Below, piece after piece: positions 1 through 64,000 of a DNA stretch of 64,000 nucleotides; position 1 is the first letter of the stretch, and each line of letters opens with the position of its first letter. Origin of the DNA: Rhodothermales bacterium (GTDB lineage: Bacteria > Bacteroidota > Rhodothermia > Rhodothermales > VXPQ01); contig JBBDTI010000013.1 in NCBI GenBank assembly GCA_040904565.1, positions 32,001 to 96,000 of the forward strand. The letters run 5' to 3'. The notes under the pieces were generated by a model. The model saw only the letters and a list, made by a program, of their open reading frames with translations, was not told the origin of the DNA and did not search any database. Position numbers and translations under genes: made by a program.

Positions 1-142
1 CGGTCGCCATCGTTCAGTCGTAGTATCCTTCGGGGCCCGGCCCGTGCACGCTTCCTGCCCAGTCAGCCGGATCATCGACGTTCGTGAGGCGGTTGGATCG
101 ACCTATCGGCATAGACAGCGTAAACGACGCACAGGTATAAGG

Positions 143-673
143 ATGTACGGGAAATTGGGGGTGATTGTCCTGCTCATGATGTTCGTGTCGGCCTGTGCTG
201 GGCCGCGCGAAGTCGCCGAGCCGGTCGAAGAATCAGAGGTGCTGCCTTCTCCTGAGGTGCGCCTGTCAGCATATGAGGATTTCGACGCGTCACGCTATGA
301 AGAGCCTGAGCTCGGTCCGATGCCGCCCATCGAGCACGACGTCCCTGCGCGTTTGATGGAAGGGCGTGCGGACGAAGGTATTCGCCGCGAGCTGCAGGGC
401 CTGCGCGTGCAGATTCACTCGTCTCTAGAGAAGAGTGAAGCGGTCGAGGTCGAGGAGGAATTACAGGAGTGGCTCAGGTCGGAAAACGAGAATGAGGCGG
501 TCCCGTCCGCTCTGCGAGATCTCCCCATCTACGTGGTGTATATCCAGCCGTACTACCGCGTGCGCGTCGGCAATTTTACGTCTCGAGAGGCCGCGGACCG
601 CGTACGGCGCTACGTCGCCCGGCAGTTTCCGAATGCATTCATCGTACCCGATACCGTCGTGATTACGCGGTGA
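143..673 (+). CDS. SPOR-domain lipoprotein
   Basis: Signal peptide with lipobox (VSAC); C-terminal SPOR-like motif 'PYYRVRVGNF..REAA.......FPNAFIV'. ATG at 143 preferred over GTG at 44. Confidence 0.8.
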   Translation: MYGKLGVIVLLMMFVSACAGPREVAEPVEESEVLPSPEVRLSAYEDFDASRYEEPELGPMPPIEHDVPARLMEGRADEGIRRELQGLRVQIHSSLEKSEAVEVEEELQEWLRSENENEAVPSALRDLPIYVVYIQPYYRVRVGNFTSREAADRVRRYVARQFPNAFIVPDTVVITR

Positions 674-686
674 GTCTTTCCGACCG

Positions 687-1532
687 TCATCGAAGCGACT
701 CCTCGAGCGTCGTTGCCGCGTCGGTCTTTTCGTCTCTGTATTTTACGATGAGGGGGGCGTACACCGAAAGGCCGTGACGCTCGGCAAAGGGGCCGTTGGC
801 GGAGCGGGATCCCGGGATGATAACGGCGTTCTTCGGTACGTCGAGGGTCCCGTTTTCACCTCGCTGGATGGTGCGTTCGCGCACGAGATCGTAGATCTTC
901 GTCGAACCCGTCAAGACGACGCCGGGGGCAAGGACGGCGCCCCGGCGGACGTGGCAGCCTTCATAGATCCCGCAGCCACCACCCACGAAGACGTCGTCTT
1001 CGACGATCACGGGCATGGCGCCGACCGGCTCCAGAACGCCGCCGATCTGTACGGCGGCCGAGAGATGGACGCGCTTGCCGATCTGCGCGCAGCTGCCGAC
1101 GAGCGCGTGGGAATCGACCATGCTGCCTTCATCCACGTAGGCGCCGACGTTGACGTACATCGGCGGCATGCAGACGACGCCGGGTGCGAGGTAGGATCCC
1201 GTTCGAACGGATGAACCGCCCGGCACGATTCGAACCCCATGAGAACGATCGATCGGTTTGACCGGATAGGTATCCTTGTCGAAAAACGGGAATCGGCCTG
1301 ACGAGTAATCCGTCAGACTTCCCATTCGAAACCCGATCAGGATGGCGCTCTTGACCCAGCGGTGCACGGTCCAGTTGCCGTCGTCATTTGGCGACGCGGC
1401 TCGAATACGTCCGCTGTTGAGCGCGTCGATAGCGTCGTCGAATGTCGATCGTGCGTCTGCCGTGAGGTCGGCGGCCGGAACGTCGGCCCATTTCGCAACA
1501 CGCTGTTTGAGGTCGTGGATGGAGGATTCCAT
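687..1532 (-). CDS. dapD: 2,3,4,5-tetrahydropyridine-2,6-dicarboxylate N-succinyltransferase
   Basis: Hallmark motifs 'GVRIVPG', 'YVNVGAYVDEGSMVDS..LVGSCAQIGK.VHLS..V.IGGVLEP', 'IVKYRDEKT'. Confidence 0.93.
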   Translation of the reverse strand: MESSIHDLKQRVAKWADVPAADLTADARSTFDDAIDALNSGRIRAASPNDDGNWTVHRWVKSAILIGFRMGSLTDYSSGRFPFFDKDTYPVKPIDRSHGVRIVPGGSSVRTGSYLAPGVVCMPPMYVNVGAYVDEGSMVDSHALVGSCAQIGKRVHLSAAVQIGGVLEPVGAMPVIVEDDVFVGGGCGIYEGCHVRRGAVLAPGVVLTGSTKIYDLVRERTIQRGENGTLDVPKNAVIIPGSRSANGPFAERHGLSVYAPLIVKYRDEKTDAATTLEESLR

Positions 1533-1572
1533 GTATCGGTAATTCTACTTCTGGTGGACTGGAGTCGGACGA

Positions 1573-2091
1573 CTAGAGGCGGGCGATGGGTCCGATGCGT
1601 GAATGGGTCAGGATGGCTTTTCGCTCTTCGGCCGTGGGGCGCGACGGGCGGTCACGGTCGCAGGGCACCTGGCAGAGAAATCCGAGCGGTTCATCCTCGT
1701 CGGCTTGAAGCTGATGCCACGTCCGTGAGGGAATGTGGAGCAGGTCGAAAGTGCCGACGTCCGCCACCTCGTCGCCGACGATGACCCTCCCACGACCGCG
1801 AAGGATGACGACGGAATGCGGGTGATCGTGCCGCTCGAACGTGGAATGTCCAGCGGGCTCGATTTCGAAGTAGCGTAGTTCGCATGGCTGACCGTCCTCT
1901 TCCGTGAAGAGGGTCTGCCGCGTGACGTCGCGGAAGTGGGATCCTTCATTCTTGTACCGTTTCAGGGGCACGTCTTCCCATCGATAGTCCTCTTCCTCGC
2001 TACGAAACCTGCGAAGGCGTCCATGAAGCGCGTCAGTGGACGGGGTGGGGGCAGCAGCCGGCTGCCCGGAATGCTCGGAGGAGCCTTTCAT
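1573..2091 (-). CDS. Cupin-domain protein, candidate 1-methylthio-xylulose-5-phosphate methylsulfurylase
   Basis: Cupin motifs 'LRYFEIEPAGHSTFERHDHPHSV.ILRGRG' and 'IPSRTWHQL...EPLGFLC.V..DRDRP'; lies directly downstream of an RLP gene. Confidence 0.8.
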   Translation of the reverse strand: MKGSSEHSGQPAAAPTPSTDALHGRLRRFRSEEEDYRWEDVPLKRYKNEGSHFRDVTRQTLFTEEDGQPCELRYFEIEPAGHSTFERHDHPHSVVILRGRGRVIVGDEVADVGTFDLLHIPSRTWHQLQADEDEPLGFLCQVPCDRDRPSRPTAEERKAILTHSRIGPIARL

Positions 2092-2268
2092 TGTCGTATG
2101 CTCGTGTCCTGTGCTCGTGTGTGTGTGGTCGCGCCGTGCGATCGTGTTGCATCCCGCGGGATGGACGGTGGTATTGAACGTGCTGGGCGTATGGCGCCGT
2201 ACGTCCGGTTGTTCCTCCTCGCGGGTGTCCTGCCCATCATGATCTCGGTAAATCGTCCGCGGCTGCCT

Positions 2269-3381
2269 TCACGCCTCCGGTAAATCGTCTGCGGCTTCCT
2301 CCACACGTTCGGTAAACTGCCGCGTTTTTTGTCGCAGCCGGTCCCCGGCCTTCAGGAGTGAACCGCCGACCAGCAGGATGACGTCTCGGCCGAAGAACCG
2401 GACGAGTTCCGCCGCGCGATCCGCAGTCATTCCGCCGGCCGGAACCGGGAATGCGGGTTTGAGGCCAAGCCAGGGATTGCGTAAACGCTCGGCGATATCC
2501 CGGCAGACATCGGGCGAAAAGCTGAATCGTCCGCCGTAATTGGCGAAAATGACGGCGTCGGCCCCGAATAGCCGAAACAATTTACCGTAGATGGTCGCGG
2601 GCCGTATGGATGCGACACCTCCAAAGCTCGGATGAGCCAGCACAGGGAGGTCCATCTCGGAGCGAATCATTTCGTGAAACGTCGGCATCCCGATGAGCAT
2701 GGGGGCCATCATGACGGCTCGTACGCCCGCCTTCTGTGCCGCCGCCGCCTGGCGCTTCAGCTGGTCGGGCGTACCCGATAGGTTTGGTACGTACACGCAG
2801 GAACGCCCGGTCTGAGCCGCCGCCTCCTCGACGACGGCTTGACAGACGCGGACGCGTTCGTCGAACGGCGCAAAGGAATGGTCCGCCAGATAGTGGTCGT
2901 CCTTGACCAGGTCGATGCCTCCCATGGCGAGCTCTTTGCAGACGTGGGCCGTCTCCTTGAGCGTCATTCCGACTGGTTTCAGGGCGCTGCACGTTATCGG
3001 GCGTCGTTCGGCGTTCGTTAGACTACGCAGTCCGTCCACGCCGAAGCGCGGGCCCGGAAGCAGTTCCGTAACGCCGGCCGGCGGGGTGAAATCTACCAGC
3101 TTCACTCCTTCGTGCAAGGATGAATTGCCGAAAAGGACGTTCAAGAATTGGGCAGGATCGACGGAGGCTGTGACGAAGGGCAGTGCGAGCGTCGCCTGCA
3201 CTCCTCGGTCTGCACAGCTTTCGATCCGGACGACGCGGCCCATCATGTTGTCGCGGACGTGCGGGTATCGCTCGGCCACGGATCGGGGCGTCTCGATCGT
3301 TTGTTCGAGGAGGATCGCGTCGACGCGATCATCAAACGGACCGCTTCCGGTGATCTGGTAAACTGCTTCGAGATATTCCAT
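2269..3381 (-). CDS. RuBisCO-like protein (form IV, KDDH/DeepYkr-type), candidate MTRu-1P isomerase
   Basis: RuBisCO-fold motifs 'EQTIE', 'GPRFGVDGLR', 'SALKPVG', 'GGIDLVKDDH', 'YVPN', 'LAHPS', 'FPVPAGG', 'VGGSL'; 370 aa; the carboxylase KDDE motif is replaced by KDDH. Confidence 0.92.
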   Translation of the reverse strand: MEYLEAVYQITGSGPFDDRVDAILLEQTIETPRSVAERYPHVRDNMMGRVVRIESCADRGVQATLALPFVTASVDPAQFLNVLFGNSSLHEGVKLVDFTPPAGVTELLPGPRFGVDGLRSLTNAERRPITCSALKPVGMTLKETAHVCKELAMGGIDLVKDDHYLADHSFAPFDERVRVCQAVVEEAAAQTGRSCVYVPNLSGTPDQLKRQAAAAQKAGVRAVMMAPMLIGMPTFHEMIRSEMDLPVLAHPSFGGVASIRPATIYGKLFRLFGADAVIFANYGGRFSFSPDVCRDIAERLRNPWLGLKPAFPVPAGGMTADRAAELVRFFGRDVILLVGGSLLKAGDRLRQKTRQFTERVEEAADDLPEA

Positions 3382-3609
3382 CTTGTCACGATTACGTAAT
3401 ACGAAGGGCGCCGGTGCGCCGTAACGACCGGTGCGTAGTATGAATGCATCTCGCGGTACAGCCGAAAAGCCCGTGAGGTTCGTTCGAGCAGCAATACAAT
3501 CCAGGCTTCTGGGCCGCGGATGGTCGCTGCATCGATGGCCTCTGGGCCCGCGGGCGCGCCGTTACACAACACGCGTCGTACTCAATGAAAGGTAGAACGG
3601 ACGGATAGA

Positions 3610-3999
3610 ATGAACGAGCGGGATGCGCATCCGGAGTGGACCATGACCCACGATCTCGGGTTGATCTATCTGGCATTGACCCTGGGTGCGGATGAAGATC
3701 TCGATGAGGCGGAGTTGGACGCTATGACCAGCAAACTGGAACAGTGGCAGCCTGAAGGTACGCTGCCTATCGCGTCCATCTTGCACGAGGTGATTCTCAT
3801 GTATGTCGGCTCATCCGGGGAGCAGATGCTGGAGACGGCCATTGTCTCGTTGCGCGATCAGCTGCCGAAATTGTCCCGGATGGCAGTTCTCGGCGATCTG
3901 GCGGATCTGGCGTCGGCCGACGGTACCGTGGTCATGCAGGAAGTAGATTTCATCCAGCAGTTGGCGCGCGACTGGGATGTCGATCGGGACGTCCGCTAG
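3610..3999 (+). CDS. TerB-family (tellurite-resistance-like) helical protein
   Basis: 'AD.DLDEAE' and '[11 protein letters not shown]...E..FI..LA..W' pattern typical of TerB folds. Confidence 0.7.
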
Positions 4000-4766
4000 G
4001 CGTTTCGCAGTACCTCGGCCAGGTTGCCCCGGCTTTCGCCTACGCATGCCGCCCCGATGATACCCGCCTCGTTCATGAGCTCGGCCGTCATGAGCCTCGC
4101 GCGCGTTTTGAGGAGGTGGAGGTATTTAGCCGTCTTCTTGGGTTTGCTGACGCCCCCACCGAGTATGAAGGTGTCGATGTCGAGCAGCCGTTCCACGTGA
4201 TCCAGATATTCCTGTACACGCTCGGCCCACCCATCCCATCCGAGGTCGTTTTCTTTCCGGATGCGGTCGGAGGCGTAATGCTCGGCGACCATTCCATTAA
4301 GATACAGGTGGCCGAACTCCGTATTGGGAAGGAGGGCCCGGTTGTTGAAGAGGGCCGATCCGATTCCGGTACCAAACGTAAGTAGAAGGACGACTCCGCC
4401 CAGCTCTCTTCCGGCACCGAACCGCATCTCGGCCACAGCGGCAGCGTCGGCATCGTTGAGGACGGCGACCGGGCATCCGGTCGCGTTGGAAAAGAGCGCC
4501 GCGGCATCCGTACCGATCCAGGCTTGATCGATATTCGCCGCTGTCGTGGCCACGCCCTGTCTGACGCGGGCGGGGATGCAGCATCCGAGGGGTCCGGTCC
4601 AGCAGAAATGGCGGACGATAGCCGCCGTGATCTCGGCGACGGACGCCGGGTGGGCACCATCGGGCGTGGCGATTCGTTTACGCCGTGCCGTGAGTCGTCC
4701 GCTTTGCGTGTCGACGGGTGCACCTTTAATGCCGGATCCGCCGACATCGATGCCTAAGATTTCCAC
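3996..4766 (-). CDS. ppgK: Polyphosphate glucokinase (ROK family)
   Basis: '[15 protein letters not shown]', 'AANID..W', 'LNDADAA..AE', 'TFGTGIGSA', 'PNTEFGH', 'ILGGGVSK', 'NEAGIIGAA'. Confidence 0.9.
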
Positions 4767-4931
4767 AGGAATGGAATCGGTTGGGAAGATGTTGGGCGAG
4801 GGGATGGTGATGGCAGCGTCAGTTTAATAGAGCGCGGCGCAACCGGCAAGCCTGAAGAGGGATGTATAGCCCCAGATCTATATATTGATGCGCGACCACA
4901 TTCGCTGGATTGTCACCAGATTCGAAAGGAG

Positions 4932-5075
4932 ATGAAACGATCGCTGCTGTGCCTGTTTCTGTTTATTGGATGCTTTGTGGGATCGTGTCAGTGCTCGGAT
5001 AAGCCGCCGGTTCCGCCGGTGGAAGATAGCCGGCAGGTAGAGGCCGGATCGTTGGTCGCCGATCCGGCGGTGTAA
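4932..5075 (+). CDS. Small (47 aa) lipoprotein-like hypothetical protein, absent from the ORF track
   Basis: Manual translation MKRSLLCLFLFIGCFVGSCQCSDKPPVPPVEDSRQVEAGSLVADPAV*: basic N-terminus, hydrophobic core, lipobox-like VGSC; AAAGGAG immediately upstream. Confidence 0.6.
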   Translation: MKRSLLCLFLFIGCFVGSCQCSDKPPVPPVEDSRQVEAGSLVADPAV

Positions 5076-5136
5076 CGATGGATGACGGTCAAAGCCCCGG
5101 CATCGCTTCTCCTGCGGCGTAGCTCATCCCGTTCCC

Positions 5137-7038
5137 ATGTACTTCTCCGACGACATTATCGATGCGGTTCGTTCGGCGTCTGACATTGTCGACGTCGTTG
5201 GGGACTACGTGCGCCTTAAGAAGCGCGGATCCAATTATTTCGGCCTGTGCCCGTTCCACAGTGAAAATACGCCGTCGTTCAGCGTAAACCCGGCGATGGG
5301 GATTTTCAAGTGTTTCGGTTGCGGGGCAGGGGGAGACGTGTTCCAGTTCGTCATGCGCGTCGAAGGCATGTCGTTTCCGGAAGCCGTGCGAACGCTTGCG
5401 GAGAAAGCGGGTGTAGAGCTGCCGGAAGAGGGGGCTTCCGACAGGGATCGAATTAGCGAGACGGAGGCCGTCTACAGTGCCCTCCGATTCGCTGCGCGGT
5501 ACTTTTACCACGAGTTAACGCAGACGAGCGGGGGGAGTGCGGCGTTGACGTACCTGCGTGATCGCGGGTTTTCGAAGGCCACTATTAAGGAGTTCGGGCT
5601 GGGCTTCGCACCAAATAGTTGGGATGCGCTTCTCGAGGCCGCGAAGCAGCAGCATATCACGGTCGAGGTGCTCGAACAGGCCGGTCTCGTGATCCAGCGG
5701 AACGACGAGAGCGGCTACTACGACCGATTCCGGGGGCGGCTCATCTTTCCGATACTCTCGCACGTCGGCAAAGTACTGGGCTTCGGAGGACGCATTATGG
5801 AGGCGTCCTCCGACCAGCCCAAGTACATCAACTCACCCGAGACCCGCGTCTATAACAAGAGCCGCGTACTGTACGGTCTCTATCAGGCGAAACATGCCAT
5901 TCGGAAGCAGGAGGAAGTGTTTCTTGTAGAGGGGTACACGGACGTCATCTCGCTTCACCAGGCCGGCATTAGAAATGTCGTGGCTTCGAGCGGTACGTCA
6001 CTTACGAGGGACCAGGTGACGCTGCTGGGCCGGTACGCCAAGCGGATCGTTCTCGTATTTGATGCCGACGCCGCTGGTACAGGGGCCGCGATGCGAGGCA
6101 TCGAGATCGTTATTCCCGAAGGAATGTCCGCGTACATTGTGACGCTACCGGAGGGGGAGGATCCGGATTCCTTCGCCCGTCGAGAAGATGTTTCGATGGA
6201 GGCCTATCTCGATGAGCATCGATCCGACTTCGTAACCTACCTTCACGAGGTCGCCCGGCTGGAGGGTCAGCTCGACACGCCGGAAGGTGAGGCGGAGAAC
6301 ATGCACGCGATCTTGAGGATTATCTCGAGCATGCCGGATCCTCTTATGAGGGAAACGTATCTGCGGCGAGCGAGCGACGTGCTGGACGTGCCGGAGGGTC
6401 GCCTCCACGACGTGATCGACGGTCTTACGCCGTCGCGTCGTGCCAACCGCCGGTCTCACATCTCGCGGTCTCCGCTGCCTCCGCAGCGTCCGCCCGACGT
6501 GTCGGACGTGCGCGAGCGGCGCCGGAAGAGGCGGCGGGAGATCGCACCGCATCCCTCAGAAAAGAAGCTGATTCGACTGATGCTCGAACACGGTTCGTCG
6601 ATGGTGGAGTTCATTCTGCGCAACATGGCCATCAATGAATTCACCGAAGGCCCCGTTCGGCTCACGGTGGAGCACTTTCTCGAACAGTACGAGGCGGGCA
6701 CGATCAATAGACGCGCCTTCCTGGAGGGCCAGTACGGTACGGAGGTGCAGGAGCTTGCGGCCGAGGTAGCCATGATTCGCCACGAGCCGTCGGAAAATTG
6801 GGAGCGAAAACAGCGGATAACCGTACCCAAGCTGGACGGGGATCCGTACGACGCGGCCGCCAGTGCGATGACGTATCTCAAGCTCGATCGCGTCGAGCGT
6901 GCGATTGAAGAGAAGAAGAAGGAGCAGTACGAGGCGCAATCACGCGGTGAGGATGTGGGACCGTTGCAGGCCGACATCATGGAGCTGCAGCAGCTTCAAG
7001 GTCGGATCCGCCGTCAGGAATTTCTGGAAGATGAATAG
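5137..7038 (+). CDS. dnaG: DNA primase
   Basis: Zn-finger 'CPFH.E.TPSF', 'FKCFGCG', 'DRFRGR.IFPI', 'KYINSPET', TOPRIM 'VEGYTDV', 'FDADAAG', 'DPD'. Confidence 0.98.
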   Translation: MYFSDDIIDAVRSASDIVDVVGDYVRLKKRGSNYFGLCPFHSENTPSFSVNPAMGIFKCFGCGAGGDVFQFVMRVEGMSFPEAVRTLAEKAGVELPEEGASDRDRISETEAVYSALRFAARYFYHELTQTSGGSAALTYLRDRGFSKATIKEFGLGFAPNSWDALLEAAKQQHITVEVLEQAGLVIQRNDESGYYDRFRGRLIFPILSHVGKVLGFGGRIMEASSDQPKYINSPETRVYNKSRVLYGLYQAKHAIRKQEEVFLVEGYTDVISLHQAGIRNVVASSGTSLTRDQVTLLGRYAKRIVLVFDADAAGTGAAMRGIEIVIPEGMSAYIVTLPEGEDPDSFARREDVSMEAYLDEHRSDFVTYLHEVARLEGQLDTPEGEAENMHAILRIISSMPDPLMRETYLRRASDVLDVPEGRLHDVIDGLTPSRRANRRSHISRSPLPPQRPPDVSDVRERRRKRRREIAPHPSEKKLIRLMLEHGSSMVEFILRNMAINEFTEGPVRLTVEHFLEQYEAGTINRRAFLEGQYGTEVQELAAEVAMIRHEPSENWERKQRITVPKLDGDPYDAAASAMTYLKLDRVERAIEEKKKEQYEAQSRGEDVGPLQADIMELQQLQGRIRRQEFLEDE

Positions 7039-7043
7039 GCGAC

Positions 7044-9263
7044 ATGCCGATGAACCGTAGCGTCTCCTCCATAGACAGGATGGATCTGAGCGGGGATGGA
7101 GCGCCTCCGCCGACGCCGGAGTTCGCCGTACCGACGGCGACGTCTCCGCGTGGCGTGCCGAAGGATGCCTCGTTGGAGCATCCCCATCTCTTCTTCAATC
7201 GCGAGCTCAGCTGGCTCGATTTCAACTGGCGGGTGCTCTACCAGGCCATCGACGAGCGTACGCCGCTCCTTGAACGGGTTCGGTTTCTGGCGATCACGTC
7301 TACGAACCTCGACGAGTTCTTTCGGAAGCGCATCGGCGGTCTCAAGAGACAGGCGGCCGCGGGAGTGCGAGCTCGCTCGCCGGAAGGTAGATCCGCGAAG
7401 GAACAGCTGGATCTGATCCGCGACGCCGTTCATCCGATGTATTCCACGATGAATGAAACGTGGGAGACGCGGCTGCGGCCGCGGCTGGCCGAGCAGGCGG
7501 GCGTACATATCGAATCGTACGATGCGCTCAGTTCCAGGCAGAAGGAACGTCTGCATCGTTACTTTCAGGCACACGTCTTCCCCATTCTTACGCCACTGGC
7601 CGTAGATCCGGGACATCCGTTTCCGTTCATATCGAATCTCAGCCTTTCCCTGGCCGTGATGCTGCGCCATCCAGCGCGCGGAACGGAGCATTTTGCTCGT
7701 TTGAAGGTGCCGACGAGCAAGGGACGGTGGGTGCCGCTGGAAGAACCGCATCATTACGTCCCTATCGAGCAGGTCATCAAGCACAACCTGCACGAGCTGT
7801 TCCGCGGCATGGAAATCGAGCATGCCAGCGCCTTCCAGATCACGCGCAACGCCGACATCCGTCGAGATGAAGAAGAGGCCGACGATCTCATCGAAATGAT
7901 GTCGGAAGAGCTGCGCGAGCGGCGCTTTGCTCCGGTCGTCCGACTGGAAGTCGAGCAGGACATGCCGTCCCGCATTCTGGATCTCCTCGTTCGGGAGCTC
8001 TCGCTTTCGCCGGAGGACGTATTTCGCAGCTCAGGGCTGATCGACCACTCGGACTGCGAGTTTTTCGCGGACCTTGACCATCCCGAACTCAAGTATGCGT
8101 CGTGGAGCCCGGTCACGCCCTCGCGTCTTCTCTTCGAGGGAGAATCGAAGGACGAACCCGACATTTTCAGCATTATTCGAAATGGTGATCTCCTCGTTCA
8201 CCATCCGTACGAGTCGTTCAGGTCGAGCGTACAGCGATTTGTCGAAGAAGCGGCCTACGATCCGGACGTCGTCGCCATAAAGCAGACGCTGTATCGGACG
8301 TCGGAAGAGTCGCCGATCGTTGAATCGCTCATTCGGGCCGCTGAACGAGGTAAGCAGGTCGCCGTGCTCGTCGAGGTCAAGGCTCGTTTCGACGAAGAGA
8401 ACAATATCGAATGGGGACAGATGCTCGAGAAGTCGGGCGTCCACGTGACGTACGGTCTCGTAGGCCTGAAAACGCACGCGAAGGTCACGCTCGTCATCCG
8501 GAAGGAGGAGGACGGTCTGCGCGCATACTGCCACCTGGGCACGGGTAACTACAATCCGAAAACGGCTCGGCTGTATACGGACGTGGGGCTATTTACCTGT
8601 GCGCCGGACATCGGATACGACGTCATCAACCTGTTCCACTATCTGACGGGTTACGCGCCGGAGCAGCATTACCAGAAACTTCTGGTCGCGCCTCGCGACA
8701 TGAGAAAGGCGTTCATCACGCTCGTTCGGCGTGAGATCGAGCATCAGCGCGCGCACGGCGATGGACGCATCATTGCAAAGATGAATTCGATCGACGACGT
8801 TCAGATGATCGGAGAGTTATATAGCGCGTCCAGGGAGGGCGTCCAGATAGATCTCATCGTCCGAGGTCACTGCCGGCTGCGGCCGCGGCTTCCGAACTTC
8901 AGTGAGAATATTCGGGTTCGCAGCATCATCGGCCGTTTTCTCGAGCACAGCCGGATTTTCTACTTCAAAAACAACGGGCGCTCGCTCGTATATCTGGGCA
9001 GCGCAGACTGGCAGCGGCGGAATCTGGATGATCGAGTCGAGGCCATCATTCCCGTCGTAGAACCGGACCTTCGTGATCGGTGTATCCACCTTCTCCAGAT
9101 GTATCTGGATGATAGGCGGCTGGCCTGGGACCTGGGTGCGGACGGTCGTTTCAAGCAGCTGCGACCGGAAACGGAAGCGCAGAAGGTGGGCGTTCAGGAG
9201 GCACTCATGCGGCGAGCGAGACAGCGCACCGACGAACTGGATGCGCCGTGGGACATCGAGTGA
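7044..9263 (+). CDS. ppk1: Polyphosphate kinase 1
   Basis: 'FFNRELSWLDFNWRVL', 'HPFPFISN', 'HHPYESF', 'KARFDEENN', 'LKTHAK', 'GTGNYN', 'GRFLEHSR', 'SADW..RNLD.RVE'. Confidence 0.98.
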   Translation: MPMNRSVSSIDRMDLSGDGAPPPTPEFAVPTATSPRGVPKDASLEHPHLFFNRELSWLDFNWRVLYQAIDERTPLLERVRFLAITSTNLDEFFRKRIGGLKRQAAAGVRARSPEGRSAKEQLDLIRDAVHPMYSTMNETWETRLRPRLAEQAGVHIESYDALSSRQKERLHRYFQAHVFPILTPLAVDPGHPFPFISNLSLSLAVMLRHPARGTEHFARLKVPTSKGRWVPLEEPHHYVPIEQVIKHNLHELFRGMEIEHASAFQITRNADIRRDEEEADDLIEMMSEELRERRFAPVVRLEVEQDMPSRILDLLVRELSLSPEDVFRSSGLIDHSDCEFFADLDHPELKYASWSPVTPSRLLFEGESKDEPDIFSIIRNGDLLVHHPYESFRSSVQRFVEEAAYDPDVVAIKQTLYRTSEESPIVESLIRAAERGKQVAVLVEVKARFDEENNIEWGQMLEKSGVHVTYGLVGLKTHAKVTLVIRKEEDGLRAYCHLGTGNYNPKTARLYTDVGLFTCAPDIGYDVINLFHYLTGYAPEQHYQKLLVAPRDMRKAFITLVRREIEHQRAHGDGRIIAKMNSIDDVQMIGELYSASREGVQIDLIVRGHCRLRPRLPNFSENIRVRSIIGRFLEHSRIFYFKNNGRSLVYLGSADWQRRNLDDRVEAIIPVVEPDLRDRCIHLLQMYLDDRRLAWDLGADGRFKQLRPETEAQKVGVQEALMRRARQRTDELDAPWDIE

Positions 9264-9301
9264 TGCGAAGCGGGGGCCCGGACTCCGCCGGGGAAACCGT
9301 T

Positions 9302-9748
9302 CTAGTAATAACGTTCCAGCCGCGCGCCCGTGTCGTCGTCGTATTCCTTGTCGATCCAGTAGCTAGGAGCTTCGCGTTCCCAGCTTCTCTGAAGGGGATC
9401 CTTCCCGAAGAGGCGCAGCATGAAGCCGGTCGGAGTCATGACCAGATAGAATACGATCGCCAGAATGACGCGAGTCATTACGAATCCCATCACGACAGCC
9501 AACCCCATCCACACCCGATACGGCTGTCTCAAGATCGCAGGATATACGAGTCCGGCCAGGACGAGCGCCGACCCGATCCCGGCCAGCCATCGGAACGTCG
9601 CGGACTGGGACCATCCGTTCCTCCAGATGACGAAGAATCCGATAGCCAGCACGATGGAACCGATAAGGGTGCCGAACGAGCGCAAGGCCTTTCGGCTCGT
9701 GTCGATTTCCTGAAAATCTTTCCTCAGAATGCTGAGCGTGTTTCGCAT
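9302..9748 (-). CDS. SxtJ-family membrane protein
   Basis: 'LRSFG', two TM segments, 'WM.LA..MG..MTR.IL..VFYLV.TP.G..LR..GKDPL....SYWI'. Start set at MRNTLS (9748). Confidence 0.8.
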   Translation of the reverse strand: MRNTLSILRKDFQEIDTSRKALRSFGTLIGSIVLAIGFFVIWRNGWSQSATFRWLAGIGSALVLAGLVYPAILRQPYRVWMGLAVVMGFVMTRVILAIVFYLVMTPTGFMLRLFGKDPLQRSWEREAPSYWIDKEYDDDTGARLERYY

Positions 9749-9989
9749 GGAGAAGTCGTGTGGGCCGGTGGTTTGCGGTTTTTGCCCGAGAGGATGCGGC
9801 GTTTGCACGGCGGGCGCCGGCATGACCGCTCGGGGCGTTCAGGGTCATTCCGTGTAGCGCAAATACTGTGCCCTCCGGTGCAGGTGCGGATGGTGGAAGG
9901 GGGCTGGTGTGTAGCGCTGCGGGCTGGGTGGGGAGGCCGCCTGGAGCAGCGGGTTGAAGAGCTGAATGAAAATATGATTGTAGGGGAAG

Positions 9990-10535
9990 ATGGATCTGTC
10001 GAAGGAGGAGCGGTCAGCGATCGATAGGAAGGAGGTCGAGCGACTCTTGAGCTTGTTACGCGGCGTTTCCTGGCGTGAAGACGGTACGGTTGCGATGCTT
10101 GTCGTGACTCCGCGTCCGCACGAGCATGTCGTCCGCGAGGAGGTGCGGGTGATTCGAGGAAAGGGGTTCGACGGGGATCACGATCGAAAATCGTACTACC
10201 GGGGGAGCTACGTTCCCGGGCGCGAGGTTTCCGCCATAACGCTCGAAGTGCTGAACGTGCTCGGCGTGGAGCCGTCCGTCGTTGGTGACAATCTAATCAC
10301 GCATGGAATAGACCTGGCCAGCCTGGAGAAGGGAGACGTCCTCCAGGTCGGCGACGTGCTTTTGGAGCGGAGTCATCGTGAACATCGCCCGTGCGAGACG
10401 TTTCGACATCGGACGAGTCCGGAAGCGTTTGCGATCGTCAGTCGTGGCCGTTACCGCGGCGCGTTGTTCACCGTCCGGGCGACGGGAACGGTTCGTCGCG
10501 GCGATCCGATCCGCGTGGTTCCTCCGGGAACGTAA
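9990..10535 (+). CDS. MOSC-domain protein (YiiM-like)
   Basis: 'G.G..GD', 'GDNL...GIDL..L..GD.LQVGDV.LE.....PC', 'RG....V...G.V..GD.I.V'. Confidence 0.8.
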   Translation: MDLSKEERSAIDRKEVERLLSLLRGVSWREDGTVAMLVVTPRPHEHVVREEVRVIRGKGFDGDHDRKSYYRGSYVPGREVSAITLEVLNVLGVEPSVVGDNLITHGIDLASLEKGDVLQVGDVLLERSHREHRPCETFRHRTSPEAFAIVSRGRYRGALFTVRATGTVRRGDPIRVVPPGT

Positions 10536-10569
10536 GAGCGGCCTTTCCCGGGGTGGCTGACCGCTCCTG

Positions 10570-12468
10570 CTACTGCTGATCGGTCAGGGAAGAAGAAGGA
10601 AGTCTTTCCGGAGGGCGCGGTTCGAACCGCATGCTACCGCGGGCGGCTGCCGTTACGTCTACGAGCTTGTTGAAAACGTCCGCCCCCCAGATCCGTTCGT
10701 GTGTTCTGATGATATCGAGCTGCGTTCTCCGGTAGTGGGTCGGATTAGACCGGGCGAGCTCTTCGAAGCGCTCGACGATGACCCCGAGCTGCCGCCGGTT
10801 CTCGTATGTAAAGCCGAAACGAGCCGTTTCCTTTACGAGCTCCGCATAGCGGCGGTCCCATTCGGTGATCTCGCTGGGATGCGGGGGACGGTACGTATCG
10901 TCCGAAAACCGGAAAGTCTTCTCCGGGTCGATCACGTGTAATCCGGCCGTCTCCAGAATCCGTGAAGCGCCAGGTGGGAGGAAGAAGCGCACCGGGTGTC
11001 CCTGCGCTCGTGCAACCAGTTCGATGTCGTTGGCGGGCGTAAGTCCGGGTCCCGTCTCGGGTGCATCCGGGAGATCGAAGTGTCCGTTCAGGCTCCTGAA
11101 GCGATCGTACGGCGCCAGGTTTTCCGTTCCGGGGCCCCAGTCGAGCTCGACCTCGGACTGACGCAGGGCTCGCAGGAGCTCGCTCAGGTAAAGGCTGGCT
11201 CCTTCATGGAGCTGCACGCGATCGGCTCGAAGTGTACGTGTCGTATCGATCGGCTGAGATTGCACGGCCCGGAGCGCCCCATAGGCAGAGGCAACGTAGC
11301 CGCGAGAGTAGCTTTGGAAGCTGGAGCGTCTCGAGACGGTGTCGTATCCGGTCGTGACGGCCCACATATAGGCGTCCATCACGGTTGATTCCTGCGTGAT
11401 CAAATCGCTTCCCGCCGTCAGAAATTGGCGGTAGACCATGTAAATATTGCCGGGTCCGGTATGATATGCCGAGAGGCCGGGGATTTCGTGTCCGACCGCA
11501 TTGGTGTATCCGGCTGCGGTAAGGAATGCCGGTTCCATAGTAAGCAGTGGGTGCCATTCCTCGTACACGTCGATCGAGCGTCCACCGGCCGTCTCGACGC
11601 GGTAATGGTGGACGTCATTCTGCCGAAGAATGTAGGGCATCATCTGGTAGCGGCTGCGCGCTCCCACGGGTGACACGAGTCGGTCGTCGTTAAACGTCTC
11701 CACCGTACCGATTTCGGTCAGGAGGAGGCTCATCCCGAGATATCTCGCGAGCCGTACTTCGTATACAATGAGTCCGCGTTCACGCTCTCGTGCTTCGAGC
11801 ACCTGATTTCTGCGACCCCACCTGACGGTAACGGCATCGCGGGGCGTATTCCCCGCGGCGTGCTTGTCGACCAGACGGCGCGTCAGCTCTCGCCGCTGTC
11901 GATCGATGCGGTCCCAGTCCCAATCGGTCCCGGTCTGCCTCTCTTCGTAGGCGCGCCGTTCTTCCGTCAGCTCGTAGATTTCCAGGATCTCGTCGGTCCG
12001 GTTGTCGAAGACGCGTATCGTGAAGTTGTCGTCCACTCCCTGCCGCTGTTCGTAGAGGTCGAGCAGGCGGCGGAATTCACGGATCATGCGGCTCGTGGGT
12101 GTCGAAGCGCCCATTCCCAGGAGCTCGCCCGACGTATAGGGTTGGTGAACGACGTCCGGATGTATGTCCAGCTCCTGGAGGCTGAATACGCTTTCAGCGG
12201 CGGGGCCGGCATCGAGGCCGGGGCGTACGATAGGTTCGCCGAGAGGGCCGAGGTAGCTCATCATGCCGCGGGCGGTAGTACCGAGTCCACTCGAAAGCAT
12301 CAGCAGCATTACGATACCGAGCGCTCCGGCCATCGTGCCCCAGAAGATGTTGGCGGCACGTGTCGTATGAAGGTGCTCGTCGCCGGAGGGCGGGCGAGTC
12401 TCGGCAGAACGATCGTTCCCCGTGGGGTTTCGGTTATTCGGTGCGGGCAGTCTGCTGTTATCGGACAT
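10570..12468 (-). CDS. Membrane-anchored, divergent lytic-transglycosylase (SLT/MltD-like) domain protein
   Basis: Single N-terminal TM; 'TVET...VSPVGARSRYQMMP', 'EEWHP', 'SAYHTGPGNI', 'SRGYVAS' follow the order of SLT motifs. Start is uncertain (12468 or 12486). Confidence 0.6.
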   Translation of the reverse strand: MSDNSRLPAPNNRNPTGNDRSAETRPPSGDEHLHTTRAANIFWGTMAGALGIVMLLMLSSGLGTTARGMMSYLGPLGEPIVRPGLDAGPAAESVFSLQELDIHPDVVHQPYTSGELLGMGASTPTSRMIREFRRLLDLYEQRQGVDDNFTIRVFDNRTDEILEIYELTEERRAYEERQTGTDWDWDRIDRQRRELTRRLVDKHAAGNTPRDAVTVRWGRRNQVLEARERERGLIVYEVRLARYLGMSLLLTEIGTVETFNDDRLVSPVGARSRYQMMPYILRQNDVHHYRVETAGGRSIDVYEEWHPLLTMEPAFLTAAGYTNAVGHEIPGLSAYHTGPGNIYMVYRQFLTAGSDLITQESTVMDAYMWAVTTGYDTVSRRSSFQSYSRGYVASAYGALRAVQSQPIDTTRTLRADRVQLHEGASLYLSELLRALRQSEVELDWGPGTENLAPYDRFRSLNGHFDLPDAPETGPGLTPANDIELVARAQGHPVRFFLPPGASRILETAGLHVIDPEKTFRFSDDTYRPPHPSEITEWDRRYAELVKETARFGFTYENRRQLGVIVERFEELARSNPTHYRRTQLDIIRTHERIWGADVFNKLVDVTAAARGSMRFEPRPPERLPSSSLTDQQ

Positions 12469-12652
12469 GTACGGGTGCGCAATCAATAGGTCTTTGCGGC
12501 ACGTGAGTATCTTGGTGAAGATCGATCATAACCAATAGATTTCAGTCCGGATCCAACGTGAGAAGGATTCCTACATCTCGTTGGAAGTCATCTCTCCCGT
12601 GGCCGGGCTCCATGTTGCCTGCTTACAGGCGTCCACATGGTATTAGAGCAAC

Positions 12653-13357
12653 TCACGTGCCGAGATTGTCTGCACAGGCCAGGCGCCGGGCATGCTGCAC
12701 GAGGTTCTGGAAGAGAGGCGCCATGTCGCTTCCCATTCGTTCCGGATGGAACTGTACGCCGAGGACCGTACCGTCGTCGTTTTCGATCGCTTCTACGACG
12801 CCGTCCGGCGCGCGCGCGGCTATGCGAAACGGTTCGGCGACGCGCGAGACGGCCTGGATGTGCCGCGTGTTCACGAGCAGGGAACGACGCTTCAGCACCG
12901 CATGCAGCGCGGACGACGCGTCGATCTCGATCGGATGCCAGGTGCCTCCTCGTTGTTCGCTGTGTGTGAGGCTGCCGTCGACATTCGCCTCGACATCGGC
13001 GTAGATCGTCCCGCCGTGCACTGCATTCAACATCTGCATGCCATAGCAGATCCCGAGTACGGGGCGCCGCGTTTTCAGAAAAGCCCGGAGCACGGCGGCG
13101 TCCGATCGAGCGCGAATCGGATCGGCCTGATCGATGTCGTCCGGCAGGTCTCCGATGAGTCCCTCCGTAACGGCCGGTCCACCCGTGATGACGAGCCCGT
13201 GGAGGAGACGTACGCACGCGTCGAGCGTATCGGCCGTCTCGACCATCGGAACGATAACGGGGATACCGCCGGCCCGGTCTACGGCGTGAACGTAGTCGAC
13301 GTCGAGGCGCTGCTCGCCGTCATGAAGCGACGTGGTAATTCCAATTCGAACGTCCAT
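12653..13357 (-). CDS. Gamma-glutamyl-gamma-aminobutyrate hydrolase family (peptidase C26, PuuD-like)
   Basis: 'AGGIPV', 'GLVITGG', 'PVLGICYGMQ.LN...GGT', 'DG.VEAIE', 'GVQFHPE' class I glutamine amidotransferase triad. Confidence 0.88.
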   Translation of the reverse strand: MDVRIGITTSLHDGEQRLDVDYVHAVDRAGGIPVIVPMVETADTLDACVRLLHGLVITGGPAVTEGLIGDLPDDIDQADPIRARSDAAVLRAFLKTRRPVLGICYGMQMLNAVHGGTIYADVEANVDGSLTHSEQRGGTWHPIEIDASSALHAVLKRRSLLVNTRHIQAVSRVAEPFRIAARAPDGVVEAIENDDGTVLGVQFHPERMGSDMAPLFQNLVQHARRLACADNLGT

Positions 13358-13419
13358 AGGGCGGTGCGAGATGGCCGCGAGATGCTCCGGGAGATGGTTT
13401 TCGTTTCGGTGAGCGGCCG

Positions 13420-16400
13420 TTACTCACCCTCCAGGGCTACATTGGTTCGTCCAAGCAGTCGAGCCATCCCGTTCATCAGCTCAGGTGTCGGATCGACGAC
13501 GTACGAACGGCTGCGGACGCGCTGCGGGCCGCCTTGGGGAAGGTCGTGAGCGCGAATGTCGAAATATAGCTTGCACTGTCCACGATTGTTCTCGCAGAGC
13601 ACGCGCAGCTTATCGATCGTGTCGGCGTCGACGTGGTCGCTATCGACGTTCAGGACGATGGCCTTAACCATCTGCTCGCGGACCTTCCACATGGGAACGA
13701 TGTCACGGCCGATGATCTTGACGTTACCCCCTCGCAGTTCTACCTCCCCGGTGGCCATCACGACCTCGTCGACCTTTAGATAATTCTGGACGCGGTCGAA
13801 TACGTTGGAGAAACAGACAATTTCTCCCTGGCCGGTAAAATCTTCGATCGTGACGAAGGCGATCGGTTTTCCCGTCTTCGTGGTGCGCCGCTGCACCTCG
13901 GTAATGATGCCGAAAAAGGTGTGCTTCGGTCCACGACCGTTCTGACGGCTCTCGCCGTCCGCTTCAGCGCGTTCGAGGTCTTCTTCCGTAACGTTGCCCA
14001 GCCCGGCCGTAGCGAACGCACGCGTTTCTGCCGAATAGGCTTCGAGGGGATGCCCGGATATGTAGAAGCCCATCAGGTCACGCTCTTCCTTCAGGATTCT
14101 GGATCGCGGCCAGGACTCGGCGCTCGGTAGCGAGGGCGTCATGATGGCCCCACCCGTTTCCGCACCGAACAAGGAGTTCTGTCCGGCCGCGCGATCGGCC
14201 TGGACTTTCTGGGCGTACTGCACGGCTAGGTCTACTGATTCGACGTGCTGGGCGCGGTGACCTTCGAGGTCTTCAAGGGCCCCCGCTCTCGCCAGGCTCT
14301 CGAGGGCTTTCTTATTCACGGCCCGAAGATCGAGTTCTCGCGTCATATCGAAGATCGTCTCGAACGTGCCATGTTCATCCCGTGCATGGACGATGGCTTC
14401 GATGGCGGCCGATCCCACGCCCTTCACGGCGCCGAGGCCGAACCGGATGCGTCCGTCGTCCACGGTAAACTGATTGTTGCTACCATTGATGGAGGGCGGC
14501 AGCACGTCGATGCCCATCTGACGCGCTTCCTCCAGTACGATGGACAGCTTCTTCGTGTCTCCCATCTCATTCGTCATGGCCGCGGCCATGAACGCGGCAG
14601 GGTAGTGGGCCTTCAGATAGGCCGTCTGGTATGCGACGACCGAGTATGCCGCGCTGTGACTCTTGTTGAAGCCGTACCCGGCAAACTTGGCCATCATGTC
14701 GAAGACCTCGTTGGCCGTCGCTTCGGATACGCCCCGCTCTACGGCACCCTCGACGAAGATGGTACGGTGCTTATCCATCTCCTTCTGCTTCTTCTTGCCC
14801 ATGGCCCGGCGAAGGAGGTCGGCACCACCGAGCGAGTAGCCGCCCATGACCTGCGCCATTTGCATGACCTGTTCCTGATAGACCGGGATGCCGTAGGTCG
14901 GCTTCAGGACCGGCTCGAGCATCGGATGGGGATATTCGACGGCCTCGCGACCGTGCTTCCGATTGATGTAGTTGGGGATCAGGTCCATCGGGCCGGGGCG
15001 ATACAGGGCGTTCATCGCGATGAGATCGTCCAGGCTCGTCGGCTTGAGCTTCCGGAGCCATTCTCTCATGCCGGTGGACTCGAACTGGAAGATGGCGACC
15101 GTGTCGCCGCGCTGGAAGAGCTCGAAGGTCTTCTCGTCGTCCAGCGGAATGTCGTCCAGGTCGATTGTTCTATCGTGTTCCTCCTGGATGAGCCGCAGTG
15201 CGTCATTGAGCACGGTCAGCGTCTTAAGCCCGAGGAAATCCATCTTCAGCAGACCGAACTCCTCCACCCAGCTGCCGTCGTACTGTGTGGTAATGACTTC
15301 GTCGCCCTTGCTGCGGGCTACGGCGACGGGAACGTAGTCGCTCACATCGCCGGGTGCGATGATGACGCCGGCGGCGTGGACGCCCGTGTGCCTCGCTGAA
15401 CCCTCGAGCACCTGAGCGTAGTGCATCAATTTCCGAATATCCGGATCCTGGTGATTCTCGAGCTCCCTGAATTCTCGAACCTCTTTCTTGGCGGCATCGA
15501 GGTCCACCTTGACGCCGTCCGGGATCATCTTGGCAATGCGGTCGGCTTCGTTGAGTGGAATGCCCAGCACGCGAGACACGTCACGGATGACCGAACGAGC
15601 ACCCATCGTGCCAAAGGTCACGATCTGGCAGACGTTCTTTCTGCCGTATTTGTCGACGACATAATCGATGACTTTCGAGCGACCGCGATCGTCGAAATCG
15701 ATGTCGATATCCGGCATGGACACGCGTTCCGGATTCAAAAACCGCTCGAATAGCAGATCGTACTTGAGTGGATCGATGTTGGTGATCCCGAGGCAGTACG
15801 CGACGGCGCTGCCGGCGGCCGATCCCCGACCGGGACCCACCCGCACGTCGAGCTCACGCGCCGCCGTAGTAAAATCCTGCACGATAAGGAAATAGCCTGC
15901 GTACCCCATCTCTTTGATGATGCGCAGCTCCGACTCGAGTCGCTCGACGACCTCGGCACGCATCTCGGGATATCGGGAGCGGGCGCGTTGAAAGACGAGG
16001 TGACGCAGATAGGCGTCCATGTCTTCATCGAACTCGTCCGGAATGGGGTAGTGCGGCATCAGCAGCTCCCCCAGGGAAATTTCCAGGTCGCATTTGTCCA
16101 CGATCTCGCGGGTGCGATCCAGCGCGGCGTCCCGCATCACGGCCTCGAGATCGGTCAGCGACGACCGCATCTCGTCGGTGGACTTGAAGAAGAACTGATC
16201 GTTCTCGAAGCGCATGCGGTTGGGATCGTAGAGATCCTTTCCCGTCTGCAGGCAGAGGAGTACGTCCTGCGCTGCCGCGTCCTGCTGCTCGATGTAGTGT
16301 ACGTCGTTCGTCGCGATGACGGACACGCCGTACTCTTTGGCCCACCGAAGGAGCACGGCGTTGCATCGCTTCTGATCCTCTATGCCGTGATCCTGAATCT

Positions 16401-16908
16401 CGACGTAGTAGTCGTCGCCGAAGATATCGAGGTACGTCTCAAAGATCCGGCGTGCCTTCGCCTCCCCTTCGTTCAGGATGATTTGGAGGACCTCTCCCTG
16501 CAGGCAGCACGTGGTCGCGATGAGTCCCTCACTATACGCTCGCAGCGTTTCCTTGTCGATCCGCGGCTTGTAGTAATAGCCGTCCGTGTACGAAAGAGAG
16601 GATAGCTTGATGAGATTCTGATATCCTCGCTCATCTTTGGCCAGCAGCACCTGGTGATAGCGGGTCCGGTCGGACCGGTCCTGCATACCCGACGGCGTTA
16701 CGTAGAATTCGCAGCCGATGATCGGTTTGATGCCGGCCTTCCTCGCCGACGTGTAGAATTTCGGGACGCCGTACAGGTTGCCGTGGTCGGTGATCGCCAG
16801 TCCCGACATGCCTGAATGGGCGGCTCTGTCGACGAGTGCTTGAATGCCGGCCGCGCCGTCCAACAACGAAAACTGCGTGTGACAGTGTAGATGGTTAAAG
16901 TCGCACAT
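13420..16908 (-). CDS. dnaE: DNA polymerase III subunit alpha
   Basis: PHP 'HLHCHT.FSLLDG', 'GPGRGSAAGS', 'FERFLNPERVSMPDIDIDF', 'GLLKMDFLGL', 'YGFNKSH', C-terminal OB fold. No intein is visible. Confidence 0.99.
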   Translation of the reverse strand: MCDFNHLHCHTQFSLLDGAAGIQALVDRAAHSGMSGLAITDHGNLYGVPKFYTSARKAGIKPIIGCEFYVTPSGMQDRSDRTRYHQVLLAKDERGYQNLIKLSSLSYTDGYYYKPRIDKETLRAYSEGLIATTCCLQGEVLQIILNEGEAKARRIFETYLDIFGDDYYVEIQDHGIEDQKRCNAVLLRWAKEYGVSVIATNDVHYIEQQDAAAQDVLLCLQTGKDLYDPNRMRFENDQFFFKSTDEMRSSLTDLEAVMRDAALDRTREIVDKCDLEISLGELLMPHYPIPDEFDEDMDAYLRHLVFQRARSRYPEMRAEVVERLESELRIIKEMGYAGYFLIVQDFTTAARELDVRVGPGRGSAAGSAVAYCLGITNIDPLKYDLLFERFLNPERVSMPDIDIDFDDRGRSKVIDYVVDKYGRKNVCQIVTFGTMGARSVIRDVSRVLGIPLNEADRIAKMIPDGVKVDLDAAKKEVREFRELENHQDPDIRKLMHYAQVLEGSARHTGVHAAGVIIAPGDVSDYVPVAVARSKGDEVITTQYDGSWVEEFGLLKMDFLGLKTLTVLNDALRLIQEEHDRTIDLDDIPLDDEKTFELFQRGDTVAIFQFESTGMREWLRKLKPTSLDDLIAMNALYRPGPMDLIPNYINRKHGREAVEYPHPMLEPVLKPTYGIPVYQEQVMQMAQVMGGYSLGGADLLRRAMGKKKQKEMDKHRTIFVEGAVERGVSEATANEVFDMMAKFAGYGFNKSHSAAYSVVAYQTAYLKAHYPAAFMAAAMTNEMGDTKKLSIVLEEARQMGIDVLPPSINGSNNQFTVDDGRIRFGLGAVKGVGSAAIEAIVHARDEHGTFETIFDMTRELDLRAVNKKALESLARAGALEDLEGHRAQHVESVDLAVQYAQKVQADRAAGQNSLFGAETGGAIMTPSLPSAESWPRSRILKEERDLMGFYISGHPLEAYSAETRAFATAGLGNVTEEDLERAEADGESRQNGRGPKHTFFGIITEVQRRTTKTGKPIAFVTIEDFTGQGEIVCFSNVFDRVQNYLKVDEVVMATGEVELRGGNVKIIGRDIVPMWKVREQMVKAIVLNVDSDHVDADTIDKLRVLCENNRGQCKLYFDIRAHDLPQGGPQRVRSRSYVVDPTPELMNGMARLLGRTNVALEGE

Positions 16909-17286
16909 GCGCACAATTTCTATTACGTAATGCCGACCCGAAAGATAGAATCTCGCGGGTCGCGTTCAATACCTGTGGAAATCTTGTCGGAAATTGTTGA
17001 AAATCCGCATCTTATCTACTCGAATGAATCGGATTGAAACGTAGCGACGGCAGGTCGACGCCGGCCCGACCGCCCGCAACATGAATATCGGCCGCGCGAC
17101 TGACACCCTCCTGTCGCACCCTTCGATGCGAGGCGGCCGATTTGCCGTTTGTCCTTTACAAAGTGTCTGCCGGATGTCTATGCGGATGGGATCATGTCGG
17201 CCTTCGGTCTTCGTACAAGCAGGCGGCGTGACGGACTGCCGCCTCTGAAGTCGATGAACTGGAAAGTCGATCAACGTATGAACGGC

Positions 17287-18045
17287 ATGGCGACAAGAAC
17301 CCTGCATCTCATCTTCCTGGACGACGTTCATGCTGCGGACGTATTGTTTATGCAGAACCTCTCCAGGTCTATGGGGAGGAGGTCGTGGAGACCCGCGCCG
17401 GTCCTCGTGCATGGCAGCGGGGAGCATGCGGAGCAGCTCTTGGAGTCCCATGGCATCTTTCGATCTCGGTCCGACGGCGTCCTGGCCATCGAGTCCAGCC
17501 GCGAGCACGCTCTCGTACAGCAGGCGCTGCGCGGACTGAACCAGAAGGTGGTTGCTCTCCTGACGGATGCGGTCGTTTCGTCCGTCGGCGTGATGGGATC
17601 CCAACGGAGCGTCTTTGCCGCGCGTAATGGGGGACTCTTCGTACAGGAGATCTCATGGCTGAAGGATCTGTGTGAGCAGGGCGTGGTTCCCGTCGTCGCG
17701 GCCAGTGGGCGCGACGTGGCCTCGGGGTCGACGGGGGAGATTCCGGCCGTGCACGCGGCGATCGTCCTCGCGCGGGCACTTCGAACGTGGTACGAGCGCG
17801 TAGAGGTTGTGTTTTTCACCACGACGAATCTGCCAGGCATCATGCACGCAGGAAAGCCGCGTGAGCAGGTCTCCGTAGGGGATGAGGTGCTGCGCGACAA
17901 GGTGCCCGACATGGATGCGCTCCTTGAGGTGGTGTCCGCGGGTCTACCGGTAGTGCTCACAAATTCGAATCGCCTGTCCGACGAAGCAGGTCCGTCAGGG
18001 ACGATGATCACAGCGCCCGAAGCAGCGTCCGGGATGGATGCGTGA
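17287..18045 (+). CDS. Amino-acid-kinase-fold (acetylglutamate kinase-like) protein, degenerate
   Basis: 'PVLVHGSG', 'N.K.V..L', 'G.VPVVA', 'A..LA.AL...VVFFT...G', C-terminal 'GT.I'. Lacks the N-terminal KxGG motif. Start is uncertain. Confidence 0.6.
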   Translation: MATRTLHLIFLDDVHAADVLFMQNLSRSMGRRSWRPAPVLVHGSGEHAEQLLESHGIFRSRSDGVLAIESSREHALVQQALRGLNQKVVALLTDAVVSSVGVMGSQRSVFAARNGGLFVQEISWLKDLCEQGVVPVVAASGRDVASGSTGEIPAVHAAIVLARALRTWYERVEVVFFTTTNLPGIMHAGKPREQVSVGDEVLRDKVPDMDALLEVVSAGLPVVLTNSNRLSDEAGPSGTMITAPEAASGMDA

Positions 18046-18083
18046 CGTTCACGTTCAGCCCGGACACCCCGCGGAGCGTTTTC

Positions 18084-18112
18084 TTGACACGCCAGAGGGA
18101 TTGCGTTAAGTT
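18084..18112 (+). promoter_or_regulatory. Sigma70-type promoter upstream of the histone-like gene
   Basis: TTGACA (18084-89), 17-bp spacer, TAAGTT (18107-12). Confidence 0.6.
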
Positions 18113-18305
18113 CTTTCGGCTGCGCGATGCCCCGTTGGATCGTCGGCTCATCGCGTGTCGGTATACCTGATCAGTTGTAATCGGATCGCACGGTTTCTGG
18201 AATGAGCGCCGCCCTGGGTACCGCCCGTCGATGCGTGACGGCGATTCGTTTTCGCGGATAGAATACGCTTCCGGCATCATCTCATCACGAAAAGGAGGTA
18301 GATCA

Positions 18306-18482
18306 ATGAGTCGATTCGACGACCTGAAATCGTTTGTAGAAAGTCTCGAAGAGGATTTCACAAAGTTCTACAAGAAAGGTAACAAGGCCGCCGGAACGCG
18401 CGTTCGGAAAGGCATGCAGGAGTTGAAGCGGAAAGCCCAGGACATCCGAGTCGACATACAGGATAAAAAGAACGCCATGTAG
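18306..18482 (+). CDS. Small basic Hc1/'histone H1'-like DNA-binding protein (FCB type)
   Basis: 58 aa with 'DF.KFY.KGNKAAGTRVRKGMQELK..AQ.IR..IQ'; strong AAAGGAGG RBS upstream. Confidence 0.88.
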   Translation: MSRFDDLKSFVESLEEDFTKFYKKGNKAAGTRVRKGMQELKRKAQDIRVDIQDKKNAM

Positions 18483-18626
18483 ATGGCTCGAAGAGCTCCG
18501 ATGCCGGAACGCATCGGCGCTTTCCACGTGCATGATAGGTCACACCGGGTTATGAGGGGCTATGCTGTTTGCAGCGTAGCCTTTCGTTTGTACGTCGAAC
18601 ACGGCATCGAGGCGGTTTTGGGGAAG

Positions 18627-19532
18627 ATGCGGATGAATCGCGAGAGCGGGCGGTTAACAGGTTGTCGGCGACTTGTTCTTATTGCCAGCCTGGCCGTCGC
18701 GACGTCGGTGGCAGCACAGGATGCCGATACGACGACCTACCCGCTGTGGGACATCGATCTTACGTCGCAATTGCGCGGATCTCAGGCCGGGTATCAGAAC
18801 TGGACGGAGGGAGGCATCAATTCGCTCGCGGCGGCTACGCAGCTGAATAGTGCGTTCAAGCGAACGTCTGCGAACTGGCTGCAGAATTACGAGACTCGGT
18901 TTGCCATCGGCATCGTAAAGCAGGATACCCTGTCCGTTCGTAAGGCCGAGGATATCATTCGGCTGAAAGGCCAGATTAGCTATTCGGGGGAAAACGGGTT
19001 TCAGGTGTTGAGTCCGACCGTAGCCATCGGCATACGAACCCAGTTCGCACCGGGCTTCAGCTACGACAAGAATCCGTTCGGAGACGATCGTCCACCGCCG
19101 GTCAAGGTTTCGGACTTTTTCTCGCCCGCAACATTTACCCAATCGCTCGGTCTGGGATACAACACGGATGTGGGCTTCACTCAGCGCGTCGGCGTGGCCG
19201 CGAAGGAGACCGTCGTGCTCATAGAGCGGCTCCGGACGCTGTACGGACACGACGCGTCCCAGGCCGTTCGATTCCAGCTTGGGCTGGAATCACAGACGGA
19301 AGTCGACCGGGAAGTCTTTAAAAATGTCCGCGTGAAATCCTCTCTCGGTTTGTTTGCCGCGTTCAATCAGGAGGAGCTACCGGACCTCCTCTGGGAGAAT
19401 CAGGTCATCATGCAGGTAAACAGCTGGTTGAGTGCCAACCTCGAGGTGGTGACCCTCTATGACAGGGACATCAGCGACGCCGTCCAGATCAAGGAAATGT
19501 TCTCGCTGGGTATATCGATCGACTTCATCTGA
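18627..19532 (+). CDS. DUF3078-family outer-membrane beta-barrel protein
   Basis: Signal peptide, 'SQAGYQNW.EGG.NS', 'RK.ED', 'RTQFAPG', 'FFSPA', 'W.N...M.VN.WL', 'YD.D....Q.KE..SLG'. Start is approximate. Confidence 0.8.
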   Translation: MRMNRESGRLTGCRRLVLIASLAVATSVAAQDADTTTYPLWDIDLTSQLRGSQAGYQNWTEGGINSLAAATQLNSAFKRTSANWLQNYETRFAIGIVKQDTLSVRKAEDIIRLKGQISYSGENGFQVLSPTVAIGIRTQFAPGFSYDKNPFGDDRPPPVKVSDFFSPATFTQSLGLGYNTDVGFTQRVGVAAKETVVLIERLRTLYGHDASQAVRFQLGLESQTEVDREVFKNVRVKSSLGLFAAFNQEELPDLLWENQVIMQVNSWLSANLEVVTLYDRDISDAVQIKEMFSLGISIDFI

Positions 19533-19582
19533 TATCACGTGGTGCGGCGGCCGTCCCGCGTGCGTTCCGACGCGTCCTGGCT

Positions 19583-21826
19583 GTGTATGCTGCCACGGCC
19601 GTGGCCATGTGGTCGGCGCCGCTGCTGTCGATCCTTCACGTCGAGTCGTCCGCCATGATGGCGACGGTGTCCTATTTCGCGGCCGGACTCACCTCGCTGT
19701 CGCTATTTCGGTCGGGCGCTCGCCTGCGAAAGGTCATGACGGCTCAAGAGGCGGCACTGTTGCTTCCCTGGATGCTTCTCACGGTCTCCGCGCTGTGGCA
19801 GCCGAACTGCGATTACGTGCGGGGCCTGACGTTCTTTTTAGGCTTCCCTGGCGTAACGGTGGTCTTTGCCGTGTCGCTCGCGTGGTTGCTGCATACGCTG
19901 CCGGTACGACGAAAGCGGACGTGGCTGATCGGGATCGGTGTGACGCTCGCTATCGCGCCGACGCTCTACGACGTCGGCTTTCATCCGCAGTTCTACACGT
20001 ACAATCACGTATTCGGAGGCTTCCTCGGGCCGATCTACGATGAGGACCTGGCCGTGCGACGAGGGCTGTATGCGTTTCGAGTGCTGACGCTGCTCTGGTC
20101 CGCGATGTTTGTCGCGGTTGCGACCTGGCAGGTGCGACCGGCCTCTCGGATCCTTCGCGGTGTGATCGCTGCGATCGGTCTGCTCGTCGCGGCGGGGTAT
20201 GCGTTCGGAGCCACGCTCGGTATCATCACGACGTACGATCGTATCGAGCAGGTGCTCGGTGGCGTCTACCGTACGACCTCATTCGAGATCTATTACGATC
20301 CGGATAGGACGACGGAGGCCGATCTGCGCGACATGATCGACGAACACCTTTTTCGCATGGCGCAGTTCGAGGAGCGCCTCGGCACCTCCGTGCAGGAACC
20401 GCTTCGTACGTACGTGTATCCGAATGCGGATGTGAAGGCACAGCTTACGGGTGCGAGGCACACGAGCGTCGCTCCGGTCTGGTTGTCGGTGCCGCAGGTG
20501 CACGTTCTCGCCTCATCATTCCACGATACGTTTGCCCACGAGCTCGCTCACGTCTTCTCGCGGGAGTTCGGCCTGCCCGTGCTTCGGGCCTCCGTGTCGG
20601 TCGGACTCCTGGAGGGACTGGCGGTGGCGCTCGAACCGCCTGACGGACGACCGGGGCCGCGCGAGCGCGTGTCGGCCGCCCTGTTGAGCCGGTCAGCGTC
20701 CGACCGATCGTCGTCGCTCGCAGGCGGACTGAACGGCGTCGTTGCGTCTCACCTGACGCCGTGGGGGTTCTGGACCGGCCGGGACGCCATATCCTATACG
20801 ACGATGGGATCTTTCGTCCGCTATCTGCTCGATGCCTATGGTCCAGCGCTGTTTAAACGAGCCTATGCGACGGCACGGTTCGAAGCCGTCTATGGCAAAC
20901 CTCCCGAGGTGCTCGTTGCGGAATGGACCGATCACCTCCTCGCTCTCGATGCCGTGAGCCGTTCGACCGGCGAACGGGTTGCGGCACAGTTCGCCGTGCC
21001 GTCCCTCTTCGAGAAGACGTGTCCGCATTACGTACCGCCGCATCGAAGGCTGCTGCTCGAGGCACGCCGCTACCTTGAGGCCGGTGATACGACGAGGGCC
21101 GTCCGTTCGGCAGAACGATCTCTGGCAGAGCGAAGTGACTACGTCGCGGCGCTCGATCTTTGGGCCCGTCTTGCGCTTCGCCGGGGTGATGCTCGCAGCG
21201 TAGCCGCGCGGCTCGGGATCGTTGAGGAGGGCGGTGTTGAAAGCGAGCGTTTCCCGTACTCCCTGTGGGTACGCCGGGGAGATGCGATGGCCTTATTGGG
21301 ACGTACGACGGAGGCTCGAAGGCAGTACGACCGATCCCTTCGCGCCCTCCCTTCGTTCGCACACGAGGCGCGGAGCGTGGCGGGATTAAGGTATGCGCTC
21401 GCGAGCGATCCGTTACGCCTCCGTATGCTGATCGTTGAGGAAGGTCCACATGATCGCCCCGCTTCACCTGACGGCGTCGAGCGCATGGCCGCAGGGATAT
21501 CTCTCGCACGTTCCGGGAATTACGAACAGGCCGTTATGCTGCTGCGTACTACGACGGCAGCGTCGTTGGTTACCGGCCGCGAGGTTATCGATCGCGAATT
21601 GATCCGACGACGATACGTCTGGCTGGGGGAGTTGTCGTACGCGGCTGGAAATTTGCGCGATGCCGCGTTCTATGCGGATAGCGCGCGTGCGGCATATCTG
21701 GACGCCGGTGCGTTCACCGAGGCCGAGCGGCTGTCCGATGTAGGTGAGAAGATGCGGTGGCTGGCTGCTTCCACGGCGGCTCGGACCGCTCGATATACGG
21801 CACACATGCATAGATCTTGGCGATAG
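19583..21826 (+). CDS. Multi-TM membrane protein with gluzincin (HExxH) peptidase-like domain and TPR-like C-terminus
   Basis: About 7 hydrophobic segments, then 'HELAH' plus 'GLLEGLAVAL', then helical repeats. Confidence 0.65.
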   Translation: MYAATAVAMWSAPLLSILHVESSAMMATVSYFAAGLTSLSLFRSGARLRKVMTAQEAALLLPWMLLTVSALWQPNCDYVRGLTFFLGFPGVTVVFAVSLAWLLHTLPVRRKRTWLIGIGVTLAIAPTLYDVGFHPQFYTYNHVFGGFLGPIYDEDLAVRRGLYAFRVLTLLWSAMFVAVATWQVRPASRILRGVIAAIGLLVAAGYAFGATLGIITTYDRIEQVLGGVYRTTSFEIYYDPDRTTEADLRDMIDEHLFRMAQFEERLGTSVQEPLRTYVYPNADVKAQLTGARHTSVAPVWLSVPQVHVLASSFHDTFAHELAHVFSREFGLPVLRASVSVGLLEGLAVALEPPDGRPGPRERVSAALLSRSASDRSSSLAGGLNGVVASHLTPWGFWTGRDAISYTTMGSFVRYLLDAYGPALFKRAYATARFEAVYGKPPEVLVAEWTDHLLALDAVSRSTGERVAAQFAVPSLFEKTCPHYVPPHRRLLLEARRYLEAGDTTRAVRSAERSLAERSDYVAALDLWARLALRRGDARSVAARLGIVEEGGVESERFPYSLWVRRGDAMALLGRTTEARRQYDRSLRALPSFAHEARSVAGLRYALASDPLRLRMLIVEEGPHDRPASPDGVERMAAGISLARSGNYEQAVMLLRTTTAASLVTGREVIDRELIRRRYVWLGELSYAAGNLRDAAFYADSARAAYLDAGAFTEAERLSDVGEKMRWLAASTAARTARYTAHMHRSWR

Positions 21827-21827
21827 T

Positions 21828-23147
21828 ATGACATACAGCCTGCCTGCGTGCGGCGTCGCGGCGATGCTCCTCGTTCTCCTGACCACGAGCGGATGCGTCT
21901 CACAGAAGGAGGGCGGATCGCGTGAACGGAGTGCCGGTCCCCGAGCAGCTGCTTCGTCTCCCCTCTACGTCGAAATGGATCTCGCCGCAGCCGAGGGCAG
22001 CGTCAAATCGATACAGCTCTATCGAGGCTCCGACGAAACGCGTCTACCGGTCGCAGAGCTCGGGTCGTCGAACCGCCTGACGCTCGAGTTCGATCTCATG
22101 ACCGAACGGGGACGGCCGCTTTCCGTCTACTTTTATCATGCGGACCGGACGTGGCGGCGGGACCTGTCCCCGGGTGAATACCTGGCGTCGTTTCAGAGCG
22201 ACGACGTGCTGGATTACGAGATCTCGAGAGGCACCGACGTTCCGTACGTGCACTATGCGTACGACTTTCCGAACTCGGACATTCAGTTCCTTCTCAGCGG
22301 AAACTACGTACTCCGCGTTGCCGAACAGGGGAACGAAGAGGAGGTGCTCTTCGAACGCCCTTTTTTCGTAACGGAGCAGTCCACCGCCCTGGAATTCGGA
22401 ACGGACCGCGTTCTCGTCGGCGACTACGGGTATCCATCCATTCAACCCATTGCCCGATTCCGGCCGCCGTCCGACGGTGCCGGCAACGCCTTCGATTATA
22501 CGGTTTGCTTCGTTCGGAACGGTCGATTCGAGCTGGCCCGGTGTTCGGATCAGCCCTCCCTGGCCAATTCGCCCTTCCTACAGTTCTATCTCGAGCCCGA
22601 GGTCGCCTTCGAACCGGAGGAGCCCCCGTATTTCCTGGATCTTACCGACCTTCGATCGTCCGATCGCATCGTTTCGGCCGACTTTTCGGCGCGTCCGTAC
22701 CGTATCGAACTCGAGCCGGATTACGCTCAATTCTCCGGACGGGCCGGAGCCCCAATGTTGAGAGGCCAGTCACGCATCTCCAGCGTCGTACGATTGGGGA
22801 ATGCCGACACCGAGGCGGAATACGTGCGGGCCCGCCTTGCGTACGTGCCGCCGGACGAGCAGCAGATGGGCGATCAGGTTCTGCTTACCGGCAGCTTCAA
22901 CGGGTGGCGTTACGACCGGGAGCATACGCTAAGATGGGCGGCGGAGCGCGGCCGGTACGAGGGCGAGATTCTCCTGAAGCAAGGCGAGTATGAATACAGA
23001 TACGTCGGCCGCGATCGCAGGCTGTCCCAGGCGGTGCGAAGCAACATGCCGCAGATACGGAATCAGTATACGACGCTGGTGTATTACAGAGATACGAGTC
23101 GAAGCACGGATCGGCTGGTCGCCGTGCGCCAGGCGCTGTCCGAATAG
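21828..23147 (+). CDS. DUF5103 / T9SS plug-like lipoprotein
   Basis: Lipobox TSGC; 'L.LEFD', 'YVHY...FPN....FLLSGNY.L', 'G.FNGW', 'LLKQGEYEY.Y', 'N.Y..LVYYR.....DRL'. Confidence 0.75.
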   Translation: MTYSLPACGVAAMLLVLLTTSGCVSQKEGGSRERSAGPRAAASSPLYVEMDLAAAEGSVKSIQLYRGSDETRLPVAELGSSNRLTLEFDLMTERGRPLSVYFYHADRTWRRDLSPGEYLASFQSDDVLDYEISRGTDVPYVHYAYDFPNSDIQFLLSGNYVLRVAEQGNEEEVLFERPFFVTEQSTALEFGTDRVLVGDYGYPSIQPIARFRPPSDGAGNAFDYTVCFVRNGRFELARCSDQPSLANSPFLQFYLEPEVAFEPEEPPYFLDLTDLRSSDRIVSADFSARPYRIELEPDYAQFSGRAGAPMLRGQSRISSVVRLGNADTEAEYVRARLAYVPPDEQQMGDQVLLTGSFNGWRYDREHTLRWAAERGRYEGEILLKQGEYEYRYVGRDRRLSQAVRSNMPQIRNQYTTLVYYRDTSRSTDRLVAVRQALSE

Positions 23148-23173
23148 TCACACGGTTCAGTTCGATCACGCGC

Positions 23174-24226
23174 ATGTTTAGCCCCTTAATATCGTCGCTC
23201 GCCGCGGAAGAATTTCTCGAACCGGATGCGGCGCGGATGCGGCTGGACGATGCGTGCGAGCGGCATCCCGATGTGGCTCGGTTCGAGGAGATCGGGAGCA
23301 GCGAAACAGGCCGGCCGATCGATGCTGTCGTGCTGGGTCGCGGTCCTTTGCGCGTCAGCCTCATAGCCGGCAATCACGCCGACGAGCCCGTCGGTCCGGA
23401 GTTTCTTCGGCGGTTTGTGCTGTCGATGCTGGATGAGCCGGACGTGTATCGGCCGCTGTTCGAACGGGTGTGCTTCTGCATCGTGCCGCAGACGAATCCG
23501 GACGGCGAGCATGCCAATCGGTTGTGGAGGGAGCGATGGCCGGACGTCGAGGCGTATCTCGAGCACGCCAGGCGCGATCCCCCTGGCCGGGACATGGAGT
23601 TCGGCTTCCCCGATATGAGGCCGGAGAACGAGGTCGTGGTCTCTTTTCTCCGGTCGGAGGGGCCCTTCGATCTACACGCGAGCCTTCACGGCATGGCGGT
23701 GGCCGAAGGTCCGATGCTTTTGATCGAGCGGCGCTGGGGGTATCGAACCGAGCACCTGCAGGCACGCTTCCGATCCGCAGTGCGGAAAGAGGGACTCGCA
23801 TTGCACGATCACAATCGCAAAGGAGAGAAAGGCTTCTTCTATCTCGGACCCGGATTCACGACGACGCCCGAAGGGGAAGCGATGCGCGACTTCTTCGCGG
23901 CGAAGGGAGAGACGAAGACGGCAAAACGGTTCCACGACAGTTCGATGGAATTCGTTCGACGGCTCGGTGGCGATCCACTCTGTTACGTGACCGAATTTCC
24001 GCTCTTTCTCGTCGAGAGAGCGCGTGACGCCCCGCCTGGGGTGCCGGAAGCCTATCTCGAATTCAAGGAACGATTGCCTGCAATGCGGTTGCGACTTTCC
24101 CGCGGTGAGTCCATCCAGAAAGATCTCGACTATTTCGGCGTTCAGCCGCTGTCCCTGCCTGCCGCATTGCGACTTCAACTCGACGCACTGTCCGCAGCGC
24201 TGGAACAGATTTCCGAGGACGTGTGA
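23174..24226 (+). CDS. M14-family zinc carboxypeptidase
   Basis: 'IG.S..GRPI', 'GNHADEP.GP', 'P..NPDG', 'SLHGM'. Confidence 0.82.
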   Translation: MFSPLISSLAAEEFLEPDAARMRLDDACERHPDVARFEEIGSSETGRPIDAVVLGRGPLRVSLIAGNHADEPVGPEFLRRFVLSMLDEPDVYRPLFERVCFCIVPQTNPDGEHANRLWRERWPDVEAYLEHARRDPPGRDMEFGFPDMRPENEVVVSFLRSEGPFDLHASLHGMAVAEGPMLLIERRWGYRTEHLQARFRSAVRKEGLALHDHNRKGEKGFFYLGPGFTTTPEGEAMRDFFAAKGETKTAKRFHDSSMEFVRRLGGDPLCYVTEFPLFLVERARDAPPGVPEAYLEFKERLPAMRLRLSRGESIQKDLDYFGVQPLSLPAALRLQLDALSAALEQISEDV

Positions 24227-24232
24227 TGCGGT

Positions 24233-24790
24233 TCAAACCATCACTTTCCCGAATATCCACTGGACGAGGTACGCGGCCAGGATCATGGCTGCGATATCCG
24301 CCGTGAGTCCGGCAGGCACGGCGTGGCGCGTCTTCTTGATATTTACGGCACCGAAGTAGACGGCGATCACGTAAAACGTGGTTTCCGTAGAGCCGAACAT
24401 CACGCCGGCTATTTTCACGAGCACGGAGTCCTCCCCGTACGTAGCAATCATGTCTGCGACGATGGCTGCCGAGCCTGATCCGGTCAACGGCCTGATGATG
24501 GCCATGGGAAGCACCTCGGGAGGAAATCCGATCGCACCGAGAACCGGATGCAGTATCTCCACCAGGAAATCCATCGCCCCGGAGGCGCGAAACATGCCGA
24601 TGGCGAAGAGGATGGCCACGAGGTAGGGAATAATCATTACGGCCACGCGGAAGCCCTCCTTTGCTCCGTCCACGAACTCTTCGTAAACCGGTACGCCCTT
24701 GATGAGACCGTAGAGGGGCAGGCCTACGATCAACAGCGGCAGCACGAAGATGGCAAAGTAGTCGATAATGATCCGGAACAGATCCATCAC
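24233..24790 (-). CDS. spmB: Spore maturation protein B-like (nucleoside recognition/Gate) membrane protein
   Basis: 'VYEEFVDGAKEGF', 'RPLTGSG', 'GSTETTFYVIAVYFGAV.IKKTRHA'. Confidence 0.9.
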   Translation of the reverse strand: MMDLFRIIIDYFAIFVLPLLIVGLPLYGLIKGVPVYEEFVDGAKEGFRVAVMIIPYLVAILFAIGMFRASGAMDFLVEILHPVLGAIGFPPEVLPMAIIRPLTGSGSAAIVADMIATYGEDSVLVKIAGVMFGSTETTFYVIAVYFGAVNIKKTRHAVPAGLTADIAAMILAAYLVQWIFGKVMV

Positions 24791-25809
24791 GTATCCTCCG
24801 AGGTTGAGTGTGAGGAAGCGGCATCGTCCACCTCTTCCGCGGCGAGGCGCAGCGGATCGGACCGGCGGTAGCCCGGAAGCCGCTGAAGGAATTTCGCCGC
24901 CGTTACGGCGATGATGAGTGAGCTGCCCGTCACGAGAATGATCGGCAGGATGAGCTCGTTGACCTGCAGGCCCATCACGGCGACGAGCAGGGCAGGGGGT
25001 ACGAGCTGGACGCTGGCCGTATTCATCGCGAGGAGCATGACCATCGAGTTCGTGGCCGTATCGGGCGAGGGGTTGAGCTCCTGGAGTTCCTCCATCGCCT
25101 TGATGCCCAGCGGCGTAGCGGCATTACCGAGTCCGAGTACGTTGGCGGACAGGTTGAGGACGATCATCCCGATGGCGGGATGCCCTTTCGGGATTTCGGG
25201 AAAGAAGGGATGGATCAACGGTTCGGCAACCCGAACGATCTGATGGATGAGTCCGCCTGCCTCCGCGATCTTGAGCAGCCCGAGGAACAGGGCCAGGACG
25301 CCGATGAGTCCGAGGGCGATCTCGGCCGCCGTCTCTGCGAAATCGAAGGCCGCCTGCGTGATATCGTGTAGCCGGGGGAAGCGCACCGGACTAAACTGCA
25401 CGGCGGCGACGCTTTCCGACGAGTCCGGTGTCGGCGTCTCCGTGACGAGGGTACCCTGAAGCTCGTCGTCGGCTGAGGACGAAAACCGGCGAATACGTGA
25501 CAGCGGATCGGGCAGCGGGGCGCCGGTCCCGAATCGAAGCTGCGTTCCGCGCTGCGTACGAATCACGGATCCCTGATAGCCGTCCGCCGGCGTTTCGTCC
25601 ACCCCATAAAAGCTGCGATAGCGCTCCGGGTCGATTCGAATTCGAACGGGTACGCTCCGCGCTTCGGGTCGATATCCCTCCGGATATTCGAGTGTGACGG
25701 ACAGCGGATCGTCGTTTCGGAAGCGGTCGTTTGCGGTGTCCCGGATGTCCGACACGAGCGCAAAGGCGAGGCTCGAAATGATCAATCCCGCCCAGATGTA
25801 ATTCAGCAT
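24787..25809 (-). CDS. spmA: Spore maturation protein A-like membrane protein with extracytoplasmic insertion
   Basis: 'MLNYIW', 'FPEIPKGHPA', 'ANVLGLGNAATPLGIKAMEELQELNP', 'NTASVQL.P'. Confidence 0.88.
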   Translation of the reverse strand: MLNYIWAGLIISSLAFALVSDIRDTANDRFRNDDPLSVTLEYPEGYRPEARSVPVRIRIDPERYRSFYGVDETPADGYQGSVIRTQRGTQLRFGTGAPLPDPLSRIRRFSSSADDELQGTLVTETPTPDSSESVAAVQFSPVRFPRLHDITQAAFDFAETAAEIALGLIGVLALFLGLLKIAEAGGLIHQIVRVAEPLIHPFFPEIPKGHPAIGMIVLNLSANVLGLGNAATPLGIKAMEELQELNPSPDTATNSMVMLLAMNTASVQLVPPALLVAVMGLQVNELILPIILVTGSSLIIAVTAAKFLQRLPGYRRSDPLRLAAEEVDDAASSHSTSEDT

Positions 25810-25939
25810 GCGACCTCAGGGCGTGGAAGTACAACGAGTGTCGGACAGAACATAACGAGCGGCTCCGCAACATGCATCCTGCAAATGGACGAGACGCGTC
25901 GACGCGCGGGAAATGTCGTTAAGATGAAGCTGCGCTCCG

Positions 25940-27820
25940 TCAGGATGCGGTGTCGGATACCGTGTCGGATGCGGGGGCTCCGTTGCTGCGCTCAAAATGG
26001 TCGGCGATGCGTTGTGCGAGCGCGGGTCCGACGACCTCGCGCACGGCATCCGGATCCGCTTCCTTGACGCGCTTGACGGAACCGAACTCCCTGATCAATT
26101 TCTGCGCCGTTTTCTCGCCTATGCCGCGAATCGAACGCAGCTCGGTGTTTAGCGTGCTCTTTGAGCGCTGCTTGCGCTGCAGGGAGACGGCAAAACGGTG
26201 GGCCTCATTCCGGGTCCGCTGCAGTAGCTGCAGCGACGTACTCGTCTTCGCGATGAGCAGCGGGTCTGAGTCGCCGGGGAAGAAGACTTCCTCGAGGCGT
26301 TTAGCCAGTCCGACGACGGGAAAGCGTCCATAGGCTCCGATCTCGCGAAGCGCCGAAGCGGCGGCTGAAAGCTGTCCCTTTCCACCGTCGATGACGACGA
26401 GATCGGGCCACGGTCCATCGTCTTTCAGCAGCTTGCGGTAGCGACGAGACACTACCTCGTGCATCGCAAGGTAGTCGTCGGGGCGGCCGTGCTCCGTCGA
26501 GTGAATCTTGTAGTGGCGGTACTCGCTTTTTCGTGGACGACCGTCCACGAACACGACGCATGACGCGACCGTGCCGGTTCCCGACAGATGCGATACGTCG
26601 AAGCATTCGATGCGTCGGGGCGGCTCGTCCATGTGAAGGTCGTCTCGGAGCGAACGCACGGCGTGTGGAATGCGGTCTTCGCCGCGCTTCATTTTCTGAA
26701 TCTTCCATTCATCCAGGAGCATGCGCGCGTTGGTGCCTACCATGCGCATCAGGCCGGCTTTGGGGCCGCGCTGGGGTACGCGCAGGGGCACCTTCTTTCC
26801 CCGTTCTCGGGCGAGCAGCTCCTCCAGAGGGCCCGGCTCCTCAACCTCCCATCCTAGGAGCACTTCGTCGGGGAAGAACGTGGTATCGGTGTAATAGTCC
26901 TCCACGAGCCGCTGCATGAGCAGGGTGTCGTCAAGGTCTTCGACGGGACGAATATATTTGTGCTGACGTCCGATAACCTTGCCTTCGCGGACCTTGAAGA
27001 TGACGCCGCAGGCTACGTTCTCGTCCCGGTCGACGTCGATGGCAAACAGATCGCGGTCCGATTCGTCCGTGCTGACCACCTTCTGGCGCCGGGAGTACTT
27101 CTCGAGTGCGAGAATGCGGTCGCGCAGGTCCGCCGCCTCCTCGAACCGCGTGGCGTTCGAGAGCCGCTCCATCTCGTCGCGCAGTAAATCGATCAGCTCC
27201 TTCGTGTGGCCGTTCAGCAGCTTCTTCACCTGCTCGATCATACGGTCGTAGTCCGCCTCGGACTGCTTTCCCTCGCAGGGAGCGGCGCATTTCTTGATAT
27301 GATATTCTAGGCAGACGTCATATTTGCCCGCTTCGATAGCGTCTTGTGAGAGGTTCAGCTTACACGTCCGAAGCTTGAAGATCGACCGGATGGTCCGAAG
27401 CATCAGCTTCATGTTCTTGACGTCGGTATATGGACCGAAATAGGTCGATCCGTCCTTTTTTACGTTGCGCGTGGGGAAGACCCTGGGGAAGCGCTCGTTT
27501 TTGATGCAGATAAACGGATACGTCTTGTCGTCCCGGAGGTTGACGTTGTACCGTGGTTTGAGCTGCTTTATGAGATTGTTTTCGAGGATTAGCGCTTCGG
27601 CCTCGGTATCGGTAACGATCACCTCGACGTCGGCAATCTTCCGGGTCATGACCTGCAGGCGTCCGTCGCGCGGGCGGCTCTTCTGGAAGTAGGACCGGAC
27701 GCGGCTGCGCAGATTCTTGGCCTTGCCGACGTACAGGACGGCACCCTCGGCGTCCTTGTGCTGGTAGACGCCGGGTCGTTTCGGGAGCCCCTTTAGTTTG
27801 TGTTCGAGCGTCTCATTCAT
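25940..27820 (-). CDS. uvrC: Excinuclease ABC subunit C
   Basis: GIY-YIG 'PGVY...YVGKAKNLR.RV.SYF', 'EALILENNLIK..PRYN..LRDDKTYP', 'RIECFD.SH', 'IDGGKGQL', HhH domain. Confidence 0.98.
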   Translation of the reverse strand: MNETLEHKLKGLPKRPGVYQHKDAEGAVLYVGKAKNLRSRVRSYFQKSRPRDGRLQVMTRKIADVEVIVTDTEAEALILENNLIKQLKPRYNVNLRDDKTYPFICIKNERFPRVFPTRNVKKDGSTYFGPYTDVKNMKLMLRTIRSIFKLRTCKLNLSQDAIEAGKYDVCLEYHIKKCAAPCEGKQSEADYDRMIEQVKKLLNGHTKELIDLLRDEMERLSNATRFEEAADLRDRILALEKYSRRQKVVSTDESDRDLFAIDVDRDENVACGVIFKVREGKVIGRQHKYIRPVEDLDDTLLMQRLVEDYYTDTTFFPDEVLLGWEVEEPGPLEELLARERGKKVPLRVPQRGPKAGLMRMVGTNARMLLDEWKIQKMKRGEDRIPHAVRSLRDDLHMDEPPRRIECFDVSHLSGTGTVASCVVFVDGRPRKSEYRHYKIHSTEHGRPDDYLAMHEVVSRRYRKLLKDDGPWPDLVVIDGGKGQLSAAASALREIGAYGRFPVVGLAKRLEEVFFPGDSDPLLIAKTSTSLQLLQRTRNEAHRFAVSLQRKQRSKSTLNTELRSIRGIGEKTAQKLIREFGSVKRVKEADPDAVREVVGPALAQRIADHFERSNGAPASDTVSDTAS

Positions 27821-27943
27821 GGCACGACCTGAACGAGGGCGTGACGCCAAATGTTCATCCGCGAAAGCGGTGGCGCGGCCCCGATATCGCCGCGGCGTGG
27901 AGGAGGCCGCGAGGCGAACGGCTCGTCGCGGCGATATCGGGTG

Positions 27944-28915
27944 CTATTGGAGATACGCATCGACGAGAGCCGCCCGCAGATCGGGCTCCGAAACAACCGC
28001 AAGCTGGAGGTTCGTCCGGAGGCCCCGGAGCGCCGCCGCGCGACGGAGTCCGTCGGCGTCGTCACGAAAGAGGACGAGCACGCGGGTACGGATATCGCGC
28101 AGGCGTCCGGACATGCTGCTACCCGGAGCGCCGTCGCGCTGGTGGATGTCTTTCGGAGTACTTTCGGTCGGCTTGCCGTTGCCCAAAATGACGTCATCCG
28201 GATCGATCAGGACCGTCGAACGCACGCGATCGTCGTCGATGCGGTACAGAAGGTCGGCGGACGGAGGTCCGTCGGCGGCGAGGTGGAGGCAATCTACGGA
28301 AAGCTGTTTCAGCAACGCGTCGAAGTCCAACGTCGACTCCGCGTCTATGGTGTAGATCGAACGGCCCGGATGAAGTAGACGGGCAAGCCGTTCGGGATCC
28401 ACGCCGGGTGCACCGTCGAACACATAGACGAGAGGCGGGACGCTGTTGGAGCCCGACGCCGCGTGGATGCGTCGGACGCCGGCGAGGTCACCGGTCGCCA
28501 TGGGTTTAAGGAGGGACGTCTGAGCCTGACAGAACTCGAGGAGCAGGCCGGCGGTTTGTTTCGGATGAAGAAAGAAGATCAGCTTACCGTTCGCTCCCGG
28601 TCGAGGCGCAGGGTCAATCGGATCGTAGCCGGCCTTTCGGGCGCGATTGAACATCGAGTGGATGTCGGCGACCTCGAAGGCGAGGTGGTGGAGGCCGGGC
28701 CCGCGGCGCTCGAGAAAGGAGGCGACGGCGGAGTCCTCGCGAAGCCGCTCCAGCAGCTCGATCTTGGCTGAGGAGCCGGATACGAAGTGCGTTCGGATGC
28801 CATCGGCCTCCAGCGTTTCCGTCGCGTAAGCGTTCTCGCCAAGGAGATCGACCAGTACCTGCAGCAGATCGGCTTCGTCGACTACCGCGATGCCTACGTG
28901 TTCGAGACGACCCAT
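27944..28915 (-). CDS. mce: Methylmalonyl-CoA epimerase fused to a degenerate alpha/beta-hydrolase-like domain
   Basis: N-terminal VOC domain 'EHVGIAV', 'KIELLE', 'FLERRGPGLHHLAFEV.DI', 'PRPGA.GKLIFFLHPK...G.LLEFCQ'; about 190 extra C-terminal aa. Confidence 0.8.
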   Translation of the reverse strand: MGRLEHVGIAVVDEADLLQVLVDLLGENAYATETLEADGIRTHFVSGSSAKIELLERLREDSAVASFLERRGPGLHHLAFEVADIHSMFNRARKAGYDPIDPAPRPGANGKLIFFLHPKQTAGLLLEFCQAQTSLLKPMATGDLAGVRRIHAASGSNSVPPLVYVFDGAPGVDPERLARLLHPGRSIYTIDAESTLDFDALLKQLSVDCLHLAADGPPSADLLYRIDDDRVRSTVLIDPDDVILGNGKPTESTPKDIHQRDGAPGSSMSGRLRDIRTRVLVLFRDDADGLRRAAALRGLRTNLQLAVVSEPDLRAALVDAYLQ

Positions 28916-29058
28916 GACTTTATTGATTTCAGGTGAGGAACGTGGTCTTCAGAAGGCCGAACGGAGCAAGCCTTTCTGTCGTTCGTTCGACCGATTCAGT
29001 TCGTTGGTCATATCCTACCCTTCGAACGACGTTTATCGAAGACGGTCCCGTGGCAAAC

Positions 29059-30036
29059 ATGTCTGAACGCTCACCTGCCCGGCAGGGCTTGACCGGAATT
29101 GGCCTCGCCGACCCGCGGCGGCGGGCGGTGGCGGTCAGCGTCGCCGCGGCGTTTCTCATGCTCGGAGGCAAGCTGACGGCCTACGTGCTGACGGGCAGTG
29201 CGGCGATCTTTTCGGACGCGATGGAATCGGTCGTCCACCTTCTGGCCACGATATTTGTAGGATTCAGTCTCTGGTATTCGTTCCAGCCGCCGGATACGGG
29301 TCACCCGTACGGACACGGGAAGATCGCATATTTCTCGTCGGGATTCGAGGGCGCGCTGATTCTGATCGCGGGAATCGCGATCGTGGTGACCGCGGTCGAT
29401 GATCTCATCCGTGGGCCGAGCTTGAGCCGCCTCGATCTCGGTCTGGCGATGATCGGCGCGCTCGCGGTGGTGAACCTGTTGCTTGGCGTCTATCTGATTC
29501 GGACGGGTAAGCGGTACAATAACCTCGTGCTGATTTCGAACGGGGAGCACGTGCTCACGGACATGTGGACGAGCTTCGGCGTGCTGTTGGGCATCCTTCT
29601 CGTACGGCTAACCGGACTCTCGTGGCTCGATCCTGCCGTGGCCATCGTGGTCGCCGTCAACATCATGTTTGCCGGCGGCCGGCTCGTCAGGCAGTCCGTC
29701 AGAGGCCTGATGGAGCGAGCCGATGATGGCTATACCCGATCGATCCTCGACGTGCTGGAGACCGCGCGGCAGGAAGGAATTATCTCGAACTACCATCAGG
29801 TGCGTCATCGCCGGGTTCACGACCAGCTATGGGTCGAGTACCATCTTCTGTTTCCCGTGGATCTCTCCATTACCAGGGCGCACGATCTCTCACACCTCGT
29901 CGAGGATCGGATCGCCGCGGGGTTCGACGACGATGTATACGTGACCGCTCACCTTGAGCCCGACCATCACGACGACGCGCATCCGGATGGACACGCCGAG
30001 CCCATCGACCCGCTCCGAAACGTGGATCTGCGCTAG
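29059..30036 (+). CDS. Cation diffusion facilitator (FieF-like) transporter
   Basis: 'GS.AIFSDA.ES', 'PPD..HPYGHGK', 'H..TD..TS', 'WLDP', C-terminal 'AH....VE.......HLEP'. Confidence 0.92.
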   Translation: MSERSPARQGLTGIGLADPRRRAVAVSVAAAFLMLGGKLTAYVLTGSAAIFSDAMESVVHLLATIFVGFSLWYSFQPPDTGHPYGHGKIAYFSSGFEGALILIAGIAIVVTAVDDLIRGPSLSRLDLGLAMIGALAVVNLLLGVYLIRTGKRYNNLVLISNGEHVLTDMWTSFGVLLGILLVRLTGLSWLDPAVAIVVAVNIMFAGGRLVRQSVRGLMERADDGYTRSILDVLETARQEGIISNYHQVRHRRVHDQLWVEYHLLFPVDLSITRAHDLSHLVEDRIAAGFDDDVYVTAHLEPDHHDDAHPDGHAEPIDPLRNVDLR

Positions 30037-30196
30037 CCGGTATGGCGGATCGGCGGTATCCAGCTATGGAGCCTACGTATAGTACGTACCGGGCGCGCCC
30101 TCGAAGCGTACGTTGTTGGTTCGATGTCATCGTACAGCAGCCTGCAGCGGCCATCTTACGTTAGGAAAGCCAGAAGAACATTCAGACACCTGAGAT

Positions 30197-31546
30197 ATGA
30201 GCAAGGAGACCCCAGGAGACGCGGACGTATCTGAAGCTAGAGAGGCGGCCTTTGCCCGTCTGATGCGGATCGAGGGGAGCGGGGCGTTCATCGGGCTCGA
30301 CGACGATGAGATGGCGACGGGCGGTCGGTTGCAGAGACAGTCGATGGAATACGTCGCCGGCATCACGCGATGGCGTCGCTGGCTCGATTACCTGCTGGCG
30401 AGGTATTACAACGGTGAATACGACGACATGGAGCTCGGCCTGAAGGTCGTGCTGCGCATCGGACTGTACGACATCCTTTTTCTCCACACGCCGGAGTATG
30501 CCGCCGTAAACGAGGCGGTCGGCCTAGCCAAGCGAAAGATTCGTCGCGGGGCGGGCGGGCTCGTCAATGGCATGCTCCGAAGCGTACTCCGCGACCGGGA
30601 GGAGCTGCCGGCACCCGATACGGACGACGCGGCCGACGATCTGGCGATCCGGTATTCTCATCCGACGTGGATGGTCAGGCGCTGGCTCAAGCGATACGGT
30701 GGGAATGAGGCGGAGGCCTTGCTGCGCTGGAACAACGCGCGACCGGTCTACGGCGTGCGTGTGAACACGCTCAAGATAGACGTGGACGCCTTCCTGGCGC
30801 GGCTCGACGAGGTTGAGGCCGCGTGGGAGGCGGGGGTCTATCTGCCAACGTTCGTTCGGATGCCGAGCGTGCAGCCTCTTCTCGAACACCGTTTCCTGAA
30901 AGAAGGGCTTTGCGCCGTACAGGATGAGAGTGCAGGGCTGACCGTGGCGCTGCTCGATCCGCAGCCCGGCGAGCGCGTCGCGGACCTGTGTGCTGCACCG
31001 GGAGGTAAGGCCCTGTATGCCGCGCAGCGGATGCAGGACCGGGGAGCGGTCGCGGCGGTCGACGTACACGAGGGACGCCTTCGTCTGGCCGGACATTCGG
31101 CGCGCGACCATGGGATCGGCATCATGCAGACGGTCGTATCGGATGCCCGCACGTTCTCAGATGGGTGGACGGGCACGACGGATCGCGTGCTCGTCGACGC
31201 TCCATGTTCCGGTCTTGGCGTGATGTCGAAGCGCGCCGATTTGCGGTGGCGCCGGAGCCCGGGTGACATCGACGATTTGACGCGCCTTCAGGACGAAATA
31301 CTCGATGCGGCGGCTGGACTCGTGCGCCCCGGCGGCGTCCTTGTTTACGGTACGTGCACGATCGAGCCTGACGAGAACGAGCGTCGTGTAGAAGCCTTTC
31401 TGAAGCGGCACACGCATTTCGAACTCGCGGATGCCGCGGAATGGCTGCCCAATGACGTCGTGTCGCCGGAGGGCTACTATGCGTCATTCCCACCGAAACA
31501 TCAGATGGACGGCGCGTTTGCAGCCCGGCTGCATCGCGTGTCGTAA
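30197..31546 (+). CDS. rsmB: 16S rRNA m5C967 methyltransferase (Sun/RsmB)
   Basis: NusB-like N-terminus, 'SHP.W.V.RW', 'VQDE', 'DLCAAPGGK', 'DAPCSG.G', 'Y.TCT...EN', 'DGAFAA'. Confidence 0.93.
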   Translation: MSKETPGDADVSEAREAAFARLMRIEGSGAFIGLDDDEMATGGRLQRQSMEYVAGITRWRRWLDYLLARYYNGEYDDMELGLKVVLRIGLYDILFLHTPEYAAVNEAVGLAKRKIRRGAGGLVNGMLRSVLRDREELPAPDTDDAADDLAIRYSHPTWMVRRWLKRYGGNEAEALLRWNNARPVYGVRVNTLKIDVDAFLARLDEVEAAWEAGVYLPTFVRMPSVQPLLEHRFLKEGLCAVQDESAGLTVALLDPQPGERVADLCAAPGGKALYAAQRMQDRGAVAAVDVHEGRLRLAGHSARDHGIGIMQTVVSDARTFSDGWTGTTDRVLVDAPCSGLGVMSKRADLRWRRSPGDIDDLTRLQDEILDAAAGLVRPGGVLVYGTCTIEPDENERRVEAFLKRHTHFELADAAEWLPNDVVSPEGYYASFPPKHQMDGAFAARLHRVS

Positions 31547-31580
31547 GATTATCGCGTGCTGCATCGCATGTCGTAAGATT
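31528..31580. repeat. 23-bp direct repeat (30-bp period) duplicating the rsmB 3' end
   Basis: GCTGCATCGCGTGTCGTAAGATT (31528-50) and GCTGCATCGCATGTCGTAAGATT (31558-80); 22/23 identical. Confidence 0.85.
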
Positions 31581-31594
31581 TCGGCGAAACGTCG

Positions 31595-32788
31595 CTAGAC
31601 GCCGGGCACCTCGTCTCCGAGCTTCTGCAGCACGAAGAATTTGAGATAGTGCGTTTCGGGCATCGTCGGCAGCACCGGATGATCGGCCGGCTGATAGCCG
31701 CGGTACAGCGTGCGCGTGCGCGATCCGCTGCGCCGCACACTGTATTCCACGGCCTTGAGGAAGTCGGCCTCGTCAACGGCCTGCGAACAGGAGGACGTGG
31801 CCAGTATGCCGCCGGGAGAGAGCATCTGCATGGCCGTAATATTGATACGCTGATATGCTTTCATGGCCTGATCGACCTGGCGTCGGCTCTTCGCGAATCC
31901 GGGTGGATCCAGGATAATGAGATCGTAGGTCTTGCCTGCTTCGGCCATCTCACCAAGTTGTTCGAGCGCATCCGCTTCGATGAATGACATCCTGTCGGCA
32001 AGACTGTTGCGCTCGGCGTTGCGGCGTGCTCGATCGAGTGCTGTAGAAGAGCTGTCGAGCATGTCGACGTGTGTCGCGCCGCCTGCTGCCGTGTGGAGAC
32101 CGAATCCCCCGTCAGCACAGAATACATCCAGCACGCTGCGCCCCGCGGCAAAGCGGCGGACCGATCGGCGATGGTCGCGTTGGTCGAGAAAAAATCCCGT
32201 CTTGGGACCGTGGAGCACATCGACGACGAACGTCACGTCGTCCTCGACGATTTCCACGGGGCCGTCGTAAGAGCCGCGCAGCACGCCCACAGCCTGTTCC
32301 AGACCATCCTTCTCACGCAGCGGTGCGTCGTCGCGCTGTATGATTGCGGTTGGATGGAGCAGGTCCTCAAGCGCGTCGAGCATGCCTTCACGTCTGGCAT
32401 CCATTCCGTAAGACAGTGTGGTCCAGGTAAGCACGTCACCGTACCTGTCGATGATGGTGCCGGGAAGCCCGTCGCTTTCGGAGAACGCGAGACGGTAATG
32501 GGTGGCGTCCCCGTATACCTGACGGCGCAGCGCCAGCGCCCGCTCGATGCGCTGCCGGAAAAACGCGTCGTCGACGGCTTGTCCGGCGTCGGCGGTAAGA
32601 AAACGTACGGCGATGAGCGATTCGTCGTGGTACAGCCCCTTGCCCAGAACATCCCCCGAATGATCCGCGATCTCGACGACGTCGCCGCGACCGGGATCGC
32701 CGCTCTCCTCCGCAATCAGGTTGGCGAAAACCCACGGATGCCCTCGGCGGAGGTACTTGTCCTTATTTTTCTTCAGCGTGATGCGCAT
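31595..32788 (-). CDS. rlmI: 23S rRNA m5C1962 methyltransferase (RlmI-like)
   Basis: PUA 'GHPWVF', 'ESDGLPG.IID.YG', 'KTGFFLDQR', 'VLDVFC..GGF', 'ILDPP.FA', 'DHP...PET.YLK'. Confidence 0.88.
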   Translation of the reverse strand: MRITLKKNKDKYLRRGHPWVFANLIAEESGDPGRGDVVEIADHSGDVLGKGLYHDESLIAVRFLTADAGQAVDDAFFRQRIERALALRRQVYGDATHYRLAFSESDGLPGTIIDRYGDVLTWTTLSYGMDARREGMLDALEDLLHPTAIIQRDDAPLREKDGLEQAVGVLRGSYDGPVEIVEDDVTFVVDVLHGPKTGFFLDQRDHRRSVRRFAAGRSVLDVFCADGGFGLHTAAGGATHVDMLDSSSTALDRARRNAERNSLADRMSFIEADALEQLGEMAEAGKTYDLIILDPPGFAKSRRQVDQAMKAYQRINITAMQMLSPGGILATSSCSQAVDEADFLKAVEYSVRRSGSRTRTLYRGYQPADHPVLPTMPETHYLKFFVLQKLGDEVPGV

Positions 32789-32821
32789 GCATTCGAATCG
32801 TTTCTGTAAAAAGAAGGCTAA

Positions 32822-32917
32822 TTAACACTGTGATAACATCCCGTAGCTTGTCCTTGGGTACGTTCACAGCGATTATATAACGCTGTACTGTAACACTGTA
32901 CGGCAACGCTGTACTGT
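32822..32917 (+). promoter_or_regulatory. Direct-repeat regulatory region (Pho-box-like) upstream of the porin-pst operon
   Basis: TTAACA/ATAACA at 11-bp period (32822, 32833); three 13-bp tandem units AAC(G/A)CTGTAC(TGT/GGC) at 32879-32917. Confidence 0.55.
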
Positions 32918-32942
32918 AGAGCCACCTACCTGGTACGACAAC

Positions 32943-33929
32943 ATGACCGACGCGCCGCATGGTGCGTCGCTGGGCATCGCCGTGTTGCTGTTGGTCGTCC
33001 TGACGGGCGACGCAGCGGCACAGGACGTCGATGTCGGCGGCCGCGTTTACATGGATTATTTTTACCAGTTTTCATCCCCCGTCGACGAGCAGGAAGGCCT
33101 GCACGGTTTTACGTACAGGCGGCTGTATTTGACGACCGACGCGAGGTTGTCGAATGCATTCAGGGCCCGTGCGCGTCTGGAGGCCAATGACGGTACGTTG
33201 GGGGCGAAAGGTCCGGTGCCGTTCGTAAAAGACCTGTGGTTGGAGTGGAATTACGCGGGAGATCACACAGGGACCGTGGGCGTGCAGCCTCCTCCCGTGT
33301 TTCAGCTTGCGGAGGCGGCGTACGGGTACAGAAGCCTGGAAAAGACGGTACTTGACTTTCAGGGGATCAACGGCTCTCGCGATTTCGGCATACGCATGGA
33401 CGGACCGGTCGGTTCGGGAGGTCTGGTGCGCTATGCGCTCATGCTCGCCAATAATTCCGGGACGCGGCCGGAATCCGACGTCTATAAGCGCGGCTACGGG
33501 GAGGTCTCGATCCACCCGAACGAGGCGATGACGTTTTCGCTGAACGCGGACCATTCCGGCTACGGGGACGAACGCAGCCGCTCGAATCGGATCTCGGCAT
33601 TCGGTGGCTACCGGGCCGACGGGGCCGGTGTCGGGGCGCAGCTGTTCTGGTACGAACTGGAATACGCGAGCGGTGATCGGCTTCGGAACGTGGGTGCGAG
33701 TCTATTCGGCAGGCTTCGCCTGAATGCCGATTGGGAGGTCATGACGCGGGTGGACGTCAACCGCGAAACGCCGGCTGCCGGTGACATCGATGAGACGTTC
33801 GTGCTTCTCGGCATCACCTACTTTCCGATCGAGAATGTGCGCATCACCCCGAATATATGGCTGTTCGATTCCGAGACGCTGGCGAGTCCGGATGCGCTGG
33901 CGCGCATCACGGTCGACGTTTCTTTTTGA
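32943..33929 (+). CDS. Phosphate-selective porin-like outer-membrane protein
   Basis: Signal peptide, 'F..RR.YL', 'FVKD..LEW', 'SRD.G', beta-strand pattern, terminal Phe; first gene of the pst operon. Confidence 0.75.
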   Translation: MTDAPHGASLGIAVLLLVVLTGDAAAQDVDVGGRVYMDYFYQFSSPVDEQEGLHGFTYRRLYLTTDARLSNAFRARARLEANDGTLGAKGPVPFVKDLWLEWNYAGDHTGTVGVQPPPVFQLAEAAYGYRSLEKTVLDFQGINGSRDFGIRMDGPVGSGGLVRYALMLANNSGTRPESDVYKRGYGEVSIHPNEAMTFSLNADHSGYGDERSRSNRISAFGGYRADGAGVGAQLFWYELEYASGDRLRNVGASLFGRLRLNADWEVMTRVDVNRETPAAGDIDETFVLLGITYFPIENVRITPNIWLFDSETLASPDALARITVDVSF

Positions 33930-33981
33930 CGGCTAAGATTTTAATGGATACCATATCAGTGATTCTACGGAAGGTAACCTC

Positions 33982-35043
33982 ATGAGCATGACAACGCTTT
34001 CACGGACCGCCCTCGGGGCGCTCCTTCTCCTCTTCTTAAGCGCATGCGGAGGTGGTGAAGCTCAGGAAGGTGAGCTGACCGGCTCGGTTAGCGTAGACGG
34101 ATCCAGCACGGTCTATCCCATCACCGAAGCCGTGGCGGAAGAGTTTATGATCGCCAACCCGCGTGCGCGGGTCACGGTTGGAGTAAGCGGCACGGGGGGA
34201 GGCTTCAGTAAATTTCTTCGCGGGGAGACGGACGTCAACGATGCATCCCGTTCGATCGGACCCAGCGAGATGGCGCTGGCCGCAGAGAACGGTGTCGAGT
34301 ACATAGAGCTGCCGGTCGCCTACGACGGACTGGCCGTGCTGGTCAACCCGGCGATCGATTTCGTCGACTGCCTTACGGTCGACGAACTGGAGGCCGTCTG
34401 GGGAGCTTCGAGCACGATCGACAACTGGAACCAGGTGCGCCCGAGCTTTCCGGATCGGGAGCTGACGCTGTACGGCCCGGGTACGGACAGCGGTACCTAC
34501 GATTATTTCACGGAGGCCATCTTGGGTGAGTCGGGGGCCAGCCGGGCGGATTTCACGGCGAGTGAGGACGATAACGTGCTCGTTCAGGGCATTGCCGGAG
34601 ATCCGAATGCCCTCGGCTATTTCGGCATCGCGTACTATGAGGAGAATCAGGACCGGTTGAAGCTCGTCGCCGTTGACGACGAGGATCCGAGCAATGGGGA
34701 TGGGTGCATCGAGCCGTCGACCGAAACGGTTGGAAACGGAACGTACTCGCCGCTCTCTCGGCCTCTGTTTATTTACGTGCGTGGCTCGGCCGCGGAAGAG
34801 GTGGTAGTGGACGCCTTCGTCGACTTTTACATCCAGAATGCGGGAATGCTGGCCGAGGAGGTCGGCTACATTGCCCTCACGGACCAGGAATACGCGCTGG
34901 TCCAGGAGCGCTACGACCGGCGCATCCACGGGACGATGTTCGGCGGCGAGTCTCAGGTGGGCGTTACGATGGGCGAGCTGCTGCAGCGCGAGATGGAATC
35001 CACACCGGAGTCGCCGCCCGAGCCGGCTTCAGCGGATGAATAG
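33982..35043 (+). CDS. pstS: Phosphate ABC transporter substrate-binding lipoprotein
   Basis: Lipobox LSAC; 'DGSSTVYPI', 'SGTGGGF', 'DSGTYDYF', '[11 protein letters not shown]'. Confidence 0.96.
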
Positions 35044-35049
35044 CAGCGG

Positions 35050-36009
35050 ATGAATATCGCACCGACACAGCAGAGCACCGGCGGGACGTCGGGCGAGTAC
35101 TACGCGGGAAAGGCGAATCTGTCGGCCAACGTCTTCAGGAGCCCGAAAGAGCGTGCCATCGAGTACGCCCTGGGCTTTTGCGCCCTGATCAGCGTCGTAA
35201 CGACGCTCGGCATCGCTGCGGTTCTCGTCTACGAGTCGCTCAACTTCTTCGCCGAAGTATCGATCATCGAGTTTCTGACCGAGACGCGGTGGACGCCGCA
35301 GTTTTCGGAGAAGCACTTCGGCATATGGCCTCTGCTGAGCGGCACGCTTCTCATCACCGCGATCGCGGCGCTCGTTGCGCTTCCCATCGGGTTGATGAGC
35401 GCGATCTTCATCGCCGAATATTCGCCGAAGCGGTTACGGCAGGTGCTGAAGCCCGGCCTCGAGCTTCTGGCCGGGATACCGACGGTCGTGTACGGTTACT
35501 TCGCGCTCACCTTCGTGACGCCGCTGCTGCAGCCGTTCATTCCCGGGCTGAACGTGTATAACGCGCTGAGTGCCGGCATCGTCGTAGGGATCATGATCAT
35601 CCCGATGGTGGCGTCGCTCAGCGAAGACGCCATCCGGTCGGTGCCCCGCCCGCTGGCCGAGGCGGGCTATGCGCTGGGGGCCACGAAGATCGAGGTGGTT
35701 CTGCGGGTCATGGTGCCCGGCGCGATGAGCGGAATCATCGCCAGTTTCATTCTTGCGCTCAGCCGGGCCATCGGCGAGACGATGATCGTGACGCTGGCGG
35801 CCGGCGCCATGCCCAACCTTACGATGAACCCGACCGAGCCCGTCCAGACGATGACGGCCTTCATCGTGAATGTGAGTCTCGGCGACACGCCGCAGGGGAC
35901 GGTGCAGTTCTACAGCCTGTTCGCGGTCGGACTGGTGCTGTTCCTCATCACCCTGAGCATGAACTTCGTGGCGAACTGGATCATTCAGAAGTATCGAGAG
36001 CGGTACTAG
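35050..36009 (+). CDS. pstC: Phosphate ABC transporter permease
   Basis: 'FGIWPL..GT', 'ELLAGIPTVVYG', 'SRAIGETMIV'. Confidence 0.96.
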   Translation: MNIAPTQQSTGGTSGEYYAGKANLSANVFRSPKERAIEYALGFCALISVVTTLGIAAVLVYESLNFFAEVSIIEFLTETRWTPQFSEKHFGIWPLLSGTLLITAIAALVALPIGLMSAIFIAEYSPKRLRQVLKPGLELLAGIPTVVYGYFALTFVTPLLQPFIPGLNVYNALSAGIVVGIMIIPMVASLSEDAIRSVPRPLAEAGYALGATKIEVVLRVMVPGAMSGIIASFILALSRAIGETMIVTLAAGAMPNLTMNPTEPVQTMTAFIVNVSLGDTPQGTVQFYSLFAVGLVLFLITLSMNFVANWIIQKYRERY

Positions 36010-36012
36010 GCG

Positions 36013-36891
36013 ATGCAGCAGAACGGACAATTCGACGAACGGCTGAAGCAGCGTCGCAGAAAGGGGCTGATTCTGGGCAGCGTGTTTTTCGTCGCGACGG
36101 TATTCGGCCTGGTCGTGCTCGTTACGCTGATCGTCGACGTGGTAATCAAAGGAGCGCAGTGGCTGGACTGGGAGTTCCTGACCAGCTTTCCGTCGAGAAA
36201 TCCGGAGAACGCCGGCATCTACTCGGCTATCGTCGGTTCGGCGTGGATGATCGTTCTGACCGCCCTCATCTCCGTCCCCATCGGCGTGGCCTCGGCCATC
36301 TATCTCGAAGAGTACGCGAAGCGAGGCTGGTTTCTCAAGCTCATCCAGATCAACATCAACAATCTGGCGGGCATTCCATCCGTCATCTTCGGTATTCTGG
36401 GTCTGGCGGTCTTCGTGCGATTGTTTGCGCTTGAACGCAGTCTGCTGGCAGGGGCCTTTACGATGGCGCTGCTAATTCTTCCCATCATCATCATCAGCTC
36501 GCAGGAGGCGCTGCGGGCGGTCCCATCGGGCGTCCGCGAGAGTGCGTTCGCGCTGGGCGCTACGCGGTGGCAGGTCATCTGGAGTCATCTGCTCCCCATC
36601 TCGGCTCCGGGCATCATGACCGGCGTCATTCTATCGTTGAGCCGGGCGATCGGGGAGACCGCACCGCTGATCATGATCGGCGCGCTGACGTTCATCGCGT
36701 TCCTCCCCCAGAGCGCGATGGATCAGTTTACCGTGTTGCCGATACAAATCTTCAACTGGACCTCGCGACCCCAGCCCGAATTTCAGGGACTTGCGGCAGC
36801 GGGGATCATCGTTTTGATGATTGCTCTCTTTATCATGAACTTGAGTGCGATCCTTCTACGAAATTACTTCGAAAGGTATAGGGCGCAGTAA
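36013..36891 (+). CDS. pstA: Phosphate ABC transporter permease
   Basis: 'AIYLEEY', 'NLAGIPSVIFG', 'RAIGETAPL', 'LP.QIFNW'. Confidence 0.96.
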   Translation: MQQNGQFDERLKQRRRKGLILGSVFFVATVFGLVVLVTLIVDVVIKGAQWLDWEFLTSFPSRNPENAGIYSAIVGSAWMIVLTALISVPIGVASAIYLEEYAKRGWFLKLIQININNLAGIPSVIFGILGLAVFVRLFALERSLLAGAFTMALLILPIIIISSQEALRAVPSGVRESAFALGATRWQVIWSHLLPISAPGIMTGVILSLSRAIGETAPLIMIGALTFIAFLPQSAMDQFTVLPIQIFNWTSRPQPEFQGLAAAGIIVLMIALFIMNLSAILLRNYFERYRAQ

Positions 36892-36921
36892 GCCCGCGAA
36901 TCGAATTTGGAACGGACGCTC

Positions 36922-37800
36922 ATGACGGAAAAGACAGCAGCGGCAGGCGATACCGGTGTCGACGTGGAGACGGGCGATTCCTCGCGGGGAGGCGTATCGG
37001 GTTTCAGGAACGACGAAACAGGTGTCATGTCGGGTGACCGGGCACGTGACGTCGCGACGGCCAAGGTGCGCGTCGAAAATCTTGACTTCTGGTACGGGAC
37101 GCATCACGTCCTCAAGAGCATCACGCTGGACGTCCGGGCGAACGAAGTCACGGCGTTCATCGGCCCGTCAGGCTGCGGCAAGAGCACGCTGCTTCGTTGT
37201 CTCAACCGGATGAACGAACTCATCCCGGATACGCGTCTCGAGGGCCGGGTGCTTATCGACGGCAGGGACATCTACGAGAATGCGGACCCCGTGATGGTGC
37301 GGCGTAGAATCGGTATGGTGTTCCAGAAGCCGAACCCGTTTCCCAAGTCCATCTTCGACAATGTCATCTGGGGCGCTCTCGTCAACGGGTACAAGGGCGA
37401 CCGGGACGAGCTCGTCGAGCGGTGCCTGCGGCAGGCGGCGTTGTGGGATGAGGTGAAGGATCGACTGGACGATCAAGCCTACGGGCTGAGCGGCGGCCAG
37501 CAGCAGCGCCTCTGCATCGCGCGTACGCTGGCGGTGCAGCCGGATGTCGTGTTGATGGATGAGCCGGCGAGCGCGCTGGATCCAATCGCCACCGCCAAGC
37601 TCGAGGAAACGATTCTGAAGCTGAAGCAGCGCTATACGATCGTCGTCGTCACCCACAATATGCAGCAGGCCGGGAGAATTAGCGATCGTACCGCGTTCTT
37701 CTACATGGGCGAGCTGATCGAAATGGACGATACGGAGCAGCTCTTCACCCGTCCGAGCAAGAAGCGCACGGAGGATTACATTACCGGCAGGTTCGGTTAG
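36922..37800 (+). CDS. pstB: Phosphate ABC transporter ATP-binding protein
   Basis: 'GPSGCGKST', '[12 protein letters not shown]', '[13 protein letters not shown]', 'THNMQQA', 'YITGRFG'. Confidence 0.98.
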
Positions 37801-37838
37801 AAGTACCGCGTGGCGCGAAGGAATAACGGGACGAAAAG

Positions 37839-38552
37839 ATGGCGATCGACGTACATTCAAACCGACATCTCGACGAGGAACTCGTGACGCTGCGTCGCCT
37901 CCTTTTCGAGATGTCCGAGCTGGTTGACGAGCAGGTTGCCGGGGCGATAGACGCCGTGTCGAACTGCGACGTCGAGCTGGCCCACAGGGTTCGTGAGCGC
38001 GATGATGAGGTAGACAAGCTCGAACTGGACGTGGACCATCAGTGCGAGCGTATTCTCGCACTGTTTACGCCGGTGGCCGTCGATCTGCGGCTGATCATCT
38101 CCGCGGTAAAGGTCAATACGGATCTGGAGCGGATCGGAGATCACGCCAAGAATCTGGCCAAGAATACGCAGAAACTCGAGCGATGCCTGGATCTCATCGA
38201 GAAAACACGCATCCGGGAAATGGCCGATGAGGCTCGCGGCATGCTTCACGAAGCGCAGGATGCGTTCATGAAGCAGGATCGCGTGCTGGCGCGGGAGGTC
38301 CTCGCTCACGATCGCCACGTCGATCGTCTGCACGACGAGACGCTTAAGACGATTGCCGGAATCATCCGGGCTCAGCCCGAGCGGGCCGACGAAATCGTAC
38401 ATCTCGTAAACATGAGTAAGTCGGTCGAGCGCATCGCCGACCACGCCAAGAATATCGCGGAACTCGTCGTATTCCTGGTCGAGGGGGTCGACATCCGGCA
38501 TCGAGGCGCGCAGGCAGCCGCTGCCGAAGAAGCCGGGAACGAGACGTCGTAG
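37839..38552 (+). CDS. phoU: Phosphate signalling protein PhoU
   Basis: Duplicated 'ERIGDHAKN'/'ERIADHAKN', 'P.AVDLR', 'EG.DIRH'. Confidence 0.96.
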   Translation: MAIDVHSNRHLDEELVTLRRLLFEMSELVDEQVAGAIDAVSNCDVELAHRVRERDDEVDKLELDVDHQCERILALFTPVAVDLRLIISAVKVNTDLERIGDHAKNLAKNTQKLERCLDLIEKTRIREMADEARGMLHEAQDAFMKQDRVLAREVLAHDRHVDRLHDETLKTIAGIIRAQPERADEIVHLVNMSKSVERIADHAKNIAELVVFLVEGVDIRHRGAQAAAAEEAGNETS

Positions 38553-38712
38553 GGGAGGTAGGTAGAATCAGCTCGTTGGTCATATCCACATCGGGAAGCG
38601 TATCGTAAACGGTTACGACGGATTTAACGTGTAGTCAGGAGGGTGCGGATGGTATTGCCCACCTGTATAGGCCTCCGCGACGAGTCTCGATTCCATTCGT
38701 ACGCTGCCGATA

Positions 38713-39831
38713 ATGACGCTTCGTCTCTCGACGCATCTCCCAGGGTTGCTGTGTGCCACTGCTTTCGCAGTGGTGTCTTTGTTTTTCGTGCCGGGTGCGT
38801 CCGCGCAGCAAATCGTGAACTACGGAGCCGATTTTCTCGCCGGCGGCGTGGGTGGTCGTGCGTTGGGGATGGGCGGTGCCCACGTCGGCGCCGTGCGCGA
38901 CGTCGATGCCGTATACTGGAATCCGGCCGGACTCAGCCGGATGCGCTACCCTGAGGTCGCCTACATGCACGCGGAGCGATTTGCCGGCGTCGTATCGTTC
39001 GATTATGGCAGCCTCGGATGGCCGATCAACGAGCGATCCACGTTCGGCGTCTCGTTCTTTCGCAGCGGCGTGAACGACATCAAGAACACGCTCGACGCGT
39101 GGGATCCGGAGCGCAATCAACCCAGGCCGAATCCGGAGGATCACATTTCAACGTTTTCGGCGGCCGACGCAGCCCTCTTTCTGAGTTACGCGCGACGCCT
39201 TCGATCCAGCCTGTCGATGGGCGCCTCCGCAAAGATTATCCGGCGCAACATCGGTGCCTTCGCGAAGGCCTGGGGCTACAGCTTCGACGTGGGCGTTCAG
39301 TATCGTCTCGGTTCGCTCATGCTGGGCGGGATGCTGCAGGACGCCGGGAGCATGCGGCAGTCGTGGAGCGTCGATCGCGACCGTCTCGCCAACATAGAAG
39401 ACGTATTCGGCCAGGAGATCCCGTCGGGCGGAGTGGAAGTAGTGCTACCCGTCTTGCGCCTGGGCTCAGCGTACGTTCTGACGTTCGGGGATCACGGGGT
39501 GACAGTTGGAGTGGATGTCGATCTGGCCTTCGACGGACAGCGTTCGTACGTTTTGAATACGGGCGACGTATCGTATCATCCGCGGCTCGGCGTCGAGTAC
39601 GACTTTAAGGAGCTCGTAGCGCTTCGTGCCGGACTGACGGACGTGCTGCGTCCGGAGGACGGCGACTGGGACGTGAGCCCGACGATCGGCGCCGGGCTTC
39701 ACCTGCGGCATCTCTCGTTTGACTACGGATTCGGCGACTTTGCCGGTCTCGCTTCCGACCTGGGCTTTTCGCACCGTCTGTCTGCGCGGCTCACTCTGGC
39801 ACGTTCGAAATGGGAGCGGGGCGCCGACTGA
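38713..39831 (+). CDS. PorV/PorQ-family outer-membrane barrel protein
   Basis: 'FL..GVGGRALGMGGA.......A.YWNPAGL' N-terminal signature; C-terminal 'LG.SHR.S'. Confidence 0.85.
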   Translation: MTLRLSTHLPGLLCATAFAVVSLFFVPGASAQQIVNYGADFLAGGVGGRALGMGGAHVGAVRDVDAVYWNPAGLSRMRYPEVAYMHAERFAGVVSFDYGSLGWPINERSTFGVSFFRSGVNDIKNTLDAWDPERNQPRPNPEDHISTFSAADAALFLSYARRLRSSLSMGASAKIIRRNIGAFAKAWGYSFDVGVQYRLGSLMLGGMLQDAGSMRQSWSVDRDRLANIEDVFGQEIPSGGVEVVLPVLRLGSAYVLTFGDHGVTVGVDVDLAFDGQRSYVLNTGDVSYHPRLGVEYDFKELVALRAGLTDVLRPEDGDWDVSPTIGAGLHLRHLSFDYGFGDFAGLASDLGFSHRLSARLTLARSKWERGAD

Positions 39832-39838
39832 GGCAACG

Positions 39839-41224
39839 CTATCCGCCAGGCCGCGTCCGGCGGAGATGGGCCAGGATGATGTCGCGTACACCGGTGGCGT
39901 GCACGCGCGTGGATGACAGGAGATCGGGACGGGAGGTCATCAGAAGCGGGCCGTCCTCGGGCTCATCGGGTAGACGTCCATGCGATCCCTTCACGAGGGA
40001 TGGATCCAGCGCGATAACGTCCATCAGGTACCGAAACCCCATCTTCTTCTGAAGCAGTCGGAATCCGGCTTTCAACCTGGCTGACGGCAGCTCGGGATCC
40101 AGGAAGAGTTCTACGGGATCGTAGCCAGGCTTTCGATGGATGTCTACCGTTCGCGCGTAGTCGGGCGCCCGGTCGTCGTCCAGCCAGTAGTAATAGGTAA
40201 ACCAGGCGTCCGCATCGGCAACGGCGACAAGGTCGCCCGCCCGTTCGTGATCGAGCCCGACGAGCGTCCGTTCACGACCGGAAAACACGGCCTCGACGCC
40301 CGGGACGTCGGCGACGAGTTGCTGGACGTCTTCCTGTTCGTTCGGATTGTTGACGTAGATGTGAGCCACCTGGTGGTCGGCGACGGCGAAGGCACGGCTG
40401 GCGGCGGGATCGAGGCGCTCGCGACCCAGCTCCTCCCTCACCTCAACGAAGCCTTCCCGCCGGAGGACGCGGTTCAGGGAGACGGCACGCCGGACGGGCG
40501 TGATGCCGTATTCGGATAGCACGATCACGTCGGCTCCGCGAGCCTCGAAGTGCGCGATCAACTCTTCGCAGACGGCGTCGACGGCCCGTACCTCGGCTGG
40601 AATGTGTGACGCCGACGGCCCGACCCGCTGCAGCTCGTAATCCAGGTGGGGAAGGTAGACGAGCGTGAGCGTGGGGTCGTGCAGCTCGTCGACGTGCATC
40701 GTCGCATCGGCGATCCACTGCGTCGAACGTATGGAGGTACGGGGTCCCCAGAAATGAAACAGGGGAAAGCGACCGAAGCGATCCTGCAGGTCGTGGCGAA
40801 GCGGCGATGGCGTGGTGTACACGTCCGGAATCTTGCGGCCATCCGCCGGATACATGGGACGCGGCGTGACGGCGTAATCGACCGACGAATTCATGTTGTA
40901 CCACCAGAACATGTTGGCACACGTGAACTCGGCATCGTCGCGTCGCGCACGCTCCCAGATCTTCTCCGATTCGACCAGTCGATTCGACTGATGCCAGAAC
41001 GTCACTTCACCGAGGTCGCGGAAGTACCATCCGTTGCCTACGATACCGTGGACGGACGGCACGACGCCTGTAAGAAAGGTGGATTGGACCGAGCAGGTTA
41101 CGGCGGGTAGAATCGGCGAAATCGACGCTATCTGCTTGCCGGCCGACCACCTGGAGAGAAAAGGGGCGTGCGACAGGAGCGCCGGTGTGAGTCCGACTAC
41201 ATTCAGTACGGCGAGTTTCGGCAT
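39839..41224 (-). CDS. eboF: EboF, nucleotide pyrophosphatase/alkaline-phosphatase superfamily
   Basis: 'NVVGL', 'PAVTC..QS', 'HGIVGNGWYFR', 'FWWYNM', 'FPLF.FWGP', 'YLPHLDY', 'VDIHRKPGYDP.ELF', 'GSHG'; last gene of the ebo cluster. Confidence 0.9.
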   Translation of the reverse strand: MPKLAVLNVVGLTPALLSHAPFLSRWSAGKQIASISPILPAVTCSVQSTFLTGVVPSVHGIVGNGWYFRDLGEVTFWHQSNRLVESEKIWERARRDDAEFTCANMFWWYNMNSSVDYAVTPRPMYPADGRKIPDVYTTPSPLRHDLQDRFGRFPLFHFWGPRTSIRSTQWIADATMHVDELHDPTLTLVYLPHLDYELQRVGPSASHIPAEVRAVDAVCEELIAHFEARGADVIVLSEYGITPVRRAVSLNRVLRREGFVEVREELGRERLDPAASRAFAVADHQVAHIYVNNPNEQEDVQQLVADVPGVEAVFSGRERTLVGLDHERAGDLVAVADADAWFTYYYWLDDDRAPDYARTVDIHRKPGYDPVELFLDPELPSARLKAGFRLLQKKMGFRYLMDVIALDPSLVKGSHGRLPDEPEDGPLLMTSRPDLLSSTRVHATGVRDIILAHLRRTRPGG

Positions 41225-41255
41225 GCGGCAGGTGGCTGCGATACGACGGCTTCTA

Positions 41256-41295
41256 AGCGGGCGATCAGGTGTCCTAGCGGGCTATCAGGTGTCTT
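41256..41295. repeat. 20-bp tandem repeat (2 copies) between eboE and eboF
   Basis: AGCGGGCGATCAGGTGTCCT / AGCGGGCTATCAGGTGTCTT; 18/20 identical. Confidence 0.8.
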
Positions 41296-41322
41296 ATAGG
41301 TCGAGCTGGGGACGCCTCTCGG

Positions 41323-42549
41323 TCACGCAGGGCCACCAGGTACGTTCTCCAGCACCCATGCGTATTCACGTTCGATGGAGGTGACGATGTCGGTCTTCAT
41401 CTCCTCGGGAAGGACGTCCCACGTGTAGGTCTCGATTTCGAGGTGTCGGCAGAAGTCGTCCTGAAGCGTGCCCGTAAGTGCTGGACGTATATCGTCCTGG
41501 GTCGAACGCAGCTGCTGGAATGCGTCGATGAAGATGGGCACGTGATAGTGGATGCGCCATTCCTCCGCCTCCTCATCACCGAGCTTTGGGAGGGCGTCCG
41601 GGAGGTCCGGGTAGCGATGAAGGGACCCATCGGCGGATCGGGCGACCACCTGGTGCAGGTACGTCGATTCGGCGAACGGCTCGAGGGCGGATTCCAGTTC
41701 GTCACGCGGGCGGACGTCGAGCGGCACGCGTAGCGCCGCACTGATCTGAAGCTTGCTGAGTCGAATCCCCGCACTTCTGAAGCCGGAAAGCACCTCTTCG
41801 GGCGTCTCAAATTCGACGGCAAAATGGCACGTGTCGTAACATACTCCAATATGGGTTCGAAGAATGTCTTCGGCCTGCGACTTGCTCAGACCGTACTCGC
41901 GGCGAAGGTACTTCGCTCCGCTTCGGAAGAGCCATTCTTCGAAAAAAGCGATCGTCTCCGGAGTGTTCTCGATCAGGCAGTCGGGCTCGGGCTCGATGCC
42001 GATGTGAAGGAGCTGCGCCGTTCGATTGCGGAGATCGAACAGCTGGAATGCCGCGGCGGCGAGGTGCTCCGCGCCGGCGCGGAAAGCGGACTGTCGTTCT
42101 ACGTCGAGGTCGAGCCAGGGCTTGTAAGAAAGGGGGGAGGTAGAAATACTCCCCTCCTCGCCGTCGGGCAAGAGCCGCGCAAGGACCTCGATCAGCCGCA
42201 GTGTATACTGCAGCCGCTCATCGTCTCGCCAGTCGGGCCTGTATACGTCGTCCTTGACGCGTTGCCGGTGAAAGCTACCGTACGGAAATCCGTTCAACGT
42301 GAACACGTAAAGATCGTGATCCAGAAGCAGCTGCTCGAACCGTTCCAGCTTTGCCTCATCCCCGACGAGCTCGGCCACGGCCTGATTCGACAGTCGGAGA
42401 CCCACACCCATGGCGTCTGAGGGTGAAACGAGCGCCTTCAGAGGAACCGTGTACGTCGTCAGGTTGTCCGTGACATCTTCGAGCGTCTCGCCCGGGTGGA
42501 TGTTCGTGCAATAGGTGAGGCGGTGCTCCCCTTTCGTGCCGATACGCAT
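41323..42549 (-). CDS. eboE: EboE, xylose-isomerase-like TIM barrel
   Basis: 'LTYCTNIHPGE', 'TLNGFPYG.FH...VK..VY.PDW', 'EPEP.C', 'D.CH.AV.FE', 'YLHQV', 'WR.H.HVP', 'HLE.ETYTW.VLP'. Confidence 0.93.
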   Translation of the reverse strand: MRIGTKGEHRLTYCTNIHPGETLEDVTDNLTTYTVPLKALVSPSDAMGVGLRLSNQAVAELVGDEAKLERFEQLLLDHDLYVFTLNGFPYGSFHRQRVKDDVYRPDWRDDERLQYTLRLIEVLARLLPDGEEGSISTSPLSYKPWLDLDVERQSAFRAGAEHLAAAAFQLFDLRNRTAQLLHIGIEPEPDCLIENTPETIAFFEEWLFRSGAKYLRREYGLSKSQAEDILRTHIGVCYDTCHFAVEFETPEEVLSGFRSAGIRLSKLQISAALRVPLDVRPRDELESALEPFAESTYLHQVVARSADGSLHRYPDLPDALPKLGDEEAEEWRIHYHVPIFIDAFQQLRSTQDDIRPALTGTLQDDFCRHLEIETYTWDVLPEEMKTDIVTSIEREYAWVLENVPGGPA

Positions 42550-42555
42550 ATTGGA

Positions 42556-43764
42556 TCAAGCTACATTCTTAGCGGCAGGCTGACGGTCGCGCAGCAGGGA
42601 GACGGCGCGCCGATAGATCGAGCGATCGACCTCGTGGACGTTCACGCCGCGGCCGATGTCTTCCAGCAGCATGATCGTAAGCTCTCCTCCCAGATGCTCT
42701 CGGAAGGTATCCAGCCCTTGAAAGATACATCGTGGGTGGCCCGGCTCGTCGATATGCGCTCCAAGTTCAGGTACGTAAAGGTCGAAGCCGACGCCTTCCA
42801 GGAGCTGCAGCGTCCGTTCGCAGCTTTCCTGCTCGAGCATCCCCTTTAGGTGCGAGTACGTGACGTCCAATGCGATACCGATGGCGACGGCCTCTCCATG
42901 TCGCAATTCGTATCGCGTGAGCTGCTCGAGCTGGTGCGCCGCCCAGTGGCCGAAATCCAGCGGCCGGGAAGAACCCATCTCAAACGGGTCTCCGGATGTC
43001 GCGATGTGTTCGAGGTGCAGCTCTGCGCAGCGATATATCAACGAGCTCATGGCGTGGAGATCCCTCAGGTCGGGCGAGAGCCGATCCGCGTTCCGCTCGA
43101 GCTCGGCAAAGAAGTCGGCGTCTTTCAGCAATGCCACTTTCACGGCCTCGGAAATGCCCGATCGCCAATCGCGATCTTCCAACGAATGTAGGAACGCAGC
43201 GTCGTTCAGTACGGCGAAGGGAGGAGCGAACGTGCCAAGAAAATTCTTCGTATCGAATGCATTTACACCGTTCTTCACTCCGACGGCGGCGTCGTTCTGG
43301 CTAAGTACGGTGGTCGGCACGCGAATTAGGCGGATACCTCTATGGGCCGTGCCCGCGGCATATCCTACGACATCGATGATCGATCCGCCGCCTATCGCGA
43401 TGACGAATGAATGTCGGCACAGCCCCGCGTCGTAAATGGCCTGGAGAACGCGATGTACGCTATTGGGGTCGTTCTTGGCCTCTTCACCCCCTGCAAGGAT
43501 GACCGGAGGATGCGCGAGATGAAGTTCGGGACGTTGTTGCAGGTACATCGCCACACGCTTCTCAAGGTCCGGATAGTGGTCTAGCAATCCGCCGTCTAAC
43601 ACGACCACGATCTTATGCGGTCGCGGGTCGGACGTCGAAATCATCACGTCCGCAAGCGTGTCGTTGTTCGCCGAGAAGACATCCTTCGTAAAGTGGACGT
43701 CGTAGCGGAAGGAAACCTGTATGTCTTGCCGGATTGTCTCCATGGAGGCACGCTGATTACTCAT
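42556..43764 (-). CDS. eboD: EboD, 3-dehydroquinate-synthase-like sugar-phosphate cyclase
   Basis: 'GGE..KN', 'IGGG..ID..G.AA..AHRG', 'PTTVLSQND..VGVKNG.N', 'DPFE.GS.RPLDFGHW.AH', 'LRHGEAV', 'F.EHLGG.LT'. Confidence 0.92.
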   Translation of the reverse strand: MSNQRASMETIRQDIQVSFRYDVHFTKDVFSANNDTLADVMISTSDPRPHKIVVVLDGGLLDHYPDLEKRVAMYLQQRPELHLAHPPVILAGGEEAKNDPNSVHRVLQAIYDAGLCRHSFVIAIGGGSIIDVVGYAAGTAHRGIRLIRVPTTVLSQNDAAVGVKNGVNAFDTKNFLGTFAPPFAVLNDAAFLHSLEDRDWRSGISEAVKVALLKDADFFAELERNADRLSPDLRDLHAMSSLIYRCAELHLEHIATSGDPFEMGSSRPLDFGHWAAHQLEQLTRYELRHGEAVAIGIALDVTYSHLKGMLEQESCERTLQLLEGVGFDLYVPELGAHIDEPGHPRCIFQGLDTFREHLGGELTIMLLEDIGRGVNVHEVDRSIYRRAVSLLRDRQPAAKNVA

Positions 43765-43879
43765 TACTGCAGCGCCGCATCATGTACAGGGGGCTGCATG
43801 GCGGCGGACCGCCTTTTCATACCGTCCAGTCTTCGAAAAGATCGGAACGTTTCGTCGGACTCCTTCCCGGGGCAGCCGT

Positions 43880-44779
43880 TCAGGTTACGGCAAATAGTTT
43901 TGCCATGCCGAGGGAGACGGGTAAGAGGAGCAGCACGGTGAGGCCTGCCGCCCATCCCGCAAATCCGGCGGCGAGCGTGGCATCCATTGCGACGAGGGCG
44001 AGCACGCCGGTGCGGACTGCCTTGCGGATGTGGTCGGGAGACGGCCGGGCCGCCGCCTGCACGAAGGGGGGAAAGACGAGGGATCCGAAGATCGCGAGAA
44101 ATGGCAGTGCGTGCAACGTACGGTAGTCGAGTCGAAGTCCAAGCAGAAGGAGGCCGCCCGTAACGACGGCCGCGAGGCAAACAGCCAGTGTGCCGGTGCC
44201 GCGCGAGCCGCCGTGCACTTCTCCGCGACTGATGGCGGTTACGGCACCGATGTACGCTACGGGTATCAGCCCGATATACCAGATCTCGTACAGCATTCCG
44301 GGAAGGACCGAAGCACCCAGCAGCAGGTTAGCGCCGCGGCACGCCCCCATGTTGATAGGGCCGAGGAGGGCGTGGTGTTTTCCTGCCGCATCGTAGGTAA
44401 GGGCACCTATCGCGATGGCGAGGGCCACCATGAAAGGGATGAGTCCGACCGCGAGAGCGGCCGCAAGACCGATCGCCAGCAGCACCGAGCCGTATACGGC
44501 TGCGTGCATTTGCGGAATCCTGCCGCTGGGAATGGGACGTTCCGGTCGTTCACGTGCGTCGAGTGGGGCATCGAACACATCGTTAAAGACCACCCCCCCG
44601 GCGTAGAGTCCGCCCGTTGCTGCAAGGAGGTAGAAGAGATCTCCACCGTACGGCGTCTCGAAACCGAGCAGGAAGGCACCGGCTGCGGCAAAGCCGGCCA
44701 GCACGTCGGCGAAAGCGGTGACGACGTTGGCCGGTCTGGCGAGCTCCAGATACGCTCTCAGACGTTCGACCGGCATCAT
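43880..44779 (-). CDS. eboC: EboC, UbiA-family prenyltransferase
   Basis: 'RPAN..TA.AD.LAG', 'Y.GG...ND.FD..LD..ERPERP.PSG', 'YD...K', 'MG.CRG.N.LLG', 'SRGEV.G'. Confidence 0.93.
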   Translation of the reverse strand: MMPVERLRAYLELARPANVVTAFADVLAGFAAAGAFLLGFETPYGGDLFYLLAATGGLYAGGVVFNDVFDAPLDARERPERPIPSGRIPQMHAAVYGSVLLAIGLAAALAVGLIPFMVALAIAIGALTYDAAGKHHALLGPINMGACRGANLLLGASVLPGMLYEIWYIGLIPVAYIGAVTAISRGEVHGGSRGTGTLAVCLAAVVTGGLLLLGLRLDYRTLHALPFLAIFGSLVFPPFVQAAARPSPDHIRKAVRTGVLALVAMDATLAAGFAGWAAGLTVLLLLPVSLGMAKLFAVT

Positions 44780-45705
44780 TCTATAATCACACTGTCCGAT
44801 TCGGTCCGGTCCACGACGGGCGTTTGTCCGCCTCGAAGAATCGAATTCCCACCGTATAGTTCGCGCTGGTCGATCGAGGCGGGCTCCAGCCAGTCACTCT
44901 CGGAAAACTCACCGCTCTGCCCGTATGCGGCGAGTGCGTTCTCGTACGTAACGGTTCGAATCTGCTCTTCGGGGACTCCGCGCTCGGACATCAAGCGTGC
45001 CGTCTTGGGAACGGCCAGGGGATCGCTGATGCCCCAGTCGGCCGCGCTGTTGATGAAGATCCGCTCCGTACCGTACTGGCGGACGACCTCGATCATCCGC
45101 TCGTTGCCCATTTTCGTGTTCGGATAAATCGTGAAGGCGGCCCAATAGCCGCGATCGAGGACTTCCTCCACCGTCTCCTCGTTATTGTGATCGACGATGA
45201 CGTGCGTGGGGTCGAGCTCCAGCTCGTCGCAGACGTCCATGCTGCGACTCGTACCTTCCTTCTTGTTCCGATGCGGCGTGTGGATCAGCACGAGCATGTC
45301 CAGCTCCTTGGCCAGCTCCAGCTGCCGGCGAAAGTACTTGTCTTCCGCGGGGGTCATGTCGTCATAGCCGATCTCGCCGATAGCGACGACACCTTCCTTG
45401 GCCGCGTACAGCGGGAGGAGCTCCATCACCTCTTCCGCGAGCGGCTCATTGTTCGCTTCCTTGGAGTTAAGTCCGATCGTGCAGTAGTGACGGATCCCGA
45501 ACTGTCCCGCTCGAAACCGCTCCCATCCAACGATCATCGAGAAGTAATCCTTGAAGGATCCGCGCGTGGTTCGGGACTGCCCGAGCCAGAAGGCGGGCTC
45601 GATCACGGCGACGATACCGGCGTCCCGCATCGCCTCGTAATCGTCGGTCGTGCGAGAGATCATATGCACGTGTGGATCGATGAATATCATGTCGTTCAGA
45701 GACAT
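44776..45705 (-). CDS. eboB: EboB, TatD-family metallohydrolase
   Basis: 'DPH.HM.SRTTDDY', 'EPAFWLGQ.RT', 'GLNSKEANN', 'HTPHR.K', 'DHNNE', 'ADWG.SDPLAVPKT'. Start set at MSLND (45705). Confidence 0.92.
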   Translation of the reverse strand: MSLNDMIFIDPHVHMISRTTDDYEAMRDAGIVAVIEPAFWLGQSRTTRGSFKDYFSMIVGWERFRAGQFGIRHYCTIGLNSKEANNEPLAEEVMELLPLYAAKEGVVAIGEIGYDDMTPAEDKYFRRQLELAKELDMLVLIHTPHRNKKEGTSRSMDVCDELELDPTHVIVDHNNEETVEEVLDRGYWAAFTIYPNTKMGNERMIEVVRQYGTERIFINSAADWGISDPLAVPKTARLMSERGVPEEQIRTVTYENALAAYGQSGEFSESDWLEPASIDQRELYGGNSILRGGQTPVVDRTESDSVIIE

Positions 45706-45755
45706 AGAGATGGAGGGTTTAGATGATCTAATGCGATGACGTCCGGCGGGAAAGA

Positions 45756-46664
45756 CTATGCGGGGACGGGTATCCGGTTCCGGCTGAAAGATTTCCACGT
45801 GAGCTCGCCTGACATCACACGCTGCTTCAGGTCCGGTTGCGCTGCGAGCAGGTCCCCGGCGCGATCCGAGCCGGCGTCGGCGAGCGCCAGGGCGGCAGCC
45901 TCTCGCTCCGCCTCGTCGTCGCTCTGTAGCACGCGTTCCAGCTCTTCGAGAAACGTTTCGCCCGCAAAGGGGCCTACCGGCCGCCACAACTCCGGCGATA
46001 CCGGGCGATCCGCGGCCCAGCGTTCGTGGGCGTAGTCAACGAGCATGCGGGCCAGATCGGAATTGGCGCGGTCGTCAAGCCCCCGGATCTTATGCAGCGG
46101 GCTGTCTATAAAGAGGGCCTTCAGGACCATCTGATTCCACGCCGCGTCATCGAGATACTCACTGGGATAGGGGTTGTCGTGGGCCACGGCGTTGAACACC
46201 GACTTCATGTTCGTGCGAAGTCCCTCCGCGCATCGGTCCGGAAAACGGGTCGGATGCGGAAAGAGAGGCAGCATCTGGTACAGCGCAACCGACTCGCGGA
46301 CGTCGGCCGTGGAGAAGACCTGATCGAGCGTCTCGACGTAGGCATCCGGATCCCCGTGCGGGTAAGAGAGGACGAGCACCGTCCGCCCCGCCTGGTCGAT
46401 GCTCCACCCTGACGGCGTCCATCCCGCTCTGAGCGCGCGGGCGTCGGCCACGTCCGACTCAGTTATCTCGAGATCCTCCTTGCCCAGATACCGGGGCACG
46501 GCACTGAACGCCGTGAAGAATTTCCAGGCGGGTGCCCCCGATTCGATTTCTGCCTGCTTCGCCCGAAGCCAGTCGACCTCCTCGTTTGTAGATTGACGAA
46601 CGATCCAGGCGCAGAGCAGGTCCTTGACGCGGGAGGGATCGGCTTGATGTCGGGGAGCAGTCAT
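45756..46664 (-). CDS. eboA: EboA
   Basis: 'W..DQ..R', 'E..ALY..LP', 'EGLRTNM..VF.A.A..NPYP...L...AWNQ.VLK..F', 'GL..RAN..LA.ML.DYAHERWAA.R.V.PELW'. Confidence 0.9.
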   Translation of the reverse strand: MTAPRHQADPSRVKDLLCAWIVRQSTNEEVDWLRAKQAEIESGAPAWKFFTAFSAVPRYLGKEDLEITESDVADARALRAGWTPSGWSIDQAGRTVLVLSYPHGDPDAYVETLDQVFSTADVRESVALYQMLPLFPHPTRFPDRCAEGLRTNMKSVFNAVAHDNPYPSEYLDDAAWNQMVLKALFIDSPLHKIRGLDDRANSDLARMLVDYAHERWAADRPVSPELWRPVGPFAGETFLEELERVLQSDDEAEREAAALALADAGSDRAGDLLAAQPDLKQRVMSGELTWKSFSRNRIPVPA

Positions 46665-46683
46665 GAGATCTGTGCGTTAAAGA

Positions 46684-46698
46684 TGTTATAATCTAACA
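46684..46698. promoter_or_regulatory. Overlapping divergent extended -10 elements / TGTTA-N5-TAACA inverted repeat between eboA and mtnA
   Basis: + strand TGTTATAAT (46684-92); - strand TGTTAGATT (46698-90). Confidence 0.6.
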
Positions 46699-46721
46699 GT
46701 ACATAATAAACCTTCCGTCTA

Positions 46722-47762
46722 ATGATCCCACCGCTGCGATGGAATGACCGGAACGTCAGCGTGCGTCTGCTGGATCAGACGCGCCTGCCTACAGAGGAAA
46801 TCTGGCTGGAGTTAACGACGCCGGAAGAGATGGCCGAGGCGATTCGGAGCCTGCGCATTCGGGGCGCCCCTGCGATCGGTATAGCGGCGGCCTATGGCGT
46901 CGTCCTCGCGCTCCGAGACGGCGAAGGAGATCCGTACGAACGCGTTCAGCTGGCGGCCGACCTACTGGAGAGCACGCGTCCGACGGCGGTGAATCTCTTC
47001 TTTGCCTTGGAGCGGATGCGGATTGTGGCGCGGGCCCATCGAGACGCGGGGGAGGACGCACTGAGAGCACGGCTTCTGGAGGAAGCCTCCGCGCTATTCA
47101 GGGAAGATGTCGAGGCCGGAAAGCGGCTCGGCGAGCTGGGGCTGTCGTTGCTCCCAGAGAACGCCACGGTGCTGACGCATTGCCATACCGGCGGTGTCGC
47201 GACCTCGGGATACGGCACGGCGCTTGCGCCGCTGATCCTGTCGCGCGAGAAAGGGCAAACGCTGTCGGCGTATGTGGACGAGACGCGGCCGCTGCTTCAG
47301 GGCAGTCGAATTACCGCATGGGAGCTTCAGAAGGAGGGCGTGCCGGCGACCTTGATCGCCGATTCCGTGGCCGGTCACGTCATGCGGGACGGCCGCATCG
47401 ACGCCGTCGTGGTCGGCGCGGATCGCATCGCGGCGAACGGCGATGTGGCCAACAAGATCGGTACCTATTCGCTGGCCGTGCTGGCTCGTGCCCACGACAT
47501 CCCGTTCTACGTGTTCGCGCCGCGCTCGACCGTGGATCTCGACACGTCGACGGGTGATGAGATCGAGATCGAGGAACGGGCGGGAGAGGAAATCACGCAC
47601 GGTTTCGGACGCCAGACGGGTCCGGATGGAATCACTGTTTACAATCCTGCGTTCGACGTAACTCCTGCACGGCTCGTTTCGGCTATTATTACGGAGCACG
47701 GTATCGTACGTCCACCCTACAAACAGACGCTTCGCTCTCTTTTTGAAGAGGTAGTTGCATGA
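46722..47762 (+). CDS. mtnA: S-methyl-5-thioribose-1-phosphate isomerase
   Basis: 'LDQTRLP', 'RGAPAIG', 'RPTAVNL', 'LTHC.TG..AT.G.GTA', 'DETRPLLQG.R.TAWEL', 'GADRIAANGDVANKIGTY', 'NPAFDVTP'. Confidence 0.96.
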   Translation: MIPPLRWNDRNVSVRLLDQTRLPTEEIWLELTTPEEMAEAIRSLRIRGAPAIGIAAAYGVVLALRDGEGDPYERVQLAADLLESTRPTAVNLFFALERMRIVARAHRDAGEDALRARLLEEASALFREDVEAGKRLGELGLSLLPENATVLTHCHTGGVATSGYGTALAPLILSREKGQTLSAYVDETRPLLQGSRITAWELQKEGVPATLIADSVAGHVMRDGRIDAVVVGADRIAANGDVANKIGTYSLAVLARAHDIPFYVFAPRSTVDLDTSTGDEIEIEERAGEEITHGFGRQTGPDGITVYNPAFDVTPARLVSAIITEHGIVRPPYKQTLRSLFEEVVA

Positions 47763-48508
47763 AGAAGAATGACTGGATAGGGCTCGGTACGAGCGTCGGA
47801 CTGCACGCCGCGCTGTTGCTGCTCTTTACTTTTCTCACGGCGTCAGCACCGGATCAGCAGCAGCTGGGCTTCGTCGAGGTAGAGTTCGGGACCTTTTCGG
47901 AGGGACGCCCGGTCCAGCGGTCTACGGTCGAGCGACCGGATGCCGCCGAGGAAGAGGTCGACGAGCCGGAAACGCCTACGGAGGAGGCTTCTCCTCCTGA
48001 GGAAGCGCGGCCTGTCGATCTGCCCGATCAGCCGGATGACCTGCCGGACGAGGAGCAGATCACGGCGCCTGAGGCGGAGACCATCTCCCCCGAAGTACAG
48101 AACAACGAAGCGGACGTCGACGAGCCGGAGCCGGAGCCCGACGCTCAGCCGGTCCGTCCGCTCGGCAGCGGTTCGCTGGAGGGTTCGACGGGTAATGAGA
48201 CGGGTGCCGAAGGGGACGGGGCCGAAGAGCAGCGTGCCGCGCCGTTCGAGATCGAAGGACTTAACCGGGACGCCGTTTTCTCTCCACTTCCTGTCTACCG
48301 GGAACGTGTCAACGCTACGATTCGGGTGCAGATTACGGTTGATCCGCAGGGACGCATCGTGCGGCGATTCCCACTGATAAAGGGCAATCCTTCACTGGAG
48401 CAGGCTGCCATGGACGCGCTGCAGCGCTGGCGGTTTAACCCGCTTCCTCAGAACGCTCCCCAGGAAATGCAGACGGGCATCGTAACCTTCCGTTTCCGCC
48501 TCGAGTAG
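47759..48508 (+). CDS. TonB-family energy transducer
   Basis: N-terminal TM 'S..LH', acidic Pro-rich linker, TonB-C domain ('V.I.VD..G', 'A...WRF.P', 'G...F.F'). Confidence 0.85.
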   Translation: MKKNDWIGLGTSVGLHAALLLLFTFLTASAPDQQQLGFVEVEFGTFSEGRPVQRSTVERPDAAEEEVDEPETPTEEASPPEEARPVDLPDQPDDLPDEEQITAPEAETISPEVQNNEADVDEPEPEPDAQPVRPLGSGSLEGSTGNETGAEGDGAEEQRAAPFEIEGLNRDAVFSPLPVYRERVNATIRVQITVDPQGRIVRRFPLIKGNPSLEQAAMDALQRWRFNPLPQNAPQEMQTGIVTFRFRLE

Positions 48509-48516
48509 TTCGCTGT

Positions 48517-50079
48517 TTACGATCGCGCGGCATTCGCAAGCACTTTAGGAAACATGCTGCGCACGCGTCCGACCTCGTCCAGATACAGGCCCACGCCCAG
48601 GGCAGCGCCCTCGAAGCGCACGATCACGTAACCGGTATCCATGACCTGCTCCATCTGGTTCGCGGTCGGATAGAAGTCCACCCGCCGCATGTAATCCCGC
48701 GCCTGGGAGGTCGAGACGTCCAGGACGTTTTTCGTCGCGTGGCGTCCGAGCAGTCGGGCTCCGGCGGTCGTCAGCTTCGGATATCGGAGACCGACGCGAA
48801 TCAGCGGCATGCCGATGCTCACCGGATCCGGTCGCGCGATGATGGCGTGATCGTTGGAGACGACGGCCACGTATTTGTTGTTCGGTTGATGGAGCGTGAC
48901 CGCCGCCAGCGTCTCGGGAGGGATGCCGAATCGACGGGTGAGAAGGTCGGTCCATTTCCGTCTTTCGTCCGGTGCCAGCAGACCCGGCAGCGATTCCGAT
49001 TCGGCGTTGGAGGGCCCGTTTGCCGTCGACGTGGACATCGAGTTCGCCCCGGACGTAGGCACCGATGCCGTCCCGAAGTTCGATCTCGAATCTGCCGGCG
49101 ATGATTCTCGTGTGCGGTCGTGCGCACGAGGTGCGGCCGATGCATGGCTGCGTTTCTGCAGGAGGGCCACGAAGAACCCGCCGGTGTCGTTTTGATGCGG
49201 CCAGATCCGCATCGATTGCTCTAACGATTCGTCGAAGGCGCGCTCGCCCCATGTCGTCAGGCCGGAGGAGCACTCGAGCCCGTCTACGCGAGCAGGGACC
49301 ATCTCAACCTCACCCCCGAATTCGCGGAGCACGGCGTCGACGACCATTTCGTTCTCTTCCGGCGCATACGTACACGTAGCGTACGCTATGCGTCCGCCTG
49401 TCCGGCACAGCTGGACCGCCTTTCGGAGGATGGCCAGCTGTCGGCGGTGAAGGCGAAGCGAGGCGTCGCGGCCGGACTGCAGCAGGGCGTCGACGTGTTT
49501 TCGCGTGGTGCCTTCGCAGGTGCAGGGAACGTCGGCCAGCACGCGATCGAACCGCCCCACGCCGTCCGGCAGGTTACCGGCGTCGGAGGTAACGATGGTC
49601 GTATTCACGACGCCCAGGCGATCCAGTATTCCACGGGTCGCCCGCGTCCGCATGGCGTCCCGGTCGTTGCCCAGGATGGCACCCGTATTCTTCATGGCCG
49701 CGGCCATCTGGGCCGTCTTGTTGCCCGGTGCCGAACAGAGATCGATGACGCGCTCCGACGGTTCAGGTTCGAGCAGCCACACGGGCAGCAGGGACACTTC
49801 CTCCTGGATGTGATAGAGTCCGGCGAGAAAAGGCAGTGCGCGGCCGGCCTGTTTTGAAGGCGGCCCCTTGAACGCGCCCGGCAGCCAGTTGACCGGCCGT
49901 ACTTCGATCCCCTCGCGTTCCAGGTGTCGCGCCACCTCGTCGCGATCGCTGATGAGCGTGTTCGTCCACAAGCAGAGAGGCAGCGGCCTGGAGAGTGATT
50001 CGAGAAAGGCCTGCCAATCAGGTACGATGGATCGGTACCGTTCGAGGCGCTCCGCGGCAAGAATATCTGGTCTCTTCAT
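48517..50079 (-). CDS. RsmF/NOL1/NOP2-family RNA m5C methyltransferase
   Basis: 'IQEE.S', 'DLCSAPGNKT', 'DVPCTCEG', 'Y.TCT.APEENE', 'RIWPH..DTGGFF.A'; C-terminal PUA-like domain. Confidence 0.88.
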   Translation of the reverse strand: MKRPDILAAERLERYRSIVPDWQAFLESLSRPLPLCLWTNTLISDRDEVARHLEREGIEVRPVNWLPGAFKGPPSKQAGRALPFLAGLYHIQEEVSLLPVWLLEPEPSERVIDLCSAPGNKTAQMAAAMKNTGAILGNDRDAMRTRATRGILDRLGVVNTTIVTSDAGNLPDGVGRFDRVLADVPCTCEGTTRKHVDALLQSGRDASLRLHRRQLAILRKAVQLCRTGGRIAYATCTYAPEENEMVVDAVLREFGGEVEMVPARVDGLECSSGLTTWGERAFDESLEQSMRIWPHQNDTGGFFVALLQKRSHASAAPRAHDRTRESSPADSRSNFGTASVPTSGANSMSTSTANGPSNAESESLPGLLAPDERRKWTDLLTRRFGIPPETLAAVTLHQPNNKYVAVVSNDHAIIARPDPVSIGMPLIRVGLRYPKLTTAGARLLGRHATKNVLDVSTSQARDYMRRVDFYPTANQMEQVMDTGYVIVRFEGAALGVGLYLDEVGRVRSMFPKVLANAARS

Positions 50080-50147
50080 CGCGCAACGGAAACGCAGAGC
50101 CGGGGATGCGGATCCGCCGGCAGTCCACAGCGTCGATGCGAGACGCG

Positions 50148-52184
50148 CTAAAAACCGGCGAGGGACGTGGCGTGCAATCGGACGGAAACGTGCAGGGCCA
50201 TGTGATGGACCGCACCGGCCGGGTGGTATCGTATGGGTTCGTCGAGCACGTTTCGCAGCGCGAGCGAGAGCGTCACGTGGTCCTTCAACATGCGTTTGGT
50301 GGCCGCGACATCCACCAGAAAATATTCGGATAGTTCAGCGTCGGCGGGGCTTCGGGAGGCGGCATCCTCGAAGCCGGGCCAGGAAGATGCGGAGGTGTAT
50401 CTTATGTGGGTGGAAAGAAAGAAGCGATCGAGGAAGGCTAGTCTCGCAGCGTACGTAATGCGCTGTTGGGGAATCCGCTCGAAGGCCTCGCGGCTGGTCT
50501 CGTCGCCCGAAATCATCGATTCGAAGGTATACGATAGAGCATGCCGGAAGGAGGGCCCGTGGGCGTGCCGCAGAGATATGTCTATGCCTCCCCTCGTCGC
50601 GGACACGTTTGCGTCCACCGTCGTACGTACGTCGAAGCCGTGTGAGGTCGGATTGAATGCACGCTCGTACACGGGCAGGTAATCTCCCCATGTCTGCCGA
50701 AAGAAGCCTCGAAGGTCGAGAGTGACTCGGTTCGGAAGGCGGCTCGACCAAGCCGCGTCGAGGGTAACGAGACGGGGCAGGGGACGCCCTTTCAGAGAAT
50801 CTAACCGGACGGCATCTGCGAGCGGAAGTTGGTAGTCACGCTCTATCCAGGTCCAAAGCCCATGGTCGTCGGGCAAGACGTGTCCAGCCGAACCCGTCAG
50901 CACGAGGGCGTGGCCGGGCCCCGTCCGAACGTCGGCCGTCGCGTAGCCGGTGATGCCGCGTTGGACGCCGCGCTGACTCCATTCGACGAGGAGCTGCTGA
51001 CGCCATTGGGGGCGAACGGCTACGTCGATGCCTGCGAACAGTCTCGTCGTAAGCAGGCGCCTGTTTCCCGCGTGAGATTGTGTGGGTCGAGGCGGGTCTT
51101 CTCCCAGACGATTCGATACCGCCGTGGTAGAGCGCAGTCCGCCACCGAGTCGCAGGACGTGAATTCGGGCATCCGTCTCGACCTGGTAGTGTTGCTGAGA
51201 CCAATCCGGATCGACCGCGTCGCCTGCTCCGCGCGGGCCAAGCTCGTGGCGTGCGTACGATGCGGCATACCGAAGACGTCCGCCGTTGAAGGCTGCGCGG
51301 CCCGAGCCCCCGGCAACGACGAATCGATGCTCGGCCGGCATCTCGAGGCCGACCGATTCGAAAAAGAGAAGGTCCTCCGTGTCGGTCAGACCTATCAGGA
51401 ACTGATGCCGGAAGTCCTCGGGCCCGACCGAGCCCGTAAGGCCGATGGATGAGGCATCGATGCGCGGTTTCGAATCGATGTCGTACAGGTGCCGGGTGCG
51501 GTCGATCAGTACGGCGTCCGTCACGTGGGTCTCCGCGAACCGTCCGGCGGCGCGGGCCGACCATCGCCCCGGATTTACGCTGACGGATGCCGCGCCGATG
51601 GGTCCGATGCGGTCGACGTTGGGGCCGCCGTCGCCCGTGTAGCGGAACGGGCCCGGGTCGTTGATCTCGTTGGCTGCCGCCACGATCCCGTCGAAGGAGA
51701 GGCCGCGGTCCGGCGGCCGGGTCGTGATGCGAATCGAGCCGGAGCGCGAAAACGTGGGGCGGTCGAGATTGGGGACGGAGACCAGTTCGATGCACGCTAC
51801 GTCAAACATCGTAACGGGGAGTGCATTGAGCTGGCTTCGACCAAGGAGGCGGGTGCCGACCGGCACGTCGTTCACGTACACGTCCCACCGCTCGACGCCG
51901 GCAGCGAGTCCGGGCGGCGAAGCGGCCCAGTGATATCCGTCGATACTGGTGGCGTGCCACCGTGTGGACAGCCTGAACACGTCCGAGAGGTGGGTGAGTC
52001 CGTATGCGGCAATGTCTTCCCGGGTAAAGACCTCCGATCCCGGCCCACCCGTGCACCCATCGGCGAATGGGGCGCGGACCGCCGCGGGGTCGCCATGCTG
52101 CGGTCTCGCCGCCGCGACGAACGCGAGGGCGCTCGCGAGGATGAGTGCGATCGCTCGCGGGATGTAAACGGTGAGTGAAGGCAT
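50148..52184 (-). CDS. TonB-dependent receptor-like outer-membrane protein (divergent)
   Basis: Signal peptide; plug-like 'VFTREDI...G...LSD', 'VYVND.PV', 'IELV', 'G.I.ITT'; C-terminal 'L..RN.LD..Y.P.G' and beta-strand periodicity. Confidence 0.65.
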   Translation of the reverse strand: MPSLTVYIPRAIALILASALAFVAAARPQHGDPAAVRAPFADGCTGGPGSEVFTREDIAAYGLTHLSDVFRLSTRWHATSIDGYHWAASPPGLAAGVERWDVYVNDVPVGTRLLGRSQLNALPVTMFDVACIELVSVPNLDRPTFSRSGSIRITTRPPDRGLSFDGIVAAANEINDPGPFRYTGDGGPNVDRIGPIGAASVSVNPGRWSARAAGRFAETHVTDAVLIDRTRHLYDIDSKPRIDASSIGLTGSVGPEDFRHQFLIGLTDTEDLLFFESVGLEMPAEHRFVVAGGSGRAAFNGGRLRYAASYARHELGPRGAGDAVDPDWSQQHYQVETDARIHVLRLGGGLRSTTAVSNRLGEDPPRPTQSHAGNRRLLTTRLFAGIDVAVRPQWRQQLLVEWSQRGVQRGITGYATADVRTGPGHALVLTGSAGHVLPDDHGLWTWIERDYQLPLADAVRLDSLKGRPLPRLVTLDAAWSSRLPNRVTLDLRGFFRQTWGDYLPVYERAFNPTSHGFDVRTTVDANVSATRGGIDISLRHAHGPSFRHALSYTFESMISGDETSREAFERIPQQRITYAARLAFLDRFFLSTHIRYTSASSWPGFEDAASRSPADAELSEYFLVDVAATKRMLKDHVTLSLALRNVLDEPIRYHPAGAVHHMALHVSVRLHATSLAGF

Positions 52185-52200
52185 GCCCGGTCGGATTCAG

Positions 52201-52848
52201 CTATCGGAGGAGCGTTACGAGCCATTCGGGACTCTCGAGTGAGATGGCCAATCCGCCCGAGAGGTATGCCAAATCGAGGCGTGGTGCCGTGTACGTCCGG
52301 TTGTAACGACCGGCGATGTAGACGTTCAGCGCGGGCGTAAGGTGTACGTCGATCCGGGTCTGGAGTCCGATGCTGAGCTCGCTCTCGTTGCGTATGCCGG
52401 GAAAGGTTTCTTCGTCGAAGGCCATGCGGTAGCTGCCTACGCGCATCCCGTTGTACCAGGAGAAGCTCTCCGCCGGTGCTAGCCGTACGCCCCAGCCCAC
52501 GAAGGCCATGAGGGCATCGAAGCGGGGTACGTCGGTCGTCTGAGCGTCGTATCGGTGGAAGGCGGCGCCGGCCTCCGCCTCGCCGAAATAAAACGGGGTA
52601 GAAACGGATAAATGGCCGCCGCGACCCGGTTTCCAATCAGGCAGGAGACGGGGGCTGTGGATGGTGGCATCGGCGCCTCCGGAGATGGTAATTCGAGAGA
52701 AGGCGGACTGACCGACGACCGTTCCGGGTACGAGGATGATAAGGCTGAGGAAGAGATGCCGGACGAACAGGCGGCGTAGATGCCCGTAGCCGTCGAGGCG
52801 CTTCGGAACCGGGATGAGACCGTGCATGTCAGTGGGAAACGCTGTCAC
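52201..52848 (-). CDS. Small outer-membrane beta-barrel-like hypothetical protein
   Basis: Signal-like hydrophobic stretch followed by about 8 amphipathic strands. Start is uncertain. Confidence 0.5.
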   Translation of the reverse strand: MTAFPTDMHGLIPVPKRLDGYGHLRRLFVRHLFLSLIILVPGTVVGQSAFSRITISGGADATIHSPRLLPDWKPGRGGHLSVSTPFYFGEAEAGAAFHRYDAQTTDVPRFDALMAFVGWGVRLAPAESFSWYNGMRVGSYRMAFDEETFPGIRNESELSIGLQTRIDVHLTPALNVYIAGRYNRTYTAPRLDLAYLSGGLAISLESPEWLVTLLR

Positions 52849-54418
52849 CGGCGGTCAACCGCGTGGTGAGCGCGACGGTCATCGTGAAGACGGTCCGATC
52901 GTTGGACCGGATGTTGCGCTCGTTCCTGATGAAGGCCGGGCCGGCATCCAACTGCAACCACCACGTACGGCCGTGCTGGAGCCGGAGCTGAAGAGCCGGG
53001 CGGATGACCTGCGCTACGGTACCGAGGAGAATGGTATCGGCGTGGTCCTGTGAGTCCGGATACGGCATGTGGATCTCGCCGGCACCCTGGAATAGTACGT
53101 CTATGCGGGGTGTTACGGCCACGTCGAGATGCCAAGGCACAAAATATACCGTGGAATATGCTCCAGCCTGAGCGTAATCCGTGTACGGTGCACCGAGGCC
53201 GCGCAGCAGGTGCGTGTATCGCCCTTCCGGCTGGTGTGTGTTGTAGGTGCGCGTGGCCACGGCGGTGAGGTCGGCGCCGAGGTCGGCGCGTTCGAGTCCC
53301 GCGAAGACGACATTGCCGCTGAGAGCGACGGCAGCGGGTTCGCCGGTCGTCCTTGCGATGTCGAGATCGTCCACCAGGAGCTGGCCCTGAAGGGTCCACC
53401 TTCCGGCGTGAAGCCAGAGCATGCCCGCCAGGATCCCGTTGTTTTCGTCGTTTTTGGGGCGTCCGTCGACGGCGAAGGCGTGGAGCGCGAGCGGATTGAG
53501 GTACTTCAACGACAGGCCCGACGTGGCGCTCGAATAGACGGTGGATTCCATGAGGGAAACGGCTACGTGACGCGACGGTCGCCAGTCGAATCGATGTGCG
53601 GAGACGAAGCGGCGTATGGACGAGCCCACGCTGTCGGCGCCGGCCGCGCCGGTAAAGCGACCGTCCCCCGTCATGCTGTCGAGCTCACCGAGGATGCTCC
53701 GGATGCCAAAGCGGCGACTGCCGAGACGAAGATAGAGCTGGTCGTAGCCGGCCGGGTTGTCACTGATCAACAGCCCCGTCTCGCCCCGAGGGGCCCAGTG
53801 GTGACTGAGACGACCGACGTAAGCAGAGACAAACCGCGTATCGATACCGGCGTAGGCATCTTCATTGCGCGTGATGAGTCGGTTGGCCGCGGCCAGGCCG
53901 TCCGGATCATCGCGATAGAACAGGTCGAAACGGAGTCCGGCCTGGGCGACGATCGGTCCGTACTCGGCGAAAAGGCGCCCCGACACGTTGGGAAAGACGC
54001 TTATGGAGCCGGCTTCGAGTGTTGCTTCCCCGTCGAAGGCGGGGCGCAGCGGATCCAGACGGGGCGAGGTACTCAGGCGCGCTCCAGGCTGGAGCTCCGC
54101 CCCGAAGACGGTGCGGCGACGGGAAGCGTCACGGGAAAACTCGCCCGTCAGCGCATCGAACCAGCGCCGGGACGGCCCGGTTAACGTCTTGGTATCCACC
54201 GCATCAAGAGCCGACTCGACCTCGCCGTATGTATACGGCAAGGCGGTGGGATGTAGGGAGAGCAGATGTCCGCGCCGCTGGAGACGATCGATGTAGTCGT
54301 AGGCATAGCTGTCGAGCGGGACGAGACGATGCGACTGTCCCGCTGCGCCCGTGGTCGTCCACAGGAGGGCCAGCAAGATCAGTATCGAGAGGCGGCACGG
54401 TTTGCTGGACACGGGCAT
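52829..54418 (-). CDS. Capsule assembly Wzi-like outer-membrane protein
   Basis: Signal peptide from MPVSS; 'Y.YI.RL..RG...L.....PY', 'GR...HW.P....L.ISDN', 'AHR', 'YLNP', 'Y.Q.L.DD'-like motifs. Confidence 0.7.
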   Translation of the reverse strand: MPVSSKPCRLSILILLALLWTTTGAAGQSHRLVPLDSYAYDYIDRLQRRGHLLSLHPTALPYTYGEVESALDAVDTKTLTGPSRRWFDALTGEFSRDASRRRTVFGAELQPGARLSTSPRLDPLRPAFDGEATLEAGSISVFPNVSGRLFAEYGPIVAQAGLRFDLFYRDDPDGLAAANRLITRNEDAYAGIDTRFVSAYVGRLSHHWAPRGETGLLISDNPAGYDQLYLRLGSRRFGIRSILGELDSMTGDGRFTGAAGADSVGSSIRRFVSAHRFDWRPSRHVAVSLMESTVYSSATSGLSLKYLNPLALHAFAVDGRPKNDENNGILAGMLWLHAGRWTLQGQLLVDDLDIARTTGEPAAVALSGNVVFAGLERADLGADLTAVATRTYNTHQPEGRYTHLLRGLGAPYTDYAQAGAYSTVYFVPWHLDVAVTPRIDVLFQGAGEIHMPYPDSQDHADTILLGTVAQVIRPALQLRLQHGRTWWLQLDAGPAFIRNERNIRSNDRTVFTMTVALTTRLTAGDSVSH

Positions 54419-54680
54419 AGGCGATTGGGAGGGTCGTCGTCGCGTGAAAGTAGGCTGAATCCGGTCGAGATGCCAAGATTCGCATGTAGCGGGAAGCGGC
54501 ATACGGCGGTAGACGGGAGGTACATAGCGATGACAAACGGCGCTTGTTTCGATCTCCGGCAGTCGATATGTTCTCAAGACGCAAGCGAACGTCGAATCAA
54601 CCTGCCGAAGGCCGCCGGAAACACCGCTACCGTACACACCAGCAATTCGTTCATGTTCAGGTAGAGGGACGGTACCTTTC

Positions 54681-56135
54681 TTGTCGCGCAAAACCGAGCT
54701 CATAGCGCTGATACTGGCCGATATTACGGCATTCAGTGCAGCCAACGTATTGTTGTTCCTGGCTCGATTTGTATGGGACTGGTTCGGAGCGCCGGGGGTC
54801 GCACCGCCGTGGATCGCCCTGCCGCTGGCGGTGCTCTCCGTCTTCTGGCTCTGCATCTTCCTCTTTTTCGGAATGTACCGGGAAAGATACGCGGACAGCC
54901 GGTTCGACGAGCTCGTCTCCGTGACGAAGGTCGTCACGGTGGGTGTGCTCGTCCTCGTATTCGCCATCTTCATAGAGACGCTCGAGCCGGGAGCCACGCG
55001 GAGCCTGATTTTCTTCTACTGGGCGGCAATTCTCACGCTCGTCTCCGCCGGCCGGATCGTCGTGCGATCCGTCCAAAAGGCGCTAATCCTGCGCGGCAAG
55101 GGTCTGCACAAGGCGCTGGTAGTGGGATGGACGGACCGCGTAGAGCAGCTTTATGAAGAGGTTGCCCGCTATCCTGAAGCGGGGTTGCGTATCGTAGGGG
55201 CCATCCGGATGCGCAGGCTCGACGAGCCGGCGACGGTAGCAGGCGGGGAGACGGCCTCGTACGCCATCGCCAATGGAGACGAGACGTTCGAACGAGTGAC
55301 GGGGGAGGCGGACGTGCACTCGATCGAGTCCCTGCCGCGCCTGATCGATAAGCTCGAGGTACAGGACGTGCTCATCGCTCTCGGCTCCGAAGACCATCGC
55401 CCGTTGATGGACGTGCTGCGCCTGTGCGACGGTAAAGCGGTTTCCCTCAAGCTCATACCTGATTTCTATACGCTGATCGGCGGGATGGCGCGTACGGAAC
55501 ACATGTACGGCCTTCCGCTCATCGAGGTGCTCCCTGAACCGATGCCGGCGTGGGAGGAGAGTACGAAGCGCTTGATCGATATCGTCGTATCGCTGTTCGT
55601 CCTGGTCACCGGACTGCCGATCTGGGCGTCGATTGCCGTACTGATTCGGACCACCTCGGAGGGTCCGGCTATCTACCAGCAGCGGCGCGTGGGGCAGCAT
55701 GGCCGCCAGTTTACCATGTACAAGTTTCGAACGATGCGCCAGGACGCCGAACTGGAGACGGGACCGGTTTGGGCCCTGGAGAACGATCCACGGTACACTC
55801 GCCTGGGCAGCTGGTTGCGGAAGACGCGCGTCGATGAGATTCCGCAGTTCTGGAACGTGCTGAAAGGCGACATGAGCCTCGTAGGTCCGCGGCCGGAGCG
55901 ACCGTATTTCGTCGAGAAGCTGGCCGAGGAAATTCCGCTCTACAACCGCCGTCATCGCGTCAAGCCCGGCATTACGGGATGGGCTCAGGTCAAGTGGAAA
56001 TACGACGAAAGCCTGGACGACGTGCGCCAAAAGGTCAAGTACGACCTGTTTTATATCGAGAACGTCAACCTGCGAATGGACTTCAAGATTCTCTTTCGGA
56101 CGATCCGGACGGCACTGCTCGGGAAGGGGCGGTAA
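54681..56135 (+). CDS. Undecaprenyl-phosphate sugar phosphotransferase (WcaJ/WbaP family)
   Basis: 4 TM + CoA-binding-like domain + 'KR..DI', 'YKFRTM', 'DE.PQF.NVLKGDMSLVGPRPERP', 'KPGITGWAQV', 'YDL.YIEN'. Confidence 0.93.
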   Translation: MSRKTELIALILADITAFSAANVLLFLARFVWDWFGAPGVAPPWIALPLAVLSVFWLCIFLFFGMYRERYADSRFDELVSVTKVVTVGVLVLVFAIFIETLEPGATRSLIFFYWAAILTLVSAGRIVVRSVQKALILRGKGLHKALVVGWTDRVEQLYEEVARYPEAGLRIVGAIRMRRLDEPATVAGGETASYAIANGDETFERVTGEADVHSIESLPRLIDKLEVQDVLIALGSEDHRPLMDVLRLCDGKAVSLKLIPDFYTLIGGMARTEHMYGLPLIEVLPEPMPAWEESTKRLIDIVVSLFVLVTGLPIWASIAVLIRTTSEGPAIYQQRRVGQHGRQFTMYKFRTMRQDAELETGPVWALENDPRYTRLGSWLRKTRVDEIPQFWNVLKGDMSLVGPRPERPYFVEKLAEEIPLYNRRHRVKPGITGWAQVKWKYDESLDDVRQKVKYDLFYIENVNLRMDFKILFRTIRTALLGKGR

Positions 56136-56375
56136 CCGTGCAGCGTCGAGTCATCCCGTTCGGCAGCCCGCGACCACGTTCATCCGAACCTGCTGCCCGT
56201 CGGTGCTCCCGAACTGTCTGAAATAAGCGCTATATTCGGCCGCGATCTATTAATATCTATCAACGATGCCTGGCCGTATTGCACCGTGACGGCGCTTCAA
56301 CGTTTGCGTGGCGTTCGCCGCGGTCTTCCGCAGCCCGTGTCGTATCGACAGCATTTCGAAATAGTAGACTGGATC

Positions 56376-56858
56376 ATGCCTGACTCAACTAACGGGATGC
56401 CGGAGCCGGGTGCGACGGCCCCCAGCTTCGAAGGCAAGACACAATTCGGTGATACCGTGCACCTCGGCGACTATACGGGGAAGAAGGTGGCGCTCTATTT
56501 CTATCCGAAGGACGATACCCCCGGATGTACGAAGCAGGCGTGCAATCTACGGGACGATTACCAGACACTGCTGGACAGTGACATCGCCGTCATCGGGGTG
56601 TCCGCTGACGATGCGGAATCACACCAGGCGTTTGCCGAGAAGTACGACCTTCCGTTTCCGCTGGTGGCGGACACGGATAAGGAGATCATCAACGCGTACG
56701 GCGTCTGGGGCGAGAAAAACTTCTATGGGAACAAGAAGATGGGCATCAAGCGGACGACGTTCCTGATCGACGAAGACGGGACGATCGTCCACGTGTTCAA
56801 GCGGCCGAAGGTCAAGGAACACAGCCGGGAGATCATGGAGAAGTTTGCAGCGGCGTGA
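56376..56858 (+). CDS. bcp: Thioredoxin-dependent peroxiredoxin Bcp
   Basis: 'LYFYPKDDTPGCTKQAC', 'SH..F..KY.LPF.L', 'YGVWGEK..YG...MG..R.TFLID'. Confidence 0.93.
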   Translation: MPDSTNGMPEPGATAPSFEGKTQFGDTVHLGDYTGKKVALYFYPKDDTPGCTKQACNLRDDYQTLLDSDIAVIGVSADDAESHQAFAEKYDLPFPLVADTDKEIINAYGVWGEKNFYGNKKMGIKRTTFLIDEDGTIVHVFKRPKVKEHSREIMEKFAAA

Positions 56859-56884
56859 CGCGTGCGGCAACGCCGTTCGCCATC

Positions 56885-57334
56885 TCAGCTCGTCTCGCCC
56901 CCGTTCCATCGCAAGATGAACGGGATGTCTTCGTTGGGATTGAGCAGGTGGATACGGCTTGAGCCAAGTACGTGGCCTGGAAGGGGTATTCGGAGTCGAT
57001 CGCGTACGAGCGCTTCGCAATCGTCGCCGCCGTCGTCATGGCGCAGCCACACGCGTGTCCCCTCGTTACCGGTGCTCGAAGCGAGCTCGAATGCGTGTTC
57101 GGCGCACCCGCCGGCGTAGGTGACCATGACGACCAGCGTATCTCCGACGATGACAGGCGGTTCGTAGGGGGCTACGGGCGCCTCGTTCGTTTCGATGCCG
57201 TACGGACTGCCGAACCGCTCGGCGTCGTAGCCATCGTCCGTCTCATCTACATGATGCGGTCCGTCACAGCCAACCGTGAGGACGAGCAGGGCCAGGGCGG
57301 ACCAGACGGCCGGTTTCTGAACTTTTTTCATCAT
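56885..57334 (-). CDS. Hypothetical lipoprotein
   Basis: MMKK... signal with lipobox TVGC; 'GDTL...V.Y.GGC..H.F.L', 'L.HD..GD.CEA' conserved-looking Cys pair. Confidence 0.7.
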   Translation of the reverse strand: MMKKVQKPAVWSALALLVLTVGCDGPHHVDETDDGYDAERFGSPYGIETNEAPVAPYEPPVIVGDTLVVMVTYAGGCAEHAFELASSTGNEGTRVWLRHDDGGDDCEALVRDRLRIPLPGHVLGSSRIHLLNPNEDIPFILRWNGGETS

Positions 57335-57386
57335 GATCCGGTATTGCAACAGACGTTGAAACGAGTTGTAACGGGTACGAGCGAAC

Positions 57387-58886
57387 ATGCTGCACGATAA
57401 GTACGAGCCGGTTATCGGACTCGAGGTTCACTGTCAGCTCTTGACGAATACGAAATCGTTTAGTTCGGAGTCGGCTCGTTTCGGAGCGGACCCGAACACG
57501 AATGTCGATCCCATCAGCCTGGGGCATCCCGGTACGCTGCCGGTGCTCAACGATCGGGTCGTTGATTTTACGCTTCGGATGGGGCTGGCCACACACTGCC
57601 AGATCGCAGCTCGGTCCGTCTTCGCAAGAAAACACTATTTCTATCCCGACCTGCCGAAGGGCTATCAGATATCTCAGTACGATACGCCGATCTGTTCCGG
57701 CGGGTACGTGGAGATTGTGCTCGAGGATGAAGACGATGACGATTCGATTCGACGTAAACGGATCGGGCTCACGCGCATCCACATGGAGGAGGATGCGGGC
57801 AAGTCGCTGCACGACCAGGACCCGTATGACACGCTTCTCGACTACAATCGGTGCGGCGTACCGTTGATCGAGATCGTCTCGGAGCCCGACATTCGTTCGC
57901 CCCGGGAAGCCTATCACTACATGCAGAAGATCCGGCAGGTCGTGCGCTATCTTGGGATCTGTGACGGCAACATGGAAGAGGGATCCCTTCGGTGTGATGC
58001 CAACGTTTCGATCCGGCTTCGCGGACAGACGGAGCTCGGGACCAAGACGGAAGTGAAGAATATGAACTCGTTCCGCAACGTCGAACGGGCTCTTGAATAT
58101 GAGATCGCACGTCAGATCAAGCACGTCGAAGCGGGCGGTACGATCGTACAGCAAACGCTGCTCTGGGACGCCGATCGCATGGAGACGCGTCCCATGCGAT
58201 CGAAGGAGGAGGCCCACGATTACCGCTACTTCCCGGACCCGGATCTCGTGCCGGTGGCCGTGACGGACGAGGTACTCGATCGCGTACGCAGCGAGCTCCC
58301 GGAGATGCCCGAGGTTCGCAGCAACCGGTTTCAGGAAGAATGGGGACTCCCCGAATACGACGCCCTACTGCTGACCGAAGAACGGGAGCTGGCCGATTTT
58401 TTCGAAGAGACCCTCAAGCAACTGTTCAAGCGTACTGGCGGAGGGAATACTCGAGAACAGGCCAAGGCCGTATCGAACATGGTGATGACGGACGTCCTCC
58501 GCACCCTCAACGAACGGTCGATTGCGATCGGTGAGATGAGCGTGGATCCGGACCGCCTGGCGGAACTCGTGCTTCTTCGTCTGGAGGAAACCGTGTCTTC
58601 ATCCGCGGCGCAGGAAATTTTCGACGCTATGCTCGAGGTGGACGACGGCCCGCAGGCTATCGCGGAGAAGCGAAATCTCATTCAGGTTTCCGACGAAGGG
58701 GCGCTCGTGCCCGTCGTCCAACAGGTTATCGACGACCATCCCGGTCACGTCAAGACGTATCTTGACGGAAAGCAGGGCCTCATCGGTTATTTCATAGGAC
58801 AGGTCATGCAGCGATTCGAGGGTGCGCCTGACCCCAAGATCGTTCGAAAGCTGCTCAGCGAAGAGCTGGAATCGCGGCGAGAATGA
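57387..58886 (+). CDS. gatB: Asp/Glu-tRNA amidotransferase subunit B
   Basis: 'IGLEVH.QL', 'PGTLPV.N', 'YFYPDLPKGYQISQ', 'HMEEDAGK', 'LRCDANVS', 'RSKEEAHDYRYFPDPDL'. Confidence 0.98.
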   Translation: MLHDKYEPVIGLEVHCQLLTNTKSFSSESARFGADPNTNVDPISLGHPGTLPVLNDRVVDFTLRMGLATHCQIAARSVFARKHYFYPDLPKGYQISQYDTPICSGGYVEIVLEDEDDDDSIRRKRIGLTRIHMEEDAGKSLHDQDPYDTLLDYNRCGVPLIEIVSEPDIRSPREAYHYMQKIRQVVRYLGICDGNMEEGSLRCDANVSIRLRGQTELGTKTEVKNMNSFRNVERALEYEIARQIKHVEAGGTIVQQTLLWDADRMETRPMRSKEEAHDYRYFPDPDLVPVAVTDEVLDRVRSELPEMPEVRSNRFQEEWGLPEYDALLLTEERELADFFEETLKQLFKRTGGGNTREQAKAVSNMVMTDVLRTLNERSIAIGEMSVDPDRLAELVLLRLEETVSSSAAQEIFDAMLEVDDGPQAIAEKRNLIQVSDEGALVPVVQQVIDDHPGHVKTYLDGKQGLIGYFIGQVMQRFEGAPDPKIVRKLLSEELESRRE

Positions 58887-58937
58887 ACCCATTCCGGCTT
58901 ATCCACTCAGATCAATCATCAAAACGAAGAGTCCCTT

Positions 58938-59684
58938 ATGCTCGTTGCCGGTAACTGGAAAATGAATACCGACCTGATCACGGCGCGCACGCTCGCGCGC
59001 AACGTCGTTGAAGCGGTCGGCGATCCTGGGGAGGTGAAGGTCGTGGTTTGTCCACCCTTCATCAGCCTGCATGCCGTCTCCGAAATCGTCCGTAATTCTC
59101 CGGTCGATCTCGGAGCGCAGAACATGCACGAGGCCGATTCGGGGGCCTTTACGGGAGAAGTGTCTGCCGCTATGCTTCGTTCCGTAGGCTCGCAGTACGT
59201 CATACTGGGGCATTCGGAGCGTCGACAATACTTCGGCGAGACGAATGAGGGTGTGAATCGGAAAATCAAGAAGGCGCTGGCGAGCGACATTCTGCCCATC
59301 GTATGCGTAGGAGAGAGTCTGGATCAGCGGAAGGGCGGGGCGGCCCAGAATGTGGTCGGCCGGCAGATCGGCGAAGGCCTCGGTGGCGTCGACGTGGAGG
59401 ATGCTGAGCGGCTCGTCGTAGCTTACGAACCTATCTGGGCGATCGGTACCGGTGAGACGGCTACGCCGGCTCAGGCACAGGAGATGCACGCGTTCATCCG
59501 ATCGCAGCTGACGGACAGGTACGGTGACGATACGGGGGCGGCGATACACATTCTCTACGGCGGCAGCGTGAAGCCGCATAATGCCGACGAGCTCTTCGCT
59601 CAGGACGACGTGGACGGTGGGCTCATCGGTGGCGCGAGCCTCAAGGCGGATGACTTCGCTGCGATCGTAGACGCGGCGCGCTGA
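58938..59684 (+). CDS. tpiA: Triosephosphate isomerase
   Basis: 'AGNWKMN', 'GAFTGE', 'GHSERR', 'AYEPIWAIGTG', 'YGGSVK', 'DGGLIGGASL'. Confidence 0.99.
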   Translation: MLVAGNWKMNTDLITARTLARNVVEAVGDPGEVKVVVCPPFISLHAVSEIVRNSPVDLGAQNMHEADSGAFTGEVSAAMLRSVGSQYVILGHSERRQYFGETNEGVNRKIKKALASDILPIVCVGESLDQRKGGAAQNVVGRQIGEGLGGVDVEDAERLVVAYEPIWAIGTGETATPAQAQEMHAFIRSQLTDRYGDDTGAAIHILYGGSVKPHNADELFAQDDVDGGLIGGASLKADDFAAIVDAAR

Positions 59685-59709
59685 ACGTCCCGGCGGATGG
59701 CTAGGAACG

Positions 59710-61137
59710 GTGATACAAACGACGAGGGGTGCAGCTATGAGGAGCACGGCAGGCATCGTATTGGCCGCTGCGCTCTCGATCTGGATGAGCGGCTGCGCGG
59801 GAACGTCGGCGCTTGACGCTCCCGAAGAAGGTCGCACCGAGGCCTACGAGCCGGGCGCGCCCAACTTTGACATGGAGTCGGTCGTTCGCGTCGAAGACGA
59901 TCGGGCGTCCGTAGAGATTTATTACAGCTTCCCGTTTGCCTCGCTCGTTTTCGTCCAGTCGAACGAACGGTTTGAAGCCGAATATGAGATGGTGGTTCGT
60001 CTCATCGACCGTTCTACGGAACGCGTCGAAGCCGAGCAGTCCGACATCGGCCGTCTCACGGTCTCGTCATATGACTCTACGCTCGGATTCCACCCTCACA
60101 GCGGTCGGCTCTCGCTGCGCGCTTCGCCGGGCGATTACGTCGTGAGGGCCGTGATGACGGATGTCGAGACCCGAGCGCGGGCCGAGCGGCGTCAGTCCGT
60201 TCGTATCGTGGCCGCTGGAAGCGGGGACGCGCATCTGGGACGCATTCTTCTGGAAGGAACGGGTTCGTCGGGGCGAACCGAGCCGCTCGTGTCGCGGCAC
60301 GTGTCGGCCCGGATGGATTCTCTCTTCGCGTCGATCAACCTTTACAATATGCAAGATGGATCCGACATCGACGTGACGATGAGTCTCGTCCGATATGAAA
60401 CGGATTCGACCTTCGCGGCTCCTCCTTACTGGTTCATCCCCTCGCGGGCATCGCTTGCCTACCGCGGTGTTAATTACGCAGCGTCAGATACCATTCAGAT
60501 TTCGAGACGATCGCTGGCAGGTGCGAGCGACCATGCATCCGTTCAGTTCTCGCTCCCGCCGCTGGAACGGGGCATGTACCGGCTTCGCATAGAGAGCCGG
60601 GATTCCTCTCGTGCGGTGGAGATGGTCCGCGAGCGTGTTCTTTCCGTCAAGAACCCGACGTTTCCTCAGATCTCGATGCTGGACGATCTGATCGAATCGC
60701 TGGCCTACATCGCCTACGACAACGAGATCGATTACATCCGCGCGGGGGAGACGCAGGCGGAGCGAAAGCGCCGCTTCGATGCCTTCTGGGGATCGCTCGT
60801 ATCCAACCGCAACGTGGCCGGTAATCTCGTCGAATTGTACTACAGTCGGATCGAGGAGGCCAACCTCTTTTTTACGGGGTACAAGGAAGGATGGATGACG
60901 GACCGAGGTATGATCTTCACGATCCTGGGTCCGCCCGTCTATATCGATCGCCGGATGGATCTGGAGATCTGGCACTACAGCTACGGTGATCGGGATCCGG
61001 TAAACACGTTCGTGTTCGAGCGCGCACGGGAAGGGCGAGAGGGACCTTTCGAGACGTACATTCTTCAACGGAGGCCCTACTATCAGAATGCGTGGGCACG
61101 TGCCATCGATCGCTGGCGTGACGGTACCGTGCTGTAG
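59710..61137 (+). CDS. GWxTD-domain lipoprotein (paralog 1)
   Basis: Lipobox MSGC; 'FW....YY.R...AN..F....EGWMTDRG.I...GPP'. Start may be 59737. Confidence 0.88.
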   Translation: MIQTTRGAAMRSTAGIVLAAALSIWMSGCAGTSALDAPEEGRTEAYEPGAPNFDMESVVRVEDDRASVEIYYSFPFASLVFVQSNERFEAEYEMVVRLIDRSTERVEAEQSDIGRLTVSSYDSTLGFHPHSGRLSLRASPGDYVVRAVMTDVETRARAERRQSVRIVAAGSGDAHLGRILLEGTGSSGRTEPLVSRHVSARMDSLFASINLYNMQDGSDIDVTMSLVRYETDSTFAAPPYWFIPSRASLAYRGVNYAASDTIQISRRSLAGASDHASVQFSLPPLERGMYRLRIESRDSSRAVEMVRERVLSVKNPTFPQISMLDDLIESLAYIAYDNEIDYIRAGETQAERKRRFDAFWGSLVSNRNVAGNLVELYYSRIEEANLFFTGYKEGWMTDRGMIFTILGPPVYIDRRMDLEIWHYSYGDRDPVNTFVFERAREGREGPFETYILQRRPYYQNAWARAIDRWRDGTVL

Positions 61138-61208
61138 GCTGTTCACGGAAGGCGTGCCCGCGATAGAGGCCGGAATTTCGTGTCAATAATCATGGCACTC
61201 GAGCTGCG

Positions 61209-62600
61209 ATGAAGATACGGGTACACCTACTCTGGGCGGTTCTGGCCGTGTCTCTCGCCGGATGTGCGCCGCGGGCGTACGTCCCGGATGCGGATGCGAA
61301 TCGGTCGATCGTGCACGGCGACGGGACCGTACGTTTCGCGATGGAGGTCGTGGCGCGGGTCGATGATGATGCGACAGGCGTCGACGTCCATCTTGCCGTG
61401 CCGCACGCGTCGCTCGTGTTCCTGCAGACCGGAGGGGGCTATGCGGCTGCGTACGAGATGAGCGGGTTGGTGCGCGACGGCGCGGAGACGGTGTATCGCG
61501 TGGAGTGGATCGACACGGTTCATGCGTCGACGTATCGACAGACGCAGACGTACGATCCACTTCTCATGAAGAGGCGGATTGCGCTCGACCCCGGCCGCTA
61601 TACGATCGAGATGGCGCTTGAAGATGCGGAAAGCGGTGCGCGGACTGTTCGAACGCAGGGCGTCACGGTTTCGGATCCTCACCATATGGGAGCTGCTGTC
61701 GGCGACCTGCTTCTCGAAGACGCTCGAGCCGGGTCACCGTTTCAGCCGGTCGTCTCCGTTCACGTGCCCGGGAGCTACGACTCGTTGCGCATCGTGACGG
61801 AGGTGTACAACGTCTCGGATACGGCTGACGTGACGATGACCCTGGTCAGCTTTGAAACCGATTCGACGGTTGCCTCTCCGCCGTTTTGGTTCACGCCCGA
61901 TCCGTTTTCGCTCGCTTACAAGGGGGTGGACTATGATGCTGTGGATACGGTTCAGGCGAGCCGTCGCCGGATCGGCGACGCCGAGGATCGCCTGTCCGTC
62001 GAATTTTCGCTTCCAGCGTTGGATGTAGGTACGTATGCCGTCGAGGTACGAGTCTCAAGCCGCAGCGGGACGCGAACGAAATACAGACATTTTACGGTCA
62101 AGCGTCCGTCCTTCCCCCGTATCACGTCTTTGACAGAAATGGTCCACGCGCTGAGCTACATCGCGCGAGACGACGAGCTGAGGCGGATCCTTGCCGCGCG
62201 GTCCGAGGAGGAAATGAAACGCAGATTCGATGCCTTCTGGGCGGATCGGGTACCGAGTCGAGAGGCTGCCGCGGCGCTGCTGTCCACCTATTACAGCCGC
62301 GTTGAAGAGGCGAATATCCGGTTTTCCGGGTACAAGTCCGGATGGAAGACGGACCGCGGAATGATTTACATCCTGTTCGGTCCACCCGCCTACGAGGAGG
62401 AGACGGCCTCCGGCATGGCGTGGTACTACTTCGAGCCGGGTGCCATCCTGAACAGACGTCTGCCCCCGTTCGTTTTCCGCCGATCGCGTGCCTACGGAAA
62501 CGCCGGCCTTTTCGATACCTACGTCCTCCAGCGTCGCGAGGCGTACGAGGACGATTGGAGAAGACGTGTCGAAGATTGGAGAGACGGAACGGCCGTCTGA
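61209..62600 (+). CDS. GWxTD-domain lipoprotein (paralog 2)
   Basis: Lipobox LAGC; 'YYSRVEEAN..FSG..SGWKTDRGMIYI.FGPP'. Confidence 0.88.
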   Translation: MKIRVHLLWAVLAVSLAGCAPRAYVPDADANRSIVHGDGTVRFAMEVVARVDDDATGVDVHLAVPHASLVFLQTGGGYAAAYEMSGLVRDGAETVYRVEWIDTVHASTYRQTQTYDPLLMKRRIALDPGRYTIEMALEDAESGARTVRTQGVTVSDPHHMGAAVGDLLLEDARAGSPFQPVVSVHVPGSYDSLRIVTEVYNVSDTADVTMTLVSFETDSTVASPPFWFTPDPFSLAYKGVDYDAVDTVQASRRRIGDAEDRLSVEFSLPALDVGTYAVEVRVSSRSGTRTKYRHFTVKRPSFPRITSLTEMVHALSYIARDDELRRILAARSEEEMKRRFDAFWADRVPSREAAAALLSTYYSRVEEANIRFSGYKSGWKTDRGMIYILFGPPAYEEETASGMAWYYFEPGAILNRRLPPFVFRRSRAYGNAGLFDTYVLQRREAYEDDWRRRVEDWRDGTAV

Positions 62601-62631
62601 TTTTGGGCCGATCCGGTGATCCGGCGCATCG

Positions 62632-62994
62632 TCAGGAGTTCGACGAAGCGTTCGATCCGCTGCTGCCGTCAGACGAGCCGCCGCTTGAAGTGTTCGCACC
62701 CGAACTCTCACCGCTTGATGCCTTGCCTCCGGATGCGGTGCCTTCGGAAGCCGAGCCCTCGGATCCCGGCGACTCGCCCGACGACGACGACGATTTCGAC
62801 TCTGAGCTATTGTTATTGCGCGCGTAATCCGTCAGGTAAAACCCGCTGCCCTTGAAGATCAGGCCGGCACTACCCGTTATTATGCGCTCCACTTTCTGAC
62901 CCGTTTCGGGGCACGTTTCAAGTGCATCCTCCGTGATGCGCTGGTCGATCTCAAACGTCGAACCGTCTTCACGTCGATATACGTACGTCGGCAT
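62632..62994 (-). CDS. FmdB-family zinc-ribbon-like protein with Ser/Gly-rich tail
   Basis: 'MPTY.Y....FE..Q....L..CP', 'FKGSGFY.TDY'; about 60-aa low-complexity tail. Confidence 0.85.
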   Translation of the reverse strand: MPTYVYRREDGSTFEIDQRITEDALETCPETGQKVERIITGSAGLIFKGSGFYLTDYARNNNSSESKSSSSSGESPGSEGSASEGTASGGKASSGESSGANTSSGGSSDGSSGSNASSNS

Positions 62995-63134
62995 AGCAAG
63001 CTTTATTAAAGCGGTTGTGACAGATTGTCAGAGCGAGGAGGCTTTCGCTTCCGGGCTGTTGCAGAAAGGCATACTGCAAAAGATGTTCCGAGCAAAAGAT
63101 GTTCCAGGATCCGTTCGTCCGGGCGACGCCGGAC

Positions 63135-64000
63135 CTACCGCGTCTCGTTCCGTTCCACGTCGGGGAATGTAAATAGCGGGGGCCCGATGATGGAGCTGCG
63201 TGCAAGGTCGGCGATCTTGGGGCGAACTTCACTGATCTTACTGTTGTTGCGGCTCGGATACACGCGATTGGTCAACAGGATTACGAAGAGGTCGACGTCG
63301 GGATCGATCCAGAACGACGCCCCCGTAAACCCGGTGTGGCCGAAGCTGTTCGGCCCGAATAGTTCACCGGCCGACGAGTATCCTTCGGGCGCCTTGGTAT
63401 CCCAACCCAGCGCGCGCGTGCTGAGGTCGGGATCCTGCACGATCGTGAACGTCGCGATAGTCTCCGGTGAAACGAAAGATCCTCCATTGAGCCGGCCGTC
63501 GTTCAGCAGCATGAATGCGAGCTTGGCAAGGTCGTTTACGGTCGAGAATACACCTGCATGGCCGGACACGCCGCCGAGGATCCAGGCCGTTTCGTCGTGG
63601 ACCTCTCCCTGGATAAGACGCCGCCGGAAATGTGCATCGACCTCCGTCGGTACCACCGTAGGATCCGTGATGCCTGTACCGCGAAACTGCGTATCATGCA
63701 TACCCAGGGGCTCGAACACGTTGGCGGTTACGTATTCCGAAAACGGTTGCCCGGTGACGCGTTCGATTACGAGCATCATCGTGATCATGCCGAGATCGCT
63801 GTAGCGCGATTCCGTTCCCGGACGATACACGAGTTCTTCCTCCATCAGGAGATCGATCAGCGCGGCGCGCGTGGTGATCCCCATCTGATGGAACGCCCGG
63901 TATGGCGTGAGTCCGGCCGAGTGCGTGAGCAGCTGACGGATGGTAATGTCGTCCTTGCCGGACTGCCCAAATTCGGGCAGGTAGTGTACGACGCGTTCGT
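63135..64000 (-). CDS. Serine hydrolase, beta-lactamase/AmpC family (5' end beyond window)
   Basis: Frame stays open to the window edge (...ITIRQLLTHSAGL...); 'PG....YSD.G', 'GEVHDE.A...GG.SGHAG.FS', 'FGHTGFTG', 'LLTNRV'. Confidence 0.9.
   Translation of the reverse strand, partial: ERVVHYLPEFGQSGKDDITIRQLLTHSAGLTPYRAFHQMGITTRAALIDLLMEEELVYRPGTESRYSDLGMITMMLVIERVTGQPFSEYVTANVFEPLGMHDTQFRGTGITDPTVVPTEVDAHFRRRLIQGEVHDETAWILGGVSGHAGVFSTVNDLAKLAFMLLNDGRLNGGSFVSPETIATFTIVQDPDLSTRALGWDTKAPEGYSSAGELFGPNSFGHTGFTGASFWIDPDVDLFVILLTNRVYPSRNNSKISEVRPKIADLARSSIIGPPLFTFPDVERNETR

Follow-up and report, generated by a model that had tools for sequence, protein, structure and literature searches.

In purple bacteria, a RuBisCO-like protein (RLP) that does not fix carbon and its partner, a cupin, make an isoprenoid precursor and methanethiol from waste that S-adenosylmethionine leaves behind. 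Because this pathway and its enzymes have been worked out in Rhodospirillum rubrum (RLP Rru_A1998 and cupin Rru_A2000) and Rhodopseudomonas palustris (RLP1 RPA2169 and cupin RPA2170), the gene pair is in itself ordinary. The idea of such a shunt in Rhodothermus marinus is also already in print, in a 2023 table and a 2024 metabolic model. Table S2 of PMC10663253 gives strain DSM 4252 as carrying the RLP, the cupin and Dxr, and as lacking Dxs and the mevalonate pathway, and a passage of PMC11730185 describes the shunt genes of R. marinus as 'partially present' and its source of 1-deoxyxylulose-5-phosphate (DXP) as not known. Our search of the literature on these enzymes in Rhodothermota found nothing beyond these two papers. 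Here we analysed a 64-kb stretch (the window) of a Rhodothermales sediment genome, in which the RLP and the cupin are both present as intact ORFs. Together with MtnA, the pair very probably represents the MTA-isoprenoid shunt's enzymes, serving methylthio-sugar salvage and not the main supply of DXP.

Table 1. Features of the RLP locus and the mtnA gene in the window
Feature	Coordinates	Strand	Family or model
RuBisCO-like protein (RLP), 370 aa, form IV	2269-3381	minus	RuBisCO_large PF00016
Cupin, 172 aa	1573-2091	minus	Cupin_2 PF07883
dapD (tetrahydrodipicolinate N-succinyltransferase), 281 aa	687-1532	minus	NF008808
mtnA (S-methyl-5-thioribose-1-phosphate isomerase)	46722-47762	plus	TIGR00512

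A preliminary description of this DNA had placed the RLP, cupin and dapD ORFs on one strand, with mtnA elsewhere in the window, and its coordinates proved exact (Table 1). The intergenic gaps are 177 nt (RLP-cupin) and 40 nt (cupin-dapD). No terminator-like sites were found on the minus strand between the three genes, the scan counts there being at chance level, and promoter and terminator counts were no higher than chance. DapD (311 bits, cut-off 204) is a syntenic neighbour without a known role in the shunt; the order RLP-cupin-dapD is shared by 9 of 89 related loci, and in our tree each of the nine groups with Rhodothermota. MtnA scored 419.5 bits (cut-off 279), and its gene lies 43 kb from the RLP gene, the two being unlinked in all 89 loci examined. 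The nearest named homologues of the RLP come from Rhodothermales, Rhodothermaceae and Rhodothermus, with which it also groups in the tree, consistent with the Rhodothermota-like genome that the preliminary description had suspected. Comparisons across the order were made with a sample of 121 Rhodothermales genomes. The assembly that holds the window is 94.9% complete in 95 contigs, and the absence of a single gene from it is therefore weak evidence. The 4 sequencing runs listed for this stretch are sediment metagenome DNA, with no RNA data set among them.

The RLP matches PF00016 over residues 117-341 (81.5 bits, cut-off 30.1). Its translation reads SALKPVGMT (K135 P136 V137) in place of KPKLG and DLVKDDHY (K160 D161 D162 H163) in place of KDDE, the motifs from which the preliminary description had concluded that the protein is not a carboxylase. 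An alignment of 26 family members shows no variation at K135, P136, K160, D161, D162 and H163. The active site is that of a non-carboxylase, with KDDH, loss of the second Lys of KPKLG and a short chain of ~370 aa; we take these to be the defining marks of the DeepYkr-type clade, and likewise of the R. rubrum protein. The best match among solved structures is the RLP structure 3qfw (296.8 bits, E 2e-87), as compared to 144.4 bits for the YkrW-type DK-MTP-1P enolase 2oek. The protein also falls below the cut-offs for the MtnW equivalogs (195 vs 409 bits for NF007095 and 142.5 vs 513.6 for TIGR03332), for OiaX (89 vs 700 bits) and for form III RuBisCO. In a tree of 101 rows, all 90 short KDDH RLPs, including that of the window, form one cupin-linked clade with a support of 100, separate from a true RuBisCO and from the OiaX-like and Chlorobi-type RLPs, in line with the DeepYkr-type placement that the preliminary description had expected. 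YkrW, which has no row in this tree, is excluded by the PDB and NCBIfam scores, and alphaproteobacterial loci inside the KDDH clade (Rhodoblastus, Bradyrhizobium) and the structure 3qfw are the nearest stand-ins for Rru_A1998 and RPA2169. The RLP is predicted to be a short KDDH (DeepYkr-type) form IV protein with the activity of a 5-methylthioribulose-1-phosphate 1,3-isomerase.

The cupin (48.5 bits to PF07883) retains all 24 positions that are invariant among 70 RLP-linked cupins, including H88, H90, H92, H126 and C140, and shows the His cluster and conserved Cys of the Rru_A2000 family. A catalytic role of this Cys was reportedly described by Warlick et al. in 2012. Rru_A2000 itself (3jzv) is the closest solved relative (138.5 bits, E 1.8e-39), followed by 3ibm (123 bits) and 3kgz (121 bits), with the next cupin, TM1459, at 29 bits. 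A passage of PMC4958253 identifies Rru_A2000 as the MTXu-5P sulfurylase of R. rubrum. The window's cupin is predicted to be a 1-methylthioxylulose-5-phosphate methylsulfurylase. These comparisons support the view that the shunt enzymes of R. rubrum and R. palustris are related to the window's RLP and cupin at the level of orthologues, while their identity to the characterised proteobacterial proteins is only ~45-50%, and it is by homology at this level that their chemistry is predicted.

In the proposed pathway, MtnA would convert 5-methylthioribose-1-phosphate (MTR-1P) to 5-methylthioribulose-1-phosphate, and the RLP would then shift the carbonyl by 1,3-proton transfer to give 1-methylthioxylulose-5-phosphate. 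The cupin, with a metal and a thiol, would take off the methylthio group, yielding DXP and methanethiol. DXP could enter the MEP pathway through Dxr, and methanethiol could be returned to methionine by one of two O-acetylhomoserine (OAH) sulfhydrylases. The downstream partners named in the preliminary description are indeed there: Dxr (498.7 bits) and both OAH sulfhydrylases (689 and 606.5 bits) occur together with MtnA in this genome. MtnC and MtnD were not found in it, nor was MtnB, whose HMM had AraD as its best match; a complete mtnBCD, which the preliminary description had held would speak against the shunt, was not found. Since none of MtnB, MtnC and MtnD was found, the most fitting reading of the RLP-cupin pair is as the sole route by which the order salvages methylthio sugars.

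The pair is also maintained together, with the cupin immediately downstream of the RLP in 70 of the 89 related loci. RLP-cupin loci occur in Rhodothermota, Chloroflexota, Verrucomicrobiota, Gemmatimonadota, Deinococcota, Actinomycetota, Acidobacteriota, Pseudomonadota and others. The preliminary description had emphasised the occurrence of the shunt in a different phylum; the phylum is indeed other than that of R. rubrum, but the observation is not new, with many phyla represented and the pattern already tabulated for Rhodothermus marinus. In the order sample, 33 of 121 genomes carry the RLP, and 31 of these, but no other genome, carry the cupin. Of the 33 genomes with the RLP, 31 have MtnA, as compared to 22 of the 88 without it, and strong spermidine-synthase matches (E<=1e-53) were obtained in 20 genomes, every one RLP-positive. 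RLP, cupin, MtnA and typical spermidine synthase travel together across the order.

This pattern bears on the alternative that the main substrate is not derived from MTA. MtnA and the RLP might mostly process 5-deoxyribose-1-phosphate, originating from the radical-SAM by-product 5'-deoxyadenosine, or imported methylthioribose, with the cupin acting on only a minor methylthio fraction. We regard this as unlikely, even though no aminopropyltransferase was found in this genome or in a further 12 of the order that carry the RLP, and though a passage of a review (PMC6302742) describes the M. jannaschii MtnA as promiscuous towards the 5-deoxy sugar. In its favour, too, the chemistry that it would involve follows directly from the known RLP reaction, in that the same 1,3-isomerisation would turn the 5-deoxy sugar directly into 1-deoxy-pentulose-5-phosphates. 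Only a methylthio substrate, however, calls for the cupin, yet the cupin accompanies the RLP in nearly all RLP-positive genomes and usually adjoins it. Moreover, typical SpeE is restricted to RLP-positive genomes, and the pair thus appears to be tied to MTA production.

The salvage reading requires a source of MTA and an entry step, and both the main source and the step feeding the shunt are missing in this genome. The preliminary description had pointed to MtnP, or MtnN with MtnK, as the genes to look for, and no match exceeded the cut-off: MtnP reached at best 84 bits (cut-off 275), MtnN 22 bits (cut-off 74) and MtnK 32 bits (cut-off 275), so that neither of these routes from MTA to MTR-1P was found here. 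In the order sample of 121, a single genome has an MtnP match above the cut-off and none has one for MtnK, so for these two the absence extends beyond this incomplete assembly. No MTA-producing aminopropyltransferase was detected, as there was no PF01564 match for spermidine synthase and the best tblastn hit with SpeE of the same order had an E of 3.7. None of 4 amidohydrolase ORFs scanned, from 9 Amidohydro_1 matches in the genome, was MtaD-like, and an MTA deaminase route was set aside. The preliminary claim that successive steps of the shunt are encoded thus stands for the relatives of RLP, cupin and MtnA, but not for the entry (MtnP, MtnN or MtnK) or the MTA source.

These gaps raise the question of whether the pair has been left stranded in this genome, carrying hardly any flux or none, after descent from an ancestor capable of aminopropyl-polyamine synthesis. 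SpeE, MtnP, MtnN and MtnK are all absent from the searches of this genome, and within the same family one genome (G208) still carries SpeE while another (G181) does not. Nevertheless, such a remnant is highly improbable: both ORFs are intact and retain every invariant residue of their families, MtnA has been kept as well, and because ~5% of the marker genes are missing from the assembly, SpeE may be merely unassembled.

For an active salvage route, the enzyme forming MTR-1P here is neither the canonical MtnP nor MtnN with MtnK. Both MtnP-HMM matches in this genome are purine nucleoside phosphorylase (PNP) equivalogs, and a PNP paralogue may be the best candidate for this step. The genome's two PNP paralogues lie on contigs C62 and C31. 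In mammalian PNP an Asn and a His contact the 6-oxo group and the 5'-OH; PNP-B retains both residues, whereas the universal sister paralogue PNP-A has Asp and Leu instead. PNP-B orthologues occur in most genomes of the order, whether MtnA is present or absent, a distribution that does not mark PNP-B out as the missing MTA phosphorylase. In a Rhodothermus-like genus PNP-A was seen near a SpeE copy, but divIVA and yggS, of a cell-division cluster, lie between them and the proximity is probably accidental.

With regard to DXP, Dxs was not detected in this genome, in which the best match had 67.9 bits (cut-off 466) and the Dxs-HMM matches were PDH E1, a fused E1 alpha-beta protein and transketolase. 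The lack of Dxs alongside Dxr invites the reading that the RLP-cupin pair stands in for Dxs and supplies most of the DXP that goes into isoprenoids, thiamin and pyridoxal phosphate. Table S2 of PMC10663253 lists this combination, together with RLP and cupin, for Rhodothermus marinus, and the possibility is raised in a passage of PMC11730185. The order sample points the other way and makes this replacement very unlikely. Of the 121 genomes, 116 have Dxr but 88 gave no Dxs match, and the RLP occurs in just 27 of these 88. Because the other 61 lack it, the shunt is not a general substitute for Dxs and another source of DXP must exist. The preliminary description had proposed a Dxs-independent source of DXP; Dxs is indeed missing here, but the shunt cannot be that source for these 61 genomes. 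Furthermore, Dxr occurs without Dxs, RLP, cupin or MtnA in six members of the family to which the window belongs, four of which are single-contig genomes, and six RLP-positive genomes keep Dxs as well. One MTA gives at most one DXP, and without a spermidine synthase in this genome the supply of MTA should be small. The fused PDH-E1 alpha-beta protein (740 aa, contig C12, 25951-28173) was considered as a Dxs substitute and rejected, being present in 119 of 121 genomes irrespective of Dxs.

Over the order as a whole, the shunt genes follow MtnA and the synthesis of aminopropyl polyamines; they do not follow a lack of Dxs, and the shunt therefore appears as MTA disposal and not as the missing DXP synthase. 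Tentatively, Rhodothermales may possess a non-canonical shunt that involves two undescribed enzymes, namely a phosphorylase of the (trimeric) PNP family that forms MTR-1P and a Dxs-independent main route to DXP common to the 88 sampled genomes without a Dxs match, with RLP and cupin adding a polyamine-coupled trickle of DXP in the lineages that make aminopropyl polyamines. Our analysis adds an order-wide context to the question, open in print for Rhodothermus marinus, of how DXP is made without Dxs; it helps to narrow down what the actual Dxs substitute may be and flags a missing MTA-cleaving enzyme. Both points are testable in the genetically tractable R. marinus, for which PMC11730185 gives shuttle vectors and deletions as available.

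Compared with the described systems, the window has the same two signature proteins as Rhodospirillum rubrum and R. palustris, a short KDDH-type RLP with the cupin adjacent, and its genome likewise has MtnA, Dxr and OAH sulfhydrylase. An absence of MtnB, MtnC and MtnD is also reported for those two organisms in passages of PMC5893883 and PMC4958253. Unlike them, this genome has no detected MtnP (Rru_A0361 in R. rubrum, RPA4821 in R. palustris), and it also lacks Dxs, spermidine synthase and an Ald2-type aldolase of the parallel DHAP shunt; it belongs to another phylum, its proteins share ~45-50% identity with theirs, and dapD is the downstream neighbour. Within its own order, it has the same pattern of RLP, cupin and Dxr without Dxs as R. 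marinus DSM 4252. In the Rhodothermus-like genus of our sample, however, the cupin lies ~10.5 kb from the RLP on the opposite strand, with glgX, hemA and hemD between, and there are two SpeE copies, whereas the RLP and cupin genes stand side by side in the window and no SpeE was found in its genome. The YkrW/MtnW enolases of Bacillus and Geobacillus (2oek, 2zvi), which are form IV RLPs of methionine salvage, have the fold and the K-D-D metal/carbamate motif region in common with the window's RLP. The latter nevertheless scores 144 bits to YkrW vs 297 to 3qfw, misses the MtnW cut-offs, has KDDH and not KDDE, is ~40 residues shorter, and stands in a genome without the partners MtnB, MtnX and MtnD.

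Open reading frame analysis, Pfam and NCBIfam scans and translation of the window confirm that a RuBisCO-like protein (RLP), a cupin and DapD are encoded by three successive minus-strand ORFs, separated by 177 nt (RLP-cupin) and 40 nt (cupin-dapD), and that mtnA lies in the same window. All four genes are genuine and intact, and their identities are right (see the table below). The RLP carries KDDH at residues 160-163 and KPVG at residues 135-138, the motifs named in the preliminary description, and an alignment of 26 family members shows no variation at its K135, P136, K160, D161, D162 and H163. Closely upstream of the RLP is a polyphosphate-glucose phosphotransferase gene, followed by ORFs that resemble DnaG primase and polyphosphate kinase 1 by eye. 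An ebo-type cluster (42556-46664, minus strand) stands back to back with mtnA.

Positions of the genes discussed (window coordinates unless a contig or locus is named)
Feature	Position	Strand	Match
dapD	687-1532	minus	NCBIfam
Cupin, 172 aa	1573-2091	minus	Pfam Cupin_2, 48.5 bits
RLP, 370 aa	2269-3381	minus	Pfam RuBisCO_large, 81.5 bits
Polyphosphate-glucose phosphotransferase	3996-4766	minus	NF045942, 305.6 bits
DnaG-like ORF	5137-7038		by eye
Polyphosphate kinase 1-like ORF, 739 aa	7044-9263	plus	by eye
3-dehydroquinate-synthase-like gene (ebo-type cluster)	42556-43764	minus	
EboC, UbiA-like (ebo-type cluster)	43880-44779	minus	
TatD-like hydrolase (ebo-type cluster)	44776-45987	minus	
EboA (ebo-type cluster)	45756-46664	minus	
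mtnA	46722-47762		NCBIfam TIGR00512, 419.5 bits (cut-off 279)
Trimeric PNP paralogues, window's assembly	C62 (L002:1165-2043) and C31 (L003:1306-2139)		
Dxs-HMM matches, window's assembly	C69:5083-7173; C12:25951-28173; C83:9346-11367		
Cupin/RLP region, Rhodothermus-like genus (L153)	G003:C1:2394000-2411000		

Among solved structures, the window RLP is most similar to 3qfw, a 378-residue RLP (E 2.1e-87, 296.8 bits), and scores only 144 bits against YkrW-type DK-MTP-1P enolases, 98 bits against the Chlorobium RLP and 84 bits against R. palustris RLP2. It falls under all NCBIfam equivalog cut-offs: 195 bits for MtnW NF007095 (cut-off 409), 142.5 bits for MtnW TIGR03332 (513.6), 116 bits for Form III (497) and 89 bits for OiaX (700). 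A FastTree phylogeny was built from 101 rows, namely the window, 89 KDDH loci and 11 other RuBisCO-family proteins of the same phylum (a true RuBisCO, two RLPs of OiaX-like type and eight of Chlorobi type, four of these eight individually labelled), with no YkrW, R. rubrum or R. palustris sequence among them. All 90 short KDDH proteins form a single clade (support 100), within which two genomes from the window's family join the window RLP at a support of 96, this trio being nested in an 18-row Rhodothermota group with a support of 91, under the star threshold. A YkrW identity is ruled out by the structure and NCBIfam scores, and the window RLP does not group with the sugar-acid RLPs, the OiaX-like rows lying outside the KDDH clade.

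What ties the KDDH clade to characterised enzymes is the match of the cupin, the architecture they have in common and the presence of alphaproteobacterial rows within the clade. The best solved match of the window cupin is 3jzv, the "uncharacterized protein Rru_A2000" (E 1.8e-39), followed by 3ibm and 3kgz and then, far lower, by a cupin at 29 bits. The window cupin also retains all 24 positions invariant over 70 RLP-linked cupins, including H88, H90, H92, H126 and C140. In R. rubrum, passages of PMC4958253 assign Rru_A2000 as an MTXu-5P sulfurylase of the cupin type and Rru_A1998 as an RLP acting as MTRu-1P isomerase. R. palustris RPA2169/RPA2170, 53% and 56% identical to their R. rubrum counterparts, do the same job according to deletion and metabolite work described in parts of PMC5893883.

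The nearest organism-named homologues of the RLP come from Rhodothermales, Rhodothermaceae and Rhodothermus profundi. A G-x-D-x-x-KDDH pattern scan (one genome per species) found relatives in at least 587 genomes, and the best 80 of these belong to Rhodothermota, Chloroflexota (Caldilineaceae), Verrucomicrobiota, Myxococcota, Actinomycetota, Gemmatimonadota, Eremiobacterota, Acidobacteriota, Deinococcota (Meiothermus), and Beta- and Alphaproteobacteria. Many relatives are 500-785 residues long (representatives P0141-P0255), a length that suggests putative fusions. When these 80 were combined with 9 loci from the window's order, 70 of the resulting 89 loci had a homologue of the window cupin directly downstream of the RLP and in the same orientation; the available DNA showed none in the other 19, two of which have <100 nt of downstream sequence. 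The RLP-cupin-dapD order occurs in 9 loci, all within the Rhodothermota group, and mtnA is absent from the flanks of all 89. RLP-cupin adjacency is usual in most lineages other than a Rhodothermus-like genus, where the two genes lie ~10.5 kb apart on opposite strands with glgX, a hemD-like gene, hemA and an Xaa-Pro peptidase gene between them.

Beyond the window, its assembly (94.9% complete, 95 contigs) encodes Dxr (498.7 bits) and two O-acetylhomoserine/O-acetylserine sulfhydrylases (689 and 606.5 bits), whereas MtnB, MtnC and MtnD were not found, the top MtnB-HMM matches being AraD, an OtnC fusion and a 258-aa aldolase; this agrees with what the preliminary description had anticipated. The search it proposed for mtnP or mtnN/mtnK came back empty in the same assembly: both MtnP-HMM matches are purine-nucleoside-phosphorylase equivalogs, the best MtnN match reaches 22 bits, and the best MtnK match (32 bits) is a kinase of a different family. 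Spermidine synthase was not found there either (tblastn with a same-order SpeE, best E 3.7). Therefore the shunt is encoded as far as RLP, cupin, MtnA, Dxr and the sulfhydrylases are concerned, but is not complete, since neither a canonical entry enzyme nor SpeE turned up: the core and its downstream users are encoded in this genome, and the MTR-1P-forming step and the classical MTA source are not. Homology, synteny and co-inheritance make the predicted pathway assignment well supported.

We searched 121 genomes of the order, including the window's own, gene by gene. MtnP was above cut-off in 1 and MtnK in none, yet MtnA is present in 53, which points to a non-canonical phosphorylase as the MTR-1P-forming enzyme of the order. 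The window's assembly holds two trimeric purine nucleoside phosphorylase (PNP) paralogues, 38% identical. PNP-A has ITD...SLE (Asp, Leu), whereas PNP-B has ITN...SHE (Asn, His) at the same positions, which we take to be those of human PNP Asn243 (6-oxopurine recognition) and His257 (5'-hydroxyl contact). As a lead, Asp and Leu would fit adenine nucleosides whose 5' group is non-polar. The best PDB relatives of PNP-A, 4m1e and 4lna, have the TD motif too. PNP-A, which is universal in the order, is a possible candidate for an adenosine/MTA phosphorylase in this order, which has almost no canonical MtnP or MtnK. In the Rhodothermus-like genus, which has two SpeE copies, PNP-A lies beside one of them; this proximity, considered as a functional link, is explained by the intervening divIVA-yggS cluster.

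The following are counts only, without statistical test, from relatives that are not independent. RLP is found in 33 of the 121 genomes; the cupin in 31, all RLP-positive (the two misses are fragmented assemblies); and MtnA in 31 of the 33 (completeness is 90% and 81% for the two genomes in which it was missed). PF01564 (spermidine synthase) matches 28 genomes: each of the 20 strong ones (E<=1e-53; 238-511 aa frames, mostly about 300) is RLP-positive, and 7 weaker ones, with only longer frames (about 510-610 aa), are RLP-negative. Dxr is present in 116 genomes (99 of 100 of good quality) and Dxs in 33, restricted to six families; at the phylum level Dxs is above cut-off in 136 of 151 genomes. 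RLP occurs in 6 and is absent from 27 of the Dxs-positive genomes. It occurs in 27 of the 88 Dxs-less ones, a set with several single-contig genomes, and is absent from 61. RLP and cupin thus travel with MtnA and aminopropyl-polyamine synthesis, not with Dxs loss.

Dxs was not found in the window's assembly (best 67.9 bits), the HMM matches being PDH E1 alpha/beta, a fused E1 alpha-beta protein and transketolase. The proposal that the shunt provides Dxs independence is unsupported by the order-wide distribution, since the 61 genomes with neither Dxs nor RLP require some other DXP supply. One six-genome genus of the window's family (four single-contig) has Dxr, and Dxs, RLP, cupin and MtnA were not found in it. 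The fused E1 alpha-beta protein was considered as the alternative supplier and set aside, as it occurs in 119 of the 121 genomes irrespective of Dxs. A supply other than the shunt probably operates in the window's genome too.

The shunt idea is already in print, as a possibility only, for R. marinus of the same order. In PMC10663253 (2023), where 4,400 genomes were scored by KOfam, the Supplementary Table S2 entry for Rhodothermus marinus DSM 4252 reads RLP+, cupin+, Dxs-, DxrI+, DxrII+ and IspD-H+, without mevalonate genes. In the large table of PMC10663253, Salinibacter ruber shares the R. marinus code in the first gene column and has the opposite in the last two, which, if the columns correspond to those labelled in Table S2, would mean that Dxs, RLP and cupin are all absent. 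Sections of PMC11730185 (2024) report every MEP gene but dxs in R. marinus, describe its shunt genes as "partially present" with the DXP source stated as unknown, and show that an added Thermus dxs gene gives more carotenoids. Our literature search found no biochemical study of the RLP/cupin shunt enzymes in Rhodothermota. The most economical explanation is that the RLP-cupin pair is not what allows these bacteria to live without Dxs, but is the order's route for MTA disposal and sulphur salvage, from which DXP arises as a by-product in the same way as it does in R. rubrum.
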